NCBI GenBank assembly: GCA_964426965.1
Contig: CAYRSI010000001.1
Location: 1 to 47,797 of the forward strand
Reading direction: 5' to 3'
DNA from: an uncultured Candidatus Saccharibacteria bacterium
Lineage (GTDB): Bacteria; Patescibacteriota; Minisyncoccia; RBG-13-40-8-A; JAUWHN01
DNA length: 47,797 nucleotides
Shown here: positions 1 through 47,797 of the stretch, piece by piece
How positions within the stretch are numbered: the stretch's first letter is position 1
Layout: the number at the start of each line of letters is the position of its first letter
Program-made: the position numbers and the translations under genes
The notes under the pieces: model-generated
What the model saw: the letters and a program-made list of their open reading frames with translations, nothing else
What the model was told of the DNA's origin: nothing
Databases searched by the model: none

Positions 1-98
1 GCATATCGTCTACGAGAACCACCCAATACCTTAATAACCCGAATAAATCTTGCTCCGGTATTATCAACGATTTTTAAATTTGTTCCTGCCTGAATCAC
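1..98 (-). CDS. rplN: 50S ribosomal protein L14, N-terminal part (gene runs off the window start)
   Basis: Own translation of the minus strand from GTG at 96-98 gives (M)[31 protein letters not shown], a canonical L14 N-terminus. It follows rpsQ as in the spc operon. Truncated, so absent from the ORF track. Confidence 0.85.
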
Positions 99-103
99 TC
101 ATT

Positions 104-176
104 TAGCTTTTTAGCTTTTTAGCTTTTTAGCTTTTTAGGAATTCTAAGAAGCTACAAGCTACAAGCTACAAGCTAG
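104..176. repeat. AGCT-word spacer element, copy a: (AGCTTTTT)x4 - GGAATTCTAAGA - (AGCTACA)x3
   Basis: Tandem 8-mers at 105-136 and 7-mers at 150-170 read directly. The reverse complement shares an identical core of about 49 nt with 7981-8053. Fills the rpsQ|rplN spacer. Confidence 0.9.
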
Positions 177-419
177 TTATAGTACTATCCATCTTTTATC
201 TTTTGAAATCGGCCTGCTCTCCTGAATCGTTACTTTGTCTCCAATCTTATACCTGTTGTCAGGATCATGAGCTTTGTATTTCTTATTAATTTTATAACGT
301 TTTTTATAGCGCGGATGTTGTTTTAATCGCTCCACCAAAACAACAATGGTTTTATTCATTTTATCAGAAATCACTATTCCCTTTAAAGTTCGTTTAATTG
401 TTTTCTTTTTCTTTTGCAT
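177..419 (-). CDS. rpsQ: 30S ribosomal protein S17
   Basis: 80-aa [32 protein letters not shown] is the S17 core, and the operon position fits. Confidence 0.95.
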
Positions 420-600
420 AATTTTCTTTTAATAACGTTAATATTCGGGCGATATCTCTTTTTGTCTGCCTGATTTCTTTAATGTTTTTTACCTTGCCGC
501 TGGCTAAATTAAATCTTAATTCTCTCAAATTATCTCTCAAGCTAATAAGAGTTTGCTGAAGTTCTTTGGTTGATTTTCGACGTAATTCCCTAATCTTCAT
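394..600 (-). CDS. rpmC: 50S ribosomal protein L29
   Basis: Start moved to ATG 598-600 ([18 protein letters not shown]...). The 100-aa track ORF is an upstream read-through into rplP. Confidence 0.9.
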
Positions 601-601
601 A

Positions 602-1009
602 TTATCTCTTAACAAATCTAGTTTTGATTGGTAATTTATAGCTAGCCAAGCGCATTGCTTCTTTTGCCATTTCTTCAGTAACGCCATCCATTTCAAAAAT
701 AATCCTTCCGGGTTTTATTGAAACCACATAATGATCCACGCTTCCTTTTCCTCCGCCCATAGGCACTTCTACTCCTTTTGTAGTTTTGGGCTTATCCGGA
801 AAAACCCTTATCCAAAGTTTTCCTCCCCGCTGAACATATCTAGTTATTGCTCGACGAGCTGCTTCAATTTGACGAGCAGTCAACCAAGTCTCTTGTTCTG
901 CCTTTAAGCCAAAACTGCCGAAGTTTAATTTGGCTCCACTTCTTGTCTTGCTTGTTCTAGATCGACCCTTATTCCATTTTCGATGTTTGACTTTTTTGGG
1001 TTGAAGCAT
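602..1009 (-). CDS. rplP: 50S ribosomal protein L16
   Basis: Start moved to ATG 1007-1009 ([16 protein letters not shown]...), which is the L16 core. The upstream part of the track ORF lies in the repeat cassette. Confidence 0.95.
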
Positions 1010-1561
1010 GTTAGTTCGCTTCGCGAACGGGTGAAATGGATGATCGCTCACTCCGTTCGCTTGGGGGATCGGTCCGCAACTGCGAACCTTGGATGAAATA
1101 GATTACTTTATTAAAAATTTTCTATATGCTTGGAGTTTAAAGAATAATTTGTCTAGTGTCGGTAAAATTTTCTTAAAATCATTTTGAGAAATATAGCCTA
1201 GTTTACCAGCTAAAATTAGACAGGCTTTTACTTCTAACAATGAGCCTATGCTCTGGCTAATAAATTTAGCAAAGTCTTTTTTAGTATTTTTGCCACTTCC
1301 TTCAGCGATATTTAAAACAATCGAAATAGCTGCTCGTTTTATCTGTGATGTTAAACCAAATAATTCCTCTTTAGGAAATTTCTTAGCCAGTTTATAAATC
1401 TCCAAAACAAAATCATTGGCTAAATGGTAAATATCTAATGTTTCAAAATGATATTTTTTGTATATGGGATTTTTTATTTACGATCATTTCAACCAAACGA
1501 GCGGAGCGAGTGATCAACCATCAACCAAATCGCCGAAGGCGATGATCAACCAGTTCGAGTA
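1010..1561 (-). repeat. IVS-like inverted-repeat cassette, copy 1 (cargo: four-helix-bundle gene)
   Basis: Flanks 1010-1102 and 1406-1561 are built from TTGGWTGATC/GATCAACCA words plus GC hairpins (1014-1028 GTTCGC-TTC-GCGAAC, 1529-1543 ATCGCC-GAA-GGCGAT). Same architecture as 4002-4472 and 27472-27919. Confidence 0.85.
1103..1405 (-). CDS. four-helix-bundle protein (23S rRNA intervening-sequence protein family)
   Basis: FPKEELFGLTSQIKRAAISIVLNIAEGSGKNTKKDFAKFISQSIGSLLEVKACL is the family signature (QxxRAAxSIxxNIAEG...GS). The frame stays open upstream to 1477 without any ATG/GTG/TTG, so the true 5' end is uncertain. Confidence 0.85.
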   Translation of the reverse strand: MEIYKLAKKFPKEELFGLTSQIKRAAISIVLNIAEGSGKNTKKDFAKFISQSIGSLLEVKACLILAGKLGYISQNDFKKILPTLDKLFFKLQAYRKFLIK

Positions 1562-2209
1562 CTACTCGAACTTCTCCCCTTTATATACCCAGACTTTTAC
1601 TCCAATTACTCCATAGGTAGTGTAAGCATTAATATAAGCATAGTTGATATCAGCTCTAAGGGTTTGGAGAGGAACCTTTCCTTTTCTTAACCATTCTTGT
1701 CGAGCCATTTCTGTTCCACCAAGTCTGCCAGCAACAGAAATCTTGACTCCTTTAACGTCAGGGTCTTGAATAACTTTATCTAAAGTCTGCTTAATTACTC
1801 GCCTAAACGGCCTTCTTCTTTCAAGTTGTTCTGCAATGTTCTGAGCAATAATTTCAGCATGGGTTTCGGGTTTTCTTATTTCCTCAATGTCTATTTTTAT
1901 ATCCAATCCCTTGGTTTGCCCTTTAAATATTTTGCTGATTATTTCTCTTTTTAAATCCTGAACCCCTGCTCCTCCTCTTCCAATAATAATTCCTGGCCGA
2001 GCAGTATAAATTTTAATATTAAGTAAATTAGCTGAGCGAGTAATCTCAATTTCTTTTATTGCTGTCTGCTTTAATTTAGCTATAATAAACTCTCGCAGCT
2101 TGTAATCCTGCTTTAAAAACTCCTTGTATTTCTTTTTATTAAACCATCGAGACTTCCAATCGGCAGTATAACCTAATCGAAAGGCCCGTGGATGAACTTT
2201 ATGAGACAT
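1562..2209 (-). CDS. rpsC: 30S ribosomal protein S3
   Basis: MSHKVHPRAFRLGYTADWKSRWF... with the GRLGGTEMAR motif. Operon position fits. Confidence 0.95.
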   Translation of the reverse strand: MSHKVHPRAFRLGYTADWKSRWFNKKKYKEFLKQDYKLREFIIAKLKQTAIKEIEITRSANLLNIKIYTARPGIIIGRGGAGVQDLKREIISKIFKGQTKGLDIKIDIEEIRKPETHAEIIAQNIAEQLERRRPFRRVIKQTLDKVIQDPDVKGVKISVAGRLGGTEMARQEWLRKGKVPLQTLRADINYAYINAYTTYGVIGVKVWVYKGEKFE

Positions 2210-2211
2210 AA

Positions 2212-2781
2212 TTAAAATGACTTGCGTCTGAATATTTTTTTAACGTTGCCAAATGTCTGACGACTCCAAAATTTCTTTTTAGATCTTGAAGTGGTTGGAT
2301 AGGGTTTCGTGGGCGGGGTTGGTTTAAGTTTCGGAACTGGTTTTTCCTCTTCGGCAATTTTTTCTTTGGGTCTCTTTTTAATATCCTTAGCATCTTCAAG
2401 TTTCACAACTTCTGGTTTGGGCTCTTTTCTTTTCTTAACTTTCACTTCCTTTTTTGTTTCTACAACTAAATTTATATGACTTGTTCTTTTCATAATTGGC
2501 GCTGCCCTGCCCATAGCCCTGGCTCTCCAACGTTTAAATGGCGTGCCTTCATTAACTTGAATTTCAGAAATAAATAAATTATCTTTTTCAATATTAAAAT
2601 TATGCTGGGCATTAGCAGCTGCTGAATTTAAAAGTTTTAAAATTGGTTCAGCTGCTCTCTTAGCTAAAAATCTAAGTTGAGTTTCTGCCTCTTTTACATC
2701 CATGCCTCGAACAAGGTCAGCAACCAGCCTGACCTTCCGAGCGGACATTCGAAAATGATTTAATTTAGCAGCCACTTTCAT
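2212..2781 (-). CDS. rplV: 50S ribosomal protein L22 with a ~75-aa Lys/Pro-rich C-terminal tail
   Basis: The N-terminal ~115 aa is L22 (FRMSARKVRLVADLVRGMDV...). The remainder is low-complexity K/P/E. Confidence 0.93.
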   Translation of the reverse strand: MKVAAKLNHFRMSARKVRLVADLVRGMDVKEAETQLRFLAKRAAEPILKLLNSAAANAQHNFNIEKDNLFISEIQVNEGTPFKRWRARAMGRAAPIMKRTSHINLVVETKKEVKVKKRKEPKPEVVKLEDAKDIKKRPKEKIAEEEKPVPKLKPTPPTKPYPTTSRSKKKFWSRQTFGNVKKIFRRKSF

Positions 2782-2860
2782 AGTTTAGCTTCTTAGGAAT
2801 TAGCTTATTGGCTTATTAGGAATCCTAAAGCCTAAAAAGCTACAAGCTACAAGCTAATTA
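2782..2860. repeat. AGCT-word spacer element, copy c
   Basis: TAGCTTCTTAGGAATTAGCTTATTGGCTTATTAGGAATCCTAAAGCCTAAAAAGCTACAAGCTACAAGCTA uses the same word set as 104-176 and 7981-8053. Fills the rpsS|rplV spacer. Confidence 0.85.
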
Positions 2861-3160
2861 TTATTTCCCAGCCTCTTTTGTCTTATGTTCTAAGTCTTTT
2901 TGTCTTTTTCCGCCATGTTTAACAAATTTTCTGGTTGGAGCAAATTCGCCTAATTTATGACCAACCATATCTTCGCTAATAAAGACTGGCACATGCTCTT
3001 TACCATTATGAATGCCAAAAGTAAAACCAACCATTTCCGGAGTAATGGTACAAGCCCGAGCCCAGGTCTTAATTACCGTTTTATCGCTTGGTTTTAGTTT
3101 CTGAACCTTTTTTATTAACTTTTCGTCCACATAAGGACCTTTTTTTAAACTTCTGGCCAT
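2861..3160 (-). CDS. rpsS: 30S ribosomal protein S19
   Basis: [15 protein letters not shown]... with [23 protein letters not shown]. Confidence 0.95.
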
Positions 3161-3161
3161 A

Positions 3162-4001
3162 CTACCTTTTTTTCTTTTTCATTCTTTTAATTATAAACTT
3201 ATTTGAATACTTTTTCTTGTTTCTCGTTTTAACTCCGTAGGCTTTTTTGCCCCAAGGAGTCTTTGGTCCCTTGAGTTGACCTACTGGGGATCTTCCTTCT
3301 CCGCCACCATGAGGATGATCAACTGGATTCATTGCTACTCCTCGAACAGCTGGTCTTCTACCCAACCAACGAGAACGGCCAGCTTTACCCAAGTTAATAA
3401 ACCTATGTTCGGACTTACTTAGAGAGCCAATGCTAGCCATAGCATTCTCAGGAATCATCCTAATTTCTGAAGAAGGCAGCGTCAAATGAACATAGCCGCC
3501 CTCAATTGCAGTTACCTGAGCGCTGACACCAGCAGAACGAACAATCTGCCCTCCTTTCCCTGATATAAGTTCAACATTATAAACAAGCGTACCAACTGGC
3601 ATATTTTTTAAAGGCATTCTGTTGGCTGGTTTTAGAGAAACCTTTTCGCCGGTAATAACTTCATCTCCTACTTTTAAATCCCTGGGTGCTAAAATATATC
3701 TTTTTTCTCCATCTTTATAAGTAATCAAAGATATAAAAGCCGACCTATTTGGGTCATACTCAATAGACTCAACTTTTGCAGGAATATCAAATTTATCTCG
3801 TTTAAAATCAATTATCCGATACTTCCTTTTGTGACCGCCTCCTTGATGTCTAACTGTAATTCTCCCCTGCCTGCTTCTTCCTGCTCGTTTCTTCAAGGAT
3901 TTAACAAGTGGTTTATGGGGTTTACTAACAGTTAAATCTTTTTTGTAATCTATCCCGGTCATTTTTCTGCGGCCAGGAGTTGTGGGTTTGTAGATCTTCA
4001 T
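3162..4001 (-). CDS. rplB: 50S ribosomal protein L2
   Basis: 279 aa with the [16 protein letters not shown] motif. Confidence 0.97.
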
Positions 4002-4105
4002 GTTCGCTTCGCGAACGGTTGACCGATCGCCTTTGGCGATCTTGGATGATCATTCGCTTAGCTCATTTGGATGATCAACCGCTTCGCGGTTTTGGTTGAA
4101 GTGGA

Positions 4106-4156
4106 TTATTTTATTAAAAATTTCCTGTATGCTTGAAGCTTGAAAAATAATTTATC
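4106..4156 (-). pseudogene. 3'-terminal remnant of a four-helix-bundle gene (last 16 codons plus stop)
   Basis: Translates to DKLFFKLQAYRKFLIK*, identical to the C-terminus of the 1103-1405 protein. All 8 nucleotide differences between the two are synonymous. Confidence 0.85.
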
Positions 4157-4338
4157 TAAGGTCTACTTTTTTTCTTCTTCCAATCCCTAATCAAAATATC
4201 GTGCTTTCGGCCGCCGAAGATGATTTCTAGTTTTTGACGTTCGCGCCAGCCGAATTTTTCTATTAATCTTTTCGGTAGGTTAATTGAATAGCTGTGGCTA
4301 CTCACTTTTTGTAATTTTCTAACAAATTTTTGTGCCAT
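4156..4338 (-). CDS. AbrB/MazE/SpoVT-type DNA-binding protein, copy 1 (60 aa)
   Basis: MAQKFVRKLQKVSSHSYSINLPKRLIEKFGWRERQKLEIIFGG... has a swapped-hairpin-like pattern (S-x-x-[IV]-x-[LI]-P-K-x-[LI]). Start set at ATG 4336-4338; the longer track ORF reads through the operator repeats. Confidence 0.75.
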   Translation of the reverse strand: MAQKFVRKLQKVSSHSYSINLPKRLIEKFGWRERQKLEIIFGGRKHDILIRDWKKKKSRP

Positions 4339-4345
4339 ATTTATA

Positions 4346-4389
4346 GTATATACGATAGTATATACGTTCGTATATATGTGCGTATATAC
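4346..4389 (-). promoter_or_regulatory. Phased array of palindromic octamers GTATATAC (x3 perfect plus 1 degenerate, 12-bp period), a putative operator/promoter of the AbrB-like gene
   Basis: GTATATAC at 4346, 4358 and 4382, and GTATATAT at 4370. It ends 8 nt before the ATG, and there is no SD. Confidence 0.6.
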
Positions 4390-4472
4390 GATCCATTTCA
4401 ACCATTTCAACCAAGCGAACGAAGTGAGCGATCAACCAAGGTCGCCGCAGGCGACCGATCAACCAATTCGAC

Positions 4473-4925
4473 CTAATGTGGCATAATTTCGATTTTTTGC
4501 CCCTTTTCCAATGTCACTATTGCCTTTTTATAACCAGTTTTAAAGCCTTCAATGCCTCGAAGCATTCTCCTCTTTCTATGAACATTGATTATGTTAACAT
4601 CTCTTACCCTTACTCCGTAAAGATTCTCAACGGCTTTCTTGGTTTCAATTTTATTGGCTTGAGGATAAACTTTAAACACATATTTATTTTCCTCAGTTAA
4701 AACAGTGGCTTTTTCACTAATATGCGGCTCTTTTAAAATCTTATAAATTTCCCGTAAATCTTTTTTCTTTATGGGTGGCCGTTTTACTGATGGCTTTTTC
4801 GCCCTGAGGGCGACCGGCCGTAGGCCGGTAACTTTCTTCGGTTTTTTGGCTGGTTTTTTCTTTAGTTTCTCAACCTTCTTCGGTTTCTTTTTAAATCTTA
4901 ATTTAAATTTTTTAAATAATGACAT
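4473..4925 (-). CDS. rplW: 50S ribosomal protein L23 with a ~55-aa Lys-rich N-terminal extension
   Basis: The C-terminal 95 aa is L23 (ILKEPHISEKATVLTEENKYVFKV...AIVTL). Confidence 0.93.
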   Translation of the reverse strand: MSLFKKFKLRFKKKPKKVEKLKKKPAKKPKKVTGLRPVALRAKKPSVKRPPIKKKDLREIYKILKEPHISEKATVLTEENKYVFKVYPQANKIETKKAVENLYGVRVRDVNIINVHRKRRMLRGIEGFKTGYKKAIVTLEKGQKIEIMPH

Positions 4926-5550
4926 AGGTCTTTTCTATCACTTTTACTGCTTCTTTTGGCATTAATAGGTATTTGAATGATAACAAATCCAAAACGTTTA
5001 AGCTATCTGCTCGAAGAGTCTTTGTGTAGGGAACGTTTTTATTGGCTCTAACAATATTTTCATCTTTTGTTGAAATTACCACTAATGCACTTTTCTTTTT
5101 TTTCCCTAAGATATTCTCCAGTATTCTTGCCATCAGCCTTGTTTTTGGTTCTTGGAGTTCTAATTTATCCAATAATATTAACTCTTTATCTTTGACCTTA
5201 GAAGTTAAAACCATAAATAATGCCTTTTGCTTCATCTTTTTATTAATTTTTTTCTTAAAAACCCGTTCTTTGGTTGGCCCAAAAGTGACGCCACCTCCCC
5301 GCCAAATCGGTGAACGGATAGAACCATGACGCGCTCGACCAGTTCCTTTTTGCCGCCAGGGCTTTCTGCCACCACCACGCACCTCGCTCCTGCCCTTAGC
5401 ATGAGCTATTACCTGCCTCTTATTAGCTAACTGAGCAACCACTGCCTGATGAACCAAATCAGTATTCATCTTCACGTCAAAAATCTTTGACAACAGCTTA
5501 ACTACCCCCACTTTCTTACCTTCTGTATTATAAACATTGACACTCGGCAT
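4912..5550 (-). CDS. rplD: 50S ribosomal protein L4
   Basis: 212 aa with the GGGRKPWRQKGTGRARHGS motif. Confidence 0.96.
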   Translation of the reverse strand: MPSVNVYNTEGKKVGVVKLLSKIFDVKMNTDLVHQAVVAQLANKRQVIAHAKGRSEVRGGGRKPWRQKGTGRARHGSIRSPIWRGGGVTFGPTKERVFKKKINKKMKQKALFMVLTSKVKDKELILLDKLELQEPKTRLMARILENILGKKKKSALVVISTKDENIVRANKNVPYTKTLRADSLNVLDLLSFKYLLMPKEAVKVIEKTYVII

Positions 5551-5554
5551 ATTT

Positions 5555-6205
5555 CTATTGAGATTTAATCTCGACCAAACCTCTATTTGCTCCTGAAACT
5601 GCTCCTTTTACTGCTAATAAATTATTTTCTTTATCTACTTTTACAATTTTTAATCCAGTTGTAGTAACTCGATTAGCGCCTGCATGACCGGGCATTTTTT
5701 TGCCTTTAACCACCCTCTGAGGAAACATGGAACCAATTGAACCAGGCGTACGTAAAACATGACGGTGGCCGTGCGAAGCCGGTCCACCGCTAAATCCATG
5801 TTTTTTAACTACTCCTTGAAATCCCTTTCCCTTAGAAATTCCTGAAATTTTAACAATATCCCCCTCTTTAAATACACTGACATCGATTTTATCGCCTATT
5901 TTTGGAAATTGAGAATTGCCAGCCTTCGGCCCGCTTCGACTCAGCGAGGCGAGCTGGTCAGCCGTAGGCTGAAAAATTGGAAATTCTTTCAGGTATCTGT
6001 ATGGTTTTTTGTTCTGGGACTTCTTGACTTTCTTCTCTTTTAATTTCTCATATCCAATCTGAACAGCCTGGTAATTGTCTTTATCGCTGGTTTTTATCTG
6101 GGTAATAAAACACGGTCCTGCTTCAATAACTGTCACAGGAATAACGTTCCCTTCTTTGTCAAAAATTTGACTCATGCCAAGTTTTCTACCTAATATAAAT
6201 TCCAT
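5555..6205 (-). CDS. rplC: 50S ribosomal protein L3
   Basis: Start set at ATG 6203-6205 (MEFILGRKLGMSQIFDKEGNVIPVTVIE), which matches the usual L3 N-terminus. The track start at 6229 lies in the spacer repeat. Confidence 0.93.
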   Translation of the reverse strand: MEFILGRKLGMSQIFDKEGNVIPVTVIEAGPCFITQIKTSDKDNYQAVQIGYEKLKEKKVKKSQNKKPYRYLKEFPIFQPTADQLASLSRSGPKAGNSQFPKIGDKIDVSVFKEGDIVKISGISKGKGFQGVVKKHGFSGGPASHGHRHVLRTPGSIGSMFPQRVVKGKKMPGHAGANRVTTTGLKIVKVDKENNLLAVKGAVSGANRGLVEIKSQ

Positions 6206-6380
6206 GTAATCAGCGAATAACGAATTCATTACGAATTTACGAATAATAAATACCGGGGTCTAATCCGGTATTGCATAAAAATCGGTTAGCACCCTGTTAT
6301 TTGTTTTATTGAAAATAATTACAAAAATTCATAATTTCGAAAATTCGTATATTCGAAATAGATTCGTTATTCGTTGATGA
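6206..6380. repeat. CGAAT-word spacer element: long imperfect inverted repeat around an ATACCGG hairpin
   Basis: CGAATAACGAAT (6214-6225) against ATTCGTTATTCG (6362-6373), with further CGAAT/ATTCG words on both arms. Central hairpin ATACCGG-N8-CCGGTAT at 6250-6271. Confidence 0.85.
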
Positions 6381-6779
6381 TCACATCTTAATTTCTATAT
6401 CAACACCAGCGGGTAAATTCAAATTCATCATTGCGTCTATAATTCTTGAATTAGGATTGTAAATATCTATTAAACGCTTATGGGTTCTCATTTCGTACTG
6501 CTCCCTGGAATTCTTATGAACAAAACTAGATCTATTCACTGTATACTTGTGAATTTGCGTAGGTAAGGGTATGGGTCCCACAACCTCTGCTCCCTGTCGT
6601 TCAATAGCTTCCACAATCTGCCTGGCTGACTGATCAATAATTTTATGGTCATAAGCCCGTATCTTAATTCTAAGCCGTGATTTTGGCTCCTCAACTTCTT
6701 TTTTTTCGACGCTCGCTTTTGACGAGGTCGAGACCCCGACCCCAGCAGGCGTCGGGGCTTTCTTCCTTTTTGTTTTCAT
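6381..6779 (-). CDS. rpsJ: 30S ribosomal protein S10 with a ~30-aa N-terminal extension
   Basis: [23 protein letters not shown]...THKRLIDI is the S10 core. Confidence 0.95.
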
Positions 6780-6790
6780 TTAAGAATAAC

Positions 6791-7975
6791 TTACTTTACA
6801 ATTTTCGTTACCACGCCCGCTCCGACTGTCTTCCCTCCTTCTCTAATAGCAAATCTTTGCTTCTCTTCAAGAGCGACTGGCGCCATTAACTTAACTTTTA
6901 AATTAACAGTATCACCTGGCATTACCATTTCGGTTCCTTCGGGAAGAGTTGCCTCTCCGGTAACGTCAGTAGTTCGGATATAAAACTGGGGTTTATAGCC
7001 AGTGAAGAAAGGGGTGTGACGACCACCTTCTTCCTTGGTTAAAATATATATCTCCCCCTCGAATTCAGTATGAGGAGTTACGCTTTTGGGCTTGGCTATT
7101 ACCTGCCCTCGTTCAACGTCCTCTTTCTTTGTTCCTCGAAGCAAAATTCCGGCATTATCTCCAGCCCGTCCTTCATCCAACGACTTATTAAACATCTCAA
7201 TGCCAGTAATCACAGTCTTTTGGGTATCGCGCAAACCAATAATTTCTACTTCTTCATTAATCTTTAGAATTCCTCTTTCAATTCTTCCAGTAACCACGGT
7301 TCCTCGCCCTTCAATCGAAAAAATATCCTCAATCGGCATAAGAAATGGTTTGTCAACCTCTCGCTTTGGTTCAGGAATATTTTCGTCAAGAGCTTTAAGC
7401 AATTCATCAATTGATTTCATTTCCTCTTCTGAGCCTTCCATTGCCTTTAGAGAAGAACCCTTAATTACTGGAATTTTATCGCCATCAAACTCATATTTGG
7501 TCAAAAGCTCTCTTATTTCTGTTTCAACTAAATCTATAAGTTCAGGATCATCCACCTGATCGGTTTTGTTAAGATAAACAACGATAGAAGGCACGCCTAC
7601 TTGACGAGCAAGAAGAATATGCTCTCGAGTCTGAGGCATTGGCCCGTCAGCAGCTGAAACTACTAATATTGCTCCGTCCATTTGAGCAGCGCCGGTAATC
7701 ATATTCTTAATATAATCAGCATGACCAGGTGCATCAATGTGAGCATAATGCCTCTTATCTGTTTCATATTCAACATGAGCAAGAGCAATGGTAATACCTC
7801 GCTCTTTTTCTTCTGGGGCGTTATCAATTTCATCTACGCCCTTTTCCGAGGCTCTAAGCCCCTTTGATTTTTGTCTTTTAAGTATAGCTGCAGTCAACGT
7901 GGTTTTACCATGGTCAACATGACCAATGGTTCCCACGTTAAGATGCGGCTTTGTTCTTTCAAATTTTTCCGCCAT
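6791..7975 (-). CDS. tuf: elongation factor Tu
   Basis: 394 aa with [15 protein letters not shown] and NKTD motifs. Confidence 0.98.
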
Positions 7976-7980
7976 ATTTT

Positions 7981-8053
7981 TAGCTTCTTAGCTTGTAGCT
8001 TGTAGCTTCTTAGAATTCCTAAAAAGCTAAAAAGCTAATTCCTAAAAAGCTAG
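7981..8053. repeat. AGCT-word spacer element, copy f (opposite orientation to copy a)
   Basis: TAGCTTGTAGCTTGTAGCTTCTTAGAATTCCTAAAAAGCTAAAAAGCTA equals the reverse complement of part of 104-176. The arms can fold as an imperfect hairpin around GAATTC. Confidence 0.9.
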
Positions 8054-8123
8054 ATTAGTTTTCAATGATTAGTTTAACGTTTATTTTAAAATATGTCAAC
8101 TATCTTTGACGTTTTCGACCTTT

Positions 8124-10229
8124 TTATTTCTTTTTACCCTCAATCACCTCCTGGGCAACATTTGAAGGCACCTTGGCATAGTAGTCAAATTCCATGGTGA
8201 AAGTTCCCCTTCCCTGCGTCATAGAACGAAGCTGAGTAGCATAACCAAACATTTCAGCCAAAGGAACTTTGGCGTTAATTACTTTCATATTAACACGATC
8301 TTCCATTTTTTCAATCCTCGCTCGTTTGCTATTTAAATCCCCGGTTACCTCACCCATAAATTCTTGAGGCATAACCACTTCAATTCTCATAATGGGTTCC
8401 AATAACACTAAATCAGCTCTTTTAACAGCTTCTTGAAAAGCCATTGAACCGGCAATCTTAAAAGCTGATTCAGAAGAATCTACTTCGTGAAAAGAACCAT
8501 CATATAAAGTTGCCTTAGTATCAACTAGGGGATAACCGGCTAAGATTCCTTTGTCCATAGCTTCTTTAACTCCTTTTTGAACTGCTGGAATAAATTCTTG
8601 GGGAATAATTCCTCCTTTTATCGCATTAACAAATTCGAATCCTTTGCCCTGTTCAAGCGGTTCAACCCTTAACCAAACATGTCCATATTGACCCCGGCCT
8701 CCAGTCTGACGAATATATTTCGCCTCGGCTTCAGCCATTTTCTTGATTGTTTCCTTATAAGCTACTTGGGGGCGGCCGATATTGGCATCTACTTTAAACT
8801 CTCTAAGCATTCTATCCACTAAAATTTCCAAATGCAATTCTCCCATTCCTGAAATTATTGTCTGACCGGTTTCTTCATCAGCTTTTATCTTAAAGGTTGG
8901 ATCTTCTTCTGCTAATCTCTTTAGAGCTAAACTCATTTTTTCCTGATCGGCTTTAGTTTTTGGCTCAATAGAAATAGAAATAACTGGTTCAGGAAAAGTA
9001 ATTTTTTCTAAAACAATAGGATTACTTGGATCGCATAAAGTGTCTCCTGTGGTCGTGCCCTTTAATCCAACTGCTGCGCCAATTTCTCCGGCATATATTT
9101 CTTTTACTTCCTCGCGTTTATCAGCATGCATTCGTAATATTCGTCCTATTCTTTCTTTTTGCCCGCTTATAGAATTTAAAACATAAGAACCAGCAACCAA
9201 TGTTCCAGAATAAACCCGAAAATAGGTTAAACTGCCAACATAAGGATCAGTGGCAACTTTAAATGCCAAGGCAGAAAAAGGAGCATCGTCTTTTGCTTCC
9301 CGGGATAATGCCTTTTCGGTTTTTGGTTCAAGCCCTTGCGCTGAAGGCAAATCTGTAGGAGAAGGCAAATAATATATTATGGCATCAATCAAGAGCTGGA
9401 CTCCTTTATTTTTTAAAGATGAGCCGCAAAAAACCGGGACTAATTTATAGTCAATTACTGCCTTTCGCAAGATCTTCCTAAGCTCGTCTATGCTGATTTC
9501 TTCCCCTGCTAAGTATTTTTCCATCAATTTATCGTCATGTTCAACAATTCTCTCAATTAATTCGCTTCTTCGTTTTTCTGCTTCTTGTTTTAATTCTTCG
9601 GGGATTTCTTTTTCAATCACTTCTTCTCCCTGCTCTCCTTCAAAATAATAGGCCTTTTGAAATAAAAGATCTATCACTCCCTGGTGTTTGCCCTCCAAGC
9701 CAATAGGAATTTGTAACCTAACTGCATTTGGCGTTAATTTTTCTAAAATAGATTGAAAACTTTTTTCAAAATCAGCGCCTATTCTATCCAGTTTATTTAC
9801 AAAGCATATTCTTGGAACTTTAAACTTATCAGCCTGACGCCAAACTGTTTCTGACTGGGATTCTACGCCAGCGACTCCATCAAAAATAACTGCAGCCCCA
9901 TCCAAAACCCTTAAAGATCTTTGGACTTCGGCGGTAAAATCAATATGGCCCGGGGTATCAATAATATTAATTCTGTATTCGTTTTCTTTTTCTTTAGTCA
10001 AATATTCGCCTGGCGCCCAAAAACAAGTAGTAGCAGCAGAAGTAATAGTAATGCCTCTCTCTTTTTCCTGGGCCATCCAGTCCATAATTGCTTTCCCCTC
10101 ATGAACCTCGCCGATTTTATGAGAAATGCCGGTGTAAAAAAGCACCCGTTCAGTAACGGTTGTTTTGCCAGCATCAATGTGAGCAATAAAACCTATGTCC
10201 CTGTTTTTATCTATCGAATATTGCCTCAT
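8124..10229 (-). CDS. fusA: elongation factor G
   Basis: AHIDAGKTT and DTPGH motifs. Start set at ATG 10227-10229 ([10 protein letters not shown]...); the track uses an upstream GTG that overlaps rpsG. Confidence 0.97.
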
Positions 10230-10234
10230 GAACC

Positions 10235-10705
10235 CTACCACGCGAAATGGGCAAAAGCCTTGTTGGCCTCAGCCATTCGGTGAACATTTTGTCTTTTTTT
10301 AATTGCCTCGCCTTCATTTTTAGAGGCATCAATGAATTCCTGGGCAAGTTTTTCTGCCATTGGCTTGCCTTTTTTATTTTTAGCTACTCCAATAATCCAG
10401 CGCATAGCCAAGGCCTCTCTTCTCTCTCCTCTTACTTCATAGGGAACCTGATAATTAGCTCCTCCTACTCGTCGAGATTTAACCTCTAACACAGGAGAAA
10501 CATTATCTATGGCCTTGTTAAAAATTTCTAAAGGTTTCTCGGCTTTGATTTTAGACTTTATAATTTTCAAAGCATTATAAACTACCCGTTGAGCAACGGA
10601 TTTTTGACCCCCCTTCATCACATTATTAATAAACTTTGCTAATCTTACATCATTATATTTGGGGTCTGGGGCAATTTCTCTTTTGATAGCTTGTTTTCTT
10701 CTCAT
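10235..10705 (-). CDS. rpsG: 30S ribosomal protein S7
   Basis: 156 aa; [17 protein letters not shown]... through ...AFAHFAW. Confidence 0.96.
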
Positions 10706-10711
10706 ATAATT

Positions 10712-11206
10712 TTATTCTTCGGGGTTAGTTTCTTTTTTTGACTCCTCTGCTGGTCCTTCCTCGCCACTTTCTCCTGTTTTCGGTTTAGCCGTTGCGCCCT
10801 CTCTTTTCGTCCCATATTTTGATCTCCGCTGTTTTCTTCCTTCTACTCCTTCAGTGTCCAACACTCCCCGAACAACATGATAACGAACTCCTGGCAAATC
10901 TTTAACTCGCCCTCCTCGGATTAAAACTACAGCATGTTCTTGAAGATTATGACCCTCGCCGGGAATATAAGCAGTTACTTCCATTCCATTGGTAAGTCGG
11001 ACCCGGGCTACTTTTCGAAGAGCAGAATTCGGCTTTTTAGGAGTTACAGTAGTCACCTTAATGCAAACACCTCTCTTAAATGGGGCGTGATACTTGGCTG
11101 GTCTATTTTTAAGTATGTTAAAACCCCTCCGCAAGGCCGGGACCTTAGGTTTCTTCTTTATCTTTTTTCTCGGTCTTTTGATTAATTGATGTATCGTAGG
11201 ACACAT
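10712..11206 (-). CDS. rpsL: 30S ribosomal protein S12 with an internal insertion and an acidic C-terminal tail
   Basis: [20 protein letters not shown]...[13 protein letters not shown] core. There are ~15 extra aa after PAL, and a ~30-aa E/G/K tail. Confidence 0.95.
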
Positions 11207-11234
11207 ATGTTTAAAATTTTAATATGTATTTCTA

Positions 11235-11282
11235 AAATTAGCAAATATTTTGTTTTCTGTCAACTCCGACGTAACGTCGGAG
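11235..11282 (-). promoter_or_regulatory. Putative str-operon promoter (TTGACA-17-TAATTT) directly preceded by the palindrome CTCCGACGTAACGTCGGAG
   Basis: On the minus strand, -35 is at 11258-11263 and -10 at 11235-11240. The 19-bp palindrome is at 11264-11282, and a related palindrome is at 44877-44897. Confidence 0.5.
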
Positions 11283-11321
11283 TCAACAAGAATACCGGCA
11301 ATTTGCAATTACCGGTATTTG

Positions 11322-11747
11322 TTAAAAAATTTTGGATGTTAACCAATGTAATGCATTAGCCAGAATCGTAATTTTGTAAAATCTATTAAATACAAGACAA
11401 TGTAAAAGTAAAAGGCGACGCCCGCCCTCCTCTTCGTAGTTTTTATAGATTTTTCTCATAATAGCCGGGATTACTAATTGAGTAATTACTACGAATAAAC
11501 CCGGAATTACTAATAGAATCAATACCTCAAAGAGCCACATATCCCCTTCTAGCCCTGTCAGCTCCGCGCCGAATAAACCAAATGCTAAAATACTGATATA
11601 AAATATAAAGCCAATTACAAAAAGTTCTAAAAACAACTTCCACCATTTCAAATTTAATTTCTTGCAATATTTTTGACTAAATTTAACGCAAACTACAAAA
11701 GCCATGACAATGAATGCCATAAAGACCATGTCTTTTATGCTTAACAT
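11322..11747 (-). CDS. hypothetical membrane protein
   Basis: Start set at ATG 11745-11747, preceded by AAGGAGGTG. Several hydrophobic helices, no recognisable family. Confidence 0.6.
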   Translation of the reverse strand: MLSIKDMVFMAFIVMAFVVCVKFSQKYCKKLNLKWWKLFLELFVIGFIFYISILAFGLFGAELTGLEGDMWLFEVLILLVIPGLFVVITQLVIPAIMRKIYKNYEEEGGRRLLLLHCLVFNRFYKITILANALHWLTSKIF

Positions 11748-11780
11748 AAACACCTCCTTAATTAAATTATTAAAAAACAA

Positions 11781-12041
11781 CTAACTTATTCTTTTTTCTT
11801 TTTTTTTAGGATTTTTTAGAGAATAGATTAGGGAAATCCCGCTTAAAATAGCAGCCCCGCCATTTAAGATAATAAAAATCCAATCATTAATTTTAACTGC
11901 ATAAATAGTCAAAAGCACACAACCAGTGGTATACATGATGGCAAATCTCAAATCCATCCCAGATTTTTCGCGAATTGCCTTTATTGTCTGGGGGATCCAG
12001 CCGATTAATATTAAAATAAGTCCGATAATGCCAATATTCAT
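11781..12041 (-). CDS. PQ-loop / SemiSWEET-like 3-TM membrane protein
   Basis: 86 aa and 3 predicted TM helices. GWIPQTIKAIREKS is a PQ-loop motif after TM1. Confidence 0.6.
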   Translation of the reverse strand: MNIGIIGLILILIGWIPQTIKAIREKSGMDLRFAIMYTTGCVLLTIYAVKINDWIFIILNGGAAILSGISLIYSLKNPKKKEKRIS

Positions 12042-12089
12042 ATCCGTTCTTCTTAAAGCTTAAAAAATTATAGGATTTTTGTCAAACCT

Positions 12090-12698
12090 TTAAAATATAT
12101 AAGGGATAAACGTTGTTCCAACAAAAATTTTATAAATAAACTGAGCAATTGGGGGAAGAATTAGAATAGCAATAAAAAGAGCTAAAAATATTCCCATAAA
12201 ACCCATTTGTGAAAACTTTTGGGACTGTTTTGGGAAAAGATCCATTATTAATTTTGAACCATCAAGAGGAGGAATCGGAATAAGATTAAAAAGAGCAAGA
12301 AAAACATTAATATAAATAATCCAAGAAATAGCAATATAAAAAGATCCCCCAATTGGTACAAGGCGAAAAATAAGAGCAAAAATTAAGACAAGTAGAAAAT
12401 TAGCTCCTGGGCCAGCAAGGGCGATTTTTGTTGAACCCCATTTTTGATCGCGGAGATTATGGGGATTGTAAGGGACTGGTTTTGCCCAACCAATAAATCC
12501 CCCGACAAAAAACAACAAGAAAAGAGGAATTATCACTGTTCCCATTGGGTCAATGTGCTTTAAGGGATTTAAAGTCAAACGGCCAGCATATTTAGCAGTC
12601 GGATCACCAAGAACATTTGCCATCCAGGCATGAAAAAATTCATGAAAAATAGCAGAAAAGATTATGATAATATATAGAAATATTTTGAATTCTACCAT
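12090..12698 (-). CDS. site-2 protease family (M50-like) membrane metalloprotease
   Basis: HEFFHAWMA (HExxH inside a TM helix) and NLIPIPPLDGSK. Confidence 0.85.
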   Translation of the reverse strand: MVEFKIFLYIIIIFSAIFHEFFHAWMANVLGDPTAKYAGRLTLNPLKHIDPMGTVIIPLFLLFFVGGFIGWAKPVPYNPHNLRDQKWGSTKIALAGPGANFLLVLIFALIFRLVPIGGSFYIAISWIIYINVFLALFNLIPIPPLDGSKLIMDLFPKQSQKFSQMGFMGIFLALFIAILILPPIAQFIYKIFVGTTFIPYIF

Positions 12699-12741
12699 AT
12701 TGTTGCAAAAAGAATAAAATTAGGATATCATATAAAAGACT

Positions 12742-12930
12742 ATGGCTAATGTTTGTCCATTATGTGGAAAAAAATCAATGGTTGTGGTTATTAGAAAAAA
12801 ACTTCGTGGTAAGTATAACCCAACCGGCAAAAAAAGAAAATACCCCAATCTTCAATGGGTAAGATTACCATCAGGAAGAAGGGTAAGGGCATGTGCAAAA
12901 TGTATTAAGGCAATGATGAAAATGAAGTAG
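12742..12930 (+). CDS. rpmB: 50S ribosomal protein L28 (zinc-ribbon form)
   Basis: 62 aa; CPLCGK...YPNLQWVRL...CAKCIK. The PNLQ motif and basic composition fit L28. Confidence 0.75.
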   Translation: MANVCPLCGKKSMVVVIRKKLRGKYNPTGKKRKYPNLQWVRLPSGRRVRACAKCIKAMMKMK

Positions 12931-12949
12931 CGGGGTAAGTCAGACTTGC

Positions 12950-13021
12950 CGGGGCGTAGTACAATGGTTAGTATGCGGGGCTGGGGGCCTCGTGATCCGG
13001 GTTCAATTCCCGGCGTCCCGA
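12950..13021 (+). tRNA. tRNA-Pro (anticodon GGG)
   Basis: Hand-folded cloverleaf. Acceptor CGGGGCG/CGTCCCG (one G-T pair), D arm GTAC-AATGGTTA-GTAT, anticodon stem CGGGG/CCTCG with loop CT-GGG-GG, T arm CCGGG-TTCAATT-CCCGG. No encoded CCA. Confidence 0.9.
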
Positions 13022-13071
13022 TTTGTGTCAAGGAAATTGAAAGACCCCTGAAAGACAGTTAGCTAAGGTTT

Positions 13072-13500
13072 ATGAAACTCAAAATTCATTTAATTGACCC
13101 TGATTTATCTGTGCCCAAATATCAAACAAATGGTTCGGCTGCTTTTGATTTATACGCGCGGGAAGACACGGTTATAAAATCAAAGGAAATTAAATTAGTG
13201 CCGGCAAATATAATTGTTAAAGTGCCAAAAGGTTATATGTTAATGATTGCGGCTCGCAGTAGTTTACCGATTAAAAAAGGATTGGTTTTGGCAAATGGTG
13301 TGGGGATTTTGGACCAGGATTATTGCGGCCCTGACGATGAGTTGAAGCTCGAACTTTTAAACATAACCGACAAAGAGGTCGAAGTTAAAAAAGGGGAAAG
13401 GTTGGCCCAGGCAATACCTGTAAAGATTGCCAAGGCGAAATTTGAAAAGATGGCAAAAAATACTTATAATTCGCGCGGCGGGGTAGGCTCTACTGGTTAA
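13072..13500 (+). CDS. dut: dUTP diphosphatase
   Basis: 142 aa with GSAAFDL, GVGILDQDY and C-terminal RGGVGSTG motifs. Confidence 0.92.
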   Translation: MKLKIHLIDPDLSVPKYQTNGSAAFDLYAREDTVIKSKEIKLVPANIIVKVPKGYMLMIAARSSLPIKKGLVLANGVGILDQDYCGPDDELKLELLNITDKEVEVKKGERLAQAIPVKIAKAKFEKMAKNTYNSRGGVGSTG

Positions 13501-13570
13501 TATTAAGCCTTACTGAACCCGAAGTCTTTTGAGAAAAAAGAATCCCGGGATTAATACCGGGATTAATGCT

Positions 13571-13612
13571 GGTATTCTTTATCTGGTATTCTTTATCTGG
13601 TATTCTTTATTA
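13571..13612. repeat. Tandem repeat (GGTATTCTTTATCT)x3
   Basis: Three 14-nt units read directly; the third ends in TTA. Confidence 0.9.
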
Positions 13613-13671
13613 GGATTATTATTAAGGATTGGGAGAAATAAACTCTACGTAACTTAATTTAAATTTAATCA

Positions 13672-13705
13672 TTCCGTATTTAATCCGATCGAGATAAATA
13701 CGGAA
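13672..13705. repeat. 34-nt hairpin TTCCGTATTT-N14(CGATCG)-AAATACGGAA, copy 1
   Basis: 10-bp arms. It is the reverse complement of the copy at 14348-14381 except for 2 nt. Confidence 0.85.
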
Positions 13706-13740
13706 GATCTAATATAGTCTAAAATATATAGTCTAAATTT

Positions 13741-14304
13741 ATGCCAATTAAACTTCCTGTTACAGAAAAATTTCTTTGGGGGCTGTTTAATTTTGTAGAT
13801 GCAGCTGAAGAAATATTAAACTTTTTTATAACTGATCAACCCTATGGATTCAGAAGACTTGAACAATTCAGCTGGCCTGAAATTAAACTCTTTCAGAGTA
13901 ACTGGGAATTTCAATGCAAAAAAAAGAAAAAGAATTTTGCCAAATTGGTTTATGATCTTAAGCAGGGCGGATATATTAAAACTATTAAAATCAAAAATGA
14001 TTCAGCTGTTATGCTTACGCCTAAAGGAATAGATAAAGTTTTTACTATAAAAATGAGACTGGCAGATAAGAAACGAAGGATAGATAAAAAATGGCAGATG
14101 GTTCTTTTTGATATTCCGGAAAAGAAAAGAAAGCAAAGGGATATGTTTAGAAAAAATCTTCAATATTTAGGCTACAAAAAACTTCAAAGAAGTATCTGGG
14201 TTTGCCCATATGATGTGTTAAATGAAACAAAAGATTTGATTAAAAGATATAGGCTTGAGCCGCATGTGGAATTATTATTAGTTAAAAAAATTGGTCTTGG
14301 CTAG
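13741..14304 (+). CDS. PaaX-like regulator (winged helix plus PaaX-C / Cas2-like ferredoxin fold)
   Basis: WQMVLFDIPEKKRKQRDMFRKNLQYLGYKKLQRSIWVCP matches the PaaX C-terminal domain pattern. The N-terminal part has a wHTH-like segment. Confidence 0.7.
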   Translation: MPIKLPVTEKFLWGLFNFVDAAEEILNFFITDQPYGFRRLEQFSWPEIKLFQSNWEFQCKKKKKNFAKLVYDLKQGGYIKTIKIKNDSAVMLTPKGIDKVFTIKMRLADKKRRIDKKWQMVLFDIPEKKRKQRDMFRKNLQYLGYKKLQRSIWVCPYDVLNETKDLIKRYRLEPHVELLLVKKIGLG

Positions 14305-14347
14305 ATAAGCTCAGATAGTATTTATTCTATTTTATGAAAATATTTAA

Positions 14348-14381
14348 TTCCGTATTTATCTCGATCGGAAAAAATACGGAA
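14348..14381. repeat. 34-nt hairpin TTCCGTATTT-N14(CGATCG)-AAATACGGAA, copy 2 (inverted)
   Basis: See 13672-13705. The two copies bracket the PaaX-like gene. Confidence 0.85.
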
Positions 14382-14442
14382 TTTATTCTTGTAAAAAATT
14401 TTGATTGTGTTAACATAAAATCTTAAAATCGTTCTTTAAAAA

Positions 14443-14502
14443 GCCTAAACCCGTTGGGGCCGAGCTAGGGCCCGAACAAAACAAATTTTATTTTAGGGGA
14501 GT
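14443..14502 (+). promoter_or_regulatory. Conserved 5' leader motif, copy A (CCTAAACCCGTTGGG...GGCCCGAACAAAAYAAATTTTRTTTTAGGG)
   Basis: Near-identical to 18778-18830. The 5' CCTAAA can pair with the TTTAGG that overlaps the SD. A putative promoter TTGATT-17-TAAAAT at 14401-14429 places it in the 5' UTR. Confidence 0.55.
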
Positions 14503-14507
14503 AAATA

Positions 14508-14720
14508 ATGATAATTAAAGCAACAGAAAAGGATTTTACTGAACATGTAAAAAGAATATGCCGAAGCAATATCCAGAAAGGTATTAAAATATGTCTACTT
14601 TGTCCTTTCAGAAAAGATGCTTTGGAGATTATGAAAAAGCACAATTGGAAGTTGCCAGAACCAGAAAAGTTAAAGAGCAACATAAAGACTTGCTCTTTTT
14701 TTTATTTTAAGCTAAACTAA
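14508..14720 (+). CDS. hypothetical small protein (70 aa, Cys-containing)
   Basis: SD AGGGGAG lies 6 nt upstream. The ORF ends inside a terminator-like hairpin AGAGCA-N10-TGCTCT followed by a T-run. Confidence 0.45.
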   Translation: MIIKATEKDFTEHVKRICRSNIQKGIKICLLCPFRKDALEIMKKHNWKLPEPEKLKSNIKTCSFFYFKLN

Positions 14721-14755
14721 AAGTGTTGATTGTTAAGTGTTAATTGTTATTCATT

Positions 14756-15760
14756 ATGCTAATCATTGCTACAAGTATATCGGGCTCAGGAAGAAAAGAT
14801 TATTTGAATGGCTTAGCAGAATATGCCAAAAAACTGGGCAAAAAGGTTAAAACCTATCATGTTGGCCAGATGCTTTTTGACCATGCTAAAAAAGTTGGAA
14901 TCCATCTCACTCACGAGAACATTCTTAATGCTAACCCTTCAGTAATCAATGCTATAAGAGGAGCGGTTTTTGAAAATATCTTGGCTAATTTACCTAAAGA
15001 CCGCAAAGAAAACGACGCTGTTGTTATCAGCATCCACAGCATCTTCCTCTGGAAAAAAAGATTTATGCGGGCTTACGATAGATTTTATCTGAACAAATTA
15101 AACCCTGATATGTTTGTTACTCTTTTTAATAAGGCAACCGATATATTAAAAACGCTTAATTCCAGACAGCAATGGAAATCCCAAAAACTTACCCTTCAAG
15201 AAATTTTACTCTGGCAAAACGTAGAAGTGGAAATGAGTGCCAGTTGGGCTGAGATTGATAGAAGGCCATTTTATGTAATTTCAGTTCTTCAACCAATTGA
15301 TACTCTTTATCGACTAGTCTTTGAGCCTTGGGTTGAACCAGTTTATGTGTGTATGCCTATAACTCATCTTAAGAAAAAATCCGACCAGGAAAAAGTTAAC
15401 AGATTTGTAAAAGAGCTCGATAAATACTTTGTTGTTTTTAATCCTTTGAAGCTGGACATACTTATAGGAAAAAGTTTTGATTTGGCATCCTACCATCATA
15501 CAGTTAATCAAGATCTTTACTGGATAATCAAACAAAGCAAAAAAGTGATTGCATACTTTCCAATCATTGTTTCCTCTCCTGGCGTGATCAATGAATTAAG
15601 AGAGGCCCATGAAACCAATAAAGATGTTTGGCTAATCTTTCCGAGCAAACTAAAAAGTCCATTTTTGGTTTATTTCAGCAGCCAGATTTTTGAAAGCACT
15701 GGAGAATTTTTCAAATTTTTAAAAAGATATATACAGAAACAAAAACAAGGGAAAAAGTAA
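14756..15760 (+). CDS. fusion protein: archaeal-type adenylate-kinase-like N-domain plus nucleoside 2-deoxyribosyltransferase-like C-domain
   Basis: N-half: IIATSISGSGRKDY...KTYHVGQMLFDHAKK...ISIHSIF...LNKLNPDMFVTLF parallels the AdkA layout (from memory). C-half: VYVCMPI...NQDLYWIIKQSKKVIAYFP...SPGVINELREAHETNKDVWLIFP parallels the NDT/Rossmann pattern. ATG 14756 is preferred over the track's TTG at 14744. Confidence 0.5.
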   Translation: MLIIATSISGSGRKDYLNGLAEYAKKLGKKVKTYHVGQMLFDHAKKVGIHLTHENILNANPSVINAIRGAVFENILANLPKDRKENDAVVISIHSIFLWKKRFMRAYDRFYLNKLNPDMFVTLFNKATDILKTLNSRQQWKSQKLTLQEILLWQNVEVEMSASWAEIDRRPFYVISVLQPIDTLYRLVFEPWVEPVYVCMPITHLKKKSDQEKVNRFVKELDKYFVVFNPLKLDILIGKSFDLASYHHTVNQDLYWIIKQSKKVIAYFPIIVSSPGVINELREAHETNKDVWLIFPSKLKSPFLVYFSSQIFESTGEFFKFLKRYIQKQKQGKK

Positions 15761-17104
15761 ATGTTTTCACAAAAATTTATCAGAATTTGGACCAAAAAGC
15801 CAGGGCTCAGTTTACTCATGGGCTTTTTAATTATCATTGCGATTGGTTCGACTCTCTTATCTCTGCCACAAGCCGTAACAGACAACCAGCCCATATCCTT
15901 TCCTGATGCTCTTTTTACAGCCACTTCGGCCACCTGCGTTACTGGACTCCTTGTCAAAGATACAGCCACTTATTTTTCTCGTTTTGGACAAATTGTTATA
16001 CTTATCCTTATCCAATTAGGCGCCATCGGAATTATGAGTGCGGGCGTCTTTTTTATTATTATTTTGGGAAAAAAAATCAGTTTAGCCCAACAGATTAATA
16101 TAAAAAATATATTCAGCACTAAATTTACCACCGAAGCTATGCGCCTAGTTAAGCTTTTGGTTATTTTTACTTTTAGCATTGAGCTTATCGGGGCTTTAAT
16201 TTTGTTTTTTTATAAATGGCCGAATGATTTCTTTCATGCTTTATTCCATTCAATTAGCGCTTTTGCTAATGCCGGGTTTTCTCTTTTTAGTGACAGCTTT
16301 ATGCAGTACAGAGAAGATCTTTCGATGAATATAATTATTACTCTTTTAATTATTGTTGGAGGACTTGGTTTTATGGTATTAGTTAACCTCTGGGACTGGC
16401 TGCGTCATTTTTTCAAAAATAAAAGACCGGGCAAGTTAAGTCTTCATAGCAAGATTGTTCTAACGGCAACCATTGTCCTTATTGTCCTGGGAGCTTGGTT
16501 TTTTTACACCCTTGAACGAGCAGATGCTTGGGCTGGATATTCGTCACGTGAAGCTTTATTAGCTTCCTATTTTCAATCAGTTACAGCCAGAACAGCTGGT
16601 TTTAGCACAGTAAATGTTGGTGATTTATCTATTCCGTCTCGCTTCTTTCTTATGGGATTAATGTTTGTTGGCGGGGGGCCCGGCTCAACTGCAGGGGGCA
16701 TCAAGATTACTACCTTTGTTTTGCTTCTTATTATGATTATTAGTATTCTAAAGGGACGAAAGAGAGGATATATCTTTAAACGAAGTATACCAGAAGAAAA
16801 TATCCGCAAAGCCATGGCCATTGTTGTTCTTTCCTTTTTAGTCCTCGTTTTTTTCTGGCTTCTACTTACCCTGACTGAAGAAGGAGCGCCTCTTAAAGAT
16901 ATTGCTTTTGAAGCAACTTCTGCCTTTGGCACAGTAGGTCTTTCAACCGGCTTGACCTTTGCATTATCCTATACAGGAAAGATAATTTTTGTTATATTAA
17001 TGTTAGTAGGAAGGCTTGGCCCTTTGACTCTGGCATTTCTTTTAGCTAAAGCTCCAAGGGTTCCAAAAATAACTTATCCCCAAGAAAAAATAGGGATAGG
17101 ATAA
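15761..17104 (+). CDS. trkH: TrkH/KtrB-family potassium transporter membrane subunit
   Basis: 447 aa, multi-TM, with repeated pore-loop-like motifs (TATSATCVTGL, TARTAGFST, EATSAFGTVGLSTG). Confidence 0.9.
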   Translation: MFSQKFIRIWTKKPGLSLLMGFLIIIAIGSTLLSLPQAVTDNQPISFPDALFTATSATCVTGLLVKDTATYFSRFGQIVILILIQLGAIGIMSAGVFFIIILGKKISLAQQINIKNIFSTKFTTEAMRLVKLLVIFTFSIELIGALILFFYKWPNDFFHALFHSISAFANAGFSLFSDSFMQYREDLSMNIIITLLIIVGGLGFMVLVNLWDWLRHFFKNKRPGKLSLHSKIVLTATIVLIVLGAWFFYTLERADAWAGYSSREALLASYFQSVTARTAGFSTVNVGDLSIPSRFFLMGLMFVGGGPGSTAGGIKITTFVLLLIMIISILKGRKRGYIFKRSIPEENIRKAMAIVVLSFLVLVFFWLLLTLTEEGAPLKDIAFEATSAFGTVGLSTGLTFALSYTGKIIFVILMLVGRLGPLTLAFLLAKAPRVPKITYPQEKIGIG

Positions 17105-17114
17105 AATTAAAACT

Positions 17115-17837
17115 ATGGCTAAAAAAAGACAATTTGCTGTTATTGGTTTAGGAAAATTCGGTTTTAAAGTAGCCGAAACTCTGGCTGAAGAAAGAGTCTC
17201 AGTATTGGGCATTGATAAAGATGAGGATATGATTGAAAAAACTCAAAATATTCTTACTGAAGTTCTTAAGCTAGACAGCACTGACGAAGAAGCATTAGAG
17301 GCAAGCGGCATTAAAAACGTAGATGCAGTAGTGGTAGGCATGGGAGACAATGTGCAAGCCAGCCTTTTAACTGTTGTTCTCCTTAAAAAGATGGGGATTA
17401 AAGAAATTATTGCCCGAGCCAATTCTAATTCACATGCTAGAATTCTTAGAGCTTTGGGAGTTAAAAAAGTAATCCTGCCAGAAGAAGATATGGGCGTCAG
17501 AATAGGCAAAAGCATTCTTACTGCCCCTGTTCGCGAGTATATTGAATTGGGCGACGAATATGTTTTGGTTGAAGTTGAAGTAAAGCTAGAAAATAAATTA
17601 ATTGGCAAAAGTCTGCAGCAGTTAGATCTTAGAGCCAAACATCATATTATTGTTTTGTTAATTAAAAGAATGACTAGAAAAGCTCGCGAAGGAGAAGAAG
17701 AAGAATTGATAGTTACCAGAGAATTTCCTGCAGCAGATTACGAAATTAGAGAAAAAGATATTTTAGTAGTTGTTGGGGAAGAGAAATCAGTAAAAGATTT
17801 TGAAAAACTATGCGCTGCTGGAATTAAAGAGAAGTAA
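17115..17837 (+). CDS. trkA: TrkA/KtrA RCK-domain potassium uptake regulator
   Basis: FAVIGLGKFG Rossmann motif plus a TrkA-C-like C-terminal domain. Adjacent to trkH. Confidence 0.9.
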   Translation: MAKKRQFAVIGLGKFGFKVAETLAEERVSVLGIDKDEDMIEKTQNILTEVLKLDSTDEEALEASGIKNVDAVVVGMGDNVQASLLTVVLLKKMGIKEIIARANSNSHARILRALGVKKVILPEEDMGVRIGKSILTAPVREYIELGDEYVLVEVEVKLENKLIGKSLQQLDLRAKHHIIVLLIKRMTRKAREGEEEELIVTREFPAADYEIREKDILVVVGEEKSVKDFEKLCAAGIKEK

Positions 17838-17861
17838 TTCTAATATAGAAAATTATTAATT

Positions 17862-17897
17862 AAAAATCCTCTCCTATGTACATCGGAGGGGATTTTT
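17862..17897. terminator. Bidirectional intrinsic terminator (trkA on +, sRNA on -)
   Basis: AAAAATCCTCTCC-N10-GGAGGGGATTTTT, with A/T runs on both sides. Confidence 0.8.
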
Positions 17898-17900
17898 AAC

Positions 17901-18046
17901 GGCTCTGTTGCTGCTTTCCAGTGAGTTTCTGGCAAAAATCCAGGTGGGTGTCTGCATAGTCCAACCGAGGTCGGACCAGATATAAGACTCCCTAGATAAA
18001 AAAGTTTGACCCAAAATCGTACTAGAAAGACCTACGCAACAGAACC
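17901..18046 (-). ncRNA. Unclassified 146-nt rod-shaped small RNA
   Basis: A hand fold of the minus strand gives 7 helices (49 bp) ending in an 8-bp apical stem with a CUCG loop. The 6 G-U pairs would be C-A mismatches on the plus strand. It has its own promoter (18053-18081) and terminator (17862-17897), and no plausible ORF. Confidence 0.7.
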
Positions 18047-18052
18047 ATTTTA

Positions 18053-18081
18053 ATTATACCAAGTTCAAATAAAATTGCAAG
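18053..18081 (-). promoter_or_regulatory. Promoter of the sRNA: TTGCAA-16-TGgTATAAT
   Basis: On the minus strand, -10 TATAAT is at 18053-18058 with an extended TG, and -35 TTGCAA is at 18075-18080. G at 18046 lies 7 nt downstream of the -10. Confidence 0.7.
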
Positions 18082-18107
18082 TCGAGCTGTGGATAACGCT
18101 ATCCTAT

Positions 18108-18698
18108 CTAAAACATTATATCATCCTCTGCTCTTTTGTAATCATGTATCTCCTCTGGGGAAAACCAAAATGCCATTTCATGTTTTGCCTCTTCGGCGGT
18201 TTCTGAAGCATGAATAATATTATGAACTGAACGCCTGCTTCGGTTAGCAGCTGCTGCTGAATCAACAGAAAAATCACCCCTAATTGTTCCCATTTCAGCT
18301 AAGGCTGGCATGGTATTGCCGCAAAGTTTTCTAACCATATCAATGGCATGAACTCCTTTAACTATTACTTTAACTAATGGGCCGGAAGTCATAAAATCAA
18401 TCAGCCAACCCCGAACCATTGCACCAATCTTTTTTGAATCAGTAGTTCCTAATTCTTTTTTGATATTGAATCCATATTTTTCATAAGTTTCTTTGGTTTT
18501 TTCTCCAAGCCGGGTTATCCACTTCTCGTCTTTTGGATAATGTTCATCTATTTGCTCCTTTGTTGCCCAAATCATATCTAAGGCAATTATCTTAAGCCCT
18601 CGTTTTTCAATCCGACTAATTATCTCGCCAATCAGCCCGCGTTTAACGCCATCGGGTTTTATTAGGACAACTGTTTTTTCTTCTCTAACATCTTGCAT
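18108..18698 (-). CDS. ndk: nucleoside diphosphate kinase (long form with internal insertion)
   Basis: VVLIKPDGVKRGLIGEIISRIEKRGLKI...NIIHASE (catalytic His context). There is a ~45-aa insertion relative to classic ~140-aa NDKs. Confidence 0.88.
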   Translation of the reverse strand: MQDVREEKTVVLIKPDGVKRGLIGEIISRIEKRGLKIIALDMIWATKEQIDEHYPKDEKWITRLGEKTKETYEKYGFNIKKELGTTDSKKIGAMVRGWLIDFMTSGPLVKVIVKGVHAIDMVRKLCGNTMPALAEMGTIRGDFSVDSAAAANRSRRSVHNIIHASETAEEAKHEMAFWFSPEEIHDYKRAEDDIMF

Positions 18699-18777
18699 AT
18701 TTCCAGTATACCAACTTGACTAAATTTAATCAACTATGCTAATCTGTAAAGAAATCTTGTTCGTTGAAATTTGAATA

Positions 18778-18830
18778 GGCCTAGAACCCGTTGGGTTCGG
18801 CCCGAACAAAATAAATTTTGTTTTAGGGAG
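18778..18830 (+). promoter_or_regulatory. Conserved 5' leader motif, copy B
   Basis: GGCCTAGAACCCGTTGGGTTCGGCCCGAACAAAATAAATTTTGTTTTAGGGAG. CCTAGAAC pairs with GTTTTAGG, overlapping the SD. A putative promoter TTGACT-18-TAATCT lies at 18716-18745. Confidence 0.55.
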
Positions 18831-18836
18831 ATATAA

Positions 18837-19193
18837 GTGAAAAAAATAACATTGAAAGATCTGAAAAAGGCTTTAGAAAAATCCTGGTCAGAAGAAACAA
18901 CATACAAATATAAAAAGGGGGTTCTCTATTTACTGGATACTAACCAGCCTAGTCTGGGACAATGTTGCGTAACGGCGCTTATAGTTCAAGATTATTTTGG
19001 GGGACAACTTAAAACTGCCTTGATAAAAATTATAGGTTGGCATACCTGGAACCAGCTGCCAGACGGTTCGGAATTAGACTGGACAAGAAATCAGTTCTTA
19101 AAAAATGTTGTCGTCCCGCCGGGAAAAATAGCAATCAGGGATCGTCTTTTATCTTATGCAAACACGAGAAAAAGATATAACCTTTTAAAATAA
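18837..19193 (+). CDS. hypothetical protein (118 aa, GTG start)
   Basis: SD AGGGAG upstream. No family recognised with confidence. Confidence 0.55.
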   Translation: MKKITLKDLKKALEKSWSEETTYKYKKGVLYLLDTNQPSLGQCCVTALIVQDYFGGQLKTALIKIIGWHTWNQLPDGSELDWTRNQFLKNVVVPPGKIAIRDRLLSYANTRKRYNLLK

Positions 19194-19220
19194 AGGGTGG
19201 AAGAAATTTTAAAGAATAAA

Positions 19221-19254
19221 GGCCTAAAGCCCAGAGGCTCGGCCTTATAGGGAG
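19221..19254 (+). promoter_or_regulatory. Leader motif, short variant C
   Basis: GGCCTAAAGCCCAGAGGCTCGGCCTTATAGGGAG. It keeps the CCTA...TAGG closing helix and an inner GCC-CAGA-GGC hairpin, and TAGGGAG is the SD. Confidence 0.4.
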
Positions 19255-19260
19255 AAAGAA

Positions 19261-19473
19261 ATGAAAGAACTGTTTTTTATTTCACTTATTGTAATTGTTC
19301 TTCTCCTGGTTTACAGGAGACTTAGCAGAAAAGTCAGGGGCTCGGATTGCGGTGTTGTATGCCAGTTTCTTCGAAAACCCTCTCCGCCCAAGAAACTAAA
19401 AACCTACAAAGAAAGCAAGCAAGAAGCCAGAAAAAGAATAGAAAGAATTAAAAAAGAAAAGGAGCGAAAATGA
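19261..19473 (+). CDS. hypothetical small membrane protein (70 aa)
   Basis: One N-terminal TM helix and a basic tail. Its stop overlaps the next ATG (ATGA). Confidence 0.5.
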   Translation: MKELFFISLIVIVLLLVYRRLSRKVRGSDCGVVCQFLRKPSPPKKLKTYKESKQEARKRIERIKKEKERK

Positions 19474-19967
19474 AAGAAATAAAAATTTATTTTGCTGCAC
19501 CATTATTTACTCAAGCTGAACGAATTTGGAATCGTATGCTTAAAAAAGCAATAGAGAAAATAGCCAAAGCCCAAGGATTAAAAATCAGAATATTATTTCC
19601 TCAAGATATAGCAGAAAAAATCTTAAGCGACAATAGATATTCAGAAGAACACAAAAAGGACTTGCTGCACGACGACCTGCTCTTTGTTAAAGTTGGCAAT
19701 GCTGACATCGTGATGGCAATTTTAGACGGAGCTGATAGTGATAGCGGAACATCCGGAGAGTTTATTGCTGCCAAAATCCTGCAGAAAAAAACTATTGGTA
19801 TCCGGACTGATTTCCGAGGCTCTGGAGAGGATAAAGGACTAAATCTAATGCTGTCCAGAAGGCTTAATGAATTTATCTATTTTCCATCTTTCAATGAAAA
19901 TGTTGAGGAACTTGCTGGAAAAATTGTAGGGGCGATAAAAAAAATATATAAAAACACAAAAAACTAA
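19470..19967 (+). CDS. nucleoside 2-deoxyribosyltransferase family protein
   Basis: KIYFAAPLFTQAER...ADIVMAILDGADSDSGTSGEFIAAK...GIRTDFR is the family pattern. Confidence 0.8.
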   Translation: MKEIKIYFAAPLFTQAERIWNRMLKKAIEKIAKAQGLKIRILFPQDIAEKILSDNRYSEEHKKDLLHDDLLFVKVGNADIVMAILDGADSDSGTSGEFIAAKILQKKTIGIRTDFRGSGEDKGLNLMLSRRLNEFIYFPSFNENVEELAGKIVGAIKKIYKNTKN

Positions 19968-19971
19968 ACTT

Positions 19972-20004
19972 AAAAGCGTCGAGCTTCTTTTGCTCGGCGC
20001 TTTT
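19972..20004 (+). terminator. Intrinsic terminator after the NDT gene
   Basis: AAAAGCGTCGAGC-TTCTTTT-GCTCGGCGCTTTT. Confidence 0.8.
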
Positions 20005-20006
20005 CT

Positions 20007-20162
20007 TAAATAAAATTCTAGGTATCATCCTCTCACTTTCCTCGCTCGCCCAGCGTGCTCGCTCAGGGATACGCCCTCGCTCTCTCCCCCGCAGCGGCGG
20101 GGTCGAACCATGCCCGCTCGGGCTCCTAACCCGTTCAAGGACAATGCCCAGAATTTTATTTA
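20007..20162. mobile_element. MITE-like element: 16-bp terminal inverted repeats around a 124-bp GC-rich core
   Basis: TAAATAAAATTCTAGG (20007-20022) against CCCAGAATTTTATTTA (20147-20162) matches 15/16. The core is strikingly GC-rich, with CTCGCTC x3 and hairpins CCCCGC-AGC-GGCGGGG and GCCCG-CTC-GGGC. No ORF. Confidence 0.5.
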
Positions 20163-21014
20163 CCTGATTCGAAAACTGGCTCCGTTAGTTAGAATTTCGA
20201 TATCGCCGTGTTGAGCAGTGCAAAAAGTAACAACATCGCTTAGTGTATTTAATACACATTGATGAGGATGGCCATAAGAATTGTCTTTACCGGCTTGGAT
20301 TATGGCAATAATAGGACTAACTGCACTCAAAAATTCTTCAGTAGTTGAGGTTTTGCTGCCATGATGAGGAATTTTTAGAATATCTGATTGCAAGTTAATT
20401 CCAGAACCAACCAATTCTTTTTCTATTTTCTTTTCAATGTCGCCAGTTAGTAAAAGCTCAAAATCCTTATAAACCAACTGAGCAACAATCGAAGCGTTAT
20501 TAACCCTTTTAATTTTTTGGCCAGCTAAGCTTTCAAGGGGATGTAAAACAAAAAGCTTTATATTATCTCCTAAATCAATTATCCCACCAGCTTGGGCAAT
20601 CAAGAGGGGGATATTTTCTCTTTCAATAACTCGTTGCCATTCTCTGTATTCAGCAGTATCTCGAACAACGCCAGTGGTTAAGATGCTACCAATTTCATAA
20701 CGCTTAATTACTTCAATTAATCCGCTAATGTGATCGTGTTCAGGATGGGTTAAAATTACTAAATCAATATATCTATCCCAAAAAGGCAGTTCTCTGCCTA
20801 ATTTTTCTAAAATTGTTAAATCCGGCCCACCGTCAACCAAAATTTGTTTTCCATCTGGCGTCTCTATAAAAATCGCATCACCCTGCCCAATATCATAAAA
20901 ATCAATCTCCAAAAATTCCTGCCTTTCCTCAACAAAAACCCAACCCCACGCCAAAACCAGCGCCACAAAAACAATAGCGAAAATTCTAAATAATTTGTTT
21001 TTAAATATTGACAT
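20160..21014 (-). CDS. comEC: ComEC-type metallo-beta-lactamase domain protein (separate gene)
   Basis: N-terminal TM helix, DVGQGDAIFIETPDGKQILVDGGP, HPEHDHISG. Confidence 0.88.
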   Translation of the reverse strand: MSIFKNKLFRIFAIVFVALVLAWGWVFVEERQEFLEIDFYDIGQGDAIFIETPDGKQILVDGGPDLTILEKLGRELPFWDRYIDLVILTHPEHDHISGLIEVIKRYEIGSILTTGVVRDTAEYREWQRVIERENIPLLIAQAGGIIDLGDNIKLFVLHPLESLAGQKIKRVNNASIVAQLVYKDFELLLTGDIEKKIEKELVGSGINLQSDILKIPHHGSKTSTTEEFLSAVSPIIAIIQAGKDNSYGHPHQCVLNTLSDVVTFCTAQHGDIEILTNGASFRIR

Positions 21015-21090
21015 AAATTAGTAACTATGCTAACTTCAATTGAAGTTGTTGTTTAACAACTTAATAAATAAACAAAGGGAGAATGATTAA

Positions 21091-21585
21091 ATGAATAAAA
21101 GCAAAACAGAACATGCGCCCGTACTTTTTAAAGTTAATATACCCAAAATTAAAATAACACCTAAAATCCTAGAGCACCTTGGCTTTGTTGGATTCAATTT
21201 TTCTTTTTACGGACGCAGATTTAATCATAATGATGAGGGGGTTATCTCAAGTGCATACATAGACAGTAAGTATAGTAAAAAATTAATAAAGGCAGGAATT
21301 ATTGGAATTATAGACCGCGATTACTCATTAAAAAACTGTATTAAGGAAAAAATAGAAGATGTAAAATGCCTGGTTATCTTTCTGCGCTGGGGATGGTTGT
21401 GGGTTAGCGATTATGAGGATGATGGATATAAAGAAGCACAGGAATGCCTAAAAGAATATGATTCTTTTCTAGAAAATAATTCCATACCCCCCTGGGTTTT
21501 TGCTTGGGGTGATGACGAACCAGCCGCAAGAACAGCTGTAAGAAAAATAAGAAAATTCTTTAAAAAATATTGCCACAAAATCTAG
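21091..21585 (+). CDS. hypothetical protein (164 aa)
   Basis: SD AAAGGGAG. No recognisable family. Confidence 0.6.
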   Translation: MNKSKTEHAPVLFKVNIPKIKITPKILEHLGFVGFNFSFYGRRFNHNDEGVISSAYIDSKYSKKLIKAGIIGIIDRDYSLKNCIKEKIEDVKCLVIFLRWGWLWVSDYEDDGYKEAQECLKEYDSFLENNSIPPWVFAWGDDEPAARTAVRKIRKFFKKYCHKI

Positions 21586-21598
21586 ATAGGAGGGTGAG

Positions 21599-21940
21599 AT
21601 GAAAATAAAAAGAATTTTTAAAAGACAGATAAAGGGAAAAGACGAATGCGAGATTGAAAACGAGGCGAGAAAAATCTTTAGGAGCATTATTTCTGAATTA
21701 GACAAGGAAGGAATTTGTATTTTTGAAACTCCAGAAGCGCCGTCTTATTATCAAGAAAGAAAATTTGTGCTTCCTTTAGAAAAAATCTACGTCAGCGTTA
21801 AAAAAGATCTTATTCAGAAAAGCTTTACTCTTATAGTAGAACACTTCGAACGCAGTAGTTCGACACCATTCTACTGTGAGTTTGGTGGCGCTATTAGCAT
21901 GTTAGAAGATTTGGCGCGAAAGCATCATCTTAAAGAGTAA
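21599..21940 (+). CDS. hypothetical protein (113 aa)
   Basis: SD AGGAGGGTGAG. No recognisable family. Confidence 0.6.
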   Translation: MKIKRIFKRQIKGKDECEIENEARKIFRSIISELDKEGICIFETPEAPSYYQERKFVLPLEKIYVSVKKDLIQKSFTLIVEHFERSSSTPFYCEFGGAISMLEDLARKHHLKE

Positions 21941-21957
21941 GAAAAAATAAAATTTCC

Positions 21958-23343
21958 CTAAGCCGACAGAGGAATCTGCCGGCTTTTGTGTTTCCTATAC
22001 CACCACAAAAATCCAATTAGTAGAATATAATAGCTCACTAACCAAACCCAATGAATATTGGAGATTTCTTTGCCAGCAAAAGGGATTTTGGAAAGGAGTT
22101 CGACGAGCTTAGTAATATAGGCAAATAAAAGCCAGACTGGCCAAATTAGAATTTTTCCCAAACTGAGCCATAGAACTGATCCCAGAGAAAAAATAAAACC
22201 AGCTCCCATAATATAGGGCAGAGCTGGCACAATCAGAACATTGGCCAATGGAGAAATAAAAGAAACTCTGCCAAAATTGTAAATTAAAATTGGCAAAGTT
22301 GCAATCTGAGCAGCAAGGGTCATAGCAACAATGCTTTTAGTCTCTTTTCTAAGCTTGCCTTCATCTAACCAAGTTTTAAATTTTTGCGGCAATATTTTGT
22401 TTAACCAATCATCAAAAATCGGTTTTAAATAAATAATGCCCAAAACTGCTAAAAAAGAAAGTTGAAAACCAACGTCAAATTTCAGAAGCAAGGGGTTTAA
22501 AGCCAGCATTATTGCTCCAACAAAAACTATAGCCCGACCAGAATTACCCAACCGACCAATTTTCTGAGCAAAGAGCAAAATGCCTCCCATTATTCCAGCC
22601 CTGACTGCTGAAGCTGGTGCGCCAACCATAATTATAAAAAGAATAAGTATTGCTAAGGCAAAATAAAACGCCTGGCCCCGCCAAAGGCCAACGCCGATTA
22701 ATAAATACATTAAGGCTTGAGTGATTATTAAAATATGCATTCCAGAAATCGCAACAATATGGCGAGTGCCAGTTATATTTAATTGTTCTTTTAGGTTTTC
22801 TGTTAAGCCCTTCTTATTTCCAAGAGTTAGTGCGCCCAAAATCGCGACTTCGGGCATTGGCATAATTTTCTCCACTGCCTGTTTTATTTTGTCTTTAAAA
22901 GAAAAAATTGCTTTATAAAAAAAATTGCCAAAATTTTTTCCAGTTGGCTCAATTTCTGGATAATAAATTACTGAATAAATCCCATTCTTAGCTAAATAAC
23001 CCTGGTAATTAAATTCTTCGAAAATTTCCGGGGTTTTTAATTTACCTGTTATTATTAATTCGTCGCCATATTGATACTCTGGATATCTTCTTGTTGTTAT
23101 TAAAACTTTTCCCTGCTCTGTTTGAATAGTTAACTTTGTATTACTGCTTCTTTTATCCGGCTCTTTTACTATTTCTCCGATAAAACTAATTTTCTCATCC
23201 AAGTCATTATAATAACTAACATGATTTTCTCCATATCTAAAAAATAAAAACTCCCAAACAGGTTTAGGAGTTTCAAATACTAATACTACAAACAACCCTC
23301 CGATAAAAACCAGGCAAATTACCAGCAAAATATTTGACTTCAT
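21958..23343 (-). CDS. comEC: ComEC/Rec2 DNA-uptake channel, membrane part (OB-like N-domain plus competence domain)
   Basis: 461 aa, multi-TM, with the TGTRHIVAISGMHI motif. Confidence 0.88.
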   Translation of the reverse strand: MKSNILLVICLVFIGGLFVVLVFETPKPVWEFLFFRYGENHVSYYNDLDEKISFIGEIVKEPDKRSSNTKLTIQTEQGKVLITTRRYPEYQYGDELIITGKLKTPEIFEEFNYQGYLAKNGIYSVIYYPEIEPTGKNFGNFFYKAIFSFKDKIKQAVEKIMPMPEVAILGALTLGNKKGLTENLKEQLNITGTRHIVAISGMHILIITQALMYLLIGVGLWRGQAFYFALAILILFIIMVGAPASAVRAGIMGGILLFAQKIGRLGNSGRAIVFVGAIMLALNPLLLKFDVGFQLSFLAVLGIIYLKPIFDDWLNKILPQKFKTWLDEGKLRKETKSIVAMTLAAQIATLPILIYNFGRVSFISPLANVLIVPALPYIMGAGFIFSLGSVLWLSLGKILIWPVWLLFAYITKLVELLSKIPFAGKEISNIHWVWLVSYYILLIGFLWWYRKHKSRQIPLSA

Positions 23344-23352
23344 TTAGTCAAA

Positions 23353-24489
23353 TTACTTTTTCTTCTTTCTTCTCACAAATGCCGGAATATCCCATTCATC
23401 GTTTTCCGGCGGTTCAATTAAGTCTAGATCATTGTTTTTCTTTTTTTTATCCTCTTCGTCTTTATCTTTAATAAAAGAAAATTTTTCTATCCCTTTTTCT
23501 TCTTTCTCTAATGGCAAAGCTGGGGTCGGTCCTGATTCTTCAAATCCAGTAGCAATAACAGTTACTTTTATTTCCCCTTTTCTCAACTTATCATCAATAA
23601 TGGCTCCAAAAATTACCTTTGCTTCTAGATCTATCAATTCGGTAATTGTCTGGGCTACTTCATTAACTTCAGCCATTGCCATATCTGAGCCACCGCTAAT
23701 GCAGAAAAGCACTCCTCTGGCTCCATCAACAGAAAGCTCTAATAAAGGAGAATTTATAGCTGCCCGCGCTGCCTCTACTGCCCGATCGCTACCCGTTGCC
23801 CGGCCAATTCCCATTAGAGCTGGGCCGCCGCCTTCCATTATTGTCTTAATATCAGCAAAATCCACATTAACTAATCCAGGGGTGGTAATTAAATCAGAAA
23901 TTCCCTGAACGCCTTGTCTTAAAACATCATCAACAACAGCAAAAGCATTAATTAAAGAAGTTTTTCTATCAATTACTTGGAGTATTTTATCATTAGGAAT
24001 AGTAATTAAAGTATCAACTCTTTCTCTAAGTTGCTCAAAAGCTTCTTCGGCAATTCGGGCCCGCTGATTTCCTTCCCAGCTAAACGGTTTAGTTACCACG
24101 GCTATTGTAAGAGCACCAAGATCTTTTGCCTCCTCAGCAATAACAGGACTAGCGCCAGAGCCAGTTCCTCCGCCAAGACCGCAAGTAATAAAAATCATAT
24201 CAAGATTCTTTAAGGCGTCGCGGATTTCTTCTCTATTTTCTTCAGCAGCCTGACGGCCAAGCTCTGGATTCATCCCAGCGCCCAAACCCTTGGTTAGTTC
24301 CCTTCCAATATGAATCTTTTCTGAGGCATTGCTGTAATGAAGGTCTTGAACATCAGTATTAACAGCGGCAAAACTTACTCCCTTTATACGGCAGGCTATC
24401 ATTCGACTAATAGCGTTTCCGCCGCTTCCTCCAATACCAATTACTTTGATTTTGGCAAAAGTTTCAATTTCGGGTTTAATTTGAGGCAC
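23353..24489 (-). CDS. ftsZ: cell division protein FtsZ (GTG start)
   Basis: GIGGSGGNA and GLGGGTGSGASPV motifs. Confidence 0.97.
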   Translation of the reverse strand: MPQIKPEIETFAKIKVIGIGGSGGNAISRMIACRIKGVSFAAVNTDVQDLHYSNASEKIHIGRELTKGLGAGMNPELGRQAAEENREEIRDALKNLDMIFITCGLGGGTGSGASPVIAEEAKDLGALTIAVVTKPFSWEGNQRARIAEEAFEQLRERVDTLITIPNDKILQVIDRKTSLINAFAVVDDVLRQGVQGISDLITTPGLVNVDFADIKTIMEGGGPALMGIGRATGSDRAVEAARAAINSPLLELSVDGARGVLFCISGGSDMAMAEVNEVAQTITELIDLEAKVIFGAIIDDKLRKGEIKVTVIATGFEESGPTPALPLEKEEKGIEKFSFIKDKDEEDKKKKNNDLDLIEPPENDEWDIPAFVRRKKKK

Positions 24490-24621
24490 ATTTCTTCGCT
24501 TCGCTCAGTCAAATTAAAAATTAAAAATTAAAAATTAAAAGTTGACCGATCAAAACATTTAAACATTGGGGTTAATCTTGTAATTTATTTTATCCTAATA
24601 AAAACTTTATGGCAAGTGAAA
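24490..24621. repeat. ftsA|ftsZ spacer: degenerate cassette words plus (ATTAAAA)x4
   Basis: TTCGCTTCGCTCAG abuts the ftsZ start. GTTGACCGATC (24541-24551) equals a word of cassettes 2 and 3. The 7-mer tandem is at 24513-24540. Confidence 0.7.
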
Positions 24622-25869
24622 TTACGGCAAAAGGGCCCTGAACCACTTTTTTATTTTACCAACCGTAGCCGAGGCCGAGGGAACACCCGGCAAAAAAGTT
24701 AACCCTTCATCACCGCTCCTCTCAAGCTCTAATGCCCAAAGGATTAAACCAGTGGCAGTAGCAAAAGCTGGATTATCAACTTTTTCTACAATCCCCTCCA
24801 CCTCAAAAGGAATACCCATTTGAGACGGTAGGCCGAGTTCTTTTTTAGCAATCTCAACTATCCCTGGCATTAAGGAACCCCCGCCAACTAAAACAACTCC
24901 AGCTGGCAACAGTCTCTGTTTGCCAATCTTCTTTAATTCCCGATTAACTAAATCAAAAATCTCTTGCGTTCTAGCTTCAATTATCTTAGCAACTTCTCGC
25001 TTATTCACTGTTCCTTCCTCATTCTCGTCTAATTCAGATAAATTTATAATCTCTTTTTTCTTAATTTCAGAAGGCAAAGCCGAACCGTACTGCAACTTTA
25101 TATTTTCAGCCAAATCAGTGTCTGTTCGTAAACCTATGGCAATATCACTAGTTATATGAGCAGTCCCAACAGGTAAAATATGAGCGTAAAGCAGCTTACC
25201 TTCTTCATATACTGCCATTCCAGTTGTTCCGCCTCCTAAATCTAAAACTAAAACCCCCAACTCTTTTTGGCGCTTATTAAGAACTGACTGAGAAGCAGCT
25301 AAAACATTTAAAACTAATCCATCAACTTTAATTCCTAAATTAGAAACGCATTTTGCTAAATTTTTAATATATGGTGTTAAGCCGTCAATAATTAAGGCAT
25401 CTACTTCTAATCTTGCTCCGGTCATTCCTAATGGATCCTGGATCCCCTCCTCATCATCAACCTTAAATTCTCGGGGTATAACATGAAGAATTTCCCTATT
25501 AGAGGGAAGTGATAAGGCAGAAGCTGAATCTATAACCCGCGATATATCTTCTCTGGAAACTTCTTGATCGGCCCGAGAAACTGCTACTAATCCTTTATTA
25601 ACCCTGATGCTAATATGATTTCCTCCAATGCCCACATAGGCGCGCTGAATAGGAACTCCGCTATTTAACTCGGCTTGCTCAACTGACTTTTTAATGCTAT
25701 CAATAACCTCCTCAATATCAACAACTATCCCCTTTCTCATTCCATTAGATGGAACTTCGCCCACTCCAATTATTCTGGGCTTTTCATCTTCTCGCTTGAA
25801 AGAAGCAACTACTGTTCTTATTTTGCTGGTTCCTATATCCAAGCCAGTTATTATATTAGTTCTTGCCAT
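24622..25869 (-). CDS. ftsA: cell division protein FtsA
   Basis: 415 aa, actin-like ATPase motifs (GLDIGTSKI, DLGGGTT). Confidence 0.95.
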   Translation of the reverse strand: MARTNIITGLDIGTSKIRTVVASFKREDEKPRIIGVGEVPSNGMRKGIVVDIEEVIDSIKKSVEQAELNSGVPIQRAYVGIGGNHISIRVNKGLVAVSRADQEVSREDISRVIDSASALSLPSNREILHVIPREFKVDDEEGIQDPLGMTGARLEVDALIIDGLTPYIKNLAKCVSNLGIKVDGLVLNVLAASQSVLNKRQKELGVLVLDLGGGTTGMAVYEEGKLLYAHILPVGTAHITSDIAIGLRTDTDLAENIKLQYGSALPSEIKKKEIINLSELDENEEGTVNKREVAKIIEARTQEIFDLVNRELKKIGKQRLLPAGVVLVGGGSLMPGIVEIAKKELGLPSQMGIPFEVEGIVEKVDNPAFATATGLILWALELERSGDEGLTFLPGVPSASATVGKIKKWFRALLP

Positions 25870-26240
25870 ATTTCTTCTTGCGCTCTTACCATTTTATTAT
25901 AATCCTTTTTTGTCTCATCGTCATATCCCGCTAAATGTAAAATGCCGTGGATTAATAAAATTGCTAATTCTTTTTCAAGAGAATGGCCTAATTTACGTGC
26001 CTGTCTTTTTGCTTGAGGCAAACAAATAAATATCTCGCCATAATCAAAAGCTAAAACATCCGTCACCTTATTTCTTTTTCGATACTTCTTATTTAACTCT
26101 TTTATTTTAGCATCTCCAACCAAAACTATACTAATTCCTGGTATCTTAATTTTCAAAATCTTTAAAGTTTTTTCAACGACTTTTTCTAAAAACCCCCTAT
26201 CAACTTTCCCTCTCGTCAAATTATTAATTTCAAATTTCAT
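25851..26240 (-). CDS. ybeY: rRNA maturation endoribonuclease YbeY
   Basis: HGILHLAGYDD motif. Confidence 0.92.
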   Translation of the reverse strand: MKFEINNLTRGKVDRGFLEKVVEKTLKILKIKIPGISIVLVGDAKIKELNKKYRKRNKVTDVLAFDYGEIFICLPQAKRQARKLGHSLEKELAILLIHGILHLAGYDDETKKDYNKMVRAQEEIWQELI

Positions 26241-26734
26241 AACTCGCCCCTCAATAACTCACTGACTATTTTGCTTACTACTCCTCCTTCGGCCTTGCCT
26301 TTGAGTTTCGGCATTAGGGCGCCCATGACTTTGCCAGTATCTTGAGGACCAGCAGCGCCAGTTTCTTCAATCACTTTTTTTGCCTCTTCTCTAATCTGTT
26401 CTTCGCTCATTTGCTCGGGTAAATATTTCTTCAAGATCTCTAATTCTTTTTCTTCTTTTTCTACTAAATCATCTCGTCCGCCTTTTTTAAACTCTTCAAT
26501 AGAATCTTTTCTTTTTTTAGCCTCACTCGAAATCACTTCCATTACTTCTTCTTCAGTTAATTTACTTAGTTCTTTTAACTTTTCTATATCCTTTTCTTGT
26601 TTGCTTAATTTCGTTCTCTTCTCAATCTCTTTATTGTGAATAGCCGCATTTATTCCTCGCAACACTAATAATAGCAATTCGTTCTTATCTTGCATTGCTT
26701 TTTTTAGCTCGTTATTTATTTTTTCTTTTAACAT
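26237..26734 (-). CDS. yqeY: GatB/YqeY domain protein
   Basis: Start set at ATG 26732-26734 (MLKEKINNELKKAM...). The upstream part of the track ORF is spacer repeat. Confidence 0.85.
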   Translation of the reverse strand: MLKEKINNELKKAMQDKNELLLLVLRGINAAIHNKEIEKRTKLSKQEKDIEKLKELSKLTEEEVMEVISSEAKKRKDSIEEFKKGGRDDLVEKEEKELEILKKYLPEQMSEEQIREEAKKVIEETGAAGPQDTGKVMGALMPKLKGKAEGGVVSKIVSELLRGEL

Positions 26735-26859
26735 GTAGAAGCAGATTTGCGCCGATCTTGTGCCTTCGGCAATACGCTGATATACGCTGAATAAATTTGA
26801 CATCTGCGTTGTTCTGCGTATTTCGCGAAGCGAATCCAATCTGCGCGTATCTGCGATTA
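26735..26859. repeat. rpsU|yqeY spacer built from CGCAGA/ACGCTGA words and GNA-loop hairpins
   Basis: TGCC-TTC-GGCA (26761-26771), TTCGC-GAA-GCGAA (26822-26834), ACGCTGA x2, CTGCG x4. Confidence 0.7.
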
Positions 26860-27078
26860 TTATTTAAGTAACCCTAATTTCTCCATTCTCTCTCTCTCCT
26901 TTCTAATTTTCTCCCGACGTAAAGCATCTTTTCTTCGTAAATTTTTACTCCTTTTCCTTTTTTGAAATCGCGCCTTTCGAGCCGACAACAAAATCCCGCT
27001 TAACTGAACCTTGCGGGAAAAACGCCTTAACATTCCACTGGTGCTTTCTCTTGTTTTTTTTCTTACTTCAACAGCCAT
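26860..27078 (-). CDS. rpsU: 30S ribosomal protein S21
   Basis: Start set at ATG 27076-27078 after GGGAGGAA. MAVEVRKKTRESTSGMLRRFSRKV... Confidence 0.9.
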   Translation of the reverse strand: MAVEVRKKTRESTSGMLRRFSRKVQLSGILLSARKARFQKRKRSKNLRRKDALRREKIRKERERMEKLGLLK

Positions 27079-27150
27079 AATTCCTCCCGAATTACGAATC
27101 AAAAGCGAATTGCGAATTCGTAATTCGATTAATATTCGTAATTCGTAGGT
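27079..27150. repeat. CGAAT-word spacer element (HIT|rpsU)
   Basis: CGAATTACGAAT and two ATTCGTAATTCG copies form inverted repeats. Same word family as 6206-6380 and 30144-30159. Confidence 0.8.
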
Positions 27151-27471
27151 CTAATGCCAGCCGCCGAGCAAATGTAAATGCAAATGATCGACTATCTGGC
27201 CGCCTCTTCGACCAACATTAAAATTTAATTTATAGCCATGGGAAATTTTTTGCTGCTTTGCTATTTTTTTGGCTAATAAGAATAAATCGCCTATGAGGTC
27301 TTTGTGTTTTTCTTTTAAATCATTAAATGAACTAATATGAACCTTGGGAACTAATAAAAGATGAATCGGGGCTACTGGGTTAATATCCTTAAATGCTATA
27401 AAATTAGCGTCTTCATAAACAATATCAGACGATATTTCTTTATTAATGATGTTGCAAAATATACAATCCAT
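27151..27471 (-). CDS. HIT-family (histidine triad) protein
   Basis: HLHLHLLGG motif; 106 aa. Confidence 0.92.
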   Translation of the reverse strand: MDCIFCNIINKEISSDIVYEDANFIAFKDINPVAPIHLLLVPKVHISSFNDLKEKHKDLIGDLFLLAKKIAKQQKISHGYKLNFNVGRRGGQIVDHLHLHLLGGWH

Positions 27472-27566
27472 ATTAGCTCGCTTCGCGAGCGGTTGACCAG
27501 TCGCCTACGGCAACTTTGGATGATCGGTCCGACGGCCATCGGACCTTGGATGATGGATGAAATGGA

Positions 27567-27603
27567 TTACTTTATTAAAAATTTCGAAATGATATTTTTT
27601 GTA
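27567..27603 (-). pseudogene. four-helix-bundle gene remnant with internal deletion (5' 19 nt fused to last 5 codons plus stop)
   Basis: 27567-27584 matches 1103-1120 (KFLIK*). 27585-27603 matches 1444-1462 (the KKYHFE region) with 1 mismatch. Confidence 0.75.
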
Positions 27604-27644
27604 CATAGAATTGACAAATCTATCTCTTTTTCTCTTTCATAGAT

Positions 27645-27821
27645 TTATTTCTTTTTCTTCTTCCAATCCTTAATCAAAATATCATGCTTTCGGCCGCCGA
27701 AGAGAATTTCTAGTTTTTGACGTTCGCGCCAGCCGAATTTTTCTATTAATCTTTTCGGTAGGTTAATTGAATAGCTGTGGCTACTCACTTTTTGTAATTT
27801 TCTAACAAATTTTTGTGCCAT
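27645..27821 (-). CDS. AbrB/MazE/SpoVT-type DNA-binding protein, copy 2 (58 aa)
   Basis: Only a handful of nucleotide differences from the 4156-4338 copy over ~170 nt, by eye. Start at ATG 27819-27821. Confidence 0.75.
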   Translation of the reverse strand: MAQKFVRKLQKVSSHSYSINLPKRLIEKFGWRERQKLEILFGGRKHDILIKDWKKKKK

Positions 27822-27828
27822 ATTTATA

Positions 27829-27860
27829 GTATATACGATAGTATATACGTTCGTATATAC
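27829..27860 (-). promoter_or_regulatory. Phased GTATATAC array (x3, 12-bp period)
   Basis: GTATATAC at 27829, 27841 and 27853. One 12-bp unit fewer than copy 1. Confidence 0.6.
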
Positions 27861-27919
27861 GAACCATCTCAACCAAACGAACGAAGTGAGTGATCAACCA
27901 AGCGAAGCGATCAACCAAT

Positions 27920-29251
27920 TCACCCCTTAGCAAGTCTTTTTTTCACCTCTTTAATTACTTTATTAAATGACACTGTTTCCTGAACGCCTGATTTCATGTC
28001 CCTTATAATAATACTATCTTCTAATGCTTCTTTTTGCCCAAGAATCAAGGCAATGTCAGCCCCTAATCTATCAGCAACCTTGAGTTGAGATTTTATGCTC
28101 GGCTTGCTTAAGGCTTCGGCCACTTTCAAACCTCTGCTCCGCAATTCTTCAAATAATTTAAGGCTCTTCCTCCGAGCCAAGTTTCCTAATTGAACTAAAA
28201 ATATCTTGGGCAAAGCTTCCTGGGGAATTTTTATATCCTTAGCTTTTAAAACGGAAATTATTCTTTCCATCCCTCCGGCTATTCCTACGGCTGGCGTTGG
28301 CTTTCCTCCCAAAAGCTCAACTAATCCATCATAACGACCACCGCCAGCTAATTCTATTGAGTTCGGCCCCTCTAATTTAAACTCAAAAACAGTCTTTGTA
28401 TAATAATCTAATCCCCTAACCAAATAAGGATTAAGGATATAAGGAATCTCTAATTCGTCAAGAGACTCTAAAACCTCTTTAAAATGATTATGACATTCGT
28501 CGCATAAATAATCAATTGCCTGAGGAGCATTGCCGGCTAACTGTCTACACTTTTCTTCTTTGCAGTCAAGAAGACGAAGAGGATTTGTCTTTAGGCGTTC
28601 TCGGCAAAAACGACAGAGTTTTCTGGCTTGCTTTCGGTAATAGCTAGTTAAAAGTTTTTTGTAATCAGGTCGACACTCAGGACAGCCAATGCTGCTAATC
28701 TGGAGGATGACTCCTTTAATGCCTAATTTTTTGAAAATAAGAGAAACGAGTTGAATAAGTGAGACATCGTTGATGGGAGTTGCATCTCCAATAACTTCAA
28801 AATTAAGCTGATGAAACTGGCGAAAGCGACCGGCTTGAGGTTTTTCATGGCGGAAAAGCGGGCCAATAGAAAATAACTTAACTGGTTGAGGCCGATTCTT
28901 CATTCCGTGCTGAATATAAGCTCTAACTACGCTGGGAGTGAATTCTGGACGAAGAGCTAAATGATCTCTTCCTTTAGTGTGAAAAGCGTACATTTCCTTC
29001 TGAACAATATCAGTGGATGTGCCCGTTCCTTTCATAAATAACTGAGCATCTTCAAAAATAGGAGTATTAATAGCTGAAAATCCATAGGCAGTAGCTAATT
29101 GTTTTGCCACCCCCCTAACTCGTTCCCAGTATTTCTGCTCTTTTGGCAAAATATCAAAAGTCCCCTTTGGCGCTTGAAATTTCATCTTTCGCGAAGAGGG
29201 TTTTGATGGCGTTATTTTTTTTGTTGTTTTTTTTCTTTTTCCTCTTGGCAT
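27920..29251 (-). CDS. hisS: histidine--tRNA ligase (possible Lys-rich N-terminal extension)
   Basis: FQAPKGTFDILP, RPEFT and GGGRYD motifs. The first ATG is at 29249-29251; the conserved core begins at MKFQAPKG (ATG 29185), so the start is uncertain. Confidence 0.92.
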   Translation of the reverse strand: MPRGKRKKTTKKITPSKPSSRKMKFQAPKGTFDILPKEQKYWERVRGVAKQLATAYGFSAINTPIFEDAQLFMKGTGTSTDIVQKEMYAFHTKGRDHLALRPEFTPSVVRAYIQHGMKNRPQPVKLFSIGPLFRHEKPQAGRFRQFHQLNFEVIGDATPINDVSLIQLVSLIFKKLGIKGVILQISSIGCPECRPDYKKLLTSYYRKQARKLCRFCRERLKTNPLRLLDCKEEKCRQLAGNAPQAIDYLCDECHNHFKEVLESLDELEIPYILNPYLVRGLDYYTKTVFEFKLEGPNSIELAGGGRYDGLVELLGGKPTPAVGIAGGMERIISVLKAKDIKIPQEALPKIFLVQLGNLARRKSLKLFEELRSRGLKVAEALSKPSIKSQLKVADRLGADIALILGQKEALEDSIIIRDMKSGVQETVSFNKVIKEVKKRLAKG

Positions 29252-29252
29252 A

Positions 29253-29843
29253 TTAATCAAGTATCCCAAATTTATTAAACGGCCAGGCCCTTATCCAAGC
29301 TCGACCAATAATATAGTGACGGGGAACAGCTCCCCATCTTCGGGAATCAGAAGAGGCCTGACGATTATCTCCTAAGACAAAGTAGTCATTTTCATCAAGA
29401 TTTGTTTCCAGATTTCCAGGAGTAAATCTATCTTCTTCTTCTAGATAAGCTGATTCATCAAGAGTGAACCCAGAAGGGTCCTGCTCGTTAAAAATAATTA
29501 CATTCCCATCCTTGATTCTTATAACTTCATTAGGCAAACCAACTACTCTTTTGATATAATACTGAGAAGGGTCTTTTGGATATTTAAATATTACTACATC
29601 CCCTCTTCGGGGTTCATGAAATCGATAACTAATCTCATTAACTATTAAGTATTCGCCATTTTCAAAATTTGGTTCCATTGAAGCGCCTCTAACAAAAAAC
29701 GGCTGAAATAAAAAATAACGAATGGGAATAATAATGACCAAAGAAATAATAACTACTTTGGCTGTTTCCCAAGCAAAGCTTAAAACATAACGCCAGAATT
29801 TAATTTTAGGCTCGTTTTCTTTTTGTTTTTCTTTTTCTGTCAT
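29253..29843 (-). CDS. lepB: signal peptidase I
   Basis: GASMEPNF (Ser box), RGDVVIF, GDNRQASSDSR. Confidence 0.92.
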   Translation of the reverse strand: MTEKEKQKENEPKIKFWRYVLSFAWETAKVVIISLVIIIPIRYFLFQPFFVRGASMEPNFENGEYLIVNEISYRFHEPRRGDVVIFKYPKDPSQYYIKRVVGLPNEVIRIKDGNVIIFNEQDPSGFTLDESAYLEEEDRFTPGNLETNLDENDYFVLGDNRQASSDSRRWGAVPRHYIIGRAWIRAWPFNKFGILD

Positions 29844-29970
29844 ATTACTATAATAATTATACTATAAAAATTTCTCAATTACAACCAGGTACTACAAATT
29901 ATGGTATAATGAAAATATGAACCTCGTTAGAGATTACTATATTTCTATAAGGGGATCATAAAATAATATT

Positions 29971-31005
29971 ATGAAGCAAGAACAAAAAATCTCTAACGGG
30001 GTAAATTTGGATAAAACTTTAACCACACTAATAACTATATTAGTTCTGCTCGCTTTGGTTCTCCCGCTTTCCAAATTAATTACTAAAAAAAGAGTGATTA
30101 TAATTGGGAATTCTTCGAATTCCCTTGCGAATTATGAACCTAGGCGAATTACGAATAATCCTCTTGGGGCTCGCGTCTTGGTAATCCCGAACGAAAACGA
30201 GAATAATAGGATAAATGCTTTTTTCCTGGGTATCCCTGGCAAAGGCAATAGTGCCCCTAATTTGACAGATACTCTAATGGTAATGAGCATTAATCAAACA
30301 AGCAAGCAGGGATTTTTATTGTCTATTCCCCGCGACCTGGTGGTGAAAATTCCCAATACAAACTTTTACACAAAAATCAACGCCCTTTATCAACAAAAAG
30401 GAATAGAAGTTGTTCAAAGTGTCTTAAAAGAAATTACTGGTTTAGATTTTGATTATAATATTACTATTGACCTTCAAGGAGTTAAAAAAATCATTGACCA
30501 AGTTGGAGGAATTGACATTTCTGTAGAAGAAAATATTTATGACCCGGCCTTTCCAGGCCCTAATAATTCTTACCAACTTTTTACTCTTAAAAAGGGACAG
30601 CAGCATCTTAATGGTGAAACTGCCTTAAGATACATCCGAACCCGCCATGAACCTACCGGCGATTTTGCCCGAATGTCTCGCCAACAAAAAGTCTTAATTG
30701 CCCTTAAAGAGCAAATTTCCTCGCTTCACCCGATTCAAGATTTAGACGTTGTTTTAAATATCTGGGAAACTCTAAAAAATAACTTTCAAACTAATTTATC
30801 CTTATACAATATAAAAAGCCTTTGGGAAACAATTGGGGATATTAATCTTGAAAAAACCGAATTTAAGGTACTTGACCCAACAACCGGCTTAGTGGTTGCT
30901 GACCACATGATTCTTGGGAGCGCAAAGGCATACATACTCAGACCTAAAAAGGGACTAAATGACTATACAGAAATTCAGGAATATATTGGTAATCTCGCAA
31001 AATAA
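29971..31005 (+). CDS. LytR-CpsA-Psr (LCP) family protein
   Basis: N-terminal TM helix, TDTLMVMSIN, SIPRDL, ALRYIRTRH. Confidence 0.88.
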   Translation: MKQEQKISNGVNLDKTLTTLITILVLLALVLPLSKLITKKRVIIIGNSSNSLANYEPRRITNNPLGARVLVIPNENENNRINAFFLGIPGKGNSAPNLTDTLMVMSINQTSKQGFLLSIPRDLVVKIPNTNFYTKINALYQQKGIEVVQSVLKEITGLDFDYNITIDLQGVKKIIDQVGGIDISVEENIYDPAFPGPNNSYQLFTLKKGQQHLNGETALRYIRTRHEPTGDFARMSRQQKVLIALKEQISSLHPIQDLDVVLNIWETLKNNFQTNLSLYNIKSLWETIGDINLEKTEFKVLDPTTGLVVADHMILGSAKAYILRPKKGLNDYTEIQEYIGNLAK

Positions 31006-31009
31006 ATCT

Positions 31010-31579
31010 ATGATTTTAATTGTTGGTCTTGGAAATCCTGGGAAAAAATACAAAAAAACCCGACACAACGTTGGGTTTCAAGTTATTGATGAACTAATTA
31101 ATAGTGAACAATTAACGGTTAATAAGAAGCAGGAAAAATTTAACGCTGCAATATGGGAAGGAACATTTGATAATCAAAAAATAATCCTGGCTAAACCATT
31201 AACTTTCATGAACGAATCGGGTAAATCCGTGAAAAAATTAATTGGAAATTGGAAATTGGAAATTGGAAATTTAATCGTCATGCATGACGATATAGATCTG
31301 CCCCTGGAAACTATCCGGGTTAGTAAAAACATAACATCAGCAGGTCACAAGGGAATTCAATCAATTATTGATGAAATGGGAAGTAAAAATTTTGTGCGAA
31401 TTCGCATTGGAATTAAGCCAACTCTTGAGCAAGGCCACGATACTGAAAATTTTGTTCTAACAAAATTTTCTAAAGAAGAAAAAAAACTGATTCAAAAAGC
31501 AATCAAACTAGTCATTAAAATCATCGAGAAAGGCCTGAAACAAGGCCTCAAAAAAACAACAGTGAAAATATTTCAATAA
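31010..31579 (+). CDS. pth: peptidyl-tRNA hydrolase
   Basis: Start set at ATG 31010 (MILIVGLGNPGKKYKKTRHNVGF). The track ORF starts upstream inside the LCP gene. Confidence 0.92.
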   Translation: MILIVGLGNPGKKYKKTRHNVGFQVIDELINSEQLTVNKKQEKFNAAIWEGTFDNQKIILAKPLTFMNESGKSVKKLIGNWKLEIGNLIVMHDDIDLPLETIRVSKNITSAGHKGIQSIIDEMGSKNFVRIRIGIKPTLEQGHDTENFVLTKFSKEEKKLIQKAIKLVIKIIEKGLKQGLKKTTVKIFQ

Positions 31580-31580
31580 T

Positions 31581-31625
31581 AAATCCGCCACATAGCTCAC
31601 GTACGTAGCTTATGTGGCGGATTTT
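31581..31625 (+). terminator. Intrinsic terminator after pth
   Basis: AAATCCGCCACATAGCT-N8-AGCTTATGTGGCGGATTTT. Confidence 0.85.
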
Positions 31626-31640
31626 AGCTTCAAAATATGG

Positions 31641-31693
31641 AAAAAGCTGAATTTGGTTTACTGGCTTGCCCAATATCCAAACTCAGCTTTTTT
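31641..31693. terminator. Hairpin terminator for the small minus-strand ORF (bidirectional shape)
   Basis: AAAAAGCTGAATTTGG-N19-CCAAACTCAGCTTTTTT. Confidence 0.7.
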
Positions 31694-31808
31694 AAGAATT
31701 TCTTTCAACCCATTTTCCTAGTCTGGTTACTAACCAGACTAAAATGACAGTAATTGCCATGCCAATTACTCCCTCTAAACAAAGCAATGGCTTAAACCAT
31801 TCAAACAT
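31692..31808 (-). CDS. small hydrophobic protein (38 aa), below the ORF-track size cutoff
   Basis: Own translation: MFEWFKPLLCLEGVIGMAITVILVWLVTRLGKWVERNS*. It has SD AAGGAGG 5 nt upstream, a consensus promoter and a terminator. Confidence 0.55.
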   Translation of the reverse strand: MFEWFKPLLCLEGVIGMAITVILVWLVTRLGKWVERNS

Positions 31809-31836
31809 TTCAGTCCTCCTTAATTTCTAACATAGT

Positions 31837-31906
31837 ATTATAACGAAATACGAAGTAATTGTCAATAGCTTAAGCTATTGACAACTCTCTTAATAAAGTA
31901 TAATAT
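31837..31906. promoter_or_regulatory. Divergent consensus promoters sharing a perfect 26-bp palindrome that contains both -35 boxes
   Basis: Palindrome TTGTCAATAGCTTAAGCTATTGACAA at 31859-31884. Minus strand: TTGACA-17-TATAAT (-10 at 31837-31842). Plus strand: TTGACA (31878-31883) then TATAAT at 31899-31904 or TAATAT at 31901-31906. Confidence 0.7.
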
Positions 31907-31980
31907 GAAATGTTCAGTGTCCTTTGACACAAAAAATAAATGAAACCCCCAATGTTCATCGGGGGTAAAGGAGAAAGAAA

Positions 31981-34900
31981 ATGAAAAGAAAAATTCTGAT
32001 TTTGAGTTTGATTGTTTTATTCGCCCTGGCTTTAATGCCTCAAATAGCTAAGGCCCAGACACAGTATCCAGAACTTCAAAGGTGGTACCAAGATATTTAT
32101 TCTTACGGATTCGGAAAAAACTGGATTCGCTGGCATAAATTTGATTGGAAGGTTTACAAGGGAGCAGAACACGTTGATATTTACTATTACATTACCCCTG
32201 AAGAAAAAAGGCTTCATCAAGATGACCTTGAAGACTATGAAAAAAAGGTCCTAAAGAAATGCGTGCGCTACGCAGAAACAGCTTATAGAACAGTGAGCAA
32301 GAAATTAAGATACGAAATTCCAGAAAAACACGGTCGAGCTAAACTATACTTTTATCTAACTCGCTCAGACTATGAACAGAGCAATATAGGCGCAACAAGT
32401 CCTCCTGGCGGCTCAGCTTTTGCTGAAATGATTCAATGGAGAGTAGTCCTTGTTCGAGATGATTATACAGACGAATTTACCCAGAAACTTACAACCCACG
32501 AAATGACTCACATCTTTCAATTCTCGCTTTGGTGGGGTGGAAAACTCTGGCCCAGTCCAGCTAACTCAAAGGTTAGACAGCTGTCTCAACAGATATTGTT
32601 TTTACTTGAAGGAATGGCTCAATATATTCCAGATATTTTCCCTTCTGAATATGAAAACTTTCTGCGGTGGCTGGTTTTAACTGACAATATTCCTCAGATT
32701 GAATACTGGACAGTGCCAGGCCTTGCCCATTCCTGGGAAATCAATTACTTAATTGCCCGGGAATTCTGGAAATTCATTGAAGAAGAGTACGGCGAACACG
32801 CTTTTCGGAACATAGTTCACGAGTTCAGAAAAGCCAAACCCACTTTCAGAGGAATGAAAAAAGTATTCAAAGAAGTTTTGCAGAAAAATGGTTTTGCTGA
32901 CTTTAACAGAAAATTCAGATTATATCTAAAAAACAGATATAAAGCTTCAGTAGCAGTTAAAAAAGAAATCGATGAATACGGCAGAAATCTCTTGGCGCAA
33001 GAAAATCTTTTAAATCCAAATAAAGAAATACCAAGATGGGTAATAGAGCCAGTAGCTTCTCCAAACGGTGATTTGATTGGTGCTCTAGGTGGAGAAATTG
33101 ATCTAGATATACTAATAATCAGCAGAAAGGATGAAGCCAAATTAGGAAATCTAACCAAGGGACTTAGCTGGAATAAATATGGCTGGTGGATTATTACTAA
33201 TCCTAATAGTCCGGGTAGAAGCATTTCCTGGTCTCCAGACGGAGATTATATACTTTTCTTTAGCAGAACCGGTGAAAAAAGAAGCCTCTTTATTGTTGAA
33301 CTAATTACCAAACTAAAAACTGACTTTCGAGGAAAAAGTAGAAGTAAGCTTGTTGGAAAGGTTTATAAGAAAATAGACTTAGACCTTGATCAGGCTGAAT
33401 CTCCAGAAATGTCTAAAGACGGAAAAACTGTTGTTTTCTCAGCCCTGGAAGCTGGTCAAAGTGATTTGTTTCTGCTTAATTTAGAAACTGAATCAATCAC
33501 AAATTTGACCAATGACGAACAATTTGATTATGCGCCTGTCTGGTCCCCTGATGAAAGAAGGATTATCTATGTGGTTAATGTTAAAGGTTATAATAAACTC
33601 TTTAGCTTAGATGTGGCAACTGGAACAAAAACTCAACTGACTTTTGGCCCCAGCAATGAAACTCGTCCTGCTTTTAGCAAGGATGGATCTCAAATCCTTT
33701 TCATTTCTGACCGAGGCGAACATAGAATTACCAATATTTATGCTCTGGATATTCAAACTGTAAAAATCAGCCAAATGACTGATTTGCTCTATGGCATTAG
33801 TTCCTTCTGCCCATTAGAGGACAAAACTATAGTAGTTAGTAGCCGAGGATACAAGAATCTTCTAGAACGATACAATTATAATCTACATCTCGTTACACCT
33901 GAACAACCAGTAAATGATGATGTTAAAGATCTATTAAGGGAAAATAAAATAGTTTCAGAACCTCAAAAAATCGAAGAAATTGAAATTGATGAAACAAAAA
34001 TTGAAGAATACAAACCGCTAAAGAACATTCATATAGCCTATATTAGCGGACAAGGAGCAGTTGATAGTTATTATGGTCAGCGCACTTCCATCACTCTTGC
34101 TCTTTCTGATTCTACTGGAGATCACAGACTTTATGCAAATTATGCTAACTTTTCTTGGTGGAAATACACATACTTTTCAACAACTTATGTTAATCTTTGC
34201 AAACGAATGCAATATGGGATTGTGGCATCTTCTGAAACTCACTATCTCTATCCTTACTATCTCGGACGTTTCTTTGGTTATACTCAAACAGAAATGGATG
34301 ATGTTTTGAAATACCTGCAATTAGACCAGAAAGGACTTAATAGTTTTGCTTTCTACCCCCTTGATGCATTTCACCGAGTAGAATTCAGTTTAGGAGCTCA
34401 TAATACCAAGTATATTCATCCAGACTGGCAAATCCAGGCTGACGAGTTGGCTGAAGCAATGGAAATTTTACCATTGCCATGGCTTATTGCTGAAAAAGAA
34501 ACATATGAATTACGAGCTGATTTCTTGCAAAGCAATTTTAAGGGTGGAAAATACTTCACCTTGGGAGCTGCTTTTGTTAGAGATACTGCCCGAGGCCATT
34601 TTATTGGCAGCAAGCAGCGAATAGACTTGAGTTATAGTACTGGCGGACACAATAGATCTATCAGGATTGAAGCTATTAAATACTTACCGTTTTCCAAAAC
34701 AGCTGGCTTTGCTCTTCGAGGAGTTTGGAGTCAGCAGCGCGGAAATACCATTCATCCTGTTGTGGTAGGAGAATTCGCTGAAATACCTCGCTACGGGGTA
34801 ATTATGAAGTTTGCTGGAAATGATTTCTGGATGACTAGCGCTGAATTACGATTTCCTTTTATCAGACGAATAGATATAGCTGGATTAGGTCCAATAATAA

Positions 34901-35151
34901 GAAATACTCGAGCCGCCCTGTTTGCTGACATATTTGAAATCAAGTGGTCTGATGACAGATTTAATGTCTTTAATCAAGACGAGATTAATTCAAGCTCAAT
35001 AAAGGGAGTGGCAGGAATTAACCTAAGTTTAGGGTTTGTTCCCTTCTTTGGTCCTGTTAATTTCTCAATCAGTAAGAGAGTAATAGATTGGAGTCCTTTA
35101 ACTTTGGAAAAGGGTTGGCGATACCGATTCTATCTGGGTTGGGAATTCTAA
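31981..35151 (+). CDS. secreted fusion protein: MA-clan zinc peptidase plus PD40/TolB-like beta-propeller repeats plus Omp85 (bacterial surface antigen) beta-barrel
   Basis: Signal peptide (...PQIAKA-Q). HEMTH followed by LLEGMAQY. Four repeats of W/F-SPDG/SKDG-x-I-x-F. C-terminal AELRFPF...ALFADIFE...GINLSLGF...RYRFYLGWEF ends in an aromatic residue. Confidence 0.75.
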   Translation: MKRKILILSLIVLFALALMPQIAKAQTQYPELQRWYQDIYSYGFGKNWIRWHKFDWKVYKGAEHVDIYYYITPEEKRLHQDDLEDYEKKVLKKCVRYAETAYRTVSKKLRYEIPEKHGRAKLYFYLTRSDYEQSNIGATSPPGGSAFAEMIQWRVVLVRDDYTDEFTQKLTTHEMTHIFQFSLWWGGKLWPSPANSKVRQLSQQILFLLEGMAQYIPDIFPSEYENFLRWLVLTDNIPQIEYWTVPGLAHSWEINYLIAREFWKFIEEEYGEHAFRNIVHEFRKAKPTFRGMKKVFKEVLQKNGFADFNRKFRLYLKNRYKASVAVKKEIDEYGRNLLAQENLLNPNKEIPRWVIEPVASPNGDLIGALGGEIDLDILIISRKDEAKLGNLTKGLSWNKYGWWIITNPNSPGRSISWSPDGDYILFFSRTGEKRSLFIVELITKLKTDFRGKSRSKLVGKVYKKIDLDLDQAESPEMSKDGKTVVFSALEAGQSDLFLLNLETESITNLTNDEQFDYAPVWSPDERRIIYVVNVKGYNKLFSLDVATGTKTQLTFGPSNETRPAFSKDGSQILFISDRGEHRITNIYALDIQTVKISQMTDLLYGISSFCPLEDKTIVVSSRGYKNLLERYNYNLHLVTPEQPVNDDVKDLLRENKIVSEPQKIEEIEIDETKIEEYKPLKNIHIAYISGQGAVDSYYGQRTSITLALSDSTGDHRLYANYANFSWWKYTYFSTTYVNLCKRMQYGIVASSETHYLYPYYLGRFFGYTQTEMDDVLKYLQLDQKGLNSFAFYPLDAFHRVEFSLGAHNTKYIHPDWQIQADELAEAMEILPLPWLIAEKETYELRADFLQSNFKGGKYFTLGAAFVRDTARGHFIGSKQRIDLSYSTGGHNRSIRIEAIKYLPFSKTAGFALRGVWSQQRGNTIHPVVVGEFAEIPRYGVIMKFAGNDFWMTSAELRFPFIRRIDIAGLGPIIRNTRAALFADIFEIKWSDDRFNVFNQDEINSSSIKGVAGINLSLGFVPFFGPVNFSISKRVIDWSPLTLEKGWRYRFYLGWEF

Positions 35152-35167
35152 AAATTTTCTCTCAATT

Positions 35168-35205
35168 AAAAAAGTCAAGTGTTACTAAGACGCTTGACTT
35201 TTTTC
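35168..35205 (+). terminator. Intrinsic terminator after the 1056-aa gene
   Basis: AAAAAGTCAAG-N13-CTTGACTTTTTT. Confidence 0.75.
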
Positions 35206-35230
35206 TTATGACTTGCTAAATTAAAAGGAA

Positions 35231-35262
35231 GTCCTAAACCCGTCCGACGGGTCGGACTAGGG
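35231..35262 (+). promoter_or_regulatory. Leader motif, short variant D
   Basis: GTCCTAAACCCGTCCGACGGGTCGGACTAGGG. It keeps the CCTA...TAGG closing helix and an inner CCCG-TCCGA-CGGG hairpin. Here it does not overlap the SD. Confidence 0.35.
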
Positions 35263-35302
35263 TTCTTTAAGAATTTAATAAAAATATATAGAGAGGTGTG
35301 AA

Positions 35303-37498
35303 ATGAAAAAAATAAAATTTTTCGGATTGTTTATCGGGTTAATTCTGATAACTATGATGATGGCGCCATCTGCCTGGTGCGAAAAAGTAAAATTCCTAGG
35401 GGAAGATGTTGAAATTATGCCCCTGAAAAATGTCAAACCAGGAATGGTTGGTTACGGCGAATCGGTCTTTGACGGATCTCAAGAAATTAAAAGATTCGAA
35501 GTAGAAATTAAATCAATCAATTTCTATATTAAAAACAAGTATATTATTTGGGCTAAAGTATGGGGCGGTCCTAATAATATTATTGACCGAGCAGGAGTAA
35601 TCGCCGGAATGAGCGGCAGCCCTATTTATCTCCAAGATCCTAAAGATGGCCAATATAAACTAATTGGCGCCTTAGCTTATGGATACACTTTGCAACCGCC
35701 AAGTGAGGCACTGGCAGGAATAACACCCATTAAAGAAATGTTAGGTCTTCAGGACCTACTAGCTGCATACTATGGCAAAAAAAGCAAGGATAGTACCCAA
35801 GAGCCCTTCCAATTCTTACCAAATCCAGACAAGATTAAGGTCCCTCTACTCCTTACTGGAAGCGAAAAGGCAATAAAAATCTTCAAAACAGAAATGAAGA
35901 AAAGACTTCCTTTTAAGTTTTTTGAACGGAGAAATCCTGGATCTAATGCTGCCTCTCAAGTTAAAACTGAAACGGGTGATAATCAGTTAGACATAACTCC
36001 AAGGACCCTAAAACCGGGAGAACCGATTTCAGCCGTTCTTTCAACAGGAGACCTCGCTCTCGCTGCTACCGGAACTGTTACTTTGGCTAATTCCAAAGGA
36101 TTTTTGGCTTTTGGCCACCCATTTCTTTGGACAGGTATAAGTAATATCCCGGTCTTCAGGGCGGAAATCGGGCTAATCGTTCCTAATATGCTTAGCAGTT
36201 TCAAAGATAACAAAAGAATAGTCAATCCCCAGCTCGGAATAATTGCAGTAGATAGTTCAGAAGGAATCTTAGGATTATGGTGCCCTCAAAATACTATGCT
36301 CCCGCTAAGCGTGAGTTTCAGCAAGCAATACATTAATGGTTTTAAAAAAGAATACCAATGGAATATAGAGATAGCACAAGAAAATCCTTATAGTAACTTT
36401 TTGCTCGCCACCGGCATTCTATACCCGATCGAATTCGGCAGTCCAAATCTTGCGTATCTAAATTTCGATATAAAAGCAGATTTTATTTATAAAGATAATG
36501 GAGACGAACAAAGATTGTCAATCTCAAAAAGTTTTTTCTCTAAACAGGGAGAAAATATATATTCAAATGCAATAAGCTTAGGAAGCGTGTATACAATGCT
36601 TGGAAAGGCAAAAAAGAACCTGAAAGAAATTAACGTAGACATTCAAGTAACCCAGGAGAAGGCCGAAATTCCTACTCTCTATCTATTTGATGTAGAATTG
36701 GAAAAAAAGCTGGTTAAGCCGAGTAAAGAAATACTACTAAGTTTAATGCTGAGCGATAAAAAGAAGTATTATAGCCTAACAATAAAAGAGATCAAGGCGC
36801 CAGATTTCCAGGGAGAGGTAAAAATCAGAATCCAAGATAGTAACTCTCGCTTAGAATATTTAATAAACGAGGCCTTAAACGAGCCTTCGAAAATAAAAAA
36901 GGTTCTAGACTTCGCCAAGGCGTCTGCTAATAAAAAAGGTGTTTTTTATGTTGAAATCCAGCATATCAAATTAATAGCTGAACGCGAAGGAATAGACAAC
37001 AAGGGCTGGAAAGAAACAATTAAAAAAGTAGATGAATTAGTGAATACGGAAATTAGAGAGATAGAGTTACCTGAAATAGCTGGAAAATTTACCCCTTATA
37101 TTTCCTCTCAACAAACTATTCGCGTGAAAAGCGATGATATAAAAGATGATATTAGAAAAGCAGCTAAAGAAATAGTCGAAGAAACCAGAAACGATAATAC
37201 GATAAAATTCAAACCGGGATTGTTTATTAATCCTCCTATTGGTCTTTTCTCGGACCCCCACGGAAAGCTAAGAATGAATTTGCTTGGATTAGATGTTGGG
37301 CTACTAAAATATAAAAGGTTACAGATATTCAATTTTGGTTTTGGAATTGCTAATGGACCAGGTAGTACAAAACTTTATGTTAAGTTTGCGCCAGTCAAGG
37401 CACATGTTTGGAAAGGTCTGTTTGCTGAAGTAAGTGTAGGAATTAATGATAACGGTAAAGTTCTATTCGGCTTAGGTTTTTCTCTAAAAATAAAATAA
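35303..37498 (+). CDS. secreted SpoIVB-like (S55 family) serine peptidase domain protein with a long C-terminal region
   Basis: Signal peptide, GVIAGMSGSPIY (SpoIVB-type Ser motif), GTVTLANSKGFLAFGHPF. The C-terminal ~100 aa has an alternating beta-strand-like pattern. Confidence 0.65.
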   Translation: MKKIKFFGLFIGLILITMMMAPSAWCEKVKFLGEDVEIMPLKNVKPGMVGYGESVFDGSQEIKRFEVEIKSINFYIKNKYIIWAKVWGGPNNIIDRAGVIAGMSGSPIYLQDPKDGQYKLIGALAYGYTLQPPSEALAGITPIKEMLGLQDLLAAYYGKKSKDSTQEPFQFLPNPDKIKVPLLLTGSEKAIKIFKTEMKKRLPFKFFERRNPGSNAASQVKTETGDNQLDITPRTLKPGEPISAVLSTGDLALAATGTVTLANSKGFLAFGHPFLWTGISNIPVFRAEIGLIVPNMLSSFKDNKRIVNPQLGIIAVDSSEGILGLWCPQNTMLPLSVSFSKQYINGFKKEYQWNIEIAQENPYSNFLLATGILYPIEFGSPNLAYLNFDIKADFIYKDNGDEQRLSISKSFFSKQGENIYSNAISLGSVYTMLGKAKKNLKEINVDIQVTQEKAEIPTLYLFDVELEKKLVKPSKEILLSLMLSDKKKYYSLTIKEIKAPDFQGEVKIRIQDSNSRLEYLINEALNEPSKIKKVLDFAKASANKKGVFYVEIQHIKLIAEREGIDNKGWKETIKKVDELVNTEIREIELPEIAGKFTPYISSQQTIRVKSDDIKDDIRKAAKEIVEETRNDNTIKFKPGLFINPPIGLFSDPHGKLRMNLLGLDVGLLKYKRLQIFNFGFGIANGPGSTKLYVKFAPVKAHVWKGLFAEVSVGINDNGKVLFGLGFSLKIK

Positions 37499-37501
37499 AA
37501 T

Positions 37502-37542
37502 AAAAAATCCGCACTCTTCTTCAATTTGAAGAATGCGGATTT
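37502..37542. terminator. Bidirectional terminator between convergent genes
   Basis: AAAAAATCCGCA-N-TGCGGATTT hairpin with an inner TTCTTCAA/TTGAAGAA stem. Confidence 0.75.
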
Positions 37543-38581
37543 AATTTTGCTTTAAAACAACTATTAGTAAACAAAGAACAAAAACGCCTCCAAACAAATG
37601 CAACCAAATATCATAGTAGGCTTTTTCTGTTTTTCTCTCTTTTTCTGATTCTCTTTCAAGAACATCTTTAAACCCCTTAGTCAAATTCTCTCCGGCTTCA
37701 GAATAAATGTATTTTCCTCCGGTTGCTCGTGCAATTTTCTTCAATGTTTCTTCTTCTAACTTACTATAGACTCTTTGTCCGCCCTCATCTTCATCTTTCA
37801 TATAAAGAATTCTGCCTTGTTCATCTATTTCTTCAACAACATAACCGCCCGCTCGAGACCCAACTCCAATGGCATAAACAGGAATTCTTCTTTGTCGAAT
37901 CTCTCCTATTGCTTGATCTAAATTCTCTCCAAGATCTTCGCCATCAGAAATTAAAATAAACACTCTTCTATTTTTAGGCCGCTTAAAAATTTCCGGATTA
38001 CTATCAATGGTGTCAAGCATCTCCAAGCCGATTCTAATTGCTCCTCCAATATCTGTTCCTTCGGGCGGAAAATCCTTAACATCTAAATAATCAACATGGA
38101 ATAACAAAGAACCAACATCAAAAGTAAAAAAAGATCGATATATGGCTTCATTGCCAAAAGCAATTAAAGCCATCTGATTTTTCTTTTTGCCAACATGATC
38201 TTTTGCAAAATTTCTTAGCTCCTCTTTAACTAAATCCAAACGAAATACTTTCCTGGCTCCCCAGAAAACATCCCTGGTATTCATTGATCTTGAAAGGTCT
38301 ATTAAGCAAACTATATCAAGCGACTTTTTTATAACTGCTGATTTATCATAAGAAATTTGCGGGCCAGCAAGAGCAAAAATAATTAAACCAACTACTAAAA
38401 CCACCAAACAGTACATCAATATCTCTTTTGCCTTTGATGAGAATTCGGAAATATCCCTCAGCTTGCTTTCCTCCCATGTTTTTCTTGCCCTGAATTTACT
38501 TTTCAAGCTCAAAAACAAAGAAATTAAAATTAGAGGAAGTAAAAAAAACAAATCTAGAAATTCTAGCCTTAAAAATCTCAT
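37541..38581 (-). CDS. VWA-domain membrane protein (BatB-like)
   Basis: N- and C-terminal TM helices. MIDAS motif DLSRSM and ILISDGED. Confidence 0.8.
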   Translation of the reverse strand: MRFLRLEFLDLFFLLPLILISLFLSLKSKFRARKTWEESKLRDISEFSSKAKEILMYCLVVLVVGLIIFALAGPQISYDKSAVIKKSLDIVCLIDLSRSMNTRDVFWGARKVFRLDLVKEELRNFAKDHVGKKKNQMALIAFGNEAIYRSFFTFDVGSLLFHVDYLDVKDFPPEGTDIGGAIRIGLEMLDTIDSNPEIFKRPKNRRVFILISDGEDLGENLDQAIGEIRQRRIPVYAIGVGSRAGGYVVEEIDEQGRILYMKDEDEGGQRVYSKLEEETLKKIARATGGKYIYSEAGENLTKGFKDVLERESEKERKTEKAYYDIWLHLFGGVFVLCLLIVVLKQN

Positions 38582-38587
38582 TGCTTT

Positions 38588-39415
38588 TTATCCTTTTTTC
38601 TTTTTCTTTTTCTTATTAGATCCCGAGGTATCCTCGGATTTTTCCTTGCTTTTTTCATCAGTAGGAACTAAAACTTTTCCTATCTTTTTTTCACCTTTTT
38701 TCTTATCCTTGTCCATTTTTTTCCCTTCTGCTTTTTTCCCTTGCTGACCTTCTGTCTGCTTTTTCTGATTAGATTTTATTTGCTTTTCCTTGGCCTTTTG
38801 TGCTAATTTTTCCTTTTTTTCTTTATCTTTCTTTTTCTGCTTGGCTGCCTGCTGCATAGATTTCTTCAGCTTTTTAGGATCCTGCCTAAAGAATTCGTAG
38901 TTGTATTTGATACCCCAATCTTTTCCATCATTTGCTTTCACTGCCTCGCCAGAATTTGCCTTTGCTCCTTCAAGAAATTGGTTTATTTTTTTAGAATAGA
39001 GCGCCTTTTTATCCAATTTAATAAATAAGTCAACTCCTTTTTGCCAACAAATCAGGGCTTGCAAATTATAAAGTTGATCTTTGTAAATAGATTTTTCTTT
39101 TTTTAACTCTTGACTTACAATCTCCTCTGCTAACTCATATTTTCCCGAATCATAATAACCCTGATAGTAAAAAGACCAAGCCCGAGCCAGGGTAATACCA
39201 TGAATATCTTCTTGAAAAAACTTAATTTTAGAAAACGACCATTTTCCCAAATCTCCTATTCCTTTTTCATAAAGCTGTTCGGCTGTTTCATAGTCACCGC
39301 AGCTATAGGCCTTTTCAGCATCAGCAGGAACCTTATTCGACTTGCCGTAAAATACAAAACTCAATCCAATCGCTAAAATAAGTAATACTCCTAAAACCCT
39401 AAATAATACTTTCAT
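38588..39415 (-). CDS. TPR-like helical protein with a Lys-rich tail (BatC-like)
   Basis: N-terminal TM/signal, helical repeats (YSCGDYETAEQLYEKG...), and ~90 aa of K/E low complexity. Confidence 0.55.
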   Translation of the reverse strand: MKVLFRVLGVLLILAIGLSFVFYGKSNKVPADAEKAYSCGDYETAEQLYEKGIGDLGKWSFSKIKFFQEDIHGITLARAWSFYYQGYYDSGKYELAEEIVSQELKKEKSIYKDQLYNLQALICWQKGVDLFIKLDKKALYSKKINQFLEGAKANSGEAVKANDGKDWGIKYNYEFFRQDPKKLKKSMQQAAKQKKKDKEKKEKLAQKAKEKQIKSNQKKQTEGQQGKKAEGKKMDKDKKKGEKKIGKVLVPTDEKSKEKSEDTSGSNKKKKKKKG

Positions 39416-39481
39416 CGTATTCTCCTTTTATAAATTTTAAAGGTACAAAATTCGCATATAAAAAAGGGATCTGTTGTTTAA

Positions 39482-47742: not shown

Positions 47743-47797
47743 TACGCCTGGCAGGATTCGAACCTGCGACCTGAGGGTTAGAAACCCTCCGCTCTAT
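47743..47797 (-). tRNA. tRNA-Arg (anticodon UCU), 3' two-thirds (runs off the window end)
   Basis: The reverse complement reads ...GAGGG-TTTCTAA-CCCTC-AGGTC-GCAGG-TTCGAAT-CCTGC-CAGGCGT-A. Confidence 0.85.

Follow-up and report, generated by a model that had tools for sequence, protein, structure and literature searches.

The closest described counterparts of the gene analyzed here are the S23p-type (PF05635) open reading frames (ORFs) found in 23S rRNA IVSs of Coxiella burnetii, Leptospira, and Xanthomonas (XCC0516, PDB 2GSC), which encode proteins of the same family. As in a 23S IVS, the complementary ends of the element form a long stem, and our ORF occupies its loop. Unlike those IVSs, which occupy helix 25 or 45 of 23S rRNA, the cassette described here lies in an mRNA spacer, between rpsC and rplP, and related cassettes occupy several operon spacers, with hairpins that lack cargo existing as well. 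IVSs are excised by RNase III; the counterpart of this feature known here is the presence of an RNase III gene (rnc) in the genome. The S23p ORF of the Coxiella burnetii IVS is reported to lack expression in vivo and to have undergone reductive evolution near its start codon (PMC4990558). That decay around the start codon parallels the start codon lesion in our gene.

Further points of comparison come from noncanonical starts, start codon loss, and fold. Escherichia coli infC and pcnB both begin with AUU, a near-cognate start that their orthologs share and that serves regulation. Our gene is like them in having an AUN codon where its frame must begin, and IF3-type discrimination would keep its expression low; it is unlike them in that all of its relatives and paralogs have ATG, so its non-AUG start is unconserved. 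With start codon-loss pseudogenes of reduced genomes it shares a single initiation codon transition, an intact accessory gene, an AT-rich genome, and degraded sister copies; unlike established examples, it shows as yet neither a second lesion nor relaxed constraint, and its status as a pseudogene is one that we infer. The DGR accessory protein Avd/bAvd (PDB 4DWL, 8UB7; PF22296) adopts the same four-helix-bundle fold (TM about 0.75 to 0.79), with a weak bAvd Pfam match (E = 0.0012, 19.8 bits versus a cut-off of 40). No reverse transcriptase or template/variable repeats were seen adjoining our gene, which rpsC and rplP flank directly.

We propose that an IVS-like cassette in the rpsC-rplP spacer carries a PF05635 gene in the loop of its hairpin and that the real start of this gene would be codon 1465-1463, ATG in the ancestor and turned into ATA by one transition. 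Full-length protein could then come only from near-cognate AUA initiation, and the loss of the start would represent the first step of a decay that has run its course in cassettes 2 and 3.

A hairpin-bracketed cassette between rpsC and rplP

The window (the whole 47,797-nucleotide [nt] stretch of DNA analyzed) belongs to a 0.93-Mb genome assembly of 120 contigs, estimated as 92% complete. On its minus strand it carries a ribosomal protein operon in the order tuf, rpsJ, rplC, rplD, rplW, cassette 2, rplB, rpsS, rplV, rpsC, cassette 1, rplP, rpmC, and rpsQ (features of the cassette 1 region are given in Table 1). A 552-nt rpsC-rplP spacer is unusual because the S3-L16 gap measures 18 nt or less, mostly 1 to 6 nt, in 20 of the 27 relatives that have both genes on one locus, in agreement with the expectation of the initial annotation that this junction is normally a few nucleotides long. 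Spacers of 32 to 216 nt occur in the other 7 relatives; those of L030, L046, L048, L052, and L056 (72 to 216 nt) have an unrelated repeat-like filling of cgaat/ttcggat units, tagctataagct units, and hairpins, so the junction seems to take up small elements repeatedly. The ORF lister gives rplP a 149-amino-acid (aa) GTG call (to 1051) that reaches into the 3′ arm of the cassette (window 1010-1051, minus strand), and gene callers on the related contig L022 likewise extend rplP to a GTG in the cassette 3′ arm.

Table 1. Positions of the cassette 1 features, neighboring genes, and the cassette 3 relic in window coordinates
Feature	Position	Strand	Basis or remark
rplP (L16)	602..1009	-	True start ATG 1009-1007; Pfam Ribosomal_L16 spans residues 4-133 of the ATG form
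Cassette 1, hairpin-bracketed IVS-like intergenic cassette, the whole rpsC-rplP spacer	1010..1561	-	552-nt gap, shared ends, fold
Terminal hairpin GTTCGCGAAGCGAAC	1014..1028	-	4 nt upstream of the rplP ATG; -7.3 kcal/mol
3′ stem arm core CCAAGCGAACGGAGTGAGCGATC	1042..1064	-	Partner of 1515-1493
Four-helix-bundle (PF05635/S23p-type) coding frame	1103..1465	-	120 codons plus TAA, intact except for the first codon
TTG, Leu21 of the 120-aa protein (residue 25 of the 124-residue frame)	1403..1405	-	Start chosen by ORF lister and gene callers
ATA, mutated ancestral start codon of the four-helix-bundle gene (probable)	1463..1465	-	DNA and protein alignments, start codon table, cassette 3 relic
In-frame TAA closing the four-helix-bundle frame upstream	1478..1480	-	Sequence
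Out-of-frame ATG in conserved arm motif GGTTGAAATG	1485..1487	-	Opens a 14-codon frame ending at TGA 1445-1443
5′ stem arm core GATCACTCGCTCCGCTCGTTTGG	1493..1515	-	Pairs with 1064-1042 at 21/23 positions, two of them G-U (hand count)
19-nt palindrome GTTCGAGTA-G-TACTCGAAC	1553..1571	-	Exact; centered on the last base of the rpsC TAG
rpsC (ribosomal protein S3)	1562..2209	-	Stop TAG 1564-1562; Pfam KH_2 and Ribosomal_S3_C
Relic of the gene in cassette 3	27582..27612	-	ATG (27606-27604) and 7 codons, joined to the final codons of the gene

The ends of cassette 1 are common to cassettes 2 and 3 and to cargo-less copies elsewhere in the genome. The two stem arm cores form the closing stem in both the minimum-free-energy and the centroid predicted folds and enclose the ORF; the fold of the whole cassette has z = -5.4, compared with z = -9.5 for cassette 2. 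The terminal hairpin is kept wherever a cassette 3′ end was located, that is, in the three window copies and in L021, L022, L138, L219, and L221. No promoter-like site or terminator was found inside cassette 1, and therefore its gene is presumably cotranscribed with the ribosomal operon. Almost nothing of the four-helix-bundle gene is left in cassettes 2 and 3.

The spacer ORF matches Pfam PF05635 (23S_rRNA_IVP) with E = 2.2e-34 and 118.3 bits against a cut-off of 33.8, over profile positions 1 to 102 of 106, confirming the family membership suggested by the initial annotation. An AlphaFold2 model built on the homolog alignment has four long helices (pLDDT 95.1) and superimposes in Foldseek on Xanthomonas XCC0516 (2GSC; TM 0.89, rmsd 1.2 Å) and on 2RLD (TM 0.78). 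Named homologs of the gene come from Patescibacteria/CPR groups. The possibility that the paralogs on short contigs reside in rRNA as IVSs was dismissed: Rfam gave no rRNA match for the window or for the small contigs bearing PF05635 paralogs.

Position of helix 1 and of the start codon

Upstream of the TTG, the frame stays open for 24 codons to the TAA at 1480-1478 and reads IKNPIYKKYHFETLDIYHLANDFV; these codons include ATA twice and ATT once and contain no ATG, GTG, or TTG, just as the initial annotation described. In the AlphaFold2 model, helix 1 comprises residues 10 to 31 of the 124-residue frame opening at 1477 (10 to 13 and 15 to 31) and thus begins 15 residues before the TTG. Profile position 1 of PF05635 falls on residue 12 of the same frame, and the sequence alignment to 2GSC extends over the N-terminal stretch upstream of the TTG. 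The F-E-x-L-x-[IV]-[YW] pattern that had been recognized in this stretch is real (F11, E12, L14, I16, and Y17 are encoded): an alignment of about 30 homologs shows no variation at Y9, F11, E12, or Y17 and at least 90% conservation of L14. Of the best 120 database homologs, 119 have an N terminus that reaches residue 8 or further upstream, P0060 (at L218) being the only one that does not, and the possibility that helix 1 begins at or after the TTG therefore fails. The helix 1 motif lies upstream of the only canonical start, and its inclusion in the product depends on initiation at ATA.

The exceptional homolog (L218:1172-1528) is 62% identical and lies downstream of an ABC transporter gene. Its N terminus reads ATG AAA TAT GTT AAA TAT AAT TTT GAA AAT TAG, with an in-frame TAG at codon 11, and the gene call there is a 103-aa protein that begins at an internal ATG. 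This second, independent lesion of an N terminus within the clade indicates that such damage does occur among these genes.

Close homologs begin with MYKKYHFETLD..., aligned exactly at ATA 1465-1463. All 10 close homolog loci (L021, L022, L222, L220, L221, L026, L138, L139, L140, and L219; 79 to 93% aa identity) have ATG at the position of this ATA or one codon upstream (ATG CCA TAC, ATG GCT TAC), and none of the 10 starts with ATA or ATT. The first six of these could be placed and represent four kinds of site: the L23-L2 spacer (L021, the nearest homolog, with 93% aa identity), the S3-L16 spacer (L022, L222), the S17-L14 spacer (L220, L221), and a position between glycosyltransferase genes (L026). 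Within the genome itself, all seven other PF05635 paralogs have ATG 5 to 15 residues before the motif. The relic in cassette 3 reads ATG TAC AAA AAA TAT CAT TTC GAA where copy 1 has ATA TAC AAA AAA TAT CAT TTT GAA; in the alignment of 27582-27612 with query 110-140, position 27606 stands opposite 1465.

In the simplest history, an ancestral ATG would have become ATA through one transition, G to A in the coding strand and C to T at plus-strand position 1463, and the gene would lack a normal start codon because of this one base. C-to-T type transitions are the commonest kind of mutation in AT-rich genomes. The puzzle posed by the start then has an ordinary answer, a one-base lesion, and no new mechanism of initiation or processing is needed. 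Both the ATA and the A6 run upstream of it are identical in two JGI/IMG metagenome contigs, 3300028837 (54,262 nt) and 3300008516 (25,772 nt), with 0 differences over 4209 nt; these contigs were found by exact look-up of the S3 protein and have end points different from those of the window contig, and the samples are possibly not independent. The JGI gene caller also gave the 100-aa TTG product on these identical contigs. This annotation is wrong for the window and for those contigs alike: the correct model is an S23p-type gene of 120 codons that opens with ATA.

Constraint on the gene and competing readings of its start

Across the 10 homologs, dN/dS is approximately 0.02 to 0.07, with synonymous sites near saturation. 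Against L021, 46.5 of 70.8 synonymous sites differ but only 8.5 of 271 nonsynonymous sites (pS 0.66, pN 0.03). The window gene has the shortest terminal branch (0.064) among 11 sequences in a maximum likelihood tree and no private amino acid state beyond codon 1, compared with 1 to 7 private nonsynonymous nucleotide states in each of the other 10. Within the 120-codon frame there is no stop or frameshift, and no relaxed constraint is visible. This pattern indicates that purifying selection on the gene was strong up to the very recent past, an argument for some role of the protein, be it for the element or for the host. Given strong constraint with no private amino acid change, the start mutation must be either recent or tolerated. 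After true loss of expression, the first private replacement is expected at approximately 0.004 to 0.01 substitutions per site, or some 6 to 15% of the terminal branch; it is therefore not improbable to catch a copy that has lost its start and is otherwise pristine. Low pN/pS would fit very recent loss and continued function from AUA equally well, and the sequence by itself does not discriminate between them.

Copy 1 has no Shine-Dalgarno sequence, and its start region is unstructured and A/U-rich, as it also is in ATG-bearing homologs; the codon itself must therefore carry much of the recognition. Since no canonical start precedes helix 1 either, full-length product would be made only through AUA. 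In E. coli, AUA initiates at 1 to 2% (sfGFP) or 0.02 to 3% (NanoLuc) of the level of AUG (bioRxiv 10.1101/063800), and AUG starts are under purifying selection in prokaryotes (PMC5622118); E. coli start codon strengths may not transfer to an uncultured small-genome bacterium without Shine-Dalgarno-led initiation at this gene. Because AUA is weak and the TTG start would delete most of helix 1, the copy 1 gene is probably an incipient pseudogene or a severe hypomorph, silenced only recently or else strongly attenuated. These cassettes decay as a rule, the gene being nearly gone from cassettes 2 and 3 and nonsense mutated at L218. Copy 1 would on this account be a dated snapshot of cassette gene decay, and S23p-type genes in stem-bracketed cassettes of operon spacers, as opposed to 23S rRNA, can be followed through intact forms with ATG, start loss, nonsense mutation, and relics.

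Less likely, though a serious possibility, is that AUA 1465-1463 is a functional weak near-cognate start kept by selection, delivering a low but useful dose of protein from a highly transcribed ribosomal protein mRNA. The narrower version, in which AUA is a working, selected start that throttles an accessory protein on a very abundant mRNA, perhaps with RNase III cutting of the stem helping initiation, seems to us somewhat less likely again. NCBI table 11 counts ATA among start codons. The perfectly intact ORF, its shortest branch and lack of private amino acid changes, and the fixation of ATA in three assemblies are all compatible with such a start, as are the unstructured, A/U-rich context shared with ATG-bearing homologs and the measurable AUA initiation seen in E. 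coli. However, neither ATA nor ATT is used by any relative (ATG in 10/10 close loci and 7/7 paralogs), the N terminus covering helix 1 is kept by all but one of the best 120 database homologs, and the gene is gone from the sister cassettes of the genome. ATG has been retained by homologs in the same highly expressed spacers, an argument against any need for attenuation. If this reading were true, AUA initiation would occur naturally in a gene of an uncultured small-genome (CPR-type) bacterium, and an IVS-like mRNA element would provide an example of start codon tuning.

That the product is a 100-aa protein from TTG 1405-1403, an N-terminally truncated three-helix form, is very unlikely. This TTG is the first canonical in-frame start and the one that gene callers pick, but initiation there would remove 15 of the 22 helix 1 residues (about two thirds), 13 Pfam profile positions, and four invariant residues; the codon also has no Shine-Dalgarno sequence, lies within a local hairpin, and is preceded by codons that are still under constraint. 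Since the same codon is TTA in the relatives L022 and L026, the truncated form is unlikely to be functional. We give just as little credence to an assembly or consensus error, or a minor variant, hiding an ATG in the living population. ATA is a single-base difference in a metagenome-assembled genome, but it recurs in the two further contigs, which differ in length and ends, come from two IMG datasets (of possibly nonindependent samples), and are identical over the compared 4209 nt.

A start defined by RNA processing was considered and set aside. The ATA lies approximately 30 nt inside the loop, so that a cut in the stem would leave a leader of approximately 30 to 50 nt, and leaderless translation needs a 5′ AUG; such a start is unsupported for these two reasons. 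Of the three options raised by the initial annotation, noncanonical initiation thus survives as AUA initiation, possible and yet conserved in no relative, while the processing-defined start falls away and a functional TTG-truncated product is unlikely.

The out-of-frame ATG at 1487-1485 is no conserved gene start, because the frame that the ATG of the same arm motif opens in L021 and L139 is 5 codons long and terminates ahead of the gene's own ATG. Translation that begins at it and enters the gene frame through a +1 shift, or through slippage on the A6 stretch at 1475-1470 (where removal of one A would put MIVNKNPIYKKYHFE... in frame), can be practically discounted: the ATG belongs to a conserved stem arm motif, A6 is short for transcriptional slippage and is agreed by three assemblies, the homologs need no shift, and their leaders differ in length, with no conserved pairing of an upstream ORF and a slippery site as in programmed frameshifting.

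The S3 tail, cassette ends, and related spacer elements

The rpsC stop codon lies at the center of an exact 19-nt palindrome, as first noted in the initial annotation, which took the palindrome for the cassette edge and suggested that the insertion might have remodeled the S3 C terminus. The left arm consists of the last S3 codons and the TA of the stop (aaG TTC GAG TAg), and the right arm consists of the first bases of the insert, whose 5′ end reads TCGAAC followed directly by TGGTTGATC. The hairpin of the palindrome has a folding energy of -11.4 kcal/mol (z = -3.45). In the S3-L16 cassette of L022 this hairpin has 7 bp; L222, whose cassette also follows the S3 tail, has a different 5′ end without TCGAAC and without the hairpin, and cassettes at the L23-L2 site have no such hairpin. 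In our view, the element end pairs with the KFE codons by chance or under mild selection, and the palindrome is not a defining edge.

The S3 tail is unchanged. It ends in ...VWVYKGEKFE before the stop codon, and a relative of the same family with a 1-nt S3-L16 gap (G002, L029) has the identical tail VIGVKVWVYKGEKFE, encoded there as AAG TTT GAG TAA. Because this relative lacks the insert, the insertion did not remodel S3, and the suggestion to that effect is refuted by the comparison of S3 tails. In G004, S3 ends in ...KFQ and its stop, followed by CTAAC ATG CTT; the same TAAC ATG CTT follows the insert here, and the insertion landed between the rpsC stop codon and (C)TAAC ATG. A target site duplication at the cassette ends is unsupported, the empty sites in G002 and G004 being without CGAAC.

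Other contigs carry variants of the cassette. In the S3-L16 cassette of L022 (L022:1800-2150; also L023 to L025), approximately 330 extra nt lie between the 5′ arm and the four-helix-bundle gene, and a 69-aa ORF with no Pfam match is called there on the opposite strand. The contig of the closest homolog has, just upstream of rplD, a 210-aa call with a PF05635 match (L021:440-1072); the rplC-rplD junction there may hold a second cassette, or the call may be a fusion.

Cargo-less hairpin elements of 130 to 160 nt are found elsewhere in the source genome (C4:27248-27401, C63:390-543, C9:1812-1900, C108:625-750, and C20:~900-960). They occupy spacers, consist of GGTTGATCGCTTCGCTT-type units (5′ side) and CATTTCAACC units (3′ side), and close with a GTTCGCGAAGCGAAC-like hairpin (GTTCGCG-AA-GCGAAC-like) 3 to 5 nt before the ATG of the next gene. 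A second family of spacer repeats, built of TAGCTTG/AAAAGCT units (tagcttgtagcttgtagct ... gctaaaaagctaaaaagct), is located at window positions 119-180, 2800-2861, and 7989-8057, where it fills the rpsQ-rplN, rpsS-rplV, and upstream-of-tuf spacers. The last of these copies is in reverse orientation, its segment 7989-8038 being 100% complementary to 119-168.

Follow-up and report, generated by a model that had tools for sequence, protein, structure and literature searches.

Inverted-repeat cassettes in operon spacers

The window, that is, the whole 47,797-nucleotide stretch of DNA analysed here, contains three cassettes, all on the minus strand: 1010-1561 at the rpsC/rplP junction (copy 1), 4002-4472 at the rplW/rplB junction (copy 2), and 27472-27919 at the hisS/HIT junction (copy 3). 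The original prediction that these three spacers share a single architecture is confirmed. In each cassette of 450-550 nt, inverted arms of 60-90 nt are composed of TTGGTTGA-type words and GC hairpins. The repeats in the arms consist of 3 or 4 words of 8-10 bp, in inverted orientation and spaced by 25-27 bp, and in all three cassettes a hairpin of the form GYTCGC-GAA-GCGARC is present 0-4 nt 5' of the downstream ATG. The features, in the order of the transcript, are as follows.

Copy 1
1562-1564, minus strand: rpsC stop codon (TAG), in the loop of GTTCGAG-TAGTA-CTCGAAC
1484-1561, minus strand: 5' arm, after the rpsC stop; matched by the 3'-arm model on the plus strand
1103-1465, minus strand: cargo, a PF05635/TIGR02436 four-helix-bundle gene of 120 codons, start ATA (ATG in homologues)
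1029-1102, minus strand: 3' arm, covariance model match of 68 bits
1014-1028, minus strand: terminal hairpin, GTTCGC-GAA-GCGAAC
1010-1013, minus strand: 3' end, TAAC, followed by the rplP ATG (1007-1009)

Copy 2
4393-4472, minus strand: 5' arm, after the rplW stop (TAG, 4473-4475); matched by the 3'-arm model on the plus strand, 69 bits; order GTCGAA, TTGGTTGATC, hairpin GGTCGCC-TGC-GGCGACC, TTGGTTGATC, GCTCACTTCGTTCGC, TTGGTTGAAATGG(TTGAAATGG)
4339-4392, minus strand: probable operator/promoter region, CGTATATAC palindromes and a TATACT-ATAAAT box abutting the ATG of the AbrB-like ORF
4156-4338, minus strand: cargo, AbrB/MazE-like ORF of 60 aa
4106-4163, minus strand: PF05635 remnant, the 3' end of the gene, ending in LDKLFFKLQAYRKFLIK and a stop
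4017-4105, minus strand: 3' arm, covariance model match of 95.6 bits; order TCCACTTCAACCAA, hairpin AACCGC-GAA-GCGGTT, GATCATCCAA, ATGAGCTAAGCGAAT, GATCATCCAA, hairpin GATCGCC-AAA-GGCGATC, GGTCAACC
4002-4016, minus strand: terminal hairpin, GTTCGC-GAA-GCGAAC, abutting the rplB ATG (3999-4001); identical in the orthologue L178

Copy 3
27860-27919, minus strand: 5' arm, after the hisS stop (TGA, 27920-27922)
27645-27821, minus strand: cargo, AbrB/MazE-like ORF, in a module 98% identical to that of copy 2
27567-27606, minus strand: PF05635 remnant, the first 8 codons (ATG TAC AAA AAA TAT CAT TTC GAA) fused to the last 4 (FLIK and stop)
27491-27566, minus strand: 3' arm, covariance model match of 95 bits
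27476-27490, minus strand: terminal hairpin, GCTCGC-GAA-GCGAGC (U-A changed to C-G)
3' end, minus strand: TAAT after the terminal hairpin, then the HIT ATG (27469-27471)

Word TTGGTTGATC, allowing at most one mismatch, was found 14 times where 3.7 would be expected, a number reached in none of 100 shuffles, and 11 of the 14 matches lie inside the six arms. Hairpin GYTCGCGAAGCGARC is present exactly three times, each time 0-4 nt before the ATG of rplP, rplB, or HIT. When both strands of the window were scanned with a covariance model built from the 3' arms, matches of 68-96 bits to the three 3' arms (minus strand) and of 29-69 bits to the three 5' arms (plus strand) were obtained; the sole other match (E 0.31) overlaps the 3' arm of copy 2 itself. 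Such matches on both strands indicate that the arms are true inverted repeats, in agreement with the proposed complementarity of the 5' and 3' words, and that the window holds exactly three copies. Folding of the spacers gave z = -9.5 for copy 2, whose arms pair end to end, and z = -5.0 and -4.7 for copies 1 and 3, respectively; the full closing stem is absent from the whole-spacer minimum-energy fold of copy 3.

The arms contain 13 GATC sequences in 512 nt, with about 2 expected. Thus, GATC is indeed enriched, but it is not a part of every core word, as had been claimed, since it is missing from TTGGTTGAAATGG and GGTCAACC. Copy 1 lacks word GGTCAACC, and the arms of the three copies differ by module swaps. 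Foldbacks of tandem words that enclose no cargo are also seen in two more spacers of the same operon (103-176 and about 2786-2857), as well as in spacers of the related locus L179. No sense-strand intrinsic terminators or promoters were found in the arms, and no sense-strand terminators elsewhere in the cassettes, with counts in the scanned regions at or below the shuffle expectation. An Rfam scan (E up to 1) gave no match in or near the cassettes; its single match, a snoRNA inside rplP, was put down to chance. The window was also scanned for rRNA, with none found, and no transposase, reverse transcriptase, or RNase III was found among its ORFs.

Cargo genes

Sequence comparison places the ancestral cargo in the family of 23S rRNA intervening sequence (IVS) proteins (PF05635/TIGR02436). 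The copy 1 gene matches PF05635 with E 2e-34 (118 bits, cut-off 33.8) and TIGR02436 with E 2e-31, and its product matches PDB 2gsc with E 1e-24. The assignment of bundle-family cargo to the cassettes therefore stands for copy 1, in which the ATG start is mutated to ATA, but an AbrB/MazE-like ORF is found in copies 2 and 3, together with short remnants of the PF05635 gene. The bundle gene is intact in L178. Bundle-gene second codon positions are 95-97% identical, and the bundle protein is 87-94% identical versus 66-84% for the flanking ribosomal proteins. Third positions of the bundle genes are saturated, and the saturation of synonymous sites in the cargo indicates that the insertions are old.

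The AbrB-like ORF matches PF04014 weakly (E 2e-3, 18.4 bits, cut-off 24.7). Its homologues form 33 clusters, of which 10 bear a precomputed PF04014 label; a solved-structure match to human otulin (E about 0.14) is unrelated and was dismissed. The AbrB module of copy 2, with its palindromes, is present in copy 3 (98% identity) and L179, and the module is found without other cassette parts in L187/L188. In copy 2, the transcript of this ORF is possibly leaderless. In a comparison with type II toxin-antitoxin systems (MazE/AbrB-type antitoxins), no recognisable toxin was seen beside it; its partner is the bundle gene or nothing. A search with PADLOC defence models gave a lone 14-bit match to PycC (E 0.005), which was dismissed.

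Junctions and translation signals

Comparison of junctions in relatives, as had been suggested, yielded both filled and empty sites. At rpsC/rplP, a cassette is present in the window and in L011, and the site is empty in L099; at rplW/rplB, both the window and L178 are filled. An element begins at rplB/rpsS in L178, and another PF05635 cassette lies at rplV/rpsC in L011; both of these junctions are empty in the window. The rpsQ/rplN junction is occupied in L099, L179, and L180. These comparisons support mobility of the cassettes over evolutionary time only, and the suggestion that the elements may be mobile must be tempered, given that the insertions are old and the window has no transposase. 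Target-site duplication was looked for, and no consistent repeat was found at the compared junctions. An exact three-word DNA pattern, tried as a search probe, had no matches in metagenome_contigs; its 8 matches in viral_contigs are coding tandem repeats (three inspected) and are irrelevant.

Empty junctions measure only 1-2 nt (TAA GT ATG in L099, TAA TT ATG in the window). Consequently, the filling of each spacer from stop codon to start codon, which had been considered a distinctive feature, is real but follows merely from the fact that any insertion would fill such a spacer. The absence of Shine-Dalgarno sites before rplP, rplB, and HIT was also correctly observed. However, such sites are found at just 14 of the 49 window ORFs, clustered at 18.8-21.9 and 31.9-45.7 kb. 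The str/S10 genes of the window all lack them, as do most housekeeping genes; their absence is thus general to the operon, and the argument built on it fails. A stable hairpin immediately before an ATG without a Shine-Dalgarno sequence is not an obviously good initiation site. Coupling through an upstream ORF ending at the downstream ATG was rejected because it is not consistent among the cassettes. In copy 2, the small ORF before the downstream gene is out of frame. The 3' arms of copy 1 and L011 can, by chance, be read from a GTG in frame with rplP; the empty site in L099 shows that the rplP ATG is the true start. In four of six cases, the 4 nt before the ATG correspond to a stop codon plus one nucleotide (TAAC, TGAT, TAAT, TAAT) and may represent the old stop codon. 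As for the near-leaderless mRNAs that had been envisaged, any cut in the stem would leave a structured leader of at least 15-19 nt, and the downstream gene would therefore not be leaderless.

Compensatory changes and conservation of the arms

Pairing is preserved in 90 of 90 cells of the hairpin alignment, and 6 of 13 pairs are altered on both sides. The terminal hairpin shows a compensatory change between GTTCGC/GCGAAC and GCTCGC/GCGAGC. The observed paired fraction or covariation score was reached by none of 500 hairpin shuffles, whereas 12 of 500 had at least as many doubly altered pairs. The covariance analysis has thus provided the anticipated compensatory changes, but no additional copies beyond the three in the window, and the claim of hairpin covariation holds except for GCTCACTTCGTTCGC and ATGAGCTAAGCGAAT, which are not hairpins and instead pair across the arms where a complement exists. 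Compensatory change is also seen in the arm words when cassettes are compared whose bundle proteins share at least 80% identity with that of copy 1: TTGGTTGA/TCAACCAA, TTGTTCGA/TCGAACAA, TTGTACGA/TCGTACAA, and TTGTTTGA/TCAAACAA. Folding of the sense and antisense strands is about equal (sense better in 13 of 32 across phyla; window copies roughly equal); with no strand asymmetry, G-U content does not separate RNA pairing from DNA hairpins.

Between copy 2 and L178, the arms are 94-97% identical, compared with 79-80% for the flanking genes and 50-52% at four-fold sites (binomial P = 3e-7 for the 3' arm). This extreme conservation is limited to that pair; in the rpsQ/rplN trio, arms are 76-91% identical over their aligned parts, with module swaps. 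Recent horizontal transfer was considered as the source of the 97% arm identity and rejected, because the bundle-gene remnant next to the arm has visibly diverged more than the arm itself (roughly 80% identity, judged by eye) and bundle third positions are saturated. The arms, being conserved at least as well as the neighbouring ribosomal-protein genes, appear to matter for the expression of those genes. In copies 2 and 3, they persist, intact and conserved, where the bundle gene has been lost.

Comparison with known elements

To our knowledge, what the "23S rRNA intervening sequence protein" family and IVS elements in general do has been a puzzle for about 30 years. IVSs with an S23p ORF are present in the 23S rRNA of Leptospira, Coxiella burnetii, and others. 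In the Coxiella IVS, terminal inverted repeats close a long stem that is cut by RNase III, and short tandem word repeats (GACAGAT x3-4) precede the ORF (PMC4990558). The cassettes resemble such IVSs in their cargo protein family, in terminal inverted repeats closing a stem, in word repeats near an ORF with a poor or absent ribosome-binding site, in ORF decay, and in a highly expressed host unit. The proposal that they are IVS-like is upheld in that an ancestral PF05635 cargo lies between terminal inverted repeats able to close a long stem. However, they are located in spacers of protein-coding operons rather than in a 23S/16S rRNA helix, and no 23S motifs were found in about 180 sampled loci in a motif screen that had no positive control. 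Furthermore, they have longer, modular arms and an additional terminal hairpin adjoining the following ATG, the cargo is swappable (AbrB-like module, reverse-strand ORFs), and excision is only proposed.

The Correia elements of Neisseria are non-coding, about 100-155 bp long, and present in hundreds of near-identical copies with TA target duplications. These foldback repeats are co-transcribed in mRNAs, are cut or bound by RNase III, and alter the expression of adjacent genes (PMC2649163). Like Correia/NEMIS, ERIC, BOX, and RUP, the cassettes are hairpin-forming inverted-repeat elements in intergenic or operon positions that are probably co-transcribed with their neighbours, as sense orientation and the lack of terminators and promoters at the arms indirectly suggest; unlike Correia/NEMIS, they are 450-550 nt long, carry an ORF, are few (three in 47.8 kb) and old, and show no clear duplication. 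Thus, the arrangement, which had been thought undescribed, is so for PF05635 cassettes in the literature searched, but mRNA foldbacks as such are known from the Correia elements.

REP/BIME sequences are mosaic palindrome arrays in operons that are transcribed and thought to modulate mRNA stability. Although the cassettes are likewise mosaic palindromic arrays in operons, REPs are single imperfect palindromes of 35-40 nt mobilised by a RAYT transposase, with no enclosed cargo, two-arm architecture, or PF05635 link. The Avd proteins of diversity-generating retroelements, which bind nucleic acid, have a distantly related four-helix-bundle fold. The bundle protein scores far below the Avd cut-offs (NF033474, 21.7 bits, cut-off 80; PF22296, 19.8 bits, cut-off 40), and no reverse transcriptase or template/variable repeat pair was seen in the window.

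Models for the cassettes

The reading that we favour, and that we consider about evenly balanced between right and wrong, is that these are IVS-type foldback cassettes in mRNA operons, with a stem cut by an RNase and with arms that have become entrenched. In this model, a promoter-less PF05635 four-helix-bundle gene enclosed by inverted arms of 60-90 nt would have inserted long ago, in the sense orientation, into 1-2-nt spacers of highly expressed operons, to be co-transcribed with them, and the AbrB-like module would later have joined or replaced the bundle gene. In the polycistronic RNA, the arms would close as a long imperfect duplex with the cargo looped out, and this duplex would probably be cut by a double-strand-specific RNase. 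RNase III is plausible by analogy with the 23S rRNA IVS. Such a cut would split the operon transcript, and the small GC hairpin 0-4 nt before the ATG would cap the downstream mRNA at its 5' end and insulate that end. If downstream essential genes depend on the fold, the arms would be entrenched and conserved whatever the cargo. The cassettes would then be a candidate case of selfish DNA that has become entrenched in how essential genes are expressed, with a bearing on operon expression in small-genome bacteria, apparently of the candidate phyla radiation (CPR) type, whose core genes lack Shine-Dalgarno sites. The cargo family, the inverted arms, the filled and empty junctions, the compensatory changes, the conservation of arms and bundle protein, the lack of sense-strand terminators, the complementary flanks and sense orientation of PF05635 genes in general, and the RNase III cut in the Coxiella stem speak for this model. 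Counting against it are that no RNase III was found in the window, that sense and antisense strands fold about equally well, that the minimum-energy fold of copy 3 lacks the full closing stem, that the terminal hairpin makes for a doubtful initiation site, and that extreme arm conservation is confined to copy 2 and L178.

It could instead be supposed that the arms act at the DNA level, as the ends of a transposon (a MITE with cargo) whose multi-site inverted repeats are recognised by a transposase or recombinase encoded elsewhere, RNA structure being incidental. The 3-4 inverted words of 8-10 bp, spaced by 25-27 bp, do resemble multi-site ends, and both the equal folding of sense and antisense strands and the occupation of the same junctions in some relatives but not in others fit this idea. 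However, a fixed DNA-binding specificity would not tolerate the observed variation of the words, which differ, yet remain complementary, among cassettes whose bundle proteins share at least 80% identity with the copy 1 protein. In addition, neither cargo nor window supplies a transposase, target duplication is not consistent, and arm conservation has long outlasted insertion, given the saturated synonymous sites. Orientation is also strongly biased: the neighbours of PF05635 genes are arranged ++ in 89 cases, +- in 21, -- in 6, and -+ in 2, such that 75% of the genes are co-directional between their neighbours and sense is preferred over antisense by 89 to 6. We therefore regard transposon ends as unlikely.

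Alternatively, the stem might remain uncut and serve as a shunt-like bypass, bringing stop codon and ATG together so that ribosomes re-initiate across the insertion. The stem is preceded by the stop codon at 1-9 nt and followed by the ATG at 15-19 nt, a placement relative to the stem base that is the same at four different junctions. Such a bypass would preserve the translational coupling on which operon genes without Shine-Dalgarno sites, normally 1-2 nt apart or overlapping, depend, and it agrees with arm conservation independent of the cargo. However, the stem would be opened at its base by a ribosome halted at the upstream stop, the conserved words and internal hairpins are left unexplained, and no bacterium is known to us in which ribosomes re-initiate beyond a structured insert of 450-550 nt; this explanation, too, is improbable.

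Two further possibilities have little probability. The first centres on the cargo as the functional unit: the pentameric bundle protein and the AbrB-like repressor would bind their own word arrays, as DNA or RNA, in a regulatory, addiction, or defence module whose arms are protein-binding arrays and not a nuclease substrate. The high conservation of the bundle protein, the nucleic-acid binding of the Avd relatives, the AbrB module's own palindromic operators, and the lineage-specific word arrays that accompany PF05635 genes in many phyla would all suit such a module. However, copies 2 and 3 retain intact, conserved arms without the bundle gene, L183 has nearly identical cargo between quite different, AT-rich arms, and no PADLOC match is significant. 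The second, that the cassettes are host-beneficial elements of the REP/BIME type, acting as stabilisers or decay barriers that set relative operon expression with the cargo as a passenger, would account for the conserved arms and the cargo-less foldbacks in other spacers, but relatives function with empty junctions, and the strong purifying selection on the bundle protein (second positions) indicates that it is not a mere passenger.

More broadly, PF05635 proteins might mark a widespread class of intervening cassettes, not previously recognised in mRNA, on which host genes have come to depend, the rRNA IVS being a special case; we put this forward tentatively, as a possibility on the doubtful side. 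Members of such a class would be promoter-less genes that are found in many phyla, lie in the sense direction, and are flanked by word arrays that evolve fast yet are always complementary, with closing stems that are processed or bypassed. Their dependents would include core ribosomal-protein genes of apparent CPR bacteria. The occurrence of the same kind of cassette between essential ribosomal-protein genes, the conservation of its non-coding arms at or above the level of those genes, the persistence of the arms after cargo loss, and the features shared across the family turn the long-standing puzzle of IVS function into concrete tests. Complementary word-array flanks, like sense orientation in operons, are common for the family across phyla, with words specific to each lineage: flank complementarity of z < -3 was found for 43% of 143 PF05635 genes versus 7.5% of 160 control ORFs (Mann-Whitney P = 1e-19).

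Three related cassettes in minus-strand operons

The GC content of the window is low (36.5%), and its genes include the str/S10 ribosomal-protein operons along with other housekeeping genes. Three minus-strand spacers are occupied by inserts of 450-550 nt with one common architecture:

1010-1561, minus strand: copy 1, in the rpsC-rplP spacer
4002-4472, minus strand: copy 2, in the rplW-rplB spacer
27472-27919, minus strand: copy 3, in the hisS-HIT spacer

In transcript orientation, the 5' arm starts 1-9 nt after the upstream stop codon and consists of three TTGGTTGA(TC)-type words with GC-rich modules of 7-17 nt between them. The cargo follows in each insert, and then a 3' arm of the complementary words CCAYTTCAWCC, GATCATCCAA and GGTCAACC with GC hairpins between them. 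A terminal hairpin, GYTCGC-GAA-GCGARC, closes the 3' arm, and the ATG of the next gene lies 0-4 nt further on.

This pattern exceeds chance. The 10-mer word occurs 14 times versus 3.7 expected, a count reached by no shuffle, and the window has exactly three terminal hairpins, each located before an ATG. A covariance model of the 3' arm recovers all six arms, the 5' ones on the plus and the 3' ones on the minus strand; a sole further match (E 0.31) overlaps the 3' arm of copy 2. The original observation of three inserts of shared architecture is real, but it was partly mis-described. In folding, the postulated closure by the two arms is obtained for copy 2, where pairing runs from one end of the arms to the other (-154 kcal/mol, z = -9.5), and for copy 1 (z = -5.0), but is only partial in copy 3. 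Some of the interspersed hairpins are indeed local, but other segments pair across the arms instead. An exact fit from stop to start codon is not special, since empty junctions measure 1-2 nt and any insertion there fills the spacer. Finally, the missing Shine-Dalgarno site before rplP, rplB and HIT is not a cassette property, because such sites are lacking throughout the str/S10 genes. Sites are present in 14 of the 49 window ORFs and in few housekeeping genes. Their use is bimodal, strong GGAGG-type sites being found in two gene clusters (18.8-21.9 and 31.9-45.7 kb).

Cargo

The predicted four-helix-bundle gene (PF05635/TIGR02436) is present in copy 1 only. Its protein is related to PDB 2gsc; homologues start MYKKYHFE, and the corresponding ATG is ATA in copy 1. 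Copies 2 and 3 carry instead a 60-aa AbrB/MazE-like ORF (module 98% identical between them). What is left of the bundle gene is its final ~57 nt in copy 2; in copy 3, its first eight codons are joined directly to the last four. In L179, a locus of a relative, the order is 5' arm, AbrB module, bundle gene, 3' arm, which we take as ancestral.

The AbrB-like ORF of copies 2 and 3 is preceded by CGTATATAC palindromes, with a -10-like box directly before the ATG. Three to four CGTATATAC(G) palindromes and such a box 6 nt before the ATG always accompany this gene, which suggests autoregulation and a possibly leaderless transcript:

window 4339-4392 and 27822-27859: palindromes and box
L187 1440-1500 and L188 1430-1500: palindromes and box

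The module is also found alone, outside bundle-gene cassettes. Several related cassettes have an extra small ORF of 69-106 aa with a strong Shine-Dalgarno site, for which Pfam and PADLOC give no match:

L011 1891-2100, reverse strand: small ORF, with a TTGACA-type -35 box
L099 2027-2347, reverse strand: small ORF, with a terminator-like hairpin
L180 1010-1252, reverse strand: small ORF
L183 1742-2011, reverse strand: small ORF

Filled and empty junctions in relatives

The contigs encoding close homologues of the bundle protein (80-93% identity) were located. Orthologous junctions are filled in some relatives and empty in others.

Table. State of orthologous junctions
rpsC-rplP: filled in the window and L011; empty in L099 (GAA TAA GT ATG)
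rplW-rplB: filled in the window and L178; no entry for an empty site
rpsQ-rplN: filled in L099, L179 and L180; a different foldback without cargo in the window
rplB-rpsS: filled in L178 (start of another element); empty in the window (1 nt)
rplV-rpsC: filled in L011 (PF05635 cassette with unrelated arms); empty in the window

The rpsC-rplP cassette of L011 has the same words and terminal hairpin as the window, then TGAT and the ATG; in the rpsQ-rplN cassettes, the hairpin is followed by TAAT, CAAT or AGAT and the ATG. The L178 rplW-rplB cassette has an intact bundle gene and arms almost identical to those of copy 2. Further cassettes lie between glycosyltransferase genes (L016, L100, L101, L181) and between rpmI and rplT (L183). 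The terminal hairpin is found at four different junctions and is missing from empty sites, so it is part of the element and not of the target. In L178, a second element of the same family (2805-2849) starts directly after the rplB stop codon with GATC GCTTCGC TTGGTTGAGATGG TTGAAGTGG ACGTA.

Pairing and constraint of the arms

In an eight-copy alignment of the 3' arm, every one of the 90 hairpin cells is paired, and both sides have changed in 6 of 13 pairs. In 500 shuffles, neither the paired fraction nor the covariation score of the real alignment was reached; in slid controls, the paired share dropped to 23-37%. The terminal hairpin varies as GTTCGC/GCGAAC and GCTCGC/GCGAGC, with a GAA or ATA loop. 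Word pairs also differ among cassettes with bundle proteins that share at least 80% identity with that of copy 1:

TTGGTTGA/TCAACCAA
TTGTTCGA/TCGAACAA
TTGTACGA/TCGTACAA (in L181, the outer pair of one element)
TTGTTTGA/TCAAACAA

These differences are compensatory changes at three word positions, and arm pairing is under selection. Such selection would tolerate drift of the words; a trans-acting sequence-specific DNA-binding protein would not. Less probably, the arms might be transposon ends acting on DNA, or arrays to which the bundle protein binds.

At four-fold synonymous sites, the window and its relatives are 40-62% identical, in host genes and bundle gene alike; consequently, the cassettes have diverged for about as long as their hosts. 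Amino acid identity is 87-94% for the bundle protein (window versus relatives, and L011/L099) and 66-84% for the flanking ribosomal proteins (window versus relatives). Between copy 2 and L178, nucleotide identity is 94% in the 5' arm and 97% in the 3' arm (binomial P = 3e-7 for the latter), versus 79% in rplW and 80% in rplB; the bundle-gene remnant, judged by eye at roughly 80%, is less conserved than the arm. Arm identity is less extreme for the copy 1/L011 pair (82-88%) and in the rpsQ-rplN trio (76-91%, where modules are swapped), although it does not fall below coding level. Copy 2 has lost the bundle gene and kept its arms, so that what is conserved is the fold adjoining essential genes. 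The arms are old and appear to be functional.

The PF05635 family at large

The survey covered 143 distinct PF05635 genes, taken from JGI metagenomes and from genomes in GTDB; Patescibacteria, Omnitrophota, Bacteroidota, Verrucomicrobiota and Binatia were among the groups represented. For each ORF, the 120-nt flanks on the two sides were compared, z < -3 being taken as strong complementarity. This was found for 43% of the genes; among 160 control ORFs of these loci, the share was 7.5% (Mann-Whitney P = 1e-19). In the strongest cases inspected, the arms were tandem short words facing their complements, the words being lineage-specific. Where both neighbours were called (118 genes), 89 genes pointed the same way as both and 6 the opposite way to both, with median gaps of 61 and 52 nt. 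No 23S rRNA was found around the surveyed genes by a motif screen run without a positive control. Taken together, these results suggest that PF05635 genes are mostly promoter-less, inverted-repeat-flanked cassettes in mRNA operons, an arrangement for which the literature library searched yielded no description.

Proposed processing

As a type of element, the cassettes are validly compared to IVS, but those of the window lie outside rRNA, the location that defines an rRNA IVS. They differ from known mRNA foldback repeats in carrying cargo and in age. In the proposed model, the arms of the sense-oriented cassette would close in the polycistronic RNA and could be cut by RNase III, for which the Coxiella IVS (PMC4990558) and Correia elements (PMC2649163) are precedents. 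At the 5' end so created, the terminal hairpin would give protection and insulation. The leader left downstream would be structured and at least 15-19 nt long, so the near-leaderless start proposed earlier for the next gene would not arise. No terminators or known RNA families were found in the cassettes. Weaknesses of the model are that folding gave no G-U strand asymmetry and that the window has no rnc gene. Less probable alternatives are a shunt-like upkeep of translational coupling without cleavage and a REP-like stabiliser role.

Other repeats nearby

Cargo-less foldbacks, in which tandem 7-8-nt words face their complements (TAGCTTG x4 and AAAAGCTA x4), look like miniature cassette arms:

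window 103-176, minus strand: rpsQ-rplN
window about 2786-2857, minus strand: rpsS-rplV
L179 140-218: TACAAAT/ATTTGTA foldback, rpsC-rplP
L179 2299-2380: TACAAAT/ATTTGTA foldback, rplN-rplX

Two 35-nt hairpin repeats, ATTCCGTATTTA...TAAATACGGAA (83% identical; 13671-13705 and 14347-14381), bracket a gene with a PaaX central Cas2-like domain (13741-14304), another case of a repeat-enclosed gene. Between genes, segments of 46-73 nt recur with 79-93% identity (43552-43731, 44799-44844, 45678-45794), and the hairpin AAGGACATTSARTGTCCTT occurs three times (45819, 46354, 46565); both fall in a block of genes with Shine-Dalgarno sites. The rpsU-yqeY spacer (26800-26860, minus strand) has repeated ACGCAGA words and a hairpin, ATTCGC-TTC-GCGAA, similar to a cassette-arm module, and may be a scar.

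What the first reader, a model, noticed from the sequence alone, without database searches (positions are those of the whole stretch)
5902..5985. In-frame 75-bp GC-rich hairpin insertion with 9-bp direct repeats inside rplC
- Within the L3 gene, a 54-nt strongly GC-rich stretch (5918-5971) interrupts otherwise AT-rich coding sequence.
- It contains the same kind of mini-hairpins as the intergenic elements: GCC-TTC-GGC at 5922-5930 and CAGCC-GTA-GGCTG at 5959-5971.
- It is bracketed by a perfect 9-bp direct repeat TTGGAAATT (5902-5910 and 5977-5985) exactly 75 bp apart (25 codons). That looks like a target-site duplication.
- The encoded segment (IFQPTADQLASLSRSGPKAGNSQFP) falls in the variable loop between the EF motif and the G-x-x-[IV]-x-V-x-x-F strand of L3.
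- The same TTGGAAATT word is what is tandemly amplified in pth (31241-31271).
- Inference: a palindromic element inserted into an essential gene and is tolerated in frame, analogous to Rickettsia palindromic elements.
Basis: partly seen in the sequence, partly recalled or inferred. Interest (0 to 1): 0.72.

Follow-up and report, generated by a model that had tools for sequence, protein, structure and literature searches.

The report
Nested palindromic repeats inside ribosomal gene rplC
A 54-base GC-rich insert in the ribosomal protein L3 gene of an uncultured CPR bacterium is made of two selfish hairpin repeats, one nested in the other, and the inner 24-base repeat turns up unchanged inside many other essential genes across distant bacterial groups.

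Summary
The sequence features are real, but the unit was mis-measured. rplC lies on the minus strand (5555-6229). Relatives without the insert read GAA TTT TCA ATT TTC|AAT TCT CAA TTT TCA. They already carry the 9-bp "direct repeat" 21 nt apart, so it is host sequence, not a target-site duplication.

The true insert is 54 nt (5918-5971, 18 codons, GC 0.70 against 0.37). It has two parts:
- **Double hairpin:** a 30-nt element (CAGCC-TAC-GGCTG AC CAGCC-GAA-GGCTG GC). Copies also occur in rplB, twice in rsmH, and in an intergenic site of related genomes.
- **Nested module:** a 24-nt sequence, CTCGCCTCGCTGAGTCGAAGCGGG (5930-5953). Its 20-nt core has at least 115 exact copies, in many CPR classes and in Nitrospira.

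Many copies sit in frame inside real genes (dnaE, ligA, alaS, PBP2, murT). The nearest L3 relative carries the same module in the opposite orientation. Frame use is biased, no copy uses the one stop-containing frame, and the length is a multiple of three. All this points to translation.

Best reading: tolerated selfish palindromic DNA in a hypervariable loop, like RPEs, intragenic REPs and yeast GC clusters. What moves it is unknown.

The parts
5555..6229 (-). rplC (ribosomal protein uL3), 224 aa, host gene
   Evidence: ORF list. PF00297 and the S10-operon context. Strong matches to solved uL3 chains.
5918..5971 (-). 54-nt composite insert, 18 codons, Q87-G104 (QPTADQLASLSRSGPKAG)
   Evidence: Absent from uninserted relatives at exactly the TTT^AAT junction. 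GC 0.704 against 0.366. pLDDT about 51-54.
5959..5971 (-). Double-hairpin element, hairpin 1: CAGCC-TAC-GGCTG
   Evidence: Perfect hairpin. Conserved, with a compensatory change, in other copies.
5954..5958 (-). Double-hairpin element: spacer A plus the 5' arm CCAG of hairpin 2, up to the nesting point
   Evidence: Comparison with the intact copies L086 15969-15998 and L085 930-959.
5930..5953 (-). 24-nt nested module C: CTCGCCTCGCTGAGTCGAAGCGGG (sense strand), encoding LASLSRSG
   Evidence: The empty site is CCAGCCGAAGG in L086 and L085. There are at least 115 exact copies of its 20-mer core in GTDB genomes. The 24-nt boundaries are sharp. The closest L3 relative, L090, carries it in the opposite orientation.
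5918..5929 (-). Double-hairpin element: remainder of hairpin 2 (CCGAAGGCTGGC)
5977..5985 (-). Host 9-mer AATTTCCAA (codons E-F-P-I); pre-existing, not a duplication made by insertion
   Evidence: The homologous AATTTTCAA is present in uninserted L092 and L083.
5902..5910 (-). Host 9-mer AATTTCCAA (codons Q-F-P-K); pre-existing
4799..4829 (-). Same phenomenon in rplW (L23): two adjacent perfect GC-rich hairpins in frame (TGLRPVALRA). They share the GCC-TAC-GGC core.
   Evidence: Hairpin scan. Absent from L23 of five relatives. 9-mer census.
6701..6775 (-). Same phenomenon in rpsJ (S10): a GC-rich in-frame N-terminal insert. It is shorter in L083 and L085 and absent in L092 and L086.

Best explanation
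The GC-rich block in rplC is selfish palindromic DNA that the host tolerates, assembled in two steps.

**Step 1.** A 30-nt double-hairpin element landed between the codons TTT and AAT, in a loop of uL3 whose length varies widely among relatives. The element is two copies of the stem CAGCC/GGCTG with loops TAC and GAA. It can also fold as a single 28-nt palindrome.

**Step 2.** A 24-nt imperfect hairpin (module C) inserted into hairpin 2 at CCAG^CC. It made no target duplication. Alternatively, the composite arrived already assembled.

Both lengths are multiples of three. Module C is open in 5 of 6 reading frames. The gene therefore stays intact, and the insert is translated as an 18-residue loop rich in Gly, Ser, Pro and Ala, probably disordered, between two beta-strands of the globular domain. 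That is far from the long loop that reaches the peptidyl-transferase centre.

**Shown here:** the anatomy, the empty sites, other copies in coding and non-coding DNA, both orientations, and recurrent hits in the same loop.

**Inferred:**
- Translation of the insert, and a neutral or slightly harmful effect on the host.
- Solvent exposure of the loop.
- The way the elements move. My best guess, at about 35%, is mobilisation in trans on single-stranded DNA by a hairpin-recognising HUH/Y1-type transposase, of the IS200/IS605 or RAYT kind. The reasons are the sharply defined ends, the absence of target duplication, the bulged imperfect hairpin and the tendency to nest in other palindromes. Templated repair or gene conversion between copies is the main alternative.
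For: **The insert and its empty site**
- Uninserted relatives define the empty site and show the 9-mers pre-exist.
- The base loop is 7-12 aa in 29 other L3 loci. Only this clade reaches 16-40 aa, with loop GC 0.42-0.67 against 0.35-0.39 in the flanks.
- The ancestral SIFNSQFSKK loop is widespread. Different inserts are scattered across the clade. P0021 and P0029 differ by a clean 21 nt at the same bond.

**The double hairpin**
- Copies lie at non-homologous sites: rplX-rplE intergenic (30/30 identical), rsmH twice, and rplB.
- 98% of pair positions are paired, 3 of 11 pairs show two-sided changes, and only 2 of 500 shuffles do as well.

**Module C**
- At least 115 exact copies of the 20-mer, against about 1-3 expected by chance.
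- Sharp 24-nt boundaries.
- Present in the opposite orientation in the sister L3.
- Sits in frame inside DnaE, LigA, AlaRS, PBP2, MurT and others.
- In AlaRS it is a private insertion of exactly 8 aa, absent from 41 relatives.

**Evidence for translation**
- Frame bias: PASTQRG in 14 of 24 deep-coding copies (p = 4e-5).
- No copy in the stop-containing frame and no disrupted gene among 76 low-GC copies.
- Low model confidence over the insert.

**Not an assembly error**
- Identical sequence in three independent assemblies.
Against: - No transposase or other recurring gene lies next to 115 copies. Only 47.8 kb of this genome is visible.
- Module C's own hairpin is not unusually stable (z -0.8 to -1.5).
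- Nesting of C inside flanking hairpins is only a partial trend. Flanks form a stem of 6 bp or more in 14% of copies, against 2.4% in controls.
- Base-for-base identity across phyla, with no copy in IMG/VR or PLSDB, is hard to explain by simple vertical descent of junk DNA.
- Translation and surface exposure are not directly shown.
- The protein sets are biased towards intact ORFs.
Confidence: 0.75

Rival explanations
1. One reading: a single palindromic transposon of about 66-75 bp inserted and duplicated a 9-bp target, TTGGAAATT.
For: A perfect 9-bp direct repeat brackets the block, 75 bp apart.
Against: Uninserted relatives already have both 9-mers 21 nt apart, as the codons EFS and QFS. 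The insert is 54 nt, and P0006 has a 30-nt version at the same junction. Empty and filled pairs for both modules show no duplication.
Confidence: 0.03
2. Local origin: the loop grew by slippage, template switching or quasi-palindrome correction, plus GC-biased change, with no mobile element involved.
For: The loop varies greatly in length. Hairpins can arise through template switching. Inserts in relatives look like stepwise growth.
Against: The 24-nt module is identical in at least 115 unrelated places. It is inverted in the sister L3. The 30-nt element is 30/30 identical at an intergenic site of a genome whose rplC is only 77% identical.
Confidence: 0.04
3. Acquired function: either the inserted peptide gives uL3 a new surface contact, or the mRNA hairpin regulates translation or processing of the S10 operon.
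For: The insert is identical in three assemblies from different samples. The mRNA fold is stable at -26.6 kcal/mol. CPR ribosomal proteins are known to differ in size from those of other bacteria (PMC9297842).
Against: Distribution among close relatives is patchy, and different inserts occupy the same loop. The same modules sit in unrelated proteins and in intergenic DNA. Model confidence over the insert is low.
Confidence: 0.08
4. The insert is not translated. Ribosomes hop from the first TTT CCA to the second, as in T4 gene 60 or the mitochondrial byp elements. Alternatively, the insert is cut out of the mRNA.
For: Matching codons flank a structured GC-rich block. GC clusters are bypassed in Magnusiomyces mitochondria (PMC8811140).
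Against: - The insert is open and a multiple of three, as are all inserts seen.
- The matching codons pre-exist in empty sites.
- Module C shows strong reading-frame bias.
- C never occupies its stop-containing frame inside genes. That is 0 of about 27 copies where about 4-5 would be expected.
Confidence: 0.02
5. Sequencing or assembly artefact.
For: Short palindromes can be created by chimeric reads.
Against: The sequence is identical in a JGI contig, a second JGI sample and the window. The module occurs in frame in MAGs from dozens of independent projects.
Confidence: 0.01

Closest known systems
Rickettsia palindromic elements (RPE; Ogata et al. 2000, 2002, cited in PMC3733652)
   Same: Palindromic repeats inserted in frame into protein-coding genes, including essential ones. 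They also occur in non-coding DNA, are translated as extra surface segments, and are regarded as selfish DNA.
   Different: From my own knowledge, RPE-1 is about 100-150 bp and confined to Rickettsia. Here the modules are 24 and 30 nt and nested. Module C is shared base for base across CPR classes and Nitrospira. Sequence homology to RPEs was not tested.
REP/BIME elements, including intragenic REPs (Di Nocera et al. 2013, PMC3733652)
   Same: GC-rich imperfect palindromes of 20-40 bp, often in dimers. Some lie inside ORFs, where dimers encode 20-30 aa, notably in replication and repair genes. They may be mobilised by Y1 transposases (RAYTs).
   Different: There is no unpaired GTAG or CGTC tag; the tail here is CTC(G). 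No RAYT was seen. The two hairpins are in tandem rather than head-to-head. About one third or more of the CPR copies of module C lie deep inside genes. The module is identical across phyla.
GC clusters of yeast mitochondrial DNA (var1 in-frame insertions; PMC8811140)
   Same: GC-rich palindromic clusters in a very AT-rich genome. They insert in frame into a ribosomal protein gene (var1/uS3m), making it 'expandable'. Clusters merge and nest to form composites, and are mostly intergenic.
   Different: They are organellar. Terminal AG/TAG repeats are read as target duplications, and none is seen here. There is no sequence relationship.
Double-hairpin elements of chytrid and Allomyces mitochondria (Paquin et al. 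2000; from my own knowledge)
   Same: Two adjacent short hairpins act as a unit and are found in coding and non-coding DNA. Comparison of relatives gives evidence of mobility.
   Different: They are mitochondrial and unrelated in sequence. I could not check details in the held library.
Palindrome-associated transposable elements (PATEs) and IS200/IS605 (from my own knowledge)
   Same: No terminal inverted repeats and no target duplication. Subterminal imperfect hairpins define the ends.
   Different: PATEs are more than 100 bp and carry recognisable IS ends. Here the units are 24-30 nt and no transposase partner has been identified.

Membership tests
Rickettsia palindromic elements (RPE) | Palindromic repeat inserted in frame inside a CDS without disrupting it | tested here: met
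Rickettsia palindromic elements (RPE) | Belongs to a dispersed family with copies in other genes and in non-coding DNA | tested here: met
Rickettsia palindromic elements (RPE) | Sequence homology to RPE consensus sequences, or Rickettsia as host | not tested
   No RPE consensus was at hand. The host is a CPR bacterium. L3 is 62% identical to a Portnoybacteria protein, and the composite recurs in a Portnoybacteria MAG. Unit lengths of 24-30 nt differ from the roughly 100-150 bp of RPE-1 (my own knowledge).
REP/BIME | GC-rich imperfect palindrome of 20-40 bp | tested here: met
REP/BIME | Unpaired GTAG or CGTC tag at one end (PMC3733652) | tested here: not met
   The conserved tail of module C is CTC(G). 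In the double hairpin, GTAG lies in the loop and stem of the plus strand, not in an unpaired tail.
REP/BIME | Many copies per genome | tested here: inconclusive
   The 47.8-kb window holds one C copy and one double hairpin. One CPR MAG has at least 7 C copies and one Nitrospira MAG at least 14.
REP/BIME | Association with a RAYT (Y1 transposase) | not testable with these tools
   The whole genome is not available. No gene recurs within the 8-kb (or shorter) stretches held around 115 copies.
MITE | Terminal inverted repeats plus a target-site duplication | tested here: not met
   Empty and filled sites show no duplication.
Yeast mitochondrial GC clusters | GC-rich palindromic cluster in an AT-rich genome, able to sit in frame in a ribosomal protein gene and to form composites | tested here: met
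   This is a resemblance in behaviour only.
Yeast mitochondrial GC clusters | Terminal AG/TAG repeats, and a mitochondrial host | tested here: not met
   One search shows no terminal repeats. The host is a bacterial chromosome.
Translational bypass elements (T4 gene 60, byps) | The insert interrupts the frame or carries a stop, so it must be skipped | tested here: not met
   The insert is open and a multiple of three. Module C avoids its stop-containing frame inside genes.

The most novel reading that the evidence does not exclude
Module C (CTCGCCTCGCTGAGTCGAAGCGGG) would be a new class of ultra-small mobile DNA. It is 24 nt long, keeps the reading frame, and is open in 5 of 6 frames. It would spread within and between distant phyla (many CPR classes and Nitrospira) by a trans-acting machinery not yet identified. 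It would be adapted to live inside the coding sequences of essential genes in streamlined genomes that have little intergenic space.
Probability: 0.3. Interest if true: 0.85.

Novelty: new variant of a known kind. Interest (0 to 1): 0.68.

Why it matters
- **Room for selfish DNA in tiny genomes.** CPR genomes are only about 1 Mb and have little spare space. Even so, selfish palindromic DNA persists by sitting in frame in the surface loops of ribosomal proteins (uL3, uL23, uS10) and of replication, cell-wall and tRNA-charging enzymes.
- **A practical warning.** Ribosomal proteins are the standard markers for CPR phylogeny and binning. Repeat-derived, recurrently gained inserts in them can mislead alignments.
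- **A tractable question.** A 24-nt sequence identical across phyla, with sharp ends and no target duplication, asks what enzyme moves it and how it crosses lineages. Phylogenetic profiling could address this.
- **A mechanism for size differences.** It also offers a way to explain some of the size differences reported for CPR ribosomal proteins.

Tried and rejected
- **Metagenome scan with L3**: returned only relatives of 59% identity or less, which was no use for defining the empty site. Exact-protein contig look-ups worked instead.
- **Rfam:** no family covers the insert or the module.
- **Literature:** no paper holds the module sequence or its peptides. I found no report of palindromic inserts in CPR genes.
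- **Viral contigs and plasmids:** no copies of module C, so no carrier was identified.
- **Recurrent neighbouring gene around 115 copies:** none.
- **"C always sits in a hairpin loop":** only a partial enrichment, so I dropped it as a rule.
- **Genes broken by C:** three candidates turned out to be adjacent separate genes.
- **Strain polymorphism via L208:** the contig is 100% identical to the window and gave no information.
- **Naming the organism through cluster members:** no names were returned.
- **A tRNA-like, ribozyme-like or adaptor origin for module C:** considered from memory and rejected, because nothing matched.

Full report
**Context.** The window is AT-rich (36.5% GC). It carries the str/S10 ribosomal operon on the minus strand, in transcription order: fusA 8124-10241, tuf 6791-7975, rpsJ 6381-6779, rplC 5555-6229, rplD 4912-5550, rplW 4473-4925, a small AbrB-like ORF, and rplB 3162-4001. 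L3 relatives are uncultured CPR bacteria. The only named one is a Portnoybacteria protein at 62% identity. The exact L3 protein occurs on two JGI contigs from different samples. Their DNA is identical over the insert.

**Checking the observation.**
- The 9-mer TTGGAAATT is at 5902-5910 and 5977-5985.
- 5918-5971 has GC 0.704, against 0.366 for the rest of rplC.
- The hairpin at 5958-5972 is perfect.
- Folding of the 84-nt and 54-nt stretches is moderately better than shuffles, with z from -2.1 to -3.0.

So the features exist at the stated coordinates.

**What the relatives show.** I aligned 39 L3 proteins of 63-87% identity. The loop between YRYL(K/R)EF and KIGDKI varies greatly in length. I then fetched the DNA of eight close relatives and read the loop codon by codon.
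- Uninserted genes (P0023, P0005) read GAA TTT TCA ATT TTC | AAT TCT/GAT CAA TTT TCA AAA. The loop is 30 nt with GC 0.17.
- They already contain AATTTTCAA twice, 21 nt apart, as the codons EFS-I and QFS-K.
- The window equals this sequence plus 54 nt inserted between TTT and AAT. 21 + 54 = 75.
- The "direct repeat" is therefore host sequence, not a target-site duplication. The insert is 18 codons (QPTADQLASLSRSGPKAG).

A survey of 35 L3 loci supports this. The base loop is 7-12 aa in the 29 loci outside this set of inserted close relatives. Only those relatives reach 16-40 aa, with loop GC of 0.42-0.67 against 0.35-0.39 in the flanks.

**Anatomy.** On the sense strand the insert reads CAGCCTACGGCTG A CCAG [CTCGCCTCGCTGAGTCGAAGCGGG] CCGAAGGCTGGC.
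- P0006 has, at the same junction, CAGCCTACGGTTGACCAGCCGGAGGCTGGC. That is the window's insert minus the bracketed 24 nt.
- The 30-nt unit is a double hairpin: CAGCC-TAC-GGCTG, AC, CAGCC-GAA-GGCTG, GC. It can also fold as one 28-nt palindrome. Its fold has z = -4.65 as RNA and -5.0 as DNA, and 0 of 200 shuffles fold as well.

Other copies of the double hairpin lie at non-homologous sites:
- L086 15969-15998, between rplX and rplE, 30/30 identical to the window's unit. rplC of that genome is only 77% identical to the window's, and 61% at third codon positions.
- L197, twice in rsmH of a Portnoybacteria MAG.
- L090, in rplB.

Across six copies, 98% of pair positions are paired and 3 of 11 pairs show two-sided changes. 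Only 2 of 500 shuffles reach that score. The second rsmH copy carries the 24-nt module at the same internal position, and that composite matches the window's at 49 of 54 nt. Either the composite moved as a unit or the module targets that spot.

**The 24-nt module C.**
- The nearest L3 relative is P0003, sister to the window in an NJ tree. It has GGGCCCGCTTCGACTCAGCGAGGCGAGC on its sense strand. That is the exact reverse complement of the window's 26 nt, in different flanks. The same module is therefore present in the opposite orientation in the same loop.
About 1-3 are expected by chance.
- Hosts include many CPR classes: Levyi-, Curtiss-, Gottesman-, Davies-, Blackburn-, Moran-, Kuenen-, Taga-, Wolfe-, Portnoy-bacteria, Paceibacterota and Saccharibacteria. 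Nitrospira is also a host, with at least 14 copies in one MAG. A few other MAGs also carry it, but their labels may be unreliable.
- In the 76 copies from low-GC loci, conservation is sharply bounded to 24 nt: CTCG plus the 20-mer, with each of the four flanking bases at 96% or more. Outside it there is a weaker G at -5 and C/T at +1, and no information beyond that.
- In Nitrospira the module sits inside a longer lineage-specific inverted repeat.
- Of the low-GC copies, 24 lie at least 20 aa deep inside open frames of 300 aa or more.
- Pfam confirms the hosts are real genes: DnaE, LigA, an ADP-forming acetyl-CoA synthetase-like enzyme, two PBP2s, AlaRS, MurT, a NuoL-like protein and a glucose/sorbosone dehydrogenase.
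- In AlaRS the module is exactly an 8-residue private insertion (PASTQRGE), absent from the 41 nearest homologues.

**Is it translated?**
- Five of the module's six frames are open; the sixth has a TGA.
- Among deep-coding copies the frame PASTQRG is used in 14 of 24, against 20% expected (p = 4e-5).
- No copy uses the stop-containing frame inside a gene.
- Deleting the module never restores a broken gene. The three candidates were adjacent separate genes.
- All inserts seen in L3 are multiples of three.

These points argue for translation and for selection on the peptide. They argue against bypass or removal at the RNA level. There is one caveat: the protein databases favour intact ORFs.

An AlphaFold model gives pLDDT of about 51-54 over residues 87-104. 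The insert lies between the strand at 77-84 and the next strand. It is well away from the long loop (136-182) that corresponds to the extension reaching the peptidyl-transferase centre. Exposure on the ribosome is inferred from the length variability and could not be tested here.

**Recurrence.**
- The ancestral SIFNSQFSKK loop is widespread in the clade, and different inserts are scattered over the tree.
- P0021 and P0029 differ by a clean 21-nt GC-rich hairpin at the same TTT^AAT bond.
- P0002 equals P0003 plus a further 48 nt nested in the hairpin loop.
- In the window, rplW carries two adjacent perfect hairpins in frame (4799-4829) that share the GCC-TAC-GGC core. rpsJ carries a GC-rich N-terminal insert. 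Both are missing or shorter in relatives.

The phenomenon is therefore general in this lineage.

**Mechanism.**
- *Shown:* defined ends, no target duplication, both orientations, nesting, and copies in coding and non-coding DNA.
- *Not found:* any recurrent neighbouring gene, any copy in IMG/VR or PLSDB, any Rfam family, or any paper containing the sequence or its peptides.

I favour mobilisation in trans by a hairpin-recognising single-strand (HUH/Y1-type) transposase. This is an inference from the anatomy, at roughly 35%. Templated repair or gene conversion between copies is the main alternative. Identity across phyla without a visible carrier remains unexplained.

**Comparison with known systems.** In behaviour this matches three known cases:
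- Rickettsia palindromic elements.
- Intragenic REPs. PMC3733652 reports REP dimers encoding 20-30 aa inside replication and repair genes.
- Yeast mitochondrial GC clusters, which insert in frame into the ribosomal protein gene var1 and merge into composites (PMC8811140).

It fails the REP tag test (no GTAG or CGTC) and the MITE test (no inverted terminal repeats or target duplication), and it is much smaller than RPE-1. A study of CPR ribosomal proteins notes size differences, including a larger uS10, but not their cause (PMC9297842).

**Verdict.** This is a real feature. It is a new variant of a known kind. The open and interesting part is the 24-nt module shared across phyla.

Noticed in passing
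window 4156-4410 and 27652-27859; arrays at 1007-1096, 1482-1552, 3995-4103, 4400-4473, 27469-27560, 27862-27900: A small AbrB/SpoVT-like ORF is duplicated (98% over 208 nt). One copy is inserted between rplW and rplB. Both copies are flanked by arrays of GC-rich 6-7-bp hairpins with three-base loops, separated by the words TCAACCA / TGGATGATC.
   Followed up: partly
window 4367-4454: This 88-nt piece of the hairpin array is absent from contig L001, which is otherwise 100% identical. It is an indel polymorphism in the repeat array.
   Followed up: partly
L002 2932-3927 against window 27859-26863: Contig L002 joins rplW and the AbrB-like ORF to the region around window position 27 kb, instead of to rplB. 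This is either a recombination or an assembly switch through the duplicated ORF.
   Followed up: no
window 119-168, 7989-8038, 2781-2849: A 50-nt perfect inverted repeat lies 7.8 kb apart, built from 6-7-nt tandem words (TTAGCTT / AGCTACA). A third copy is 80% complementary.
   Followed up: no
It reads in frame as IGNWKLEIGN. It contains the 9-mer TTGGAAATT four times simply because of its period.
   Followed up: partly
window 20024-20153: The most GC-rich island of the window (up to 0.78) lies in a gap between convergent ORFs. It contains the hairpin CCCCGC-AGCG-GCGGGG and has no Rfam match.
   Followed up: no
window 6209-6378: The rpsJ-rplC spacer holds a 36-nt inverted repeat, 86% complementary, made of CGAATAA/TTACGAA-type words (I4).
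   Followed up: no
L090 855-1112; L001 14737-15039 and 17672-18070; L083 10141-10536; L086 12822-13181: Small free-standing ORFs (GIY-YIG, the 23S rRNA intervening-sequence protein PF05635, and PDDEXK_3) are wedged between ribosomal protein genes in this clade, at varying positions.
   Followed up: no
window 5977-5985 and 5902-5910: Both host 9-mers read TTT CCA (Phe-Pro) in the window, whereas relatives read TTT TCA/TCG (Phe-Ser) at both places. The same T-to-C change in two copies may be coincidence or conversion.
   Followed up: no
P0124, P0130, P0140, P0162 (AlaRS relatives): Other private insertions of 8-21 aa (PKDPQGIG, LSSPDEIGRTG, NRAFGGIDPENLPSGTILKGN) occur at other AlaRS sites in CPR relatives. 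They may be further repeat-derived inserts.
   Followed up: no

What the first reader, a model, noticed from the sequence alone, without database searches (positions are those of the whole stretch)
27472..27919. Cargo replacement: an AbrB-like gene has displaced the four-helix-bundle gene, leaving remnants that evolved under selection
- Copies 2 and 3 carry near-identical AbrB/SpoVT-like genes (4156-4338 and 27645-27821), with only a handful of differences over ~170 nt by eye.
- In copy 2, the 51 nt after the AbrB-like stop (4106-4156) translate to DKLFFKLQAYRKFLIK*, identical to the C-terminus of the intact four-helix-bundle protein of copy 1. All 8 nucleotide differences between the two are synonymous.
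- That remnant therefore came from a functional, selected paralog rather than from drift.
- In copy 3, 27567-27603 is the same gene reduced to 19 nt of its 5' region fused directly to its last 5 codons plus stop.
- The scaffold (flanks) has been conserved while the cargo was exchanged. This is the behaviour of a cassette or integration platform rather than of ordinary intergenic DNA.
Basis: seen in the sequence. Interest (0 to 1): 0.75.

Follow-up and report, generated by a model that had tools for sequence, protein, structure and literature searches.

The report
Decaying hairpin-flanked gene cassettes in essential operons
Three intergenic inserts in this small bacterial genome are worn-down copies of one hairpin-bracketed gene cassette that resembles the 'intervening sequences' of ribosomal RNA genes. 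The small AbrB-like regulator gene is an add-on that sat beside the four-helix-bundle gene and moved between copies, rather than directly displacing it.

Summary
The sequence observations are real. Copies 2 and 3 carry AbrB-like genes that are 96% identical. Copy 2 keeps the last 19 codons of a four-helix-bundle (4HB, PF05635) gene; all 10 differences from copy 1 are synonymous (P about 5e-6). Copy 3 keeps the 4HB start plus its last five codons.

The 'cargo replacement' reading is only partly right.
- A related contig (L015) has the same flanks with AbrB and 4HB side by side.
- In copy 3, AbrB lies upstream of the surviving 4HB start codon.
- So the fuller cassette is: 5' hairpin array, variable slot (AbrB or antisense ORFs), 4HB, complementary 3' array.
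- Copies 2 and 3 lost 4HB through two independent, recent deletions.
- Copy 1 lost the slot gene and has ATA in place of ATG.

Some exchange did occur. The AbrB segment was copied recently between copies 2 and 3 (dS 0.1), although their flanks diverged long ago. At the same site, relative L131 has 4HB only.

The non-coding flanks are 93-97% identical between lineages whose ribosomal protein genes are 75-80% identical. The two flanks pair into a long stem. 4HB genes from many phyla show the same bracketing.

Best reading: an element like the 23S rRNA intervening sequence, sited in mRNA operon spacers. The processing mechanism is inferred, not shown.

The parts
27472..27566 (-). Copy 3, 3' flank. 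GATCATCCAA linkers alternate with GC-rich mini-hairpins. The terminal hairpin GCTCGCGAAGCGAGC (27476-27490) lies 4 nt before the ATG of the HIT gene.
   Evidence: The hairpin carries a compensatory double change relative to GTTCGCGAAGCGAAC in copies 1 and 2.
27567..27606 (-). Copy 3, 4HB remnant. The ATG plus 22 nt of the 5' end is fused out of frame, at a GAAA microhomology, to the last 5 codons and stop. About 323 nt are deleted.
   Evidence: compared with the intact genes in L118 and L131.
27607..27644 (-). Copy 3 spacer between AbrB and the 4HB start. It contains a 9-bp hairpin and the conserved ATTTGTCAA box. On the plus strand this box reads TTGACAAAT (27611-27619), a leftover -35 element of an antisense promoter.
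   Evidence: The same box forms a perfect TTGACA-N17-TATAAT promoter that drives antisense ORFs in L001 and L118.
27645..27821 (-). Copy 3, AbrB/MazE-like gene (58 aa).
   Evidence: PF04014 scores 16.5 bits, below the cut-off. However, 17 of 20 family members hit PF04014 (best E 3e-7). The AlphaFold model is beta-beta-alpha-beta-beta, and its top structural matches are AbrB/MazE proteins.
27822..27860 (-). Copy 3, operator-like region with three GTATATAC palindromes (27829, 27841, 27853) directly upstream of the AbrB ATG.
   Evidence: AbrB homologues elsewhere have three repeats of a different palindrome: GTAATTAC in L007 and CAGTACG in L004.
27861..27919 (-). Copy 3, 5' flank. TTGGTTGATC linkers, the conserved module ACTCACTTCGTTCGT, and TTGGTTGAGATGG. 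It begins right after the hisS stop codon.
4002..4105 (-). Copy 2, 3' flank. The terminal hairpin GTTCGCGAAGCGAAC (4002-4016) directly abuts the ATG of rplB (L2).
   Evidence: It is 97.1% identical (101/104) to the L131 flank at the same site.
4106..4162 (-). Copy 2, 4HB remnant: the last 19 codons including the stop (TLDKLFFKLQAYRKFLIK*).
4156..4338 (-). Copy 2, AbrB/MazE-like gene (60 aa). Its last three codons and stop are read from the deletion junction.
4339..4472 (-). Copy 2, operator repeats (GTATATAC at 4346, 4358, 4382) and the 5' flank. The flank starts right after the rplW (L23) stop codon.
   Evidence: The 5' flank is 93% identical to that of L131.
1013..1102 (-). Copy 1, 3' flank. 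The terminal hairpin (1014-1028) lies 4 nt before the ATG of rplP (L16).
1103..1465 (-). Copy 1, 4HB gene (PF05635 / TIGR02436): 120 codons with no internal defect, but ATA at the conserved start position.
   Evidence: (118 bits; 108.6 bits).
1466..1571 (-). Copy 1, A-rich junction and 5' flank. The outer hairpin AGTTCGAGT/ACTCGAACT overlaps the last codons and the stop of rpsC (S3). Relative to L118, the slot gene and the antisense promoter are missing.

Best explanation
**What it is.** The finding is one of three decayed copies of a hairpin-bracketed gene cassette. The cassettes sit in intergenic spacers of essential operons (S3-L16, L23-L2, hisS-HIT) in a Patescibacteria-type genome.

**Full layout, read in the direction of the host operon:**
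1. A 5' array of TTGGTTGATC linkers and small GC-rich hairpins.
2. A variable slot. It holds either an AbrB/MazE-like regulator gene with three GTATATAC operators, or unrelated antisense ORFs driven by a TTGACA-N17-TATAAT promoter.
3. [quoted passage not shown]
4. A 3' array complementary to the 5' array.
5. A terminal hairpin ending 0-4 nt before the next host start codon.

**History (shown).**
- Copies 2 and 3 lost 4HB by two independent, recent internal deletions.
- Copy 1 lost the slot gene and its ATG.
- The AbrB segment was copied recently between copies 2 and 3 by recombination within the conserved proximal flank.

**How it works (inferred).**
- The cassette is transcribed as part of the host operon.
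- The two flanks pair into a long imperfect stem that loops out the cargo.
- As in rRNA intervening sequences, a double-strand-specific RNase (RNase III) cuts this stem. That separates the host cistrons from the cargo RNA.
- The flanks therefore have to stay intact for the essential neighbouring genes to be expressed.
- 4HB is conserved across lineages. This may be selection acting on the element, but individual copies decay freely.
For: **Shown**
- L015 has the same flank family with AbrB and 4HB in tandem.
- L131 has 4HB only at the L23-L2 site. L018 and L118 have an antisense ORF plus 4HB at the S3-L16 site.
- The deletion end points differ between copies 2 and 3.
- The remnant has 10 of 10 synonymous differences, P about 5e-6.
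- 4HB has dN/dS about 0.05, and its dN (0.04-0.12) is below that of the flanking ribosomal proteins (0.09-0.24).
- AbrB in copies 2 and 3 has dS 0.10, while their 3' flanks are 79% identical and made of different modules.
- The flanks are 93-97% identical to L131 against 75-80% for host genes. Identity drops exactly at the L23 stop codon and the L2 ATG.
- All nine cassettes examined show 22-61 inter-flank base pairs. Whole-cassette folds give z = -5.3, -9.6 and -4.2.
- The linker words change together on both sides: TTGGTTGA/TCATCCAA, TTGTTCGA/TCGAACAA, TTGTTTGA/TCAAACAA.
- Across phyla, 26 of 70 4HB genes have flank complementarity at z < -3, against 0 of 67 control genes.

**From the literature**
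- The Coxiella 23S intervening sequence is 428 nt, has a 28-bp terminal inverted-repeat stem, carries a PF05635 ORF, and is excised by RNase III (PMC4990558).
- PF05635 ORFs occur in rRNA insertions of Candidate Phyla Radiation bacteria (PMC11270868).
Against: - There is no transcript or cleavage evidence.
- Sense and antisense flank duplexes are about equally stable (sense is better in 6 of 9). Selection acting on RNA rather than DNA is therefore not demonstrated.
- No RNase III gene lies among the ORFs scanned in the window.
- The flanks are conserved in sequence, including hairpin loops. That goes beyond what a plain stem needs and hints at protein recognition or recent transfer.
- No perfectly intact AbrB-4HB cassette of this flank family was found. 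L015 lacks the last five 4HB codons.
- The flank modules also occur without cargo, inserted in frame in a glycosyltransferase gene (L110, L130). They can therefore spread on their own.
Confidence: 0.6

Rival explanations
1. The flanks are an integration platform comparable to an integron attachment site, and a site-specific recombinase swapped an AbrB cassette in for the 4HB cassette, leaving scraps of the old cargo.
For: - At the L23-L2 site, L131 carries 4HB only, while the window carries AbrB plus a 57-nt remnant.
- AbrB moved recently between old scaffolds.
- The slot upstream of 4HB holds different genes in different genomes.
- The asymmetric linker (T in the 5' flank, A-version in the 3' flank) recalls the extra-helical bases that set strand choice in attC sites.
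Against: - AbrB and 4HB coexist in tandem in L015, and both are present in L001.
- Copy 3 keeps the 4HB ATG downstream of AbrB.
- The two 4HB losses have different end points, and one lies at a 4-nt microhomology. This is typical of spontaneous deletion.
- The cassettes are single and dispersed rather than arrayed.
- No integrase or other recombinase was found among the 25 window ORFs scanned.
Confidence: 0.15
2. AbrB and 4HB form a toxin-antitoxin-like pair, with AbrB/MazE as the autoregulated antitoxin and 4HB as the toxin. Copies 2 and 3 are orphan antitoxins left after toxin loss. Copy 1 is a toxin gene silenced by a start-codon mutation.
For: - The gene order is AbrB then 4HB, with a 38-40 nt gap.
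- Palindromic operators lie upstream of AbrB.
- The protein has a MazE-type fold.
- The window shows either AbrB without 4HB, or 4HB without ATG and without AbrB.
Against: - Most close 4HB cassettes have no AbrB (L131, L118, L018, L016, L132).
- Five of the nine other AbrB-family contexts examined have unrelated neighbours and no 4HB.
- In L001 an antisense gene separates the two.
- PF05635 is not a known toxin family, and 4HB and AbrB gave no PADLOC hit.
Confidence: 0.08
3. The flanks are ordinary short mobile palindromic repeats (REP/BIME or Rickettsia-palindromic-element type). They pile up in spacers on their own, and the small genes between them are unrelated passengers. There is no cassette as a unit.
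For: - Flank modules occur in frame inside a glycosyltransferase gene without cargo (L110, L130).
- Module number and order differ between copies.
- Other spacers of the same operon carry ORF-less word-repeat hairpins.
Against: - The 5' and 3' arrays are always in inverted orientation around 4HB.
- The innermost stem (TTGGTTGAAATGG / CCATTTCATCCAA) abuts the cargo, and the 3' arm starts right after the 4HB stop codon.
- Linker words change together on both sides.
- 4HB genes in unrelated phyla, with unrelated repeat words, show the same bracketing.
Confidence: 0.12
4. This is an assembly artefact. The near-identical AbrB segments caused mis-joins, so one of the copies does not exist as drawn.
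For: Contig L012, from another sample, joins L23 and the copy-2 5' half to the copy-3 3' half and HIT. Assemblers therefore do cross over in this repeat.
Against: - The window keeps the canonical L23-L2 order.
- Copy 2's flanks match the independent L131 cassette at the same site at 93-97%.
- The deletion end points of copies 2 and 3 lie outside the shared segment.
Confidence: 0.03

Closest known systems
Intervening sequences (IVS) of 23S rRNA genes that carry the S23p / PF05635 ORF (Leptospira, Coxiella; also rRNA insertions in Candidate Phyla Radiation bacteria)
   Same: - Size is about 430-550 nt.
- Terminal inverted repeats form a long stem around the ORF.
- The ORF belongs to the same protein family (PF05635/TIGR02436).
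- The host transcription unit is highly expressed.
- Distribution is sporadic, and ORF-less versions exist.
   Different: - These cassettes sit between protein-coding genes of mRNA operons, not inside rRNA helices.
- The stems are built from modular linker-plus-hairpin arrays.
- They have an extra variable gene slot (AbrB or antisense ORFs).
- RNase III excision is untested here.
DGR accessory protein Avd (bAvd)
   Same: A distantly related four-helix-bundle fold. There are weak hits to PF22296 (19.8 bits) and NF033474 (21.7 bits).
   Different: The scores are far below the cut-offs (40 and 80 bits). No reverse transcriptase or template/variable repeat lies next to any cassette in the window.
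REP/BIME elements and REPINs that flank RAYT genes; Rickettsia palindromic elements
   Same: - Short GC-rich palindromes alternate with conserved linkers in operon spacers.
- Inverted arrays bracket a gene.
- Modules can insert in frame into coding genes (L110, L130).
   Different: - The bracketed gene is not a Y1 transposase.
- The arrays occupy the whole spacer, from stop codon to start codon.
- They are more conserved than the neighbouring ribosomal protein genes.
Integron gene cassettes (ORF plus attC)
   Same: Folded imperfect inverted repeats with conserved mismatches, and exchangeable cargo on a conserved scaffold.
   Different: - No integrase, attI or tandem array.
- The repeats lie on both sides of the cargo rather than as one attC at its 3' end.
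- Cargo loss here is by deletion.
Type II toxin-antitoxin operons with AbrB/MazE-fold antitoxins
   Same: A small AbrB/MazE-fold protein, palindromic operators, and a position upstream of a second small gene.
   Different: The partner is not a known toxin, and the pairing is not conserved across genomes.

Membership tests
23S rRNA intervening sequence (IVS) element | Inserted in a 23S (or 16S) rRNA helix | tested here: not met
   All cassettes lie between protein-coding genes: S3-L16, L23-L2, hisS-HIT, S17-L14, L35-L20. Rfam finds no rRNA at these places.
23S rRNA intervening sequence (IVS) element | Terminal inverted repeats form a stem that encloses the ORF | tested here: met
   There are 22-61 inter-flank pairs in 9 of 9 cassettes. 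Fold z-scores are -4.2 to -9.6.
23S rRNA intervening sequence (IVS) element | ORF of the S23p / PF05635 family | tested here: met
   Copy 1 scores 118.3 bits against a 33.8 cut-off. Copies 2 and 3 keep only remnants.
23S rRNA intervening sequence (IVS) element | Excised from the transcript by RNase III without re-ligation | not testable with these tools
   This needs RNA end mapping or in vitro cleavage.
PF05635 / TIGR02436 four helix bundle protein | Profile score above the curated cut-off over the full length | tested here: met
   PF05635 scores 118.3 bits (cut-off 33.8) and TIGR02436 scores 108.6 bits (cut-off 24). The profile match starts upstream of the TTG that the ORF finder used.
DGR Avd | NF033474 / PF22296 above the cut-off, with an adjacent reverse transcriptase and TR/VR repeats | tested here: not met
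   The scores are 21.7 bits (cut-off 80) and 19.8 bits (cut-off 40). None of the 25 window ORFs scanned is a reverse transcriptase.
AbrB/MazE/SpoVT (PF04014) | Profile score above the gathering cut-off | tested here: inconclusive
   The window proteins score 16.5-18.4 bits against a 24.7 cut-off. However, 17 of 20 family members match, best E 3.1e-7.
AbrB/MazE/SpoVT (PF04014) | Swapped-hairpin beta-beta-alpha-beta-beta fold | tested here: inconclusive
   The AlphaFold model (pLDDT 69) has that order of elements. The top PDB matches are AbrB, MazE, SpoVT, Sso7c4 and C56, with TM 0.43-0.52, but E is at least 0.36.
Type II toxin-antitoxin system | Antitoxin paired with a recognised toxin, with the pairing conserved across genomes | tested here: not met
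   4HB and AbrB give no PADLOC hit. AbrB homologues have unrelated neighbours in L004, L007, L008, L009 and L013. Most 4HB cassettes lack AbrB.
Integron cassette | Tandem cassette array next to intI/attI, with a single attC 3' of each ORF | tested here: not met
   The cassettes are solitary, 3 kb and 23 kb apart, inside essential operons. Repeats lie on both sides. No integrase was found among the scanned ORFs; the scan of the window was partial.
REP/BIME-REPIN with RAYT | Palindromic units mobilised by a Y1 (RAYT) transposase that they flank | not tested
   Palindromic units and linkers are present. The rest of the genome is not available to look for a RAYT. One AbrB-homologue contig (L013) has a Y1_Tnp gene about 1 kb away.

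The most novel reading that the evidence does not exclude
PF05635 four-helix-bundle genes, together with the inverted word-repeat or hairpin arrays that bracket them, form one widespread class of operon-embedded elements in bacteria. The classical rRNA intervening sequences would be only the best-known special case.

In this reading the Avd-like 4HB protein recognises the repeated words of its own flanks, as RNA or DNA. It is needed for the element's processing, maintenance or spread, possibly by recruiting a reverse transcriptase as Avd does. That would explain three observations: 4HB is conserved more strongly than ribosomal proteins between lineages, individual copies decay, and the non-coding flanks are conserved at rRNA-like levels.
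Probability: 0.2. Interest if true: 0.85.

Novelty: new variant of a known kind. Interest (0 to 1): 0.6.

Why it matters
Why 23S rRNA intervening sequences carry a conserved ORF has been unclear for some 30 years, and so has the way they spread. If the same element type lives in mRNA operon spacers, it offers many natural variants for study: intact, cargo-swapped, ORF-deleted and empty hairpins.

These variants could be used to test three things:
- what the 4HB protein binds;
- whether the stems are RNase III sites;
- how an insertion inside an essential ribosomal protein operon is tolerated.

The flanks are also a rare case of non-coding DNA conserved more strongly than the ribosomal protein genes next to it.

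There is a practical point too. The near-identical AbrB segments cause chimeric metagenome contigs, as in L012.

Tried and rejected
- **Conserved AbrB partner.** I looked for one among neighbours in nine contexts. Neighbours are unrelated by BLASTP. TA reading rejected.
- **Antisense slot ORFs** (L018 69 aa, L001 89 aa, L118 120 aa). They are not similar to each other (L018 and L001 compared directly) and have no significant Pfam or PADLOC family.
- **Rfam.** No match for any cassette, even at E up to 1.
- **Flank patterns in viral contigs, and cassette DNA in plasmids and phages.** No match.
- **Metagenome scan with the 5' flank pattern.** It gave 30 hits, of which only 3 belong to the family. 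The rest are chance matches, many of them one repeated sequence shared by several contigs.
- **GTDB representative genomes.** None holds a close relative of this 4HB (best 57% identity), so the lineage is poorly sampled.
- **Recent horizontal transfer as the reason for 4HB conservation.** The dS values (1.1 to saturated) are as high as for host genes. Transfer is not needed for 4HB, but stays possible for the flanks.
- **Strand test for selection at the RNA level.** Sense versus antisense duplex energy is inconclusive.
- **Orientation bias of 4HB genes.** 57 of 60 share the orientation of co-directional neighbours, which equals the baseline for ordinary genes (132 of 140). It is not informative.
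- **Sigma-70 scan.** It found no convincing promoter for AbrB.
- **Programmed frameshift from AbrB into the copy 2 remnant.** Rejected, because the remnant frame has a TAG directly upstream and no start codon.
Full report
**Context**

The window is chromosomal DNA of a Patescibacteria-type organism, with about 36% G+C.
- The S10/spc ribosomal protein operon runs on the minus strand: S17, L29, L16, S3, L22, S19, L2, L23, L4, L3, S10, tuf, fusA.
- Elsewhere there are ftsA/ftsZ, hisS and other housekeeping genes.
- The closest named homologues of the cassette genes come from Patescibacteria and Microgenomates MAGs.

Three intergenic inserts share repeats. All are co-oriented with the host genes.

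| Copy | Coordinates | Site |
|---|---|---|
| 1 | 1013-1561 | between rpsC (S3) and rplP (L16) |
| 2 | 4002-4472 | between rplW (L23) and rplB (L2) |
| 3 | 27472-27919 | between hisS and a HIT-family gene |

**Check of the observation**

*AbrB genes.* The AbrB-like genes of copies 2 and 3 are 96.0% identical over 58 codons (167/174 nt). The operator region and the first ~114 nt of the gene are essentially identical.

*Copy 2 remnant.*
- The minus strand of 4106-4156 reads DKLFFKLQAYRKFLIK*, exactly the C-terminus of the copy 1 protein, with eight third-position differences.
- The homology extends two more codons, to 4162.
- That makes 19 codons with ten differences, all synonymous. Every one of the 10.0 synonymous sites has changed, and none of the 44 non-synonymous sites has.
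- Only 9 of 2,000,000 random placements of ten substitutions left the peptide unchanged.
- The remnant cannot be translated: a TAG lies directly upstream in its frame and it has no start codon. The pattern is therefore historical.
- Zero changes at 44 non-synonymous sites means no more than about 0.07 neutral substitutions per site have accumulated since the gene was broken (my calculation).

*Copy 3 remnant.* 27567-27606 is the 4HB ATG plus 22 nt, joined out of frame at a GAAA microhomology to the last five codons and stop.

*Correction for copy 1.*
- The copy 1 gene (1103-1465) is a clear PF05635/TIGR02436 member (118 and 109 bits).
- But its conserved start position is ATA.
- Copy 3 and all close homologues (120-aa proteins beginning MYKKYHF) have ATG there.
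- None of the three copies in the window is demonstrably intact.

**What the full cassette looks like**

I followed the two proteins into public assemblies.

*AbrB family.* It is small: 22 clusters, all without source names or named as Patescibacteria.

*The 4HB family.* It is very large, but close relatives (80-93% identity, 120 aa) are few. Their contexts are decisive:

| Locus | Site | Content |
|---|---|---|
| L015 | S17-L14 | Same flank family; CGTATATAC operators; 56-aa AbrB; 40-nt spacer; 4HB 89% identical to copy 1, lacking only its last five codons |
| L131 | L23-L2 (same as copy 2) | 5' flank, intact 4HB, 3' flank; no AbrB |
| L018/L019/L020 | S3-L16 (same as copy 1) | Antisense ORF of 69 aa, then 4HB |
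| L118 | S3-L16 (same as copy 1) | Antisense ORF of 120 aa with a perfect TTGACA-N17-TATAAT promoter, then 4HB |
| L001 | L35-L20 | AbrB, a promoter-equipped antisense ORF of 89 aa, and a distant 4HB (33% identity), between inverted GAAATTAGAAATT word repeats |

The ATTTGTCAA box just upstream of the 4HB ATG in copy 3 and L015 is the leftover -35 element of that antisense promoter.

The layout is therefore: 5' array, variable slot, 4HB, 3' array.

- AbrB occupies the slot, not the place of 4HB.
- Copy 3 is an L015-like cassette with about 323 nt of 4HB deleted.
- Copy 2 has lost everything from the AbrB stop codon to 4HB codon 101.
- Copy 1 matches an L118-like cassette without the slot gene and promoter (junction AAAAAA|TCC).
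- The two 4HB deletions have incompatible end points, so they are independent.

**Was cargo exchanged?**

Partly, yes.
- AbrB of copies 2 and 3 differ by dS 0.10.
- Their 3' flanks consist of different hairpin modules and are 79% identical over the alignable part, with 29 gap columns.
- These flanks evolve very slowly (next section). The flanks of copies 2 and 3 are therefore much older than the AbrB split.
- So the AbrB-operator segment was copied between pre-existing cassettes. The likely route is recombination using the shared proximal module TTGGTTGATC-ACTCACTTCGTTCGT-TTGGTTGA (92% identical).
- AbrB at 84-87% identity also sits in the unrelated L001 scaffold.
- At the L23-L2 site, the state seen in L131 (4HB only) contrasts with the window (AbrB plus remnant).

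The 'displacement' of 4HB was deletion.

**The flanks**

In transcript orientation:
- The 5' flank is a series of TTGGTTGATC linkers separated by perfect small GC-rich hairpins of varying sequence. It also contains a conserved non-palindromic module.
- The 3' flank is the mirror image, with GATCATCCAA linkers.
- The 3' flank ends in GTTCGCGAAGCGAAC, 0-4 nt before the next host ATG.
- Copy 3 has the compensated variant GCTCGCGAAGCGAGC.

The linker motif occurs 10 times in the window against 1.15 expected. Nine of these lie in the cassettes. The T version is always on the 5' side and the A version always on the 3' side. Each linker duplex therefore has one conserved central mismatch.

Predicted folds pair the two flanks into a long stem around the cargo:
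- copies 1 and 2 have z = -5.3 and -9.6; copy 3 has z = -4.2, though its minimum-energy fold does not pair the flanks as one continuous stem;
- there are 22-61 inter-flank pairs in all nine cassettes examined.

Related cassettes use other linker words that change together on both sides:
- TTGTTCGA with TCGAACAA in L016;
- TTGTTTGA with TCAAACAA in L132.

This is covariation in favour of the stem.

Between the window and L131:
- L4, L23 and L2 are 75-80% identical in DNA, with dS at least 1.3 and dN 0.09-0.16.
- The 3' flank is 97.1% identical (101/104) and the 5' flank 93%.
- Identity falls to about 80% exactly at the L23 stop codon and the L2 start codon.

Either every position of the flanks is under strong constraint, or the flanks were transferred recently. 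I cannot separate these.

Flank modules also occur alone, in frame inside a glycosyltransferase gene (L110, L130). This resembles Rickettsia palindromic elements.

**Selection on 4HB**

- Between cassettes of different genomes, dN/dS is about 0.05.
- dN is 0.04-0.12, lower than for the adjacent ribosomal proteins S3, L16 and S17.
- dS is near saturation, as for host genes.
- Yet within this genome the gene was destroyed twice and lost its ATG once.

This combination is typical of genes that serve an element rather than the host. It is also compatible with redundancy among copies.

**Generality**

For 70 diverse PF05635 genes from GTDB genomes, I compared the 150 nt upstream with the 150 nt downstream.

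| Set | Median z | z < -3 | z < -5 |
|---|---|---|---|
| 4HB genes (n = 70) | -2.3 | 26 | 7 |
| Control genes in the same loci (n = 67) | +0.2 | 0 | 0 |

- The strongest cases come from Bacteroidota, Planctomycetota, Saprospirales, WWE3, Gottesmanbacteria and Paceibacterota.
- In these, the ORF is bracketed directly by inverted arrays of 6-7-nt words, such as GTGACTG, CCAGATC or AACTAAC.
- ORF-less hairpins in the same style fill other spacers of the window's ribosomal operon.
- The co-orientation of 4HB genes with their neighbours (57 of 60) is no higher than for ordinary genes (132 of 140).

**Comparison with what is known**

The closest known thing is the 23S rRNA intervening sequence.
- In Coxiella it is 428 nt, has a 28-bp terminal inverted-repeat stem, carries a PF05635 ORF (S23p), and is excised by RNase III. 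Its origin and purpose are unknown (PMC4990558).
- PF05635 ORFs also occur in 16S and 23S insertions of CPR bacteria (PMC11270868).
- PF05635 is a relative of the DGR protein Avd (PMC10053308). The window protein fails the Avd models, and no reverse transcriptase is adjacent.
- I found no paper describing such elements in mRNA operon spacers. This is absence in a limited library, not proof.

**Mechanism**

*Shown:* the anatomy, the deletion history, the recent AbrB transfer, the flank conservation and the pairing potential.

*Inferred:*
- The cassette is read through from the host operon.
- The stem is cut by RNase III as in rRNA.
- The terminal hairpin protects or positions the 5' end of the downstream essential mRNA.
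- This is why the flanks cannot decay while the cargo can.

*Open:* the strand test for RNA-level selection was inconclusive, and the extreme sequence conservation suggests that a protein reads the flanks.

**Verdict**

- The object is best described as a new variant of the IVS type of element.
- The specific 'replacement' story is modest. The surrounding picture is what makes the locus worth following: ultra-conserved hairpin scaffolds inside ribosomal protein operons, a 4HB gene under strong constraint, and phylum-wide bracketing.

Noticed in passing
window 13671-13705 and 14348-14382 (gene 13741-14304): A PaaX_M-like gene is bracketed by the same 35-nt palindromic hairpin on both sides (94% complementary, 642 nt apart). 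This is a second kind of gene sitting between inverted repeats in this genome.
   Followed up: partly
window 119-180, 2782-2860, 7989-8057; also 6209-6378 and 27088-27145: Other spacers carry ORF-less hairpins built from short tandem words (AGCTTGT / AAAAGCT; CGAATT). The first three lie in the S17-L14, S19-L22 and fusA-tuf spacers. The style matches the inverted word arrays that bracket 4HB genes in other phyla, so they may be empty versions of such elements.
   Followed up: partly
L012 (JGI 3300005782 Ga0079367_1013096), 2366-2860: This contig joins L23 and the 5' half of copy 2 to the 3' half of copy 3 and the HIT gene, with the crossover inside the near-identical AbrB segment. It is most likely an assembly chimera. 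A real recombination would delete 23 kb of essential genes.
   Followed up: yes
L110 1915-1955 and L130 563-622: Flank modules (TTGGTTGATC, hairpin, TTGGTTGAAATGG) are inserted in frame inside a glycosyltransferase gene on the opposite strand. They add a peptide such as ISTKRSDQPFQPF. The insert length differs between the two homologues.
   Followed up: partly
L018 880-1045; L131 270-902: The same ribosomal operons hold further 4HB-related sequence. L018 has a possible C-terminal remnant upstream of S3 (PF05635, E 0.008, below the cut-off). L131 has a 210-aa PF05635-containing ORF upstream of L4.
   Followed up: partly
window 1463-1465: The conserved start codon of the copy 1 4HB gene is ATA instead of ATG, while the other 119 codons are undamaged. 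This could be a very recent inactivation, a non-canonical start, or a consensus error.
   Followed up: partly
window 43613-43685 vs 45678-45750; 44332-44638: A 73-nt direct repeat (93% identical) with adjacent hairpins brackets a 2-kb segment holding a trypsin-like peptidase gene and an HhH-GPD gene. The peptidase ORF (43755-44756) contains an internal tandem duplication of about 156 nt.
   Followed up: no
window 45819-45848, 46354-46383, 46565-46594: Three copies of a 30-nt palindrome (AATACAAGGACATTCAGTGTCCTTATTTTT) lie around ORF 45841-46536.
   Followed up: no
L004 2925-2985, L007 798-835, window 27829-27860: Each AbrB homologue has its own triple palindromic operator directly upstream of the ATG: CAGTACG, GTAATTAC and GTATATAC respectively. 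Operator and protein appear to have co-evolved.
   Followed up: partly

What the first reader, a model, noticed from the sequence alone, without database searches (positions are those of the whole stretch)
31981..35151. Zinc peptidase plus PD40 propeller fused to a C-terminal Omp85-type barrel, in a genome that otherwise looks monoderm-like
- One 1056-aa secreted protein combines an MA-clan peptidase module (HEMTH ... EGMAQY) and at least four PD40/TolB-like blades (WSPDGDYILF, SKDGKTVVF, WSPDERRIIY, SKDGSQILF).
- It ends in a ~370-aa C-terminal region with Omp85/surface-antigen hallmarks (AELRFPF, ALFADIFE, GINLSLGF, terminal RYRFYLGWEF).
- A barrel at the C-terminus of a protease/propeller suggests a self-anchored or self-exported surface protease.
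- The window also encodes LCP, a split ComEC, PaaX-like and other features common in ultra-small monoderm-like lineages.
- The Omp85 barrel and the Bat operon are therefore an envelope-type clue worth resolving.
Basis: partly seen in the sequence, partly recalled or inferred. Interest (0 to 1): 0.6.

Follow-up and report, generated by a model that had tools for sequence, protein, structure and literature searches.

The report
Outer-membrane-type barrel protease in CPR bacterium
A tiny bacterium from a group thought to have a single membrane keeps, under selection, a secreted zinc protease fused to the barrel that normally sits only in Gram-negative outer membranes. Either its envelope or its contact with other cells is therefore not what is assumed.

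Summary
ORF 31981-35151 encodes a 1056-aa secreted protein. It has an HExxH+E zinc-peptidase module, a six-bladed TolB/PD40 propeller and a 16-stranded Omp85 barrel (AlphaFold pLDDT 81; Foldseek BamA barrel E~1e-10).

This architecture is the uncharacterised 'WD40-Omp85' class of Heinz & Lithgow (2014), so the protein type is not new. The host is what is unusual:
- It is a 0.93-Mb Patescibacteria/CPR genome, with nearest named EF-Tu relatives in Patescibacteria and no L30.
- I found no BamA, LpxC, LptD, LptA, TolC, secretin, Skp or OmpA-like gene.

The gene heads a conserved ~12-kb island, followed by an S55-like protease and a MoxR/DUF58/VWA 'Bat-like' operon. The island is present in 3 of 5 genomes of its family and in none of the 11 other genomes of its order.

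All domains are under purifying selection (dN/dS 0.19-0.33), and the barrel keeps its lipid-facing hydrophobic pattern. A lineage-restricted small beta-rich secreted domain (weakly OmpA-barrel-like) co-occurs with the island and is lost with it.

Best reading: a horizontally acquired, barrel-anchored wall-zone protease. The membrane that holds the barrel is unknown.

The Bat operon is not an outer-membrane marker. This scan had already noted the same architecture in at least three other CPR genomes.

The parts
31859..31905 (+). Candidate promoter: palindrome TTGTCAATAGCTTAAGCTATTGACAA carrying TTGACA, followed about 17 nt later by TATAAT-like boxes
   Evidence: Sequence read. Consensus-like only; not tested.
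31970..31973 (+). Shine-Dalgarno GGAG, 7 nt before the ATG at 31981
31981..32055 (+). Sec signal peptide (residues 1-25, predicted cleavage after AKA)
   Evidence: the N-terminus is conserved in orthologues. A database gene call of 1038 aa (P0001) starts 18 codons later and would lack it.
32113..33000 (+). Mainly helical zinc-peptidase module (residues ~45-340). HEMTH is at residues 173-177 (32497-32511). The third ligand candidate E210 is at 32608-32610.
   Evidence: H173, E174, H177 and E210 are invariant in 42 sequences. More distant homologues carry Pfam PF13485 Peptidase_MA_2. The window protein itself gives only weak hits: BSP E 0.024 and MXAN_6640 HExxH E 0.079.
33028..33900 (+). Six-bladed PD40/TolB-like beta-propeller (residues ~350-640)
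   Evidence: Pfam PD40 E 2.7e-21. TolB TIGR02800 E 2.8e-29. PDB TolB E 8e-14. DSSP shows six four-stranded blades. Foldseek matches TolB.
33901..34026 (+). Linker (residues 641-682). No POTRA domain.
   Evidence: No POTRA hit in Pfam. DSSP shows no beta-alpha-alpha-beta-beta unit here.
34027..35151 (+). 16-stranded Omp85-type barrel (residues 683-1056) plus the stop codon. Loop 4 has two helices (residues 816-852). Loop 6 (residues 921-947) carries PRYG in place of the family's LRGY. F981-x-D983 lies on strand 13. The protein ends ...YLGWEF.
   Evidence: Strand amphipathicity is retained. dN/dS is 0.33.
35303..37498 (+). Downstream partner gene: a secreted 731-aa S55 (SpoIVB)-like serine-peptidase-domain protein. 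Residues 632-731 (37196-37495) are a ~100-aa beta-rich C-terminal extension.
   Evidence: Pfam PF05580 E 3.9e-6. Syntenic in four assemblies. It has the same phyletic pattern as the barrel gene. Extension family.
37541..43503 (-). Bat-like operon on the minus strand. Gene order is MoxR AAA_3, DUF58, an unknown 343-aa protein, VWA, a K-rich 275-aa protein, VWA. It is part of the same conserved island.
   Evidence: Pfam. Synteny in G401, G403 and GCA_041643275. DUF58 is found in the same 3 of 16 genomes of the order and in only 4 of 301 genomes of the phylum sample.

Best explanation
**What it is.** A member of the PD40(WD40)-Omp85 class carrying an MA-type zinc peptidase. An ancestor of this CPR family acquired it from a diderm (Acidobacteriota-type) lineage, and it has been kept since.

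**How it most likely works** (the steps are inferred unless marked as shown)
1. The protein is exported by Sec and its signal peptide is cut after AKA.
2. The C-terminal 16-stranded barrel folds into a lipid bilayer and serves as the anchor.
3. The peptidase and the six-bladed propeller stay on the side from which the barrel inserted. In this cell that is the wall zone between membrane and surface.
4. There, the propeller gates or holds peptide or protein substrates for the zinc site.

**Which bilayer.** The genome has nothing with which to build or supply a second membrane. The bilayer is therefore most likely the cell's own membrane, entered from its outer face. Less likely, it is an envelope at a cell-cell contact.

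**Wider module (shown by synteny and co-occurrence).** The gene works within a conserved accessory island, together with an S55-like protease and a MoxR/DUF58/VWA operon.

**Possible second role (inferred).** The barrel may also help insert the lineage-specific small beta-rich modules that co-occur with it.
For: - **Architecture and barrel fold:**
- **Family membership:** PF01103 is over its cut-off in the orthologues of G403 (39.8 bits) and G401 (30 bits), and it is the only Omp85 hit in those genomes.
- **CPR host:** the nearest named EF-Tu relatives are 'Patescibacteria group' and Ca. Portnoybacteria at 82-85%. There is no L30. Genomes of the same phylum are 0.5-1.7 Mb.
- **No OM machinery in a 92%-complete genome:** PF01103, LpxC, LptD, OEP/TolC, secretin, OmpA_C, OMP_b-brl, Skp and LptD_N/LptA were all not found. 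No other ORF has a signal peptide plus an OMP-type C-terminus.
- **Not contamination:** the gene lies on the same 47.8-kb contig as the str/S10 operons, ftsAZ, hisS, lepB and pth. The same island occurs in four independent assemblies.
- **Foreign origin:** the CPR clade is monophyletic (support 100) on a long stem among 65-70% GC Acidobacteriota-type sequences.
- **Confined distribution:** the gene is in 3 of 16 genomes of the order and in none of the 400 other genomes sampled from the phylum.
- **Maintained by selection:** dN/dS is 0.19 (peptidase), 0.20 (propeller) and 0.33 (barrel).
- **Barrel still membrane-adapted:** the out/in strand hydrophobicity is as strong in the CPR clade (+0.86/-0.86) as in the other members (+0.85/-0.74).
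- **Cis-side location of the enzyme domain:** by analogy with PlpD (PMC11116518).
Against: - No Omp85 protein is known from a cytoplasmic membrane, and nothing here shows where the protein sits.
- Pfam PF01103 does not recognise the window's own barrel.
- The loop-6 motif is altered (PRYG instead of RGY), and loop 4 has lost 18 residues relative to the closest relative. This genus may therefore be drifting functionally.
- The barrel is the least constrained domain.
- The donor lineage is inferred from a few named hits only: Sulfidibacter, Aminicenantes and Thermoanaerobaculia.
- Peptidase activity is inferred from motifs alone.
- Earlier notes of this scan report similar genes in other CPR genomes. 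A possible second CPR lineage (L030) joins this clade with weak support. The gene may therefore be older in CPR than a single family-level transfer.
Confidence: 0.5

Rival explanations
1. Cryptic second membrane. This CPR subclade has an unrecognised outer lipid layer. The fusion protein is its minimal Omp85 insertase. The lineage-specific small beta-rich proteins (standalone, and as the tail of the S55-like protease) are its barrel clients. The peptidase and propeller would then act in a periplasm-like space.
For: - Omp85 is commonly used as a proxy for an outer membrane (PMC10160955).
- The barrel keeps its lipid-facing pattern.
- A secreted ~150-aa beta-rich family occurs only in the genomes that have the barrel gene, at unlinked loci. 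It is missing together with the island in G404, the sister of this genome.
- Its model has about eight long strands. Its top structural matches are all 8-stranded outer-membrane barrels: OmpA 1qjp (E 0.017, probability 0.97), OprF, Ail and OmpW.
- Some copies end in ...SLKF or ...KIF.
Against: - No lipid-export, LPS, tether, chaperone or channel genes were found.
- No Foldseek match for the small domain reaches E 0.001, and TM-scores are only 0.3-0.4.
- The co-occurrence rests on one gain and one loss among kin.
- Known CPR cells are described as single-membraned (PMC8871954; also my own knowledge of cryo-EM work on groundwater CPR and TM7x).
Confidence: 0.2
2. Host-directed barrel. The protein is released or presented at the contact site, and its barrel inserts into the outer membrane (or mycomembrane) of the host cell. 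This would fix a protease at the interface for attachment or feeding.
For: - CPR bacteria are typically epibionts or parasites. One cultured member depends on its host's mycolic-acid outer layer for attachment (PMC11880426).
- The gene and its S55-like neighbour both have nearest non-CPR relatives in Acidobacteriota-type genomes. This would fit acquisition from a host.
- The island contains three secreted proteases and VWA adhesion-type domains.
Against: - Insertion of an Omp85 barrel from the outside of a foreign outer membrane has no precedent.
- Once inserted, nothing obvious would tether the protein to the CPR cell.
- The host is unknown.
Confidence: 0.15
3. Functionless relic, or an artefact. 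Either the gene is a decaying remnant of a transfer, or the contig is chimeric or mis-binned.
For: - The window copy is the most divergent of its clade, and PF01103 no longer detects it.
- In some metagenome assemblies the orthologue is called as two pieces, split near the propeller-barrel linker.
- G404 and G402 lack the gene.
Against: - The 1056-codon frame is intact and dN/dS is 0.19-0.33 in every domain.
- Catalytic and barrel motifs are invariant.
- The GC content equals that of the genome.
- The gene shares a contig with ribosomal and cell-division genes.
- The same island occurs in four assemblies.
Confidence: 0.05

Closest known systems
WD40-Omp85 subfamily of the Omp85/TpsB superfamily (Heinz & Lithgow 2014, PMC4104836)
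   Same: - A TolB-like beta-propeller directly precedes an Omp85 barrel, with no POTRA domain.
- The function is uncharacterised.
- Full-length homologues (26-30% identity) occur in diderm phyla, for example Sulfidibacter corallicola and Aminicenantes.
   Different: - The host is a CPR/Patescibacteria genome with no other outer-membrane gene.
- The paper's text names only the propeller. This family also carries an N-terminal HExxH+E peptidase module.
- The CPR clade sits on a long branch with an altered loop-6 motif.
- It is paired with an S55-like protease and a Bat-like operon. This pairing is not seen in the two non-CPR (65-70% GC) loci I looked at.
BamA (the Omp85 insertase of the BAM complex)
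   Same: - A 16-stranded barrel with a helical loop 4 and a loop 6 that carries an R-(G)-Y motif facing an F-x-D motif on strand 13.
- A C-terminal aromatic residue.
- Foldseek E 1e-10 and profile E 6e-11.
   Different: - No POTRA domains.
- No BamD or other partners in the genome.
- No recognisable client OMPs, except possibly the small beta-rich family.
- Only 14% identity in the structural alignment.
PlpD (patatin-Omp85 fusion, 'type Vd'; Hanson et al. 2024, PMC11116518)
   Same: An enzyme domain fused N-terminally to an Omp85 barrel. It is the best precedent for the enzyme staying on the cis side and for the barrel acting as a scaffold or anchor.
   Different: PlpD has a POTRA domain and a lipase rather than a peptidase. 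It sits in a normal outer membrane assembled by BAM.
TolB, and tricorn/DPP-IV-type propeller-gated peptidases
   Same: A six-bladed PD40 propeller (TolB E 8e-14). A propeller next to a peptidase suggests substrate gating.
   Different: There is no Tol-Pal system here. The peptidase is an MA-type metalloenzyme, not a serine peptidase. Any propeller-peptidase cooperation is inferred.

Membership tests
Omp85/TpsB superfamily | C-terminal 16-stranded transmembrane beta-barrel | tested here: met
   AlphaFold2 gives 16 long strands at residues 683-1052 with pLDDT mostly 80-95. Foldseek against BamA barrels gives E 1e-10 and TM 0.57-0.64.
Omp85/TpsB superfamily | Sequence match to the Omp85 barrel model (Pfam PF01103) by the window protein itself | tested here: not met
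   No hit at E up to 10 on the protein or on its C-terminal part. None in the six-frame genome search.
Omp85/TpsB superfamily | Sequence match of the orthologous family to Omp85 barrels | tested here: met
   PF01103 scores 39.8 and 30 bits (cut-off 24) in the G403 and G401 orthologues. The family profile matches BamA barrels at E 6e-11 and 9ccg_A at E 1e-17.
Omp85/TpsB superfamily | Loop-6 (V/L)RG(Y/F) motif and the F-x-D-x-G motif on strand 13 | tested here: inconclusive
   The family consensus is LRGY and F-x-D-x-G. The window protein has EIPRYG and F981-A-D983-I-F. R, Y, F and D are kept, while the G residues are not.
Omp85/TpsB superfamily | At least one POTRA domain before the barrel | tested here: not met
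   No POTRA family in Pfam. The 42-residue linker has no POTRA-like secondary structure. The same is true of the WD40-Omp85 and noNterm classes (PMC4104836).
Omp85/TpsB superfamily | Residence in an outer membrane | not testable with these tools
   There is only indirect evidence: the lipid-facing strand pattern is conserved. The genome lacks OM biogenesis genes.
WD40-Omp85 subfamily | TolB-like beta-propeller immediately N-terminal to the barrel | tested here: met
   PD40 E 2.7e-21 and TolB E 2.8e-29. Six blades at residues 350-640 in the model. Description in PMC4104836.
MA-clan zinc metallopeptidase (Peptidase_MA_2, PF13485) | HExxH plus a downstream Glu as third zinc ligand, conserved in the family | tested here: met
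   H173, E174, H177 and E210 are invariant in 42 sequences.
MA-clan zinc metallopeptidase (Peptidase_MA_2, PF13485) | Significant match of the window protein to a curated peptidase model | tested here: not met
   Only sub-threshold hits: PF04450 BSP E 0.024 and NF045524 HExxH E 0.079. PF13485 is on record for more distant homologues only.
MA-clan zinc metallopeptidase (Peptidase_MA_2, PF13485) | Proteolytic activity | not testable with these tools
   Requires an enzyme assay.
BAM machinery (BamA proper) | Five POTRA domains and a BamD partner, with client OMPs in the genome | tested here: not met
   There is no POTRA domain. BamD itself was not searched for, so its absence is not shown. The target is the only ORF with a signal peptide and an OMP-type C-terminus, apart from one doubtful 266-aa ORF.
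Diderm envelope (organism level) | Outer-membrane marker genes (BamA, LpxC, LptD/LptA, TolC, secretin, Skp, OmpA-like) | tested here: not met
   All were absent from the 92%-complete genome, while the control genomes rang. No PF01103 hit over the cut-off in 400 genomes of the phylum. That model is insensitive to this divergent clade.
CPR / Patescibacteria (organism level) | Small genome, no ribosomal protein L30, housekeeping genes nearest to named CPR | tested here: met
   0.93 Mb. No L30. EF-Tu is 82-85% identical to 'Patescibacteria group' and Ca. Portnoybacteria entries. Two family-mates are deposited as uncultured Ca. Saccharibacteria.

The most novel reading that the evidence does not exclude
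A subclade of CPR/Patescibacteria runs a minimal beta-barrel membrane-protein system of its own. One horizontally acquired Omp85 barrel, fused to a protease and propeller, would act as the insertase. A lineage-invented family of small (~8-stranded) barrels would serve as anchors for secreted proteins.

This would mean one of two things. Either these 'single-membrane' bacteria have an unrecognised outer lipid layer, or Omp85-type barrels can be installed in a cytoplasmic or host membrane without BAM, LPS or any known outer-membrane machinery.
Probability: 0.25. Interest if true: 0.85.

Novelty: new variant of a known kind. Interest (0 to 1): 0.66.

Why it matters
Omp85 proteins are treated as a signature of a second membrane. 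They are central to arguments about how bacteria gained or lost the outer membrane, and CPR bacteria are counted as single-membraned in those arguments.

Here an Omp85 barrel is kept under selection for long enough to diverge to 34-42% identity between genera. The genomes that keep it have no BAM partners, no LPS or lipid transport and no recognisable client proteins.

That leaves three possibilities:
- The envelope of some CPR lineages has been mis-assigned.
- An Omp85 barrel can live and work in a membrane other than an outer membrane.
- The barrel is aimed at a host's envelope.

Each would be informative, and each can be tested with one protein that could be expressed in laboratory E. coli. 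The finding also gives a concrete functional context for the uncharacterised WD40-Omp85 class, which has had none since 2014.

Tried and rejected
**Searches that failed or were limited**
- The search for related loci with the 42-sequence alignment failed because no stretch was conserved enough. I repeated it with the 8 closest sequences.
- The listing of cluster members returned no organism names for ten homologues.
I therefore have no habitat, co-occurrence or expression data.
- PF01103 proved too insensitive for this clade, since it misses the window's own barrel. The '0 of 400 in the phylum' result is weak on its own. I repeated the survey with the protein and with the family profile. Even there, only two candidates per genome were scored.

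**Analyses that needed correcting or did not resolve**
- The first EF-G tree used a wrong ORF for G403, giving a branch length of 10. I redid it with tblastn-extracted S7, EF-G and EF-Tu.
- An 'empty site' comparison with G404 was not clean. SPaseI-LCP-Pth is conserved, but the genes that follow map to other contigs of this genome. In G401 the island is not next to pth.
I could not check directly which face of the strands points outward, nor where the N-terminal domains sit relative to the barrel.

**Readings rejected**
- Contamination or chimera, autotransporter-type self-export, and the Bat operon as an outer-membrane marker.
Full report
**1. The observation**

The ORF listing gives one ORF, 31981..35151 on the plus strand, of 1056 aa.
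- A GGAG lies 7 nt before the ATG.
- The first 25 residues form a Sec signal peptide ending AKA. Orthologues conserve it, so this start is right. The 1038-aa gene call on record (P0001) is too short.
- Pfam sees only PD40 repeats (E 2.7e-21) and NCBIfam sees TolB-propeller similarity (E 2.8e-29).
- Neither the peptidase nor the barrel reaches a curated model in this particular sequence, even when the two ends are searched alone.

**2. What the protein is**

A search of 5.8 billion proteins found about 50 full-length relatives.
- The nearest ones have 34-42% identity, and one has 87%.
- The rest have 22-30% identity. Many of them carry precomputed Pfam hits to Peptidase_MA_2 (PF13485), PD40 and Omp85 (PF01103).
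- In an alignment of 42 members, H173, E174, H177 and E210 are invariant (HExxH plus a downstream Glu). So are a series of barrel residues, including E955, R957 and P959.

AlphaFold2 on that alignment gave a confident model (pLDDT 80.7, pTM 0.81):
- a helical N-terminal domain;
- six four-stranded blades at residues 350-640;
- a 42-residue linker without POTRA-like structure;
- 16 long strands from residue 683 to 1052. Two helices sit in the loop between strands 7 and 8, and a long loop lies between strands 11 and 12.

Foldseek against the PDB returned TolB for the middle domain. For the C-terminus it returned the E. coli BamA barrel (E about 1e-10, TM 0.57-0.64 on the target). By sequence, the family profile also hits BamA barrels (E 6e-11) and one 'POTRA domain-containing protein' barrel, 9ccg_A (E 1e-17).

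The Omp85 assignment is therefore solid at family level. The window copy is a divergent member:
- its loop-6 motif reads PRYG where relatives have LRGY;
- it lacks 18 residues of loop 4 that its 87%-identical relative has.

**3. Is the architecture known?**

Yes. Heinz & Lithgow (2014, PMC4104836) defined a 'WD40-Omp85' cluster. Its members have a TolB-like propeller in place of POTRA domains, and their function is unknown. Named members of the present family come from diderm phyla: Sulfidibacter corallicola, an Aminicenantes MAG and a 'peptidase MA family metallohydrolase'.

Two homologue loci of 65-70% GC share a neighbourhood of dprA, a small TPR protein, an unknown ~240-aa protein, and then the gene. 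That neighbourhood differs from the one in this window.

**4. The organism**

The genome is 929 kb in 120 contigs, 92% complete and 1% contaminated.
- EF-Tu from the window is 82-85% identical to entries named 'Patescibacteria group bacterium' and 'Candidatus Portnoybacteria'.
- Ribosomal protein L30 is not found.
- Genomes of the same phylum in the collection are 0.5-1.7 Mb.
- Two representatives of the same family are deposited as 'uncultured Candidatus Saccharibacteria'. I treat that label as loose. Either way, this is CPR.

Six-frame searches of the whole genome found no Omp85 (PF01103), LpxC, LptD, OEP/TolC, secretin, OmpA_C, OMP_b-brl, Skp/OmpH or LptD_N/LptA. The control genomes rang in every case. 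Sortase was also absent.

A crude scan found 183 ORFs with signal-peptide-like N-termini. The target is the only one with a convincing OMP-type C-terminus; the scan also flagged one doubtful 266-aa ORF. HMMs of its N- and C-terminal parts find no paralogue.

The window also carries LCP, signal peptidase I, Pth, HisRS, FtsA/FtsZ, a split ComEC and the str/S10 ribosomal operons. The gene is therefore in the core chromosome, not on a stray contig.

**5. Distribution and history**

Within the order (16 genomes), the gene is in three: this one, G401 and G403. All three belong to its family.

In 400 other genomes sampled across the phylum, only PD40 domains match. This holds for both the protein and the family profile. 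PF01103 gives nothing over its cut-off there, but that model is blind to this clade.

In a maximum-likelihood tree of 53 full-length members, the ten CPR-type sequences form one clade (support 100) on a long stem among the other groups. Their loci have the 34-37% GC of CPR genomes.

A marker tree (S7 + EF-G + EF-Tu) gives (G402,(G401,(G403,(G000,G404)))). Monophyly of the carriers is rejected (AU p 6e-5). The simplest history is one gain after G402 split off, followed by a loss in G404, the 0.5-Mb sister of this genome. G404 keeps SPaseI-LCP-Pth, but none of the island genes follows in the next 10 kb or anywhere else in its assembly.

Two caveats apply:
- A group of three distant sequences joins the CPR clade with support of only 45. 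One of them lies on a 42%-GC contig beside ribosomal genes, with a short AlaRS like this genome's.
- Earlier notes of this scan report the same architecture in at least three other CPR genomes.

The gene may therefore be older and more scattered in CPR than my sample shows.

**6. Is it maintained?**

I compared the window gene with its 87%-identical relative (L022), using Nei-Gojobori dN/dS:

| Module | dN/dS |
|---|---|
| Peptidase | 0.19 |
| Propeller | 0.20 |
| Barrel | 0.33 |

Between genera, the barrel is as conserved (39%) as the peptidase (37%).

The alternation of hydrophobic and polar residues along the 16 strands is as strong in the CPR clade (mean Kyte-Doolittle +0.86 and -0.86) as in the other members (+0.85 and -0.74). 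I read this as a barrel that still faces lipid.

**7. The surroundings**

The next gene (35303-37498) encodes a secreted 731-aa protein with an S55/SpoIVB-like peptidase segment.
- It follows the barrel gene in G401, G403 and GCA_041643275 at 51-63% identity.
- It has exactly the same phyletic pattern as the barrel gene.
- Its more distant relatives are named from Thermoanaerobaculia, a class of Acidobacteriota.

After it comes a MoxR(AAA_3)-DUF58-unknown-VWA-K-rich-VWA operon.
- It is syntenic in the same genomes.
- It is present in the same 3 of 16 genomes of the order.
- It is rare in the phylum, with 4 of 301 genomes over the cut-off.
- DUF58 also rings in Bacillus subtilis and two archaea among the controls. 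This 'Bat-like' operon therefore says nothing about an outer membrane, although it is part of one ~12-kb accessory island with the two proteases.

**8. An unexpected extra**

The last ~100 residues of the S55-like protein are a beta-rich extension that only some orthologues have. The same domain occurs as standalone secreted proteins of 150-190 aa: in this genome (contig 18, 4625-5125), twice in G401 and once in G403. It occurs in none of the other 13 genomes of the order.

A profile search of 1.84 billion representative proteins found only 11 members, so the domain is lineage-restricted.

AlphaFold2 gives about eight long strands (pLDDT 80.9). The best PDB matches are the OmpA transmembrane domain (E 0.017, probability 0.97), OprF-N, Ail and OmpW. 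None reaches E 0.001, and TM-scores are 0.3-0.4. This is suggestive, not shown.

Because these genes are unlinked to the island yet are missing with it in G404, there is a hint of functional coupling. It rests on very few independent events among kin.

**9. How it most likely works**

Shown:
- the domain order;
- the signal peptide;
- conserved zinc-site residues;
- an Omp85-type barrel with a lipid-facing pattern;
- purifying selection;
- a conserved island;
- absence of detectable outer-membrane genes.

Inferred:
- After Sec export, the barrel inserts into a bilayer and anchors the peptidase and propeller on the cis side. This follows from the general Omp85 topology and from PlpD, whose enzyme domain stays periplasmic (PMC11116518).
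- The only bilayer the genome accounts for is the cell's own membrane, so I favour insertion from its outer face, displaying the protease in the wall zone. I hold this with modest confidence because it has no precedent.
- The rivals are a cryptic outer lipid layer with this protein as minimal insertase, a barrel aimed at a host envelope, and a relic. They are weighed in the Rival explanations section.

**10. Verdict**

The protein type is a known but uncharacterised class. Its stable presence in CPR genomes that lack all other outer-membrane genes is the interesting part, and I found no paper describing it. The scan itself has met the same thing before in other CPR genomes.

Noticed in passing
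window 37196-37495; G000 contig 18, 4625-5125 (L029:1626-2126); L028:1435-1968: A lineage-restricted beta-rich domain of ~100-150 aa. It has only 11 representatives among 1.84 billion proteins. It occurs as the tail of the S55-like protease and as standalone secreted proteins with a K-rich C-terminal tail. The model has about 8 long strands, and the top but weak structural matches are OmpA-type 8-stranded barrels.
   Followed up: partly
window 37541-43503: The MoxR-DUF58-VWA 'Bat-like' operon is rare in the phylum (4 of 301 genomes) and travels with the two protease genes as one conserved island in at least four assemblies. Its function in this setting is unknown.
   Followed up: partly
proteins P0110/P0111 and P0104/P0106: In two metagenome assemblies the orthologous gene is called as two pieces. 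In one pair (P0106/P0104) the split falls near the propeller-barrel linker. In the other (P0110/P0111) residues ~432-585 are missing. These are either assembly frameshifts or real splits or decay in some lineages.
   Followed up: no
L030 (ERZ23486238 scaffold_4789): A distant family member (P0042) lies beside a ribosomal-protein/rpoA block on a 42%-GC contig. That contig has a 245-aa RpoA without a C-terminal domain and a 549-aa AlaRS. It may be a second reduced-genome (CPR-like) lineage carrying the barrel fusion.
   Followed up: partly
L001, L002 record titles versus window 6791-7975: Family-mates are deposited as 'uncultured Candidatus Saccharibacteria'. The window's EF-Tu, however, is closest to entries named Ca. 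Portnoybacteria and 'Patescibacteria group'. The public label may be imprecise.
   Followed up: partly
L018 and L019, positions ~5400-8000: In the high-GC homologue loci the gene follows a conserved set: dprA, a small TPR protein and an unknown ~240-aa protein. This could be a clue to the function of the class in diderms.
   Followed up: no
window 45841-46536 and 43619-43715: A Y1 (IS200/RAYT-like) transposase ORF lies at the far end of the island. The island sits at different chromosomal places in G000 and G401, which suggests rearrangement or mobility.
   Followed up: no
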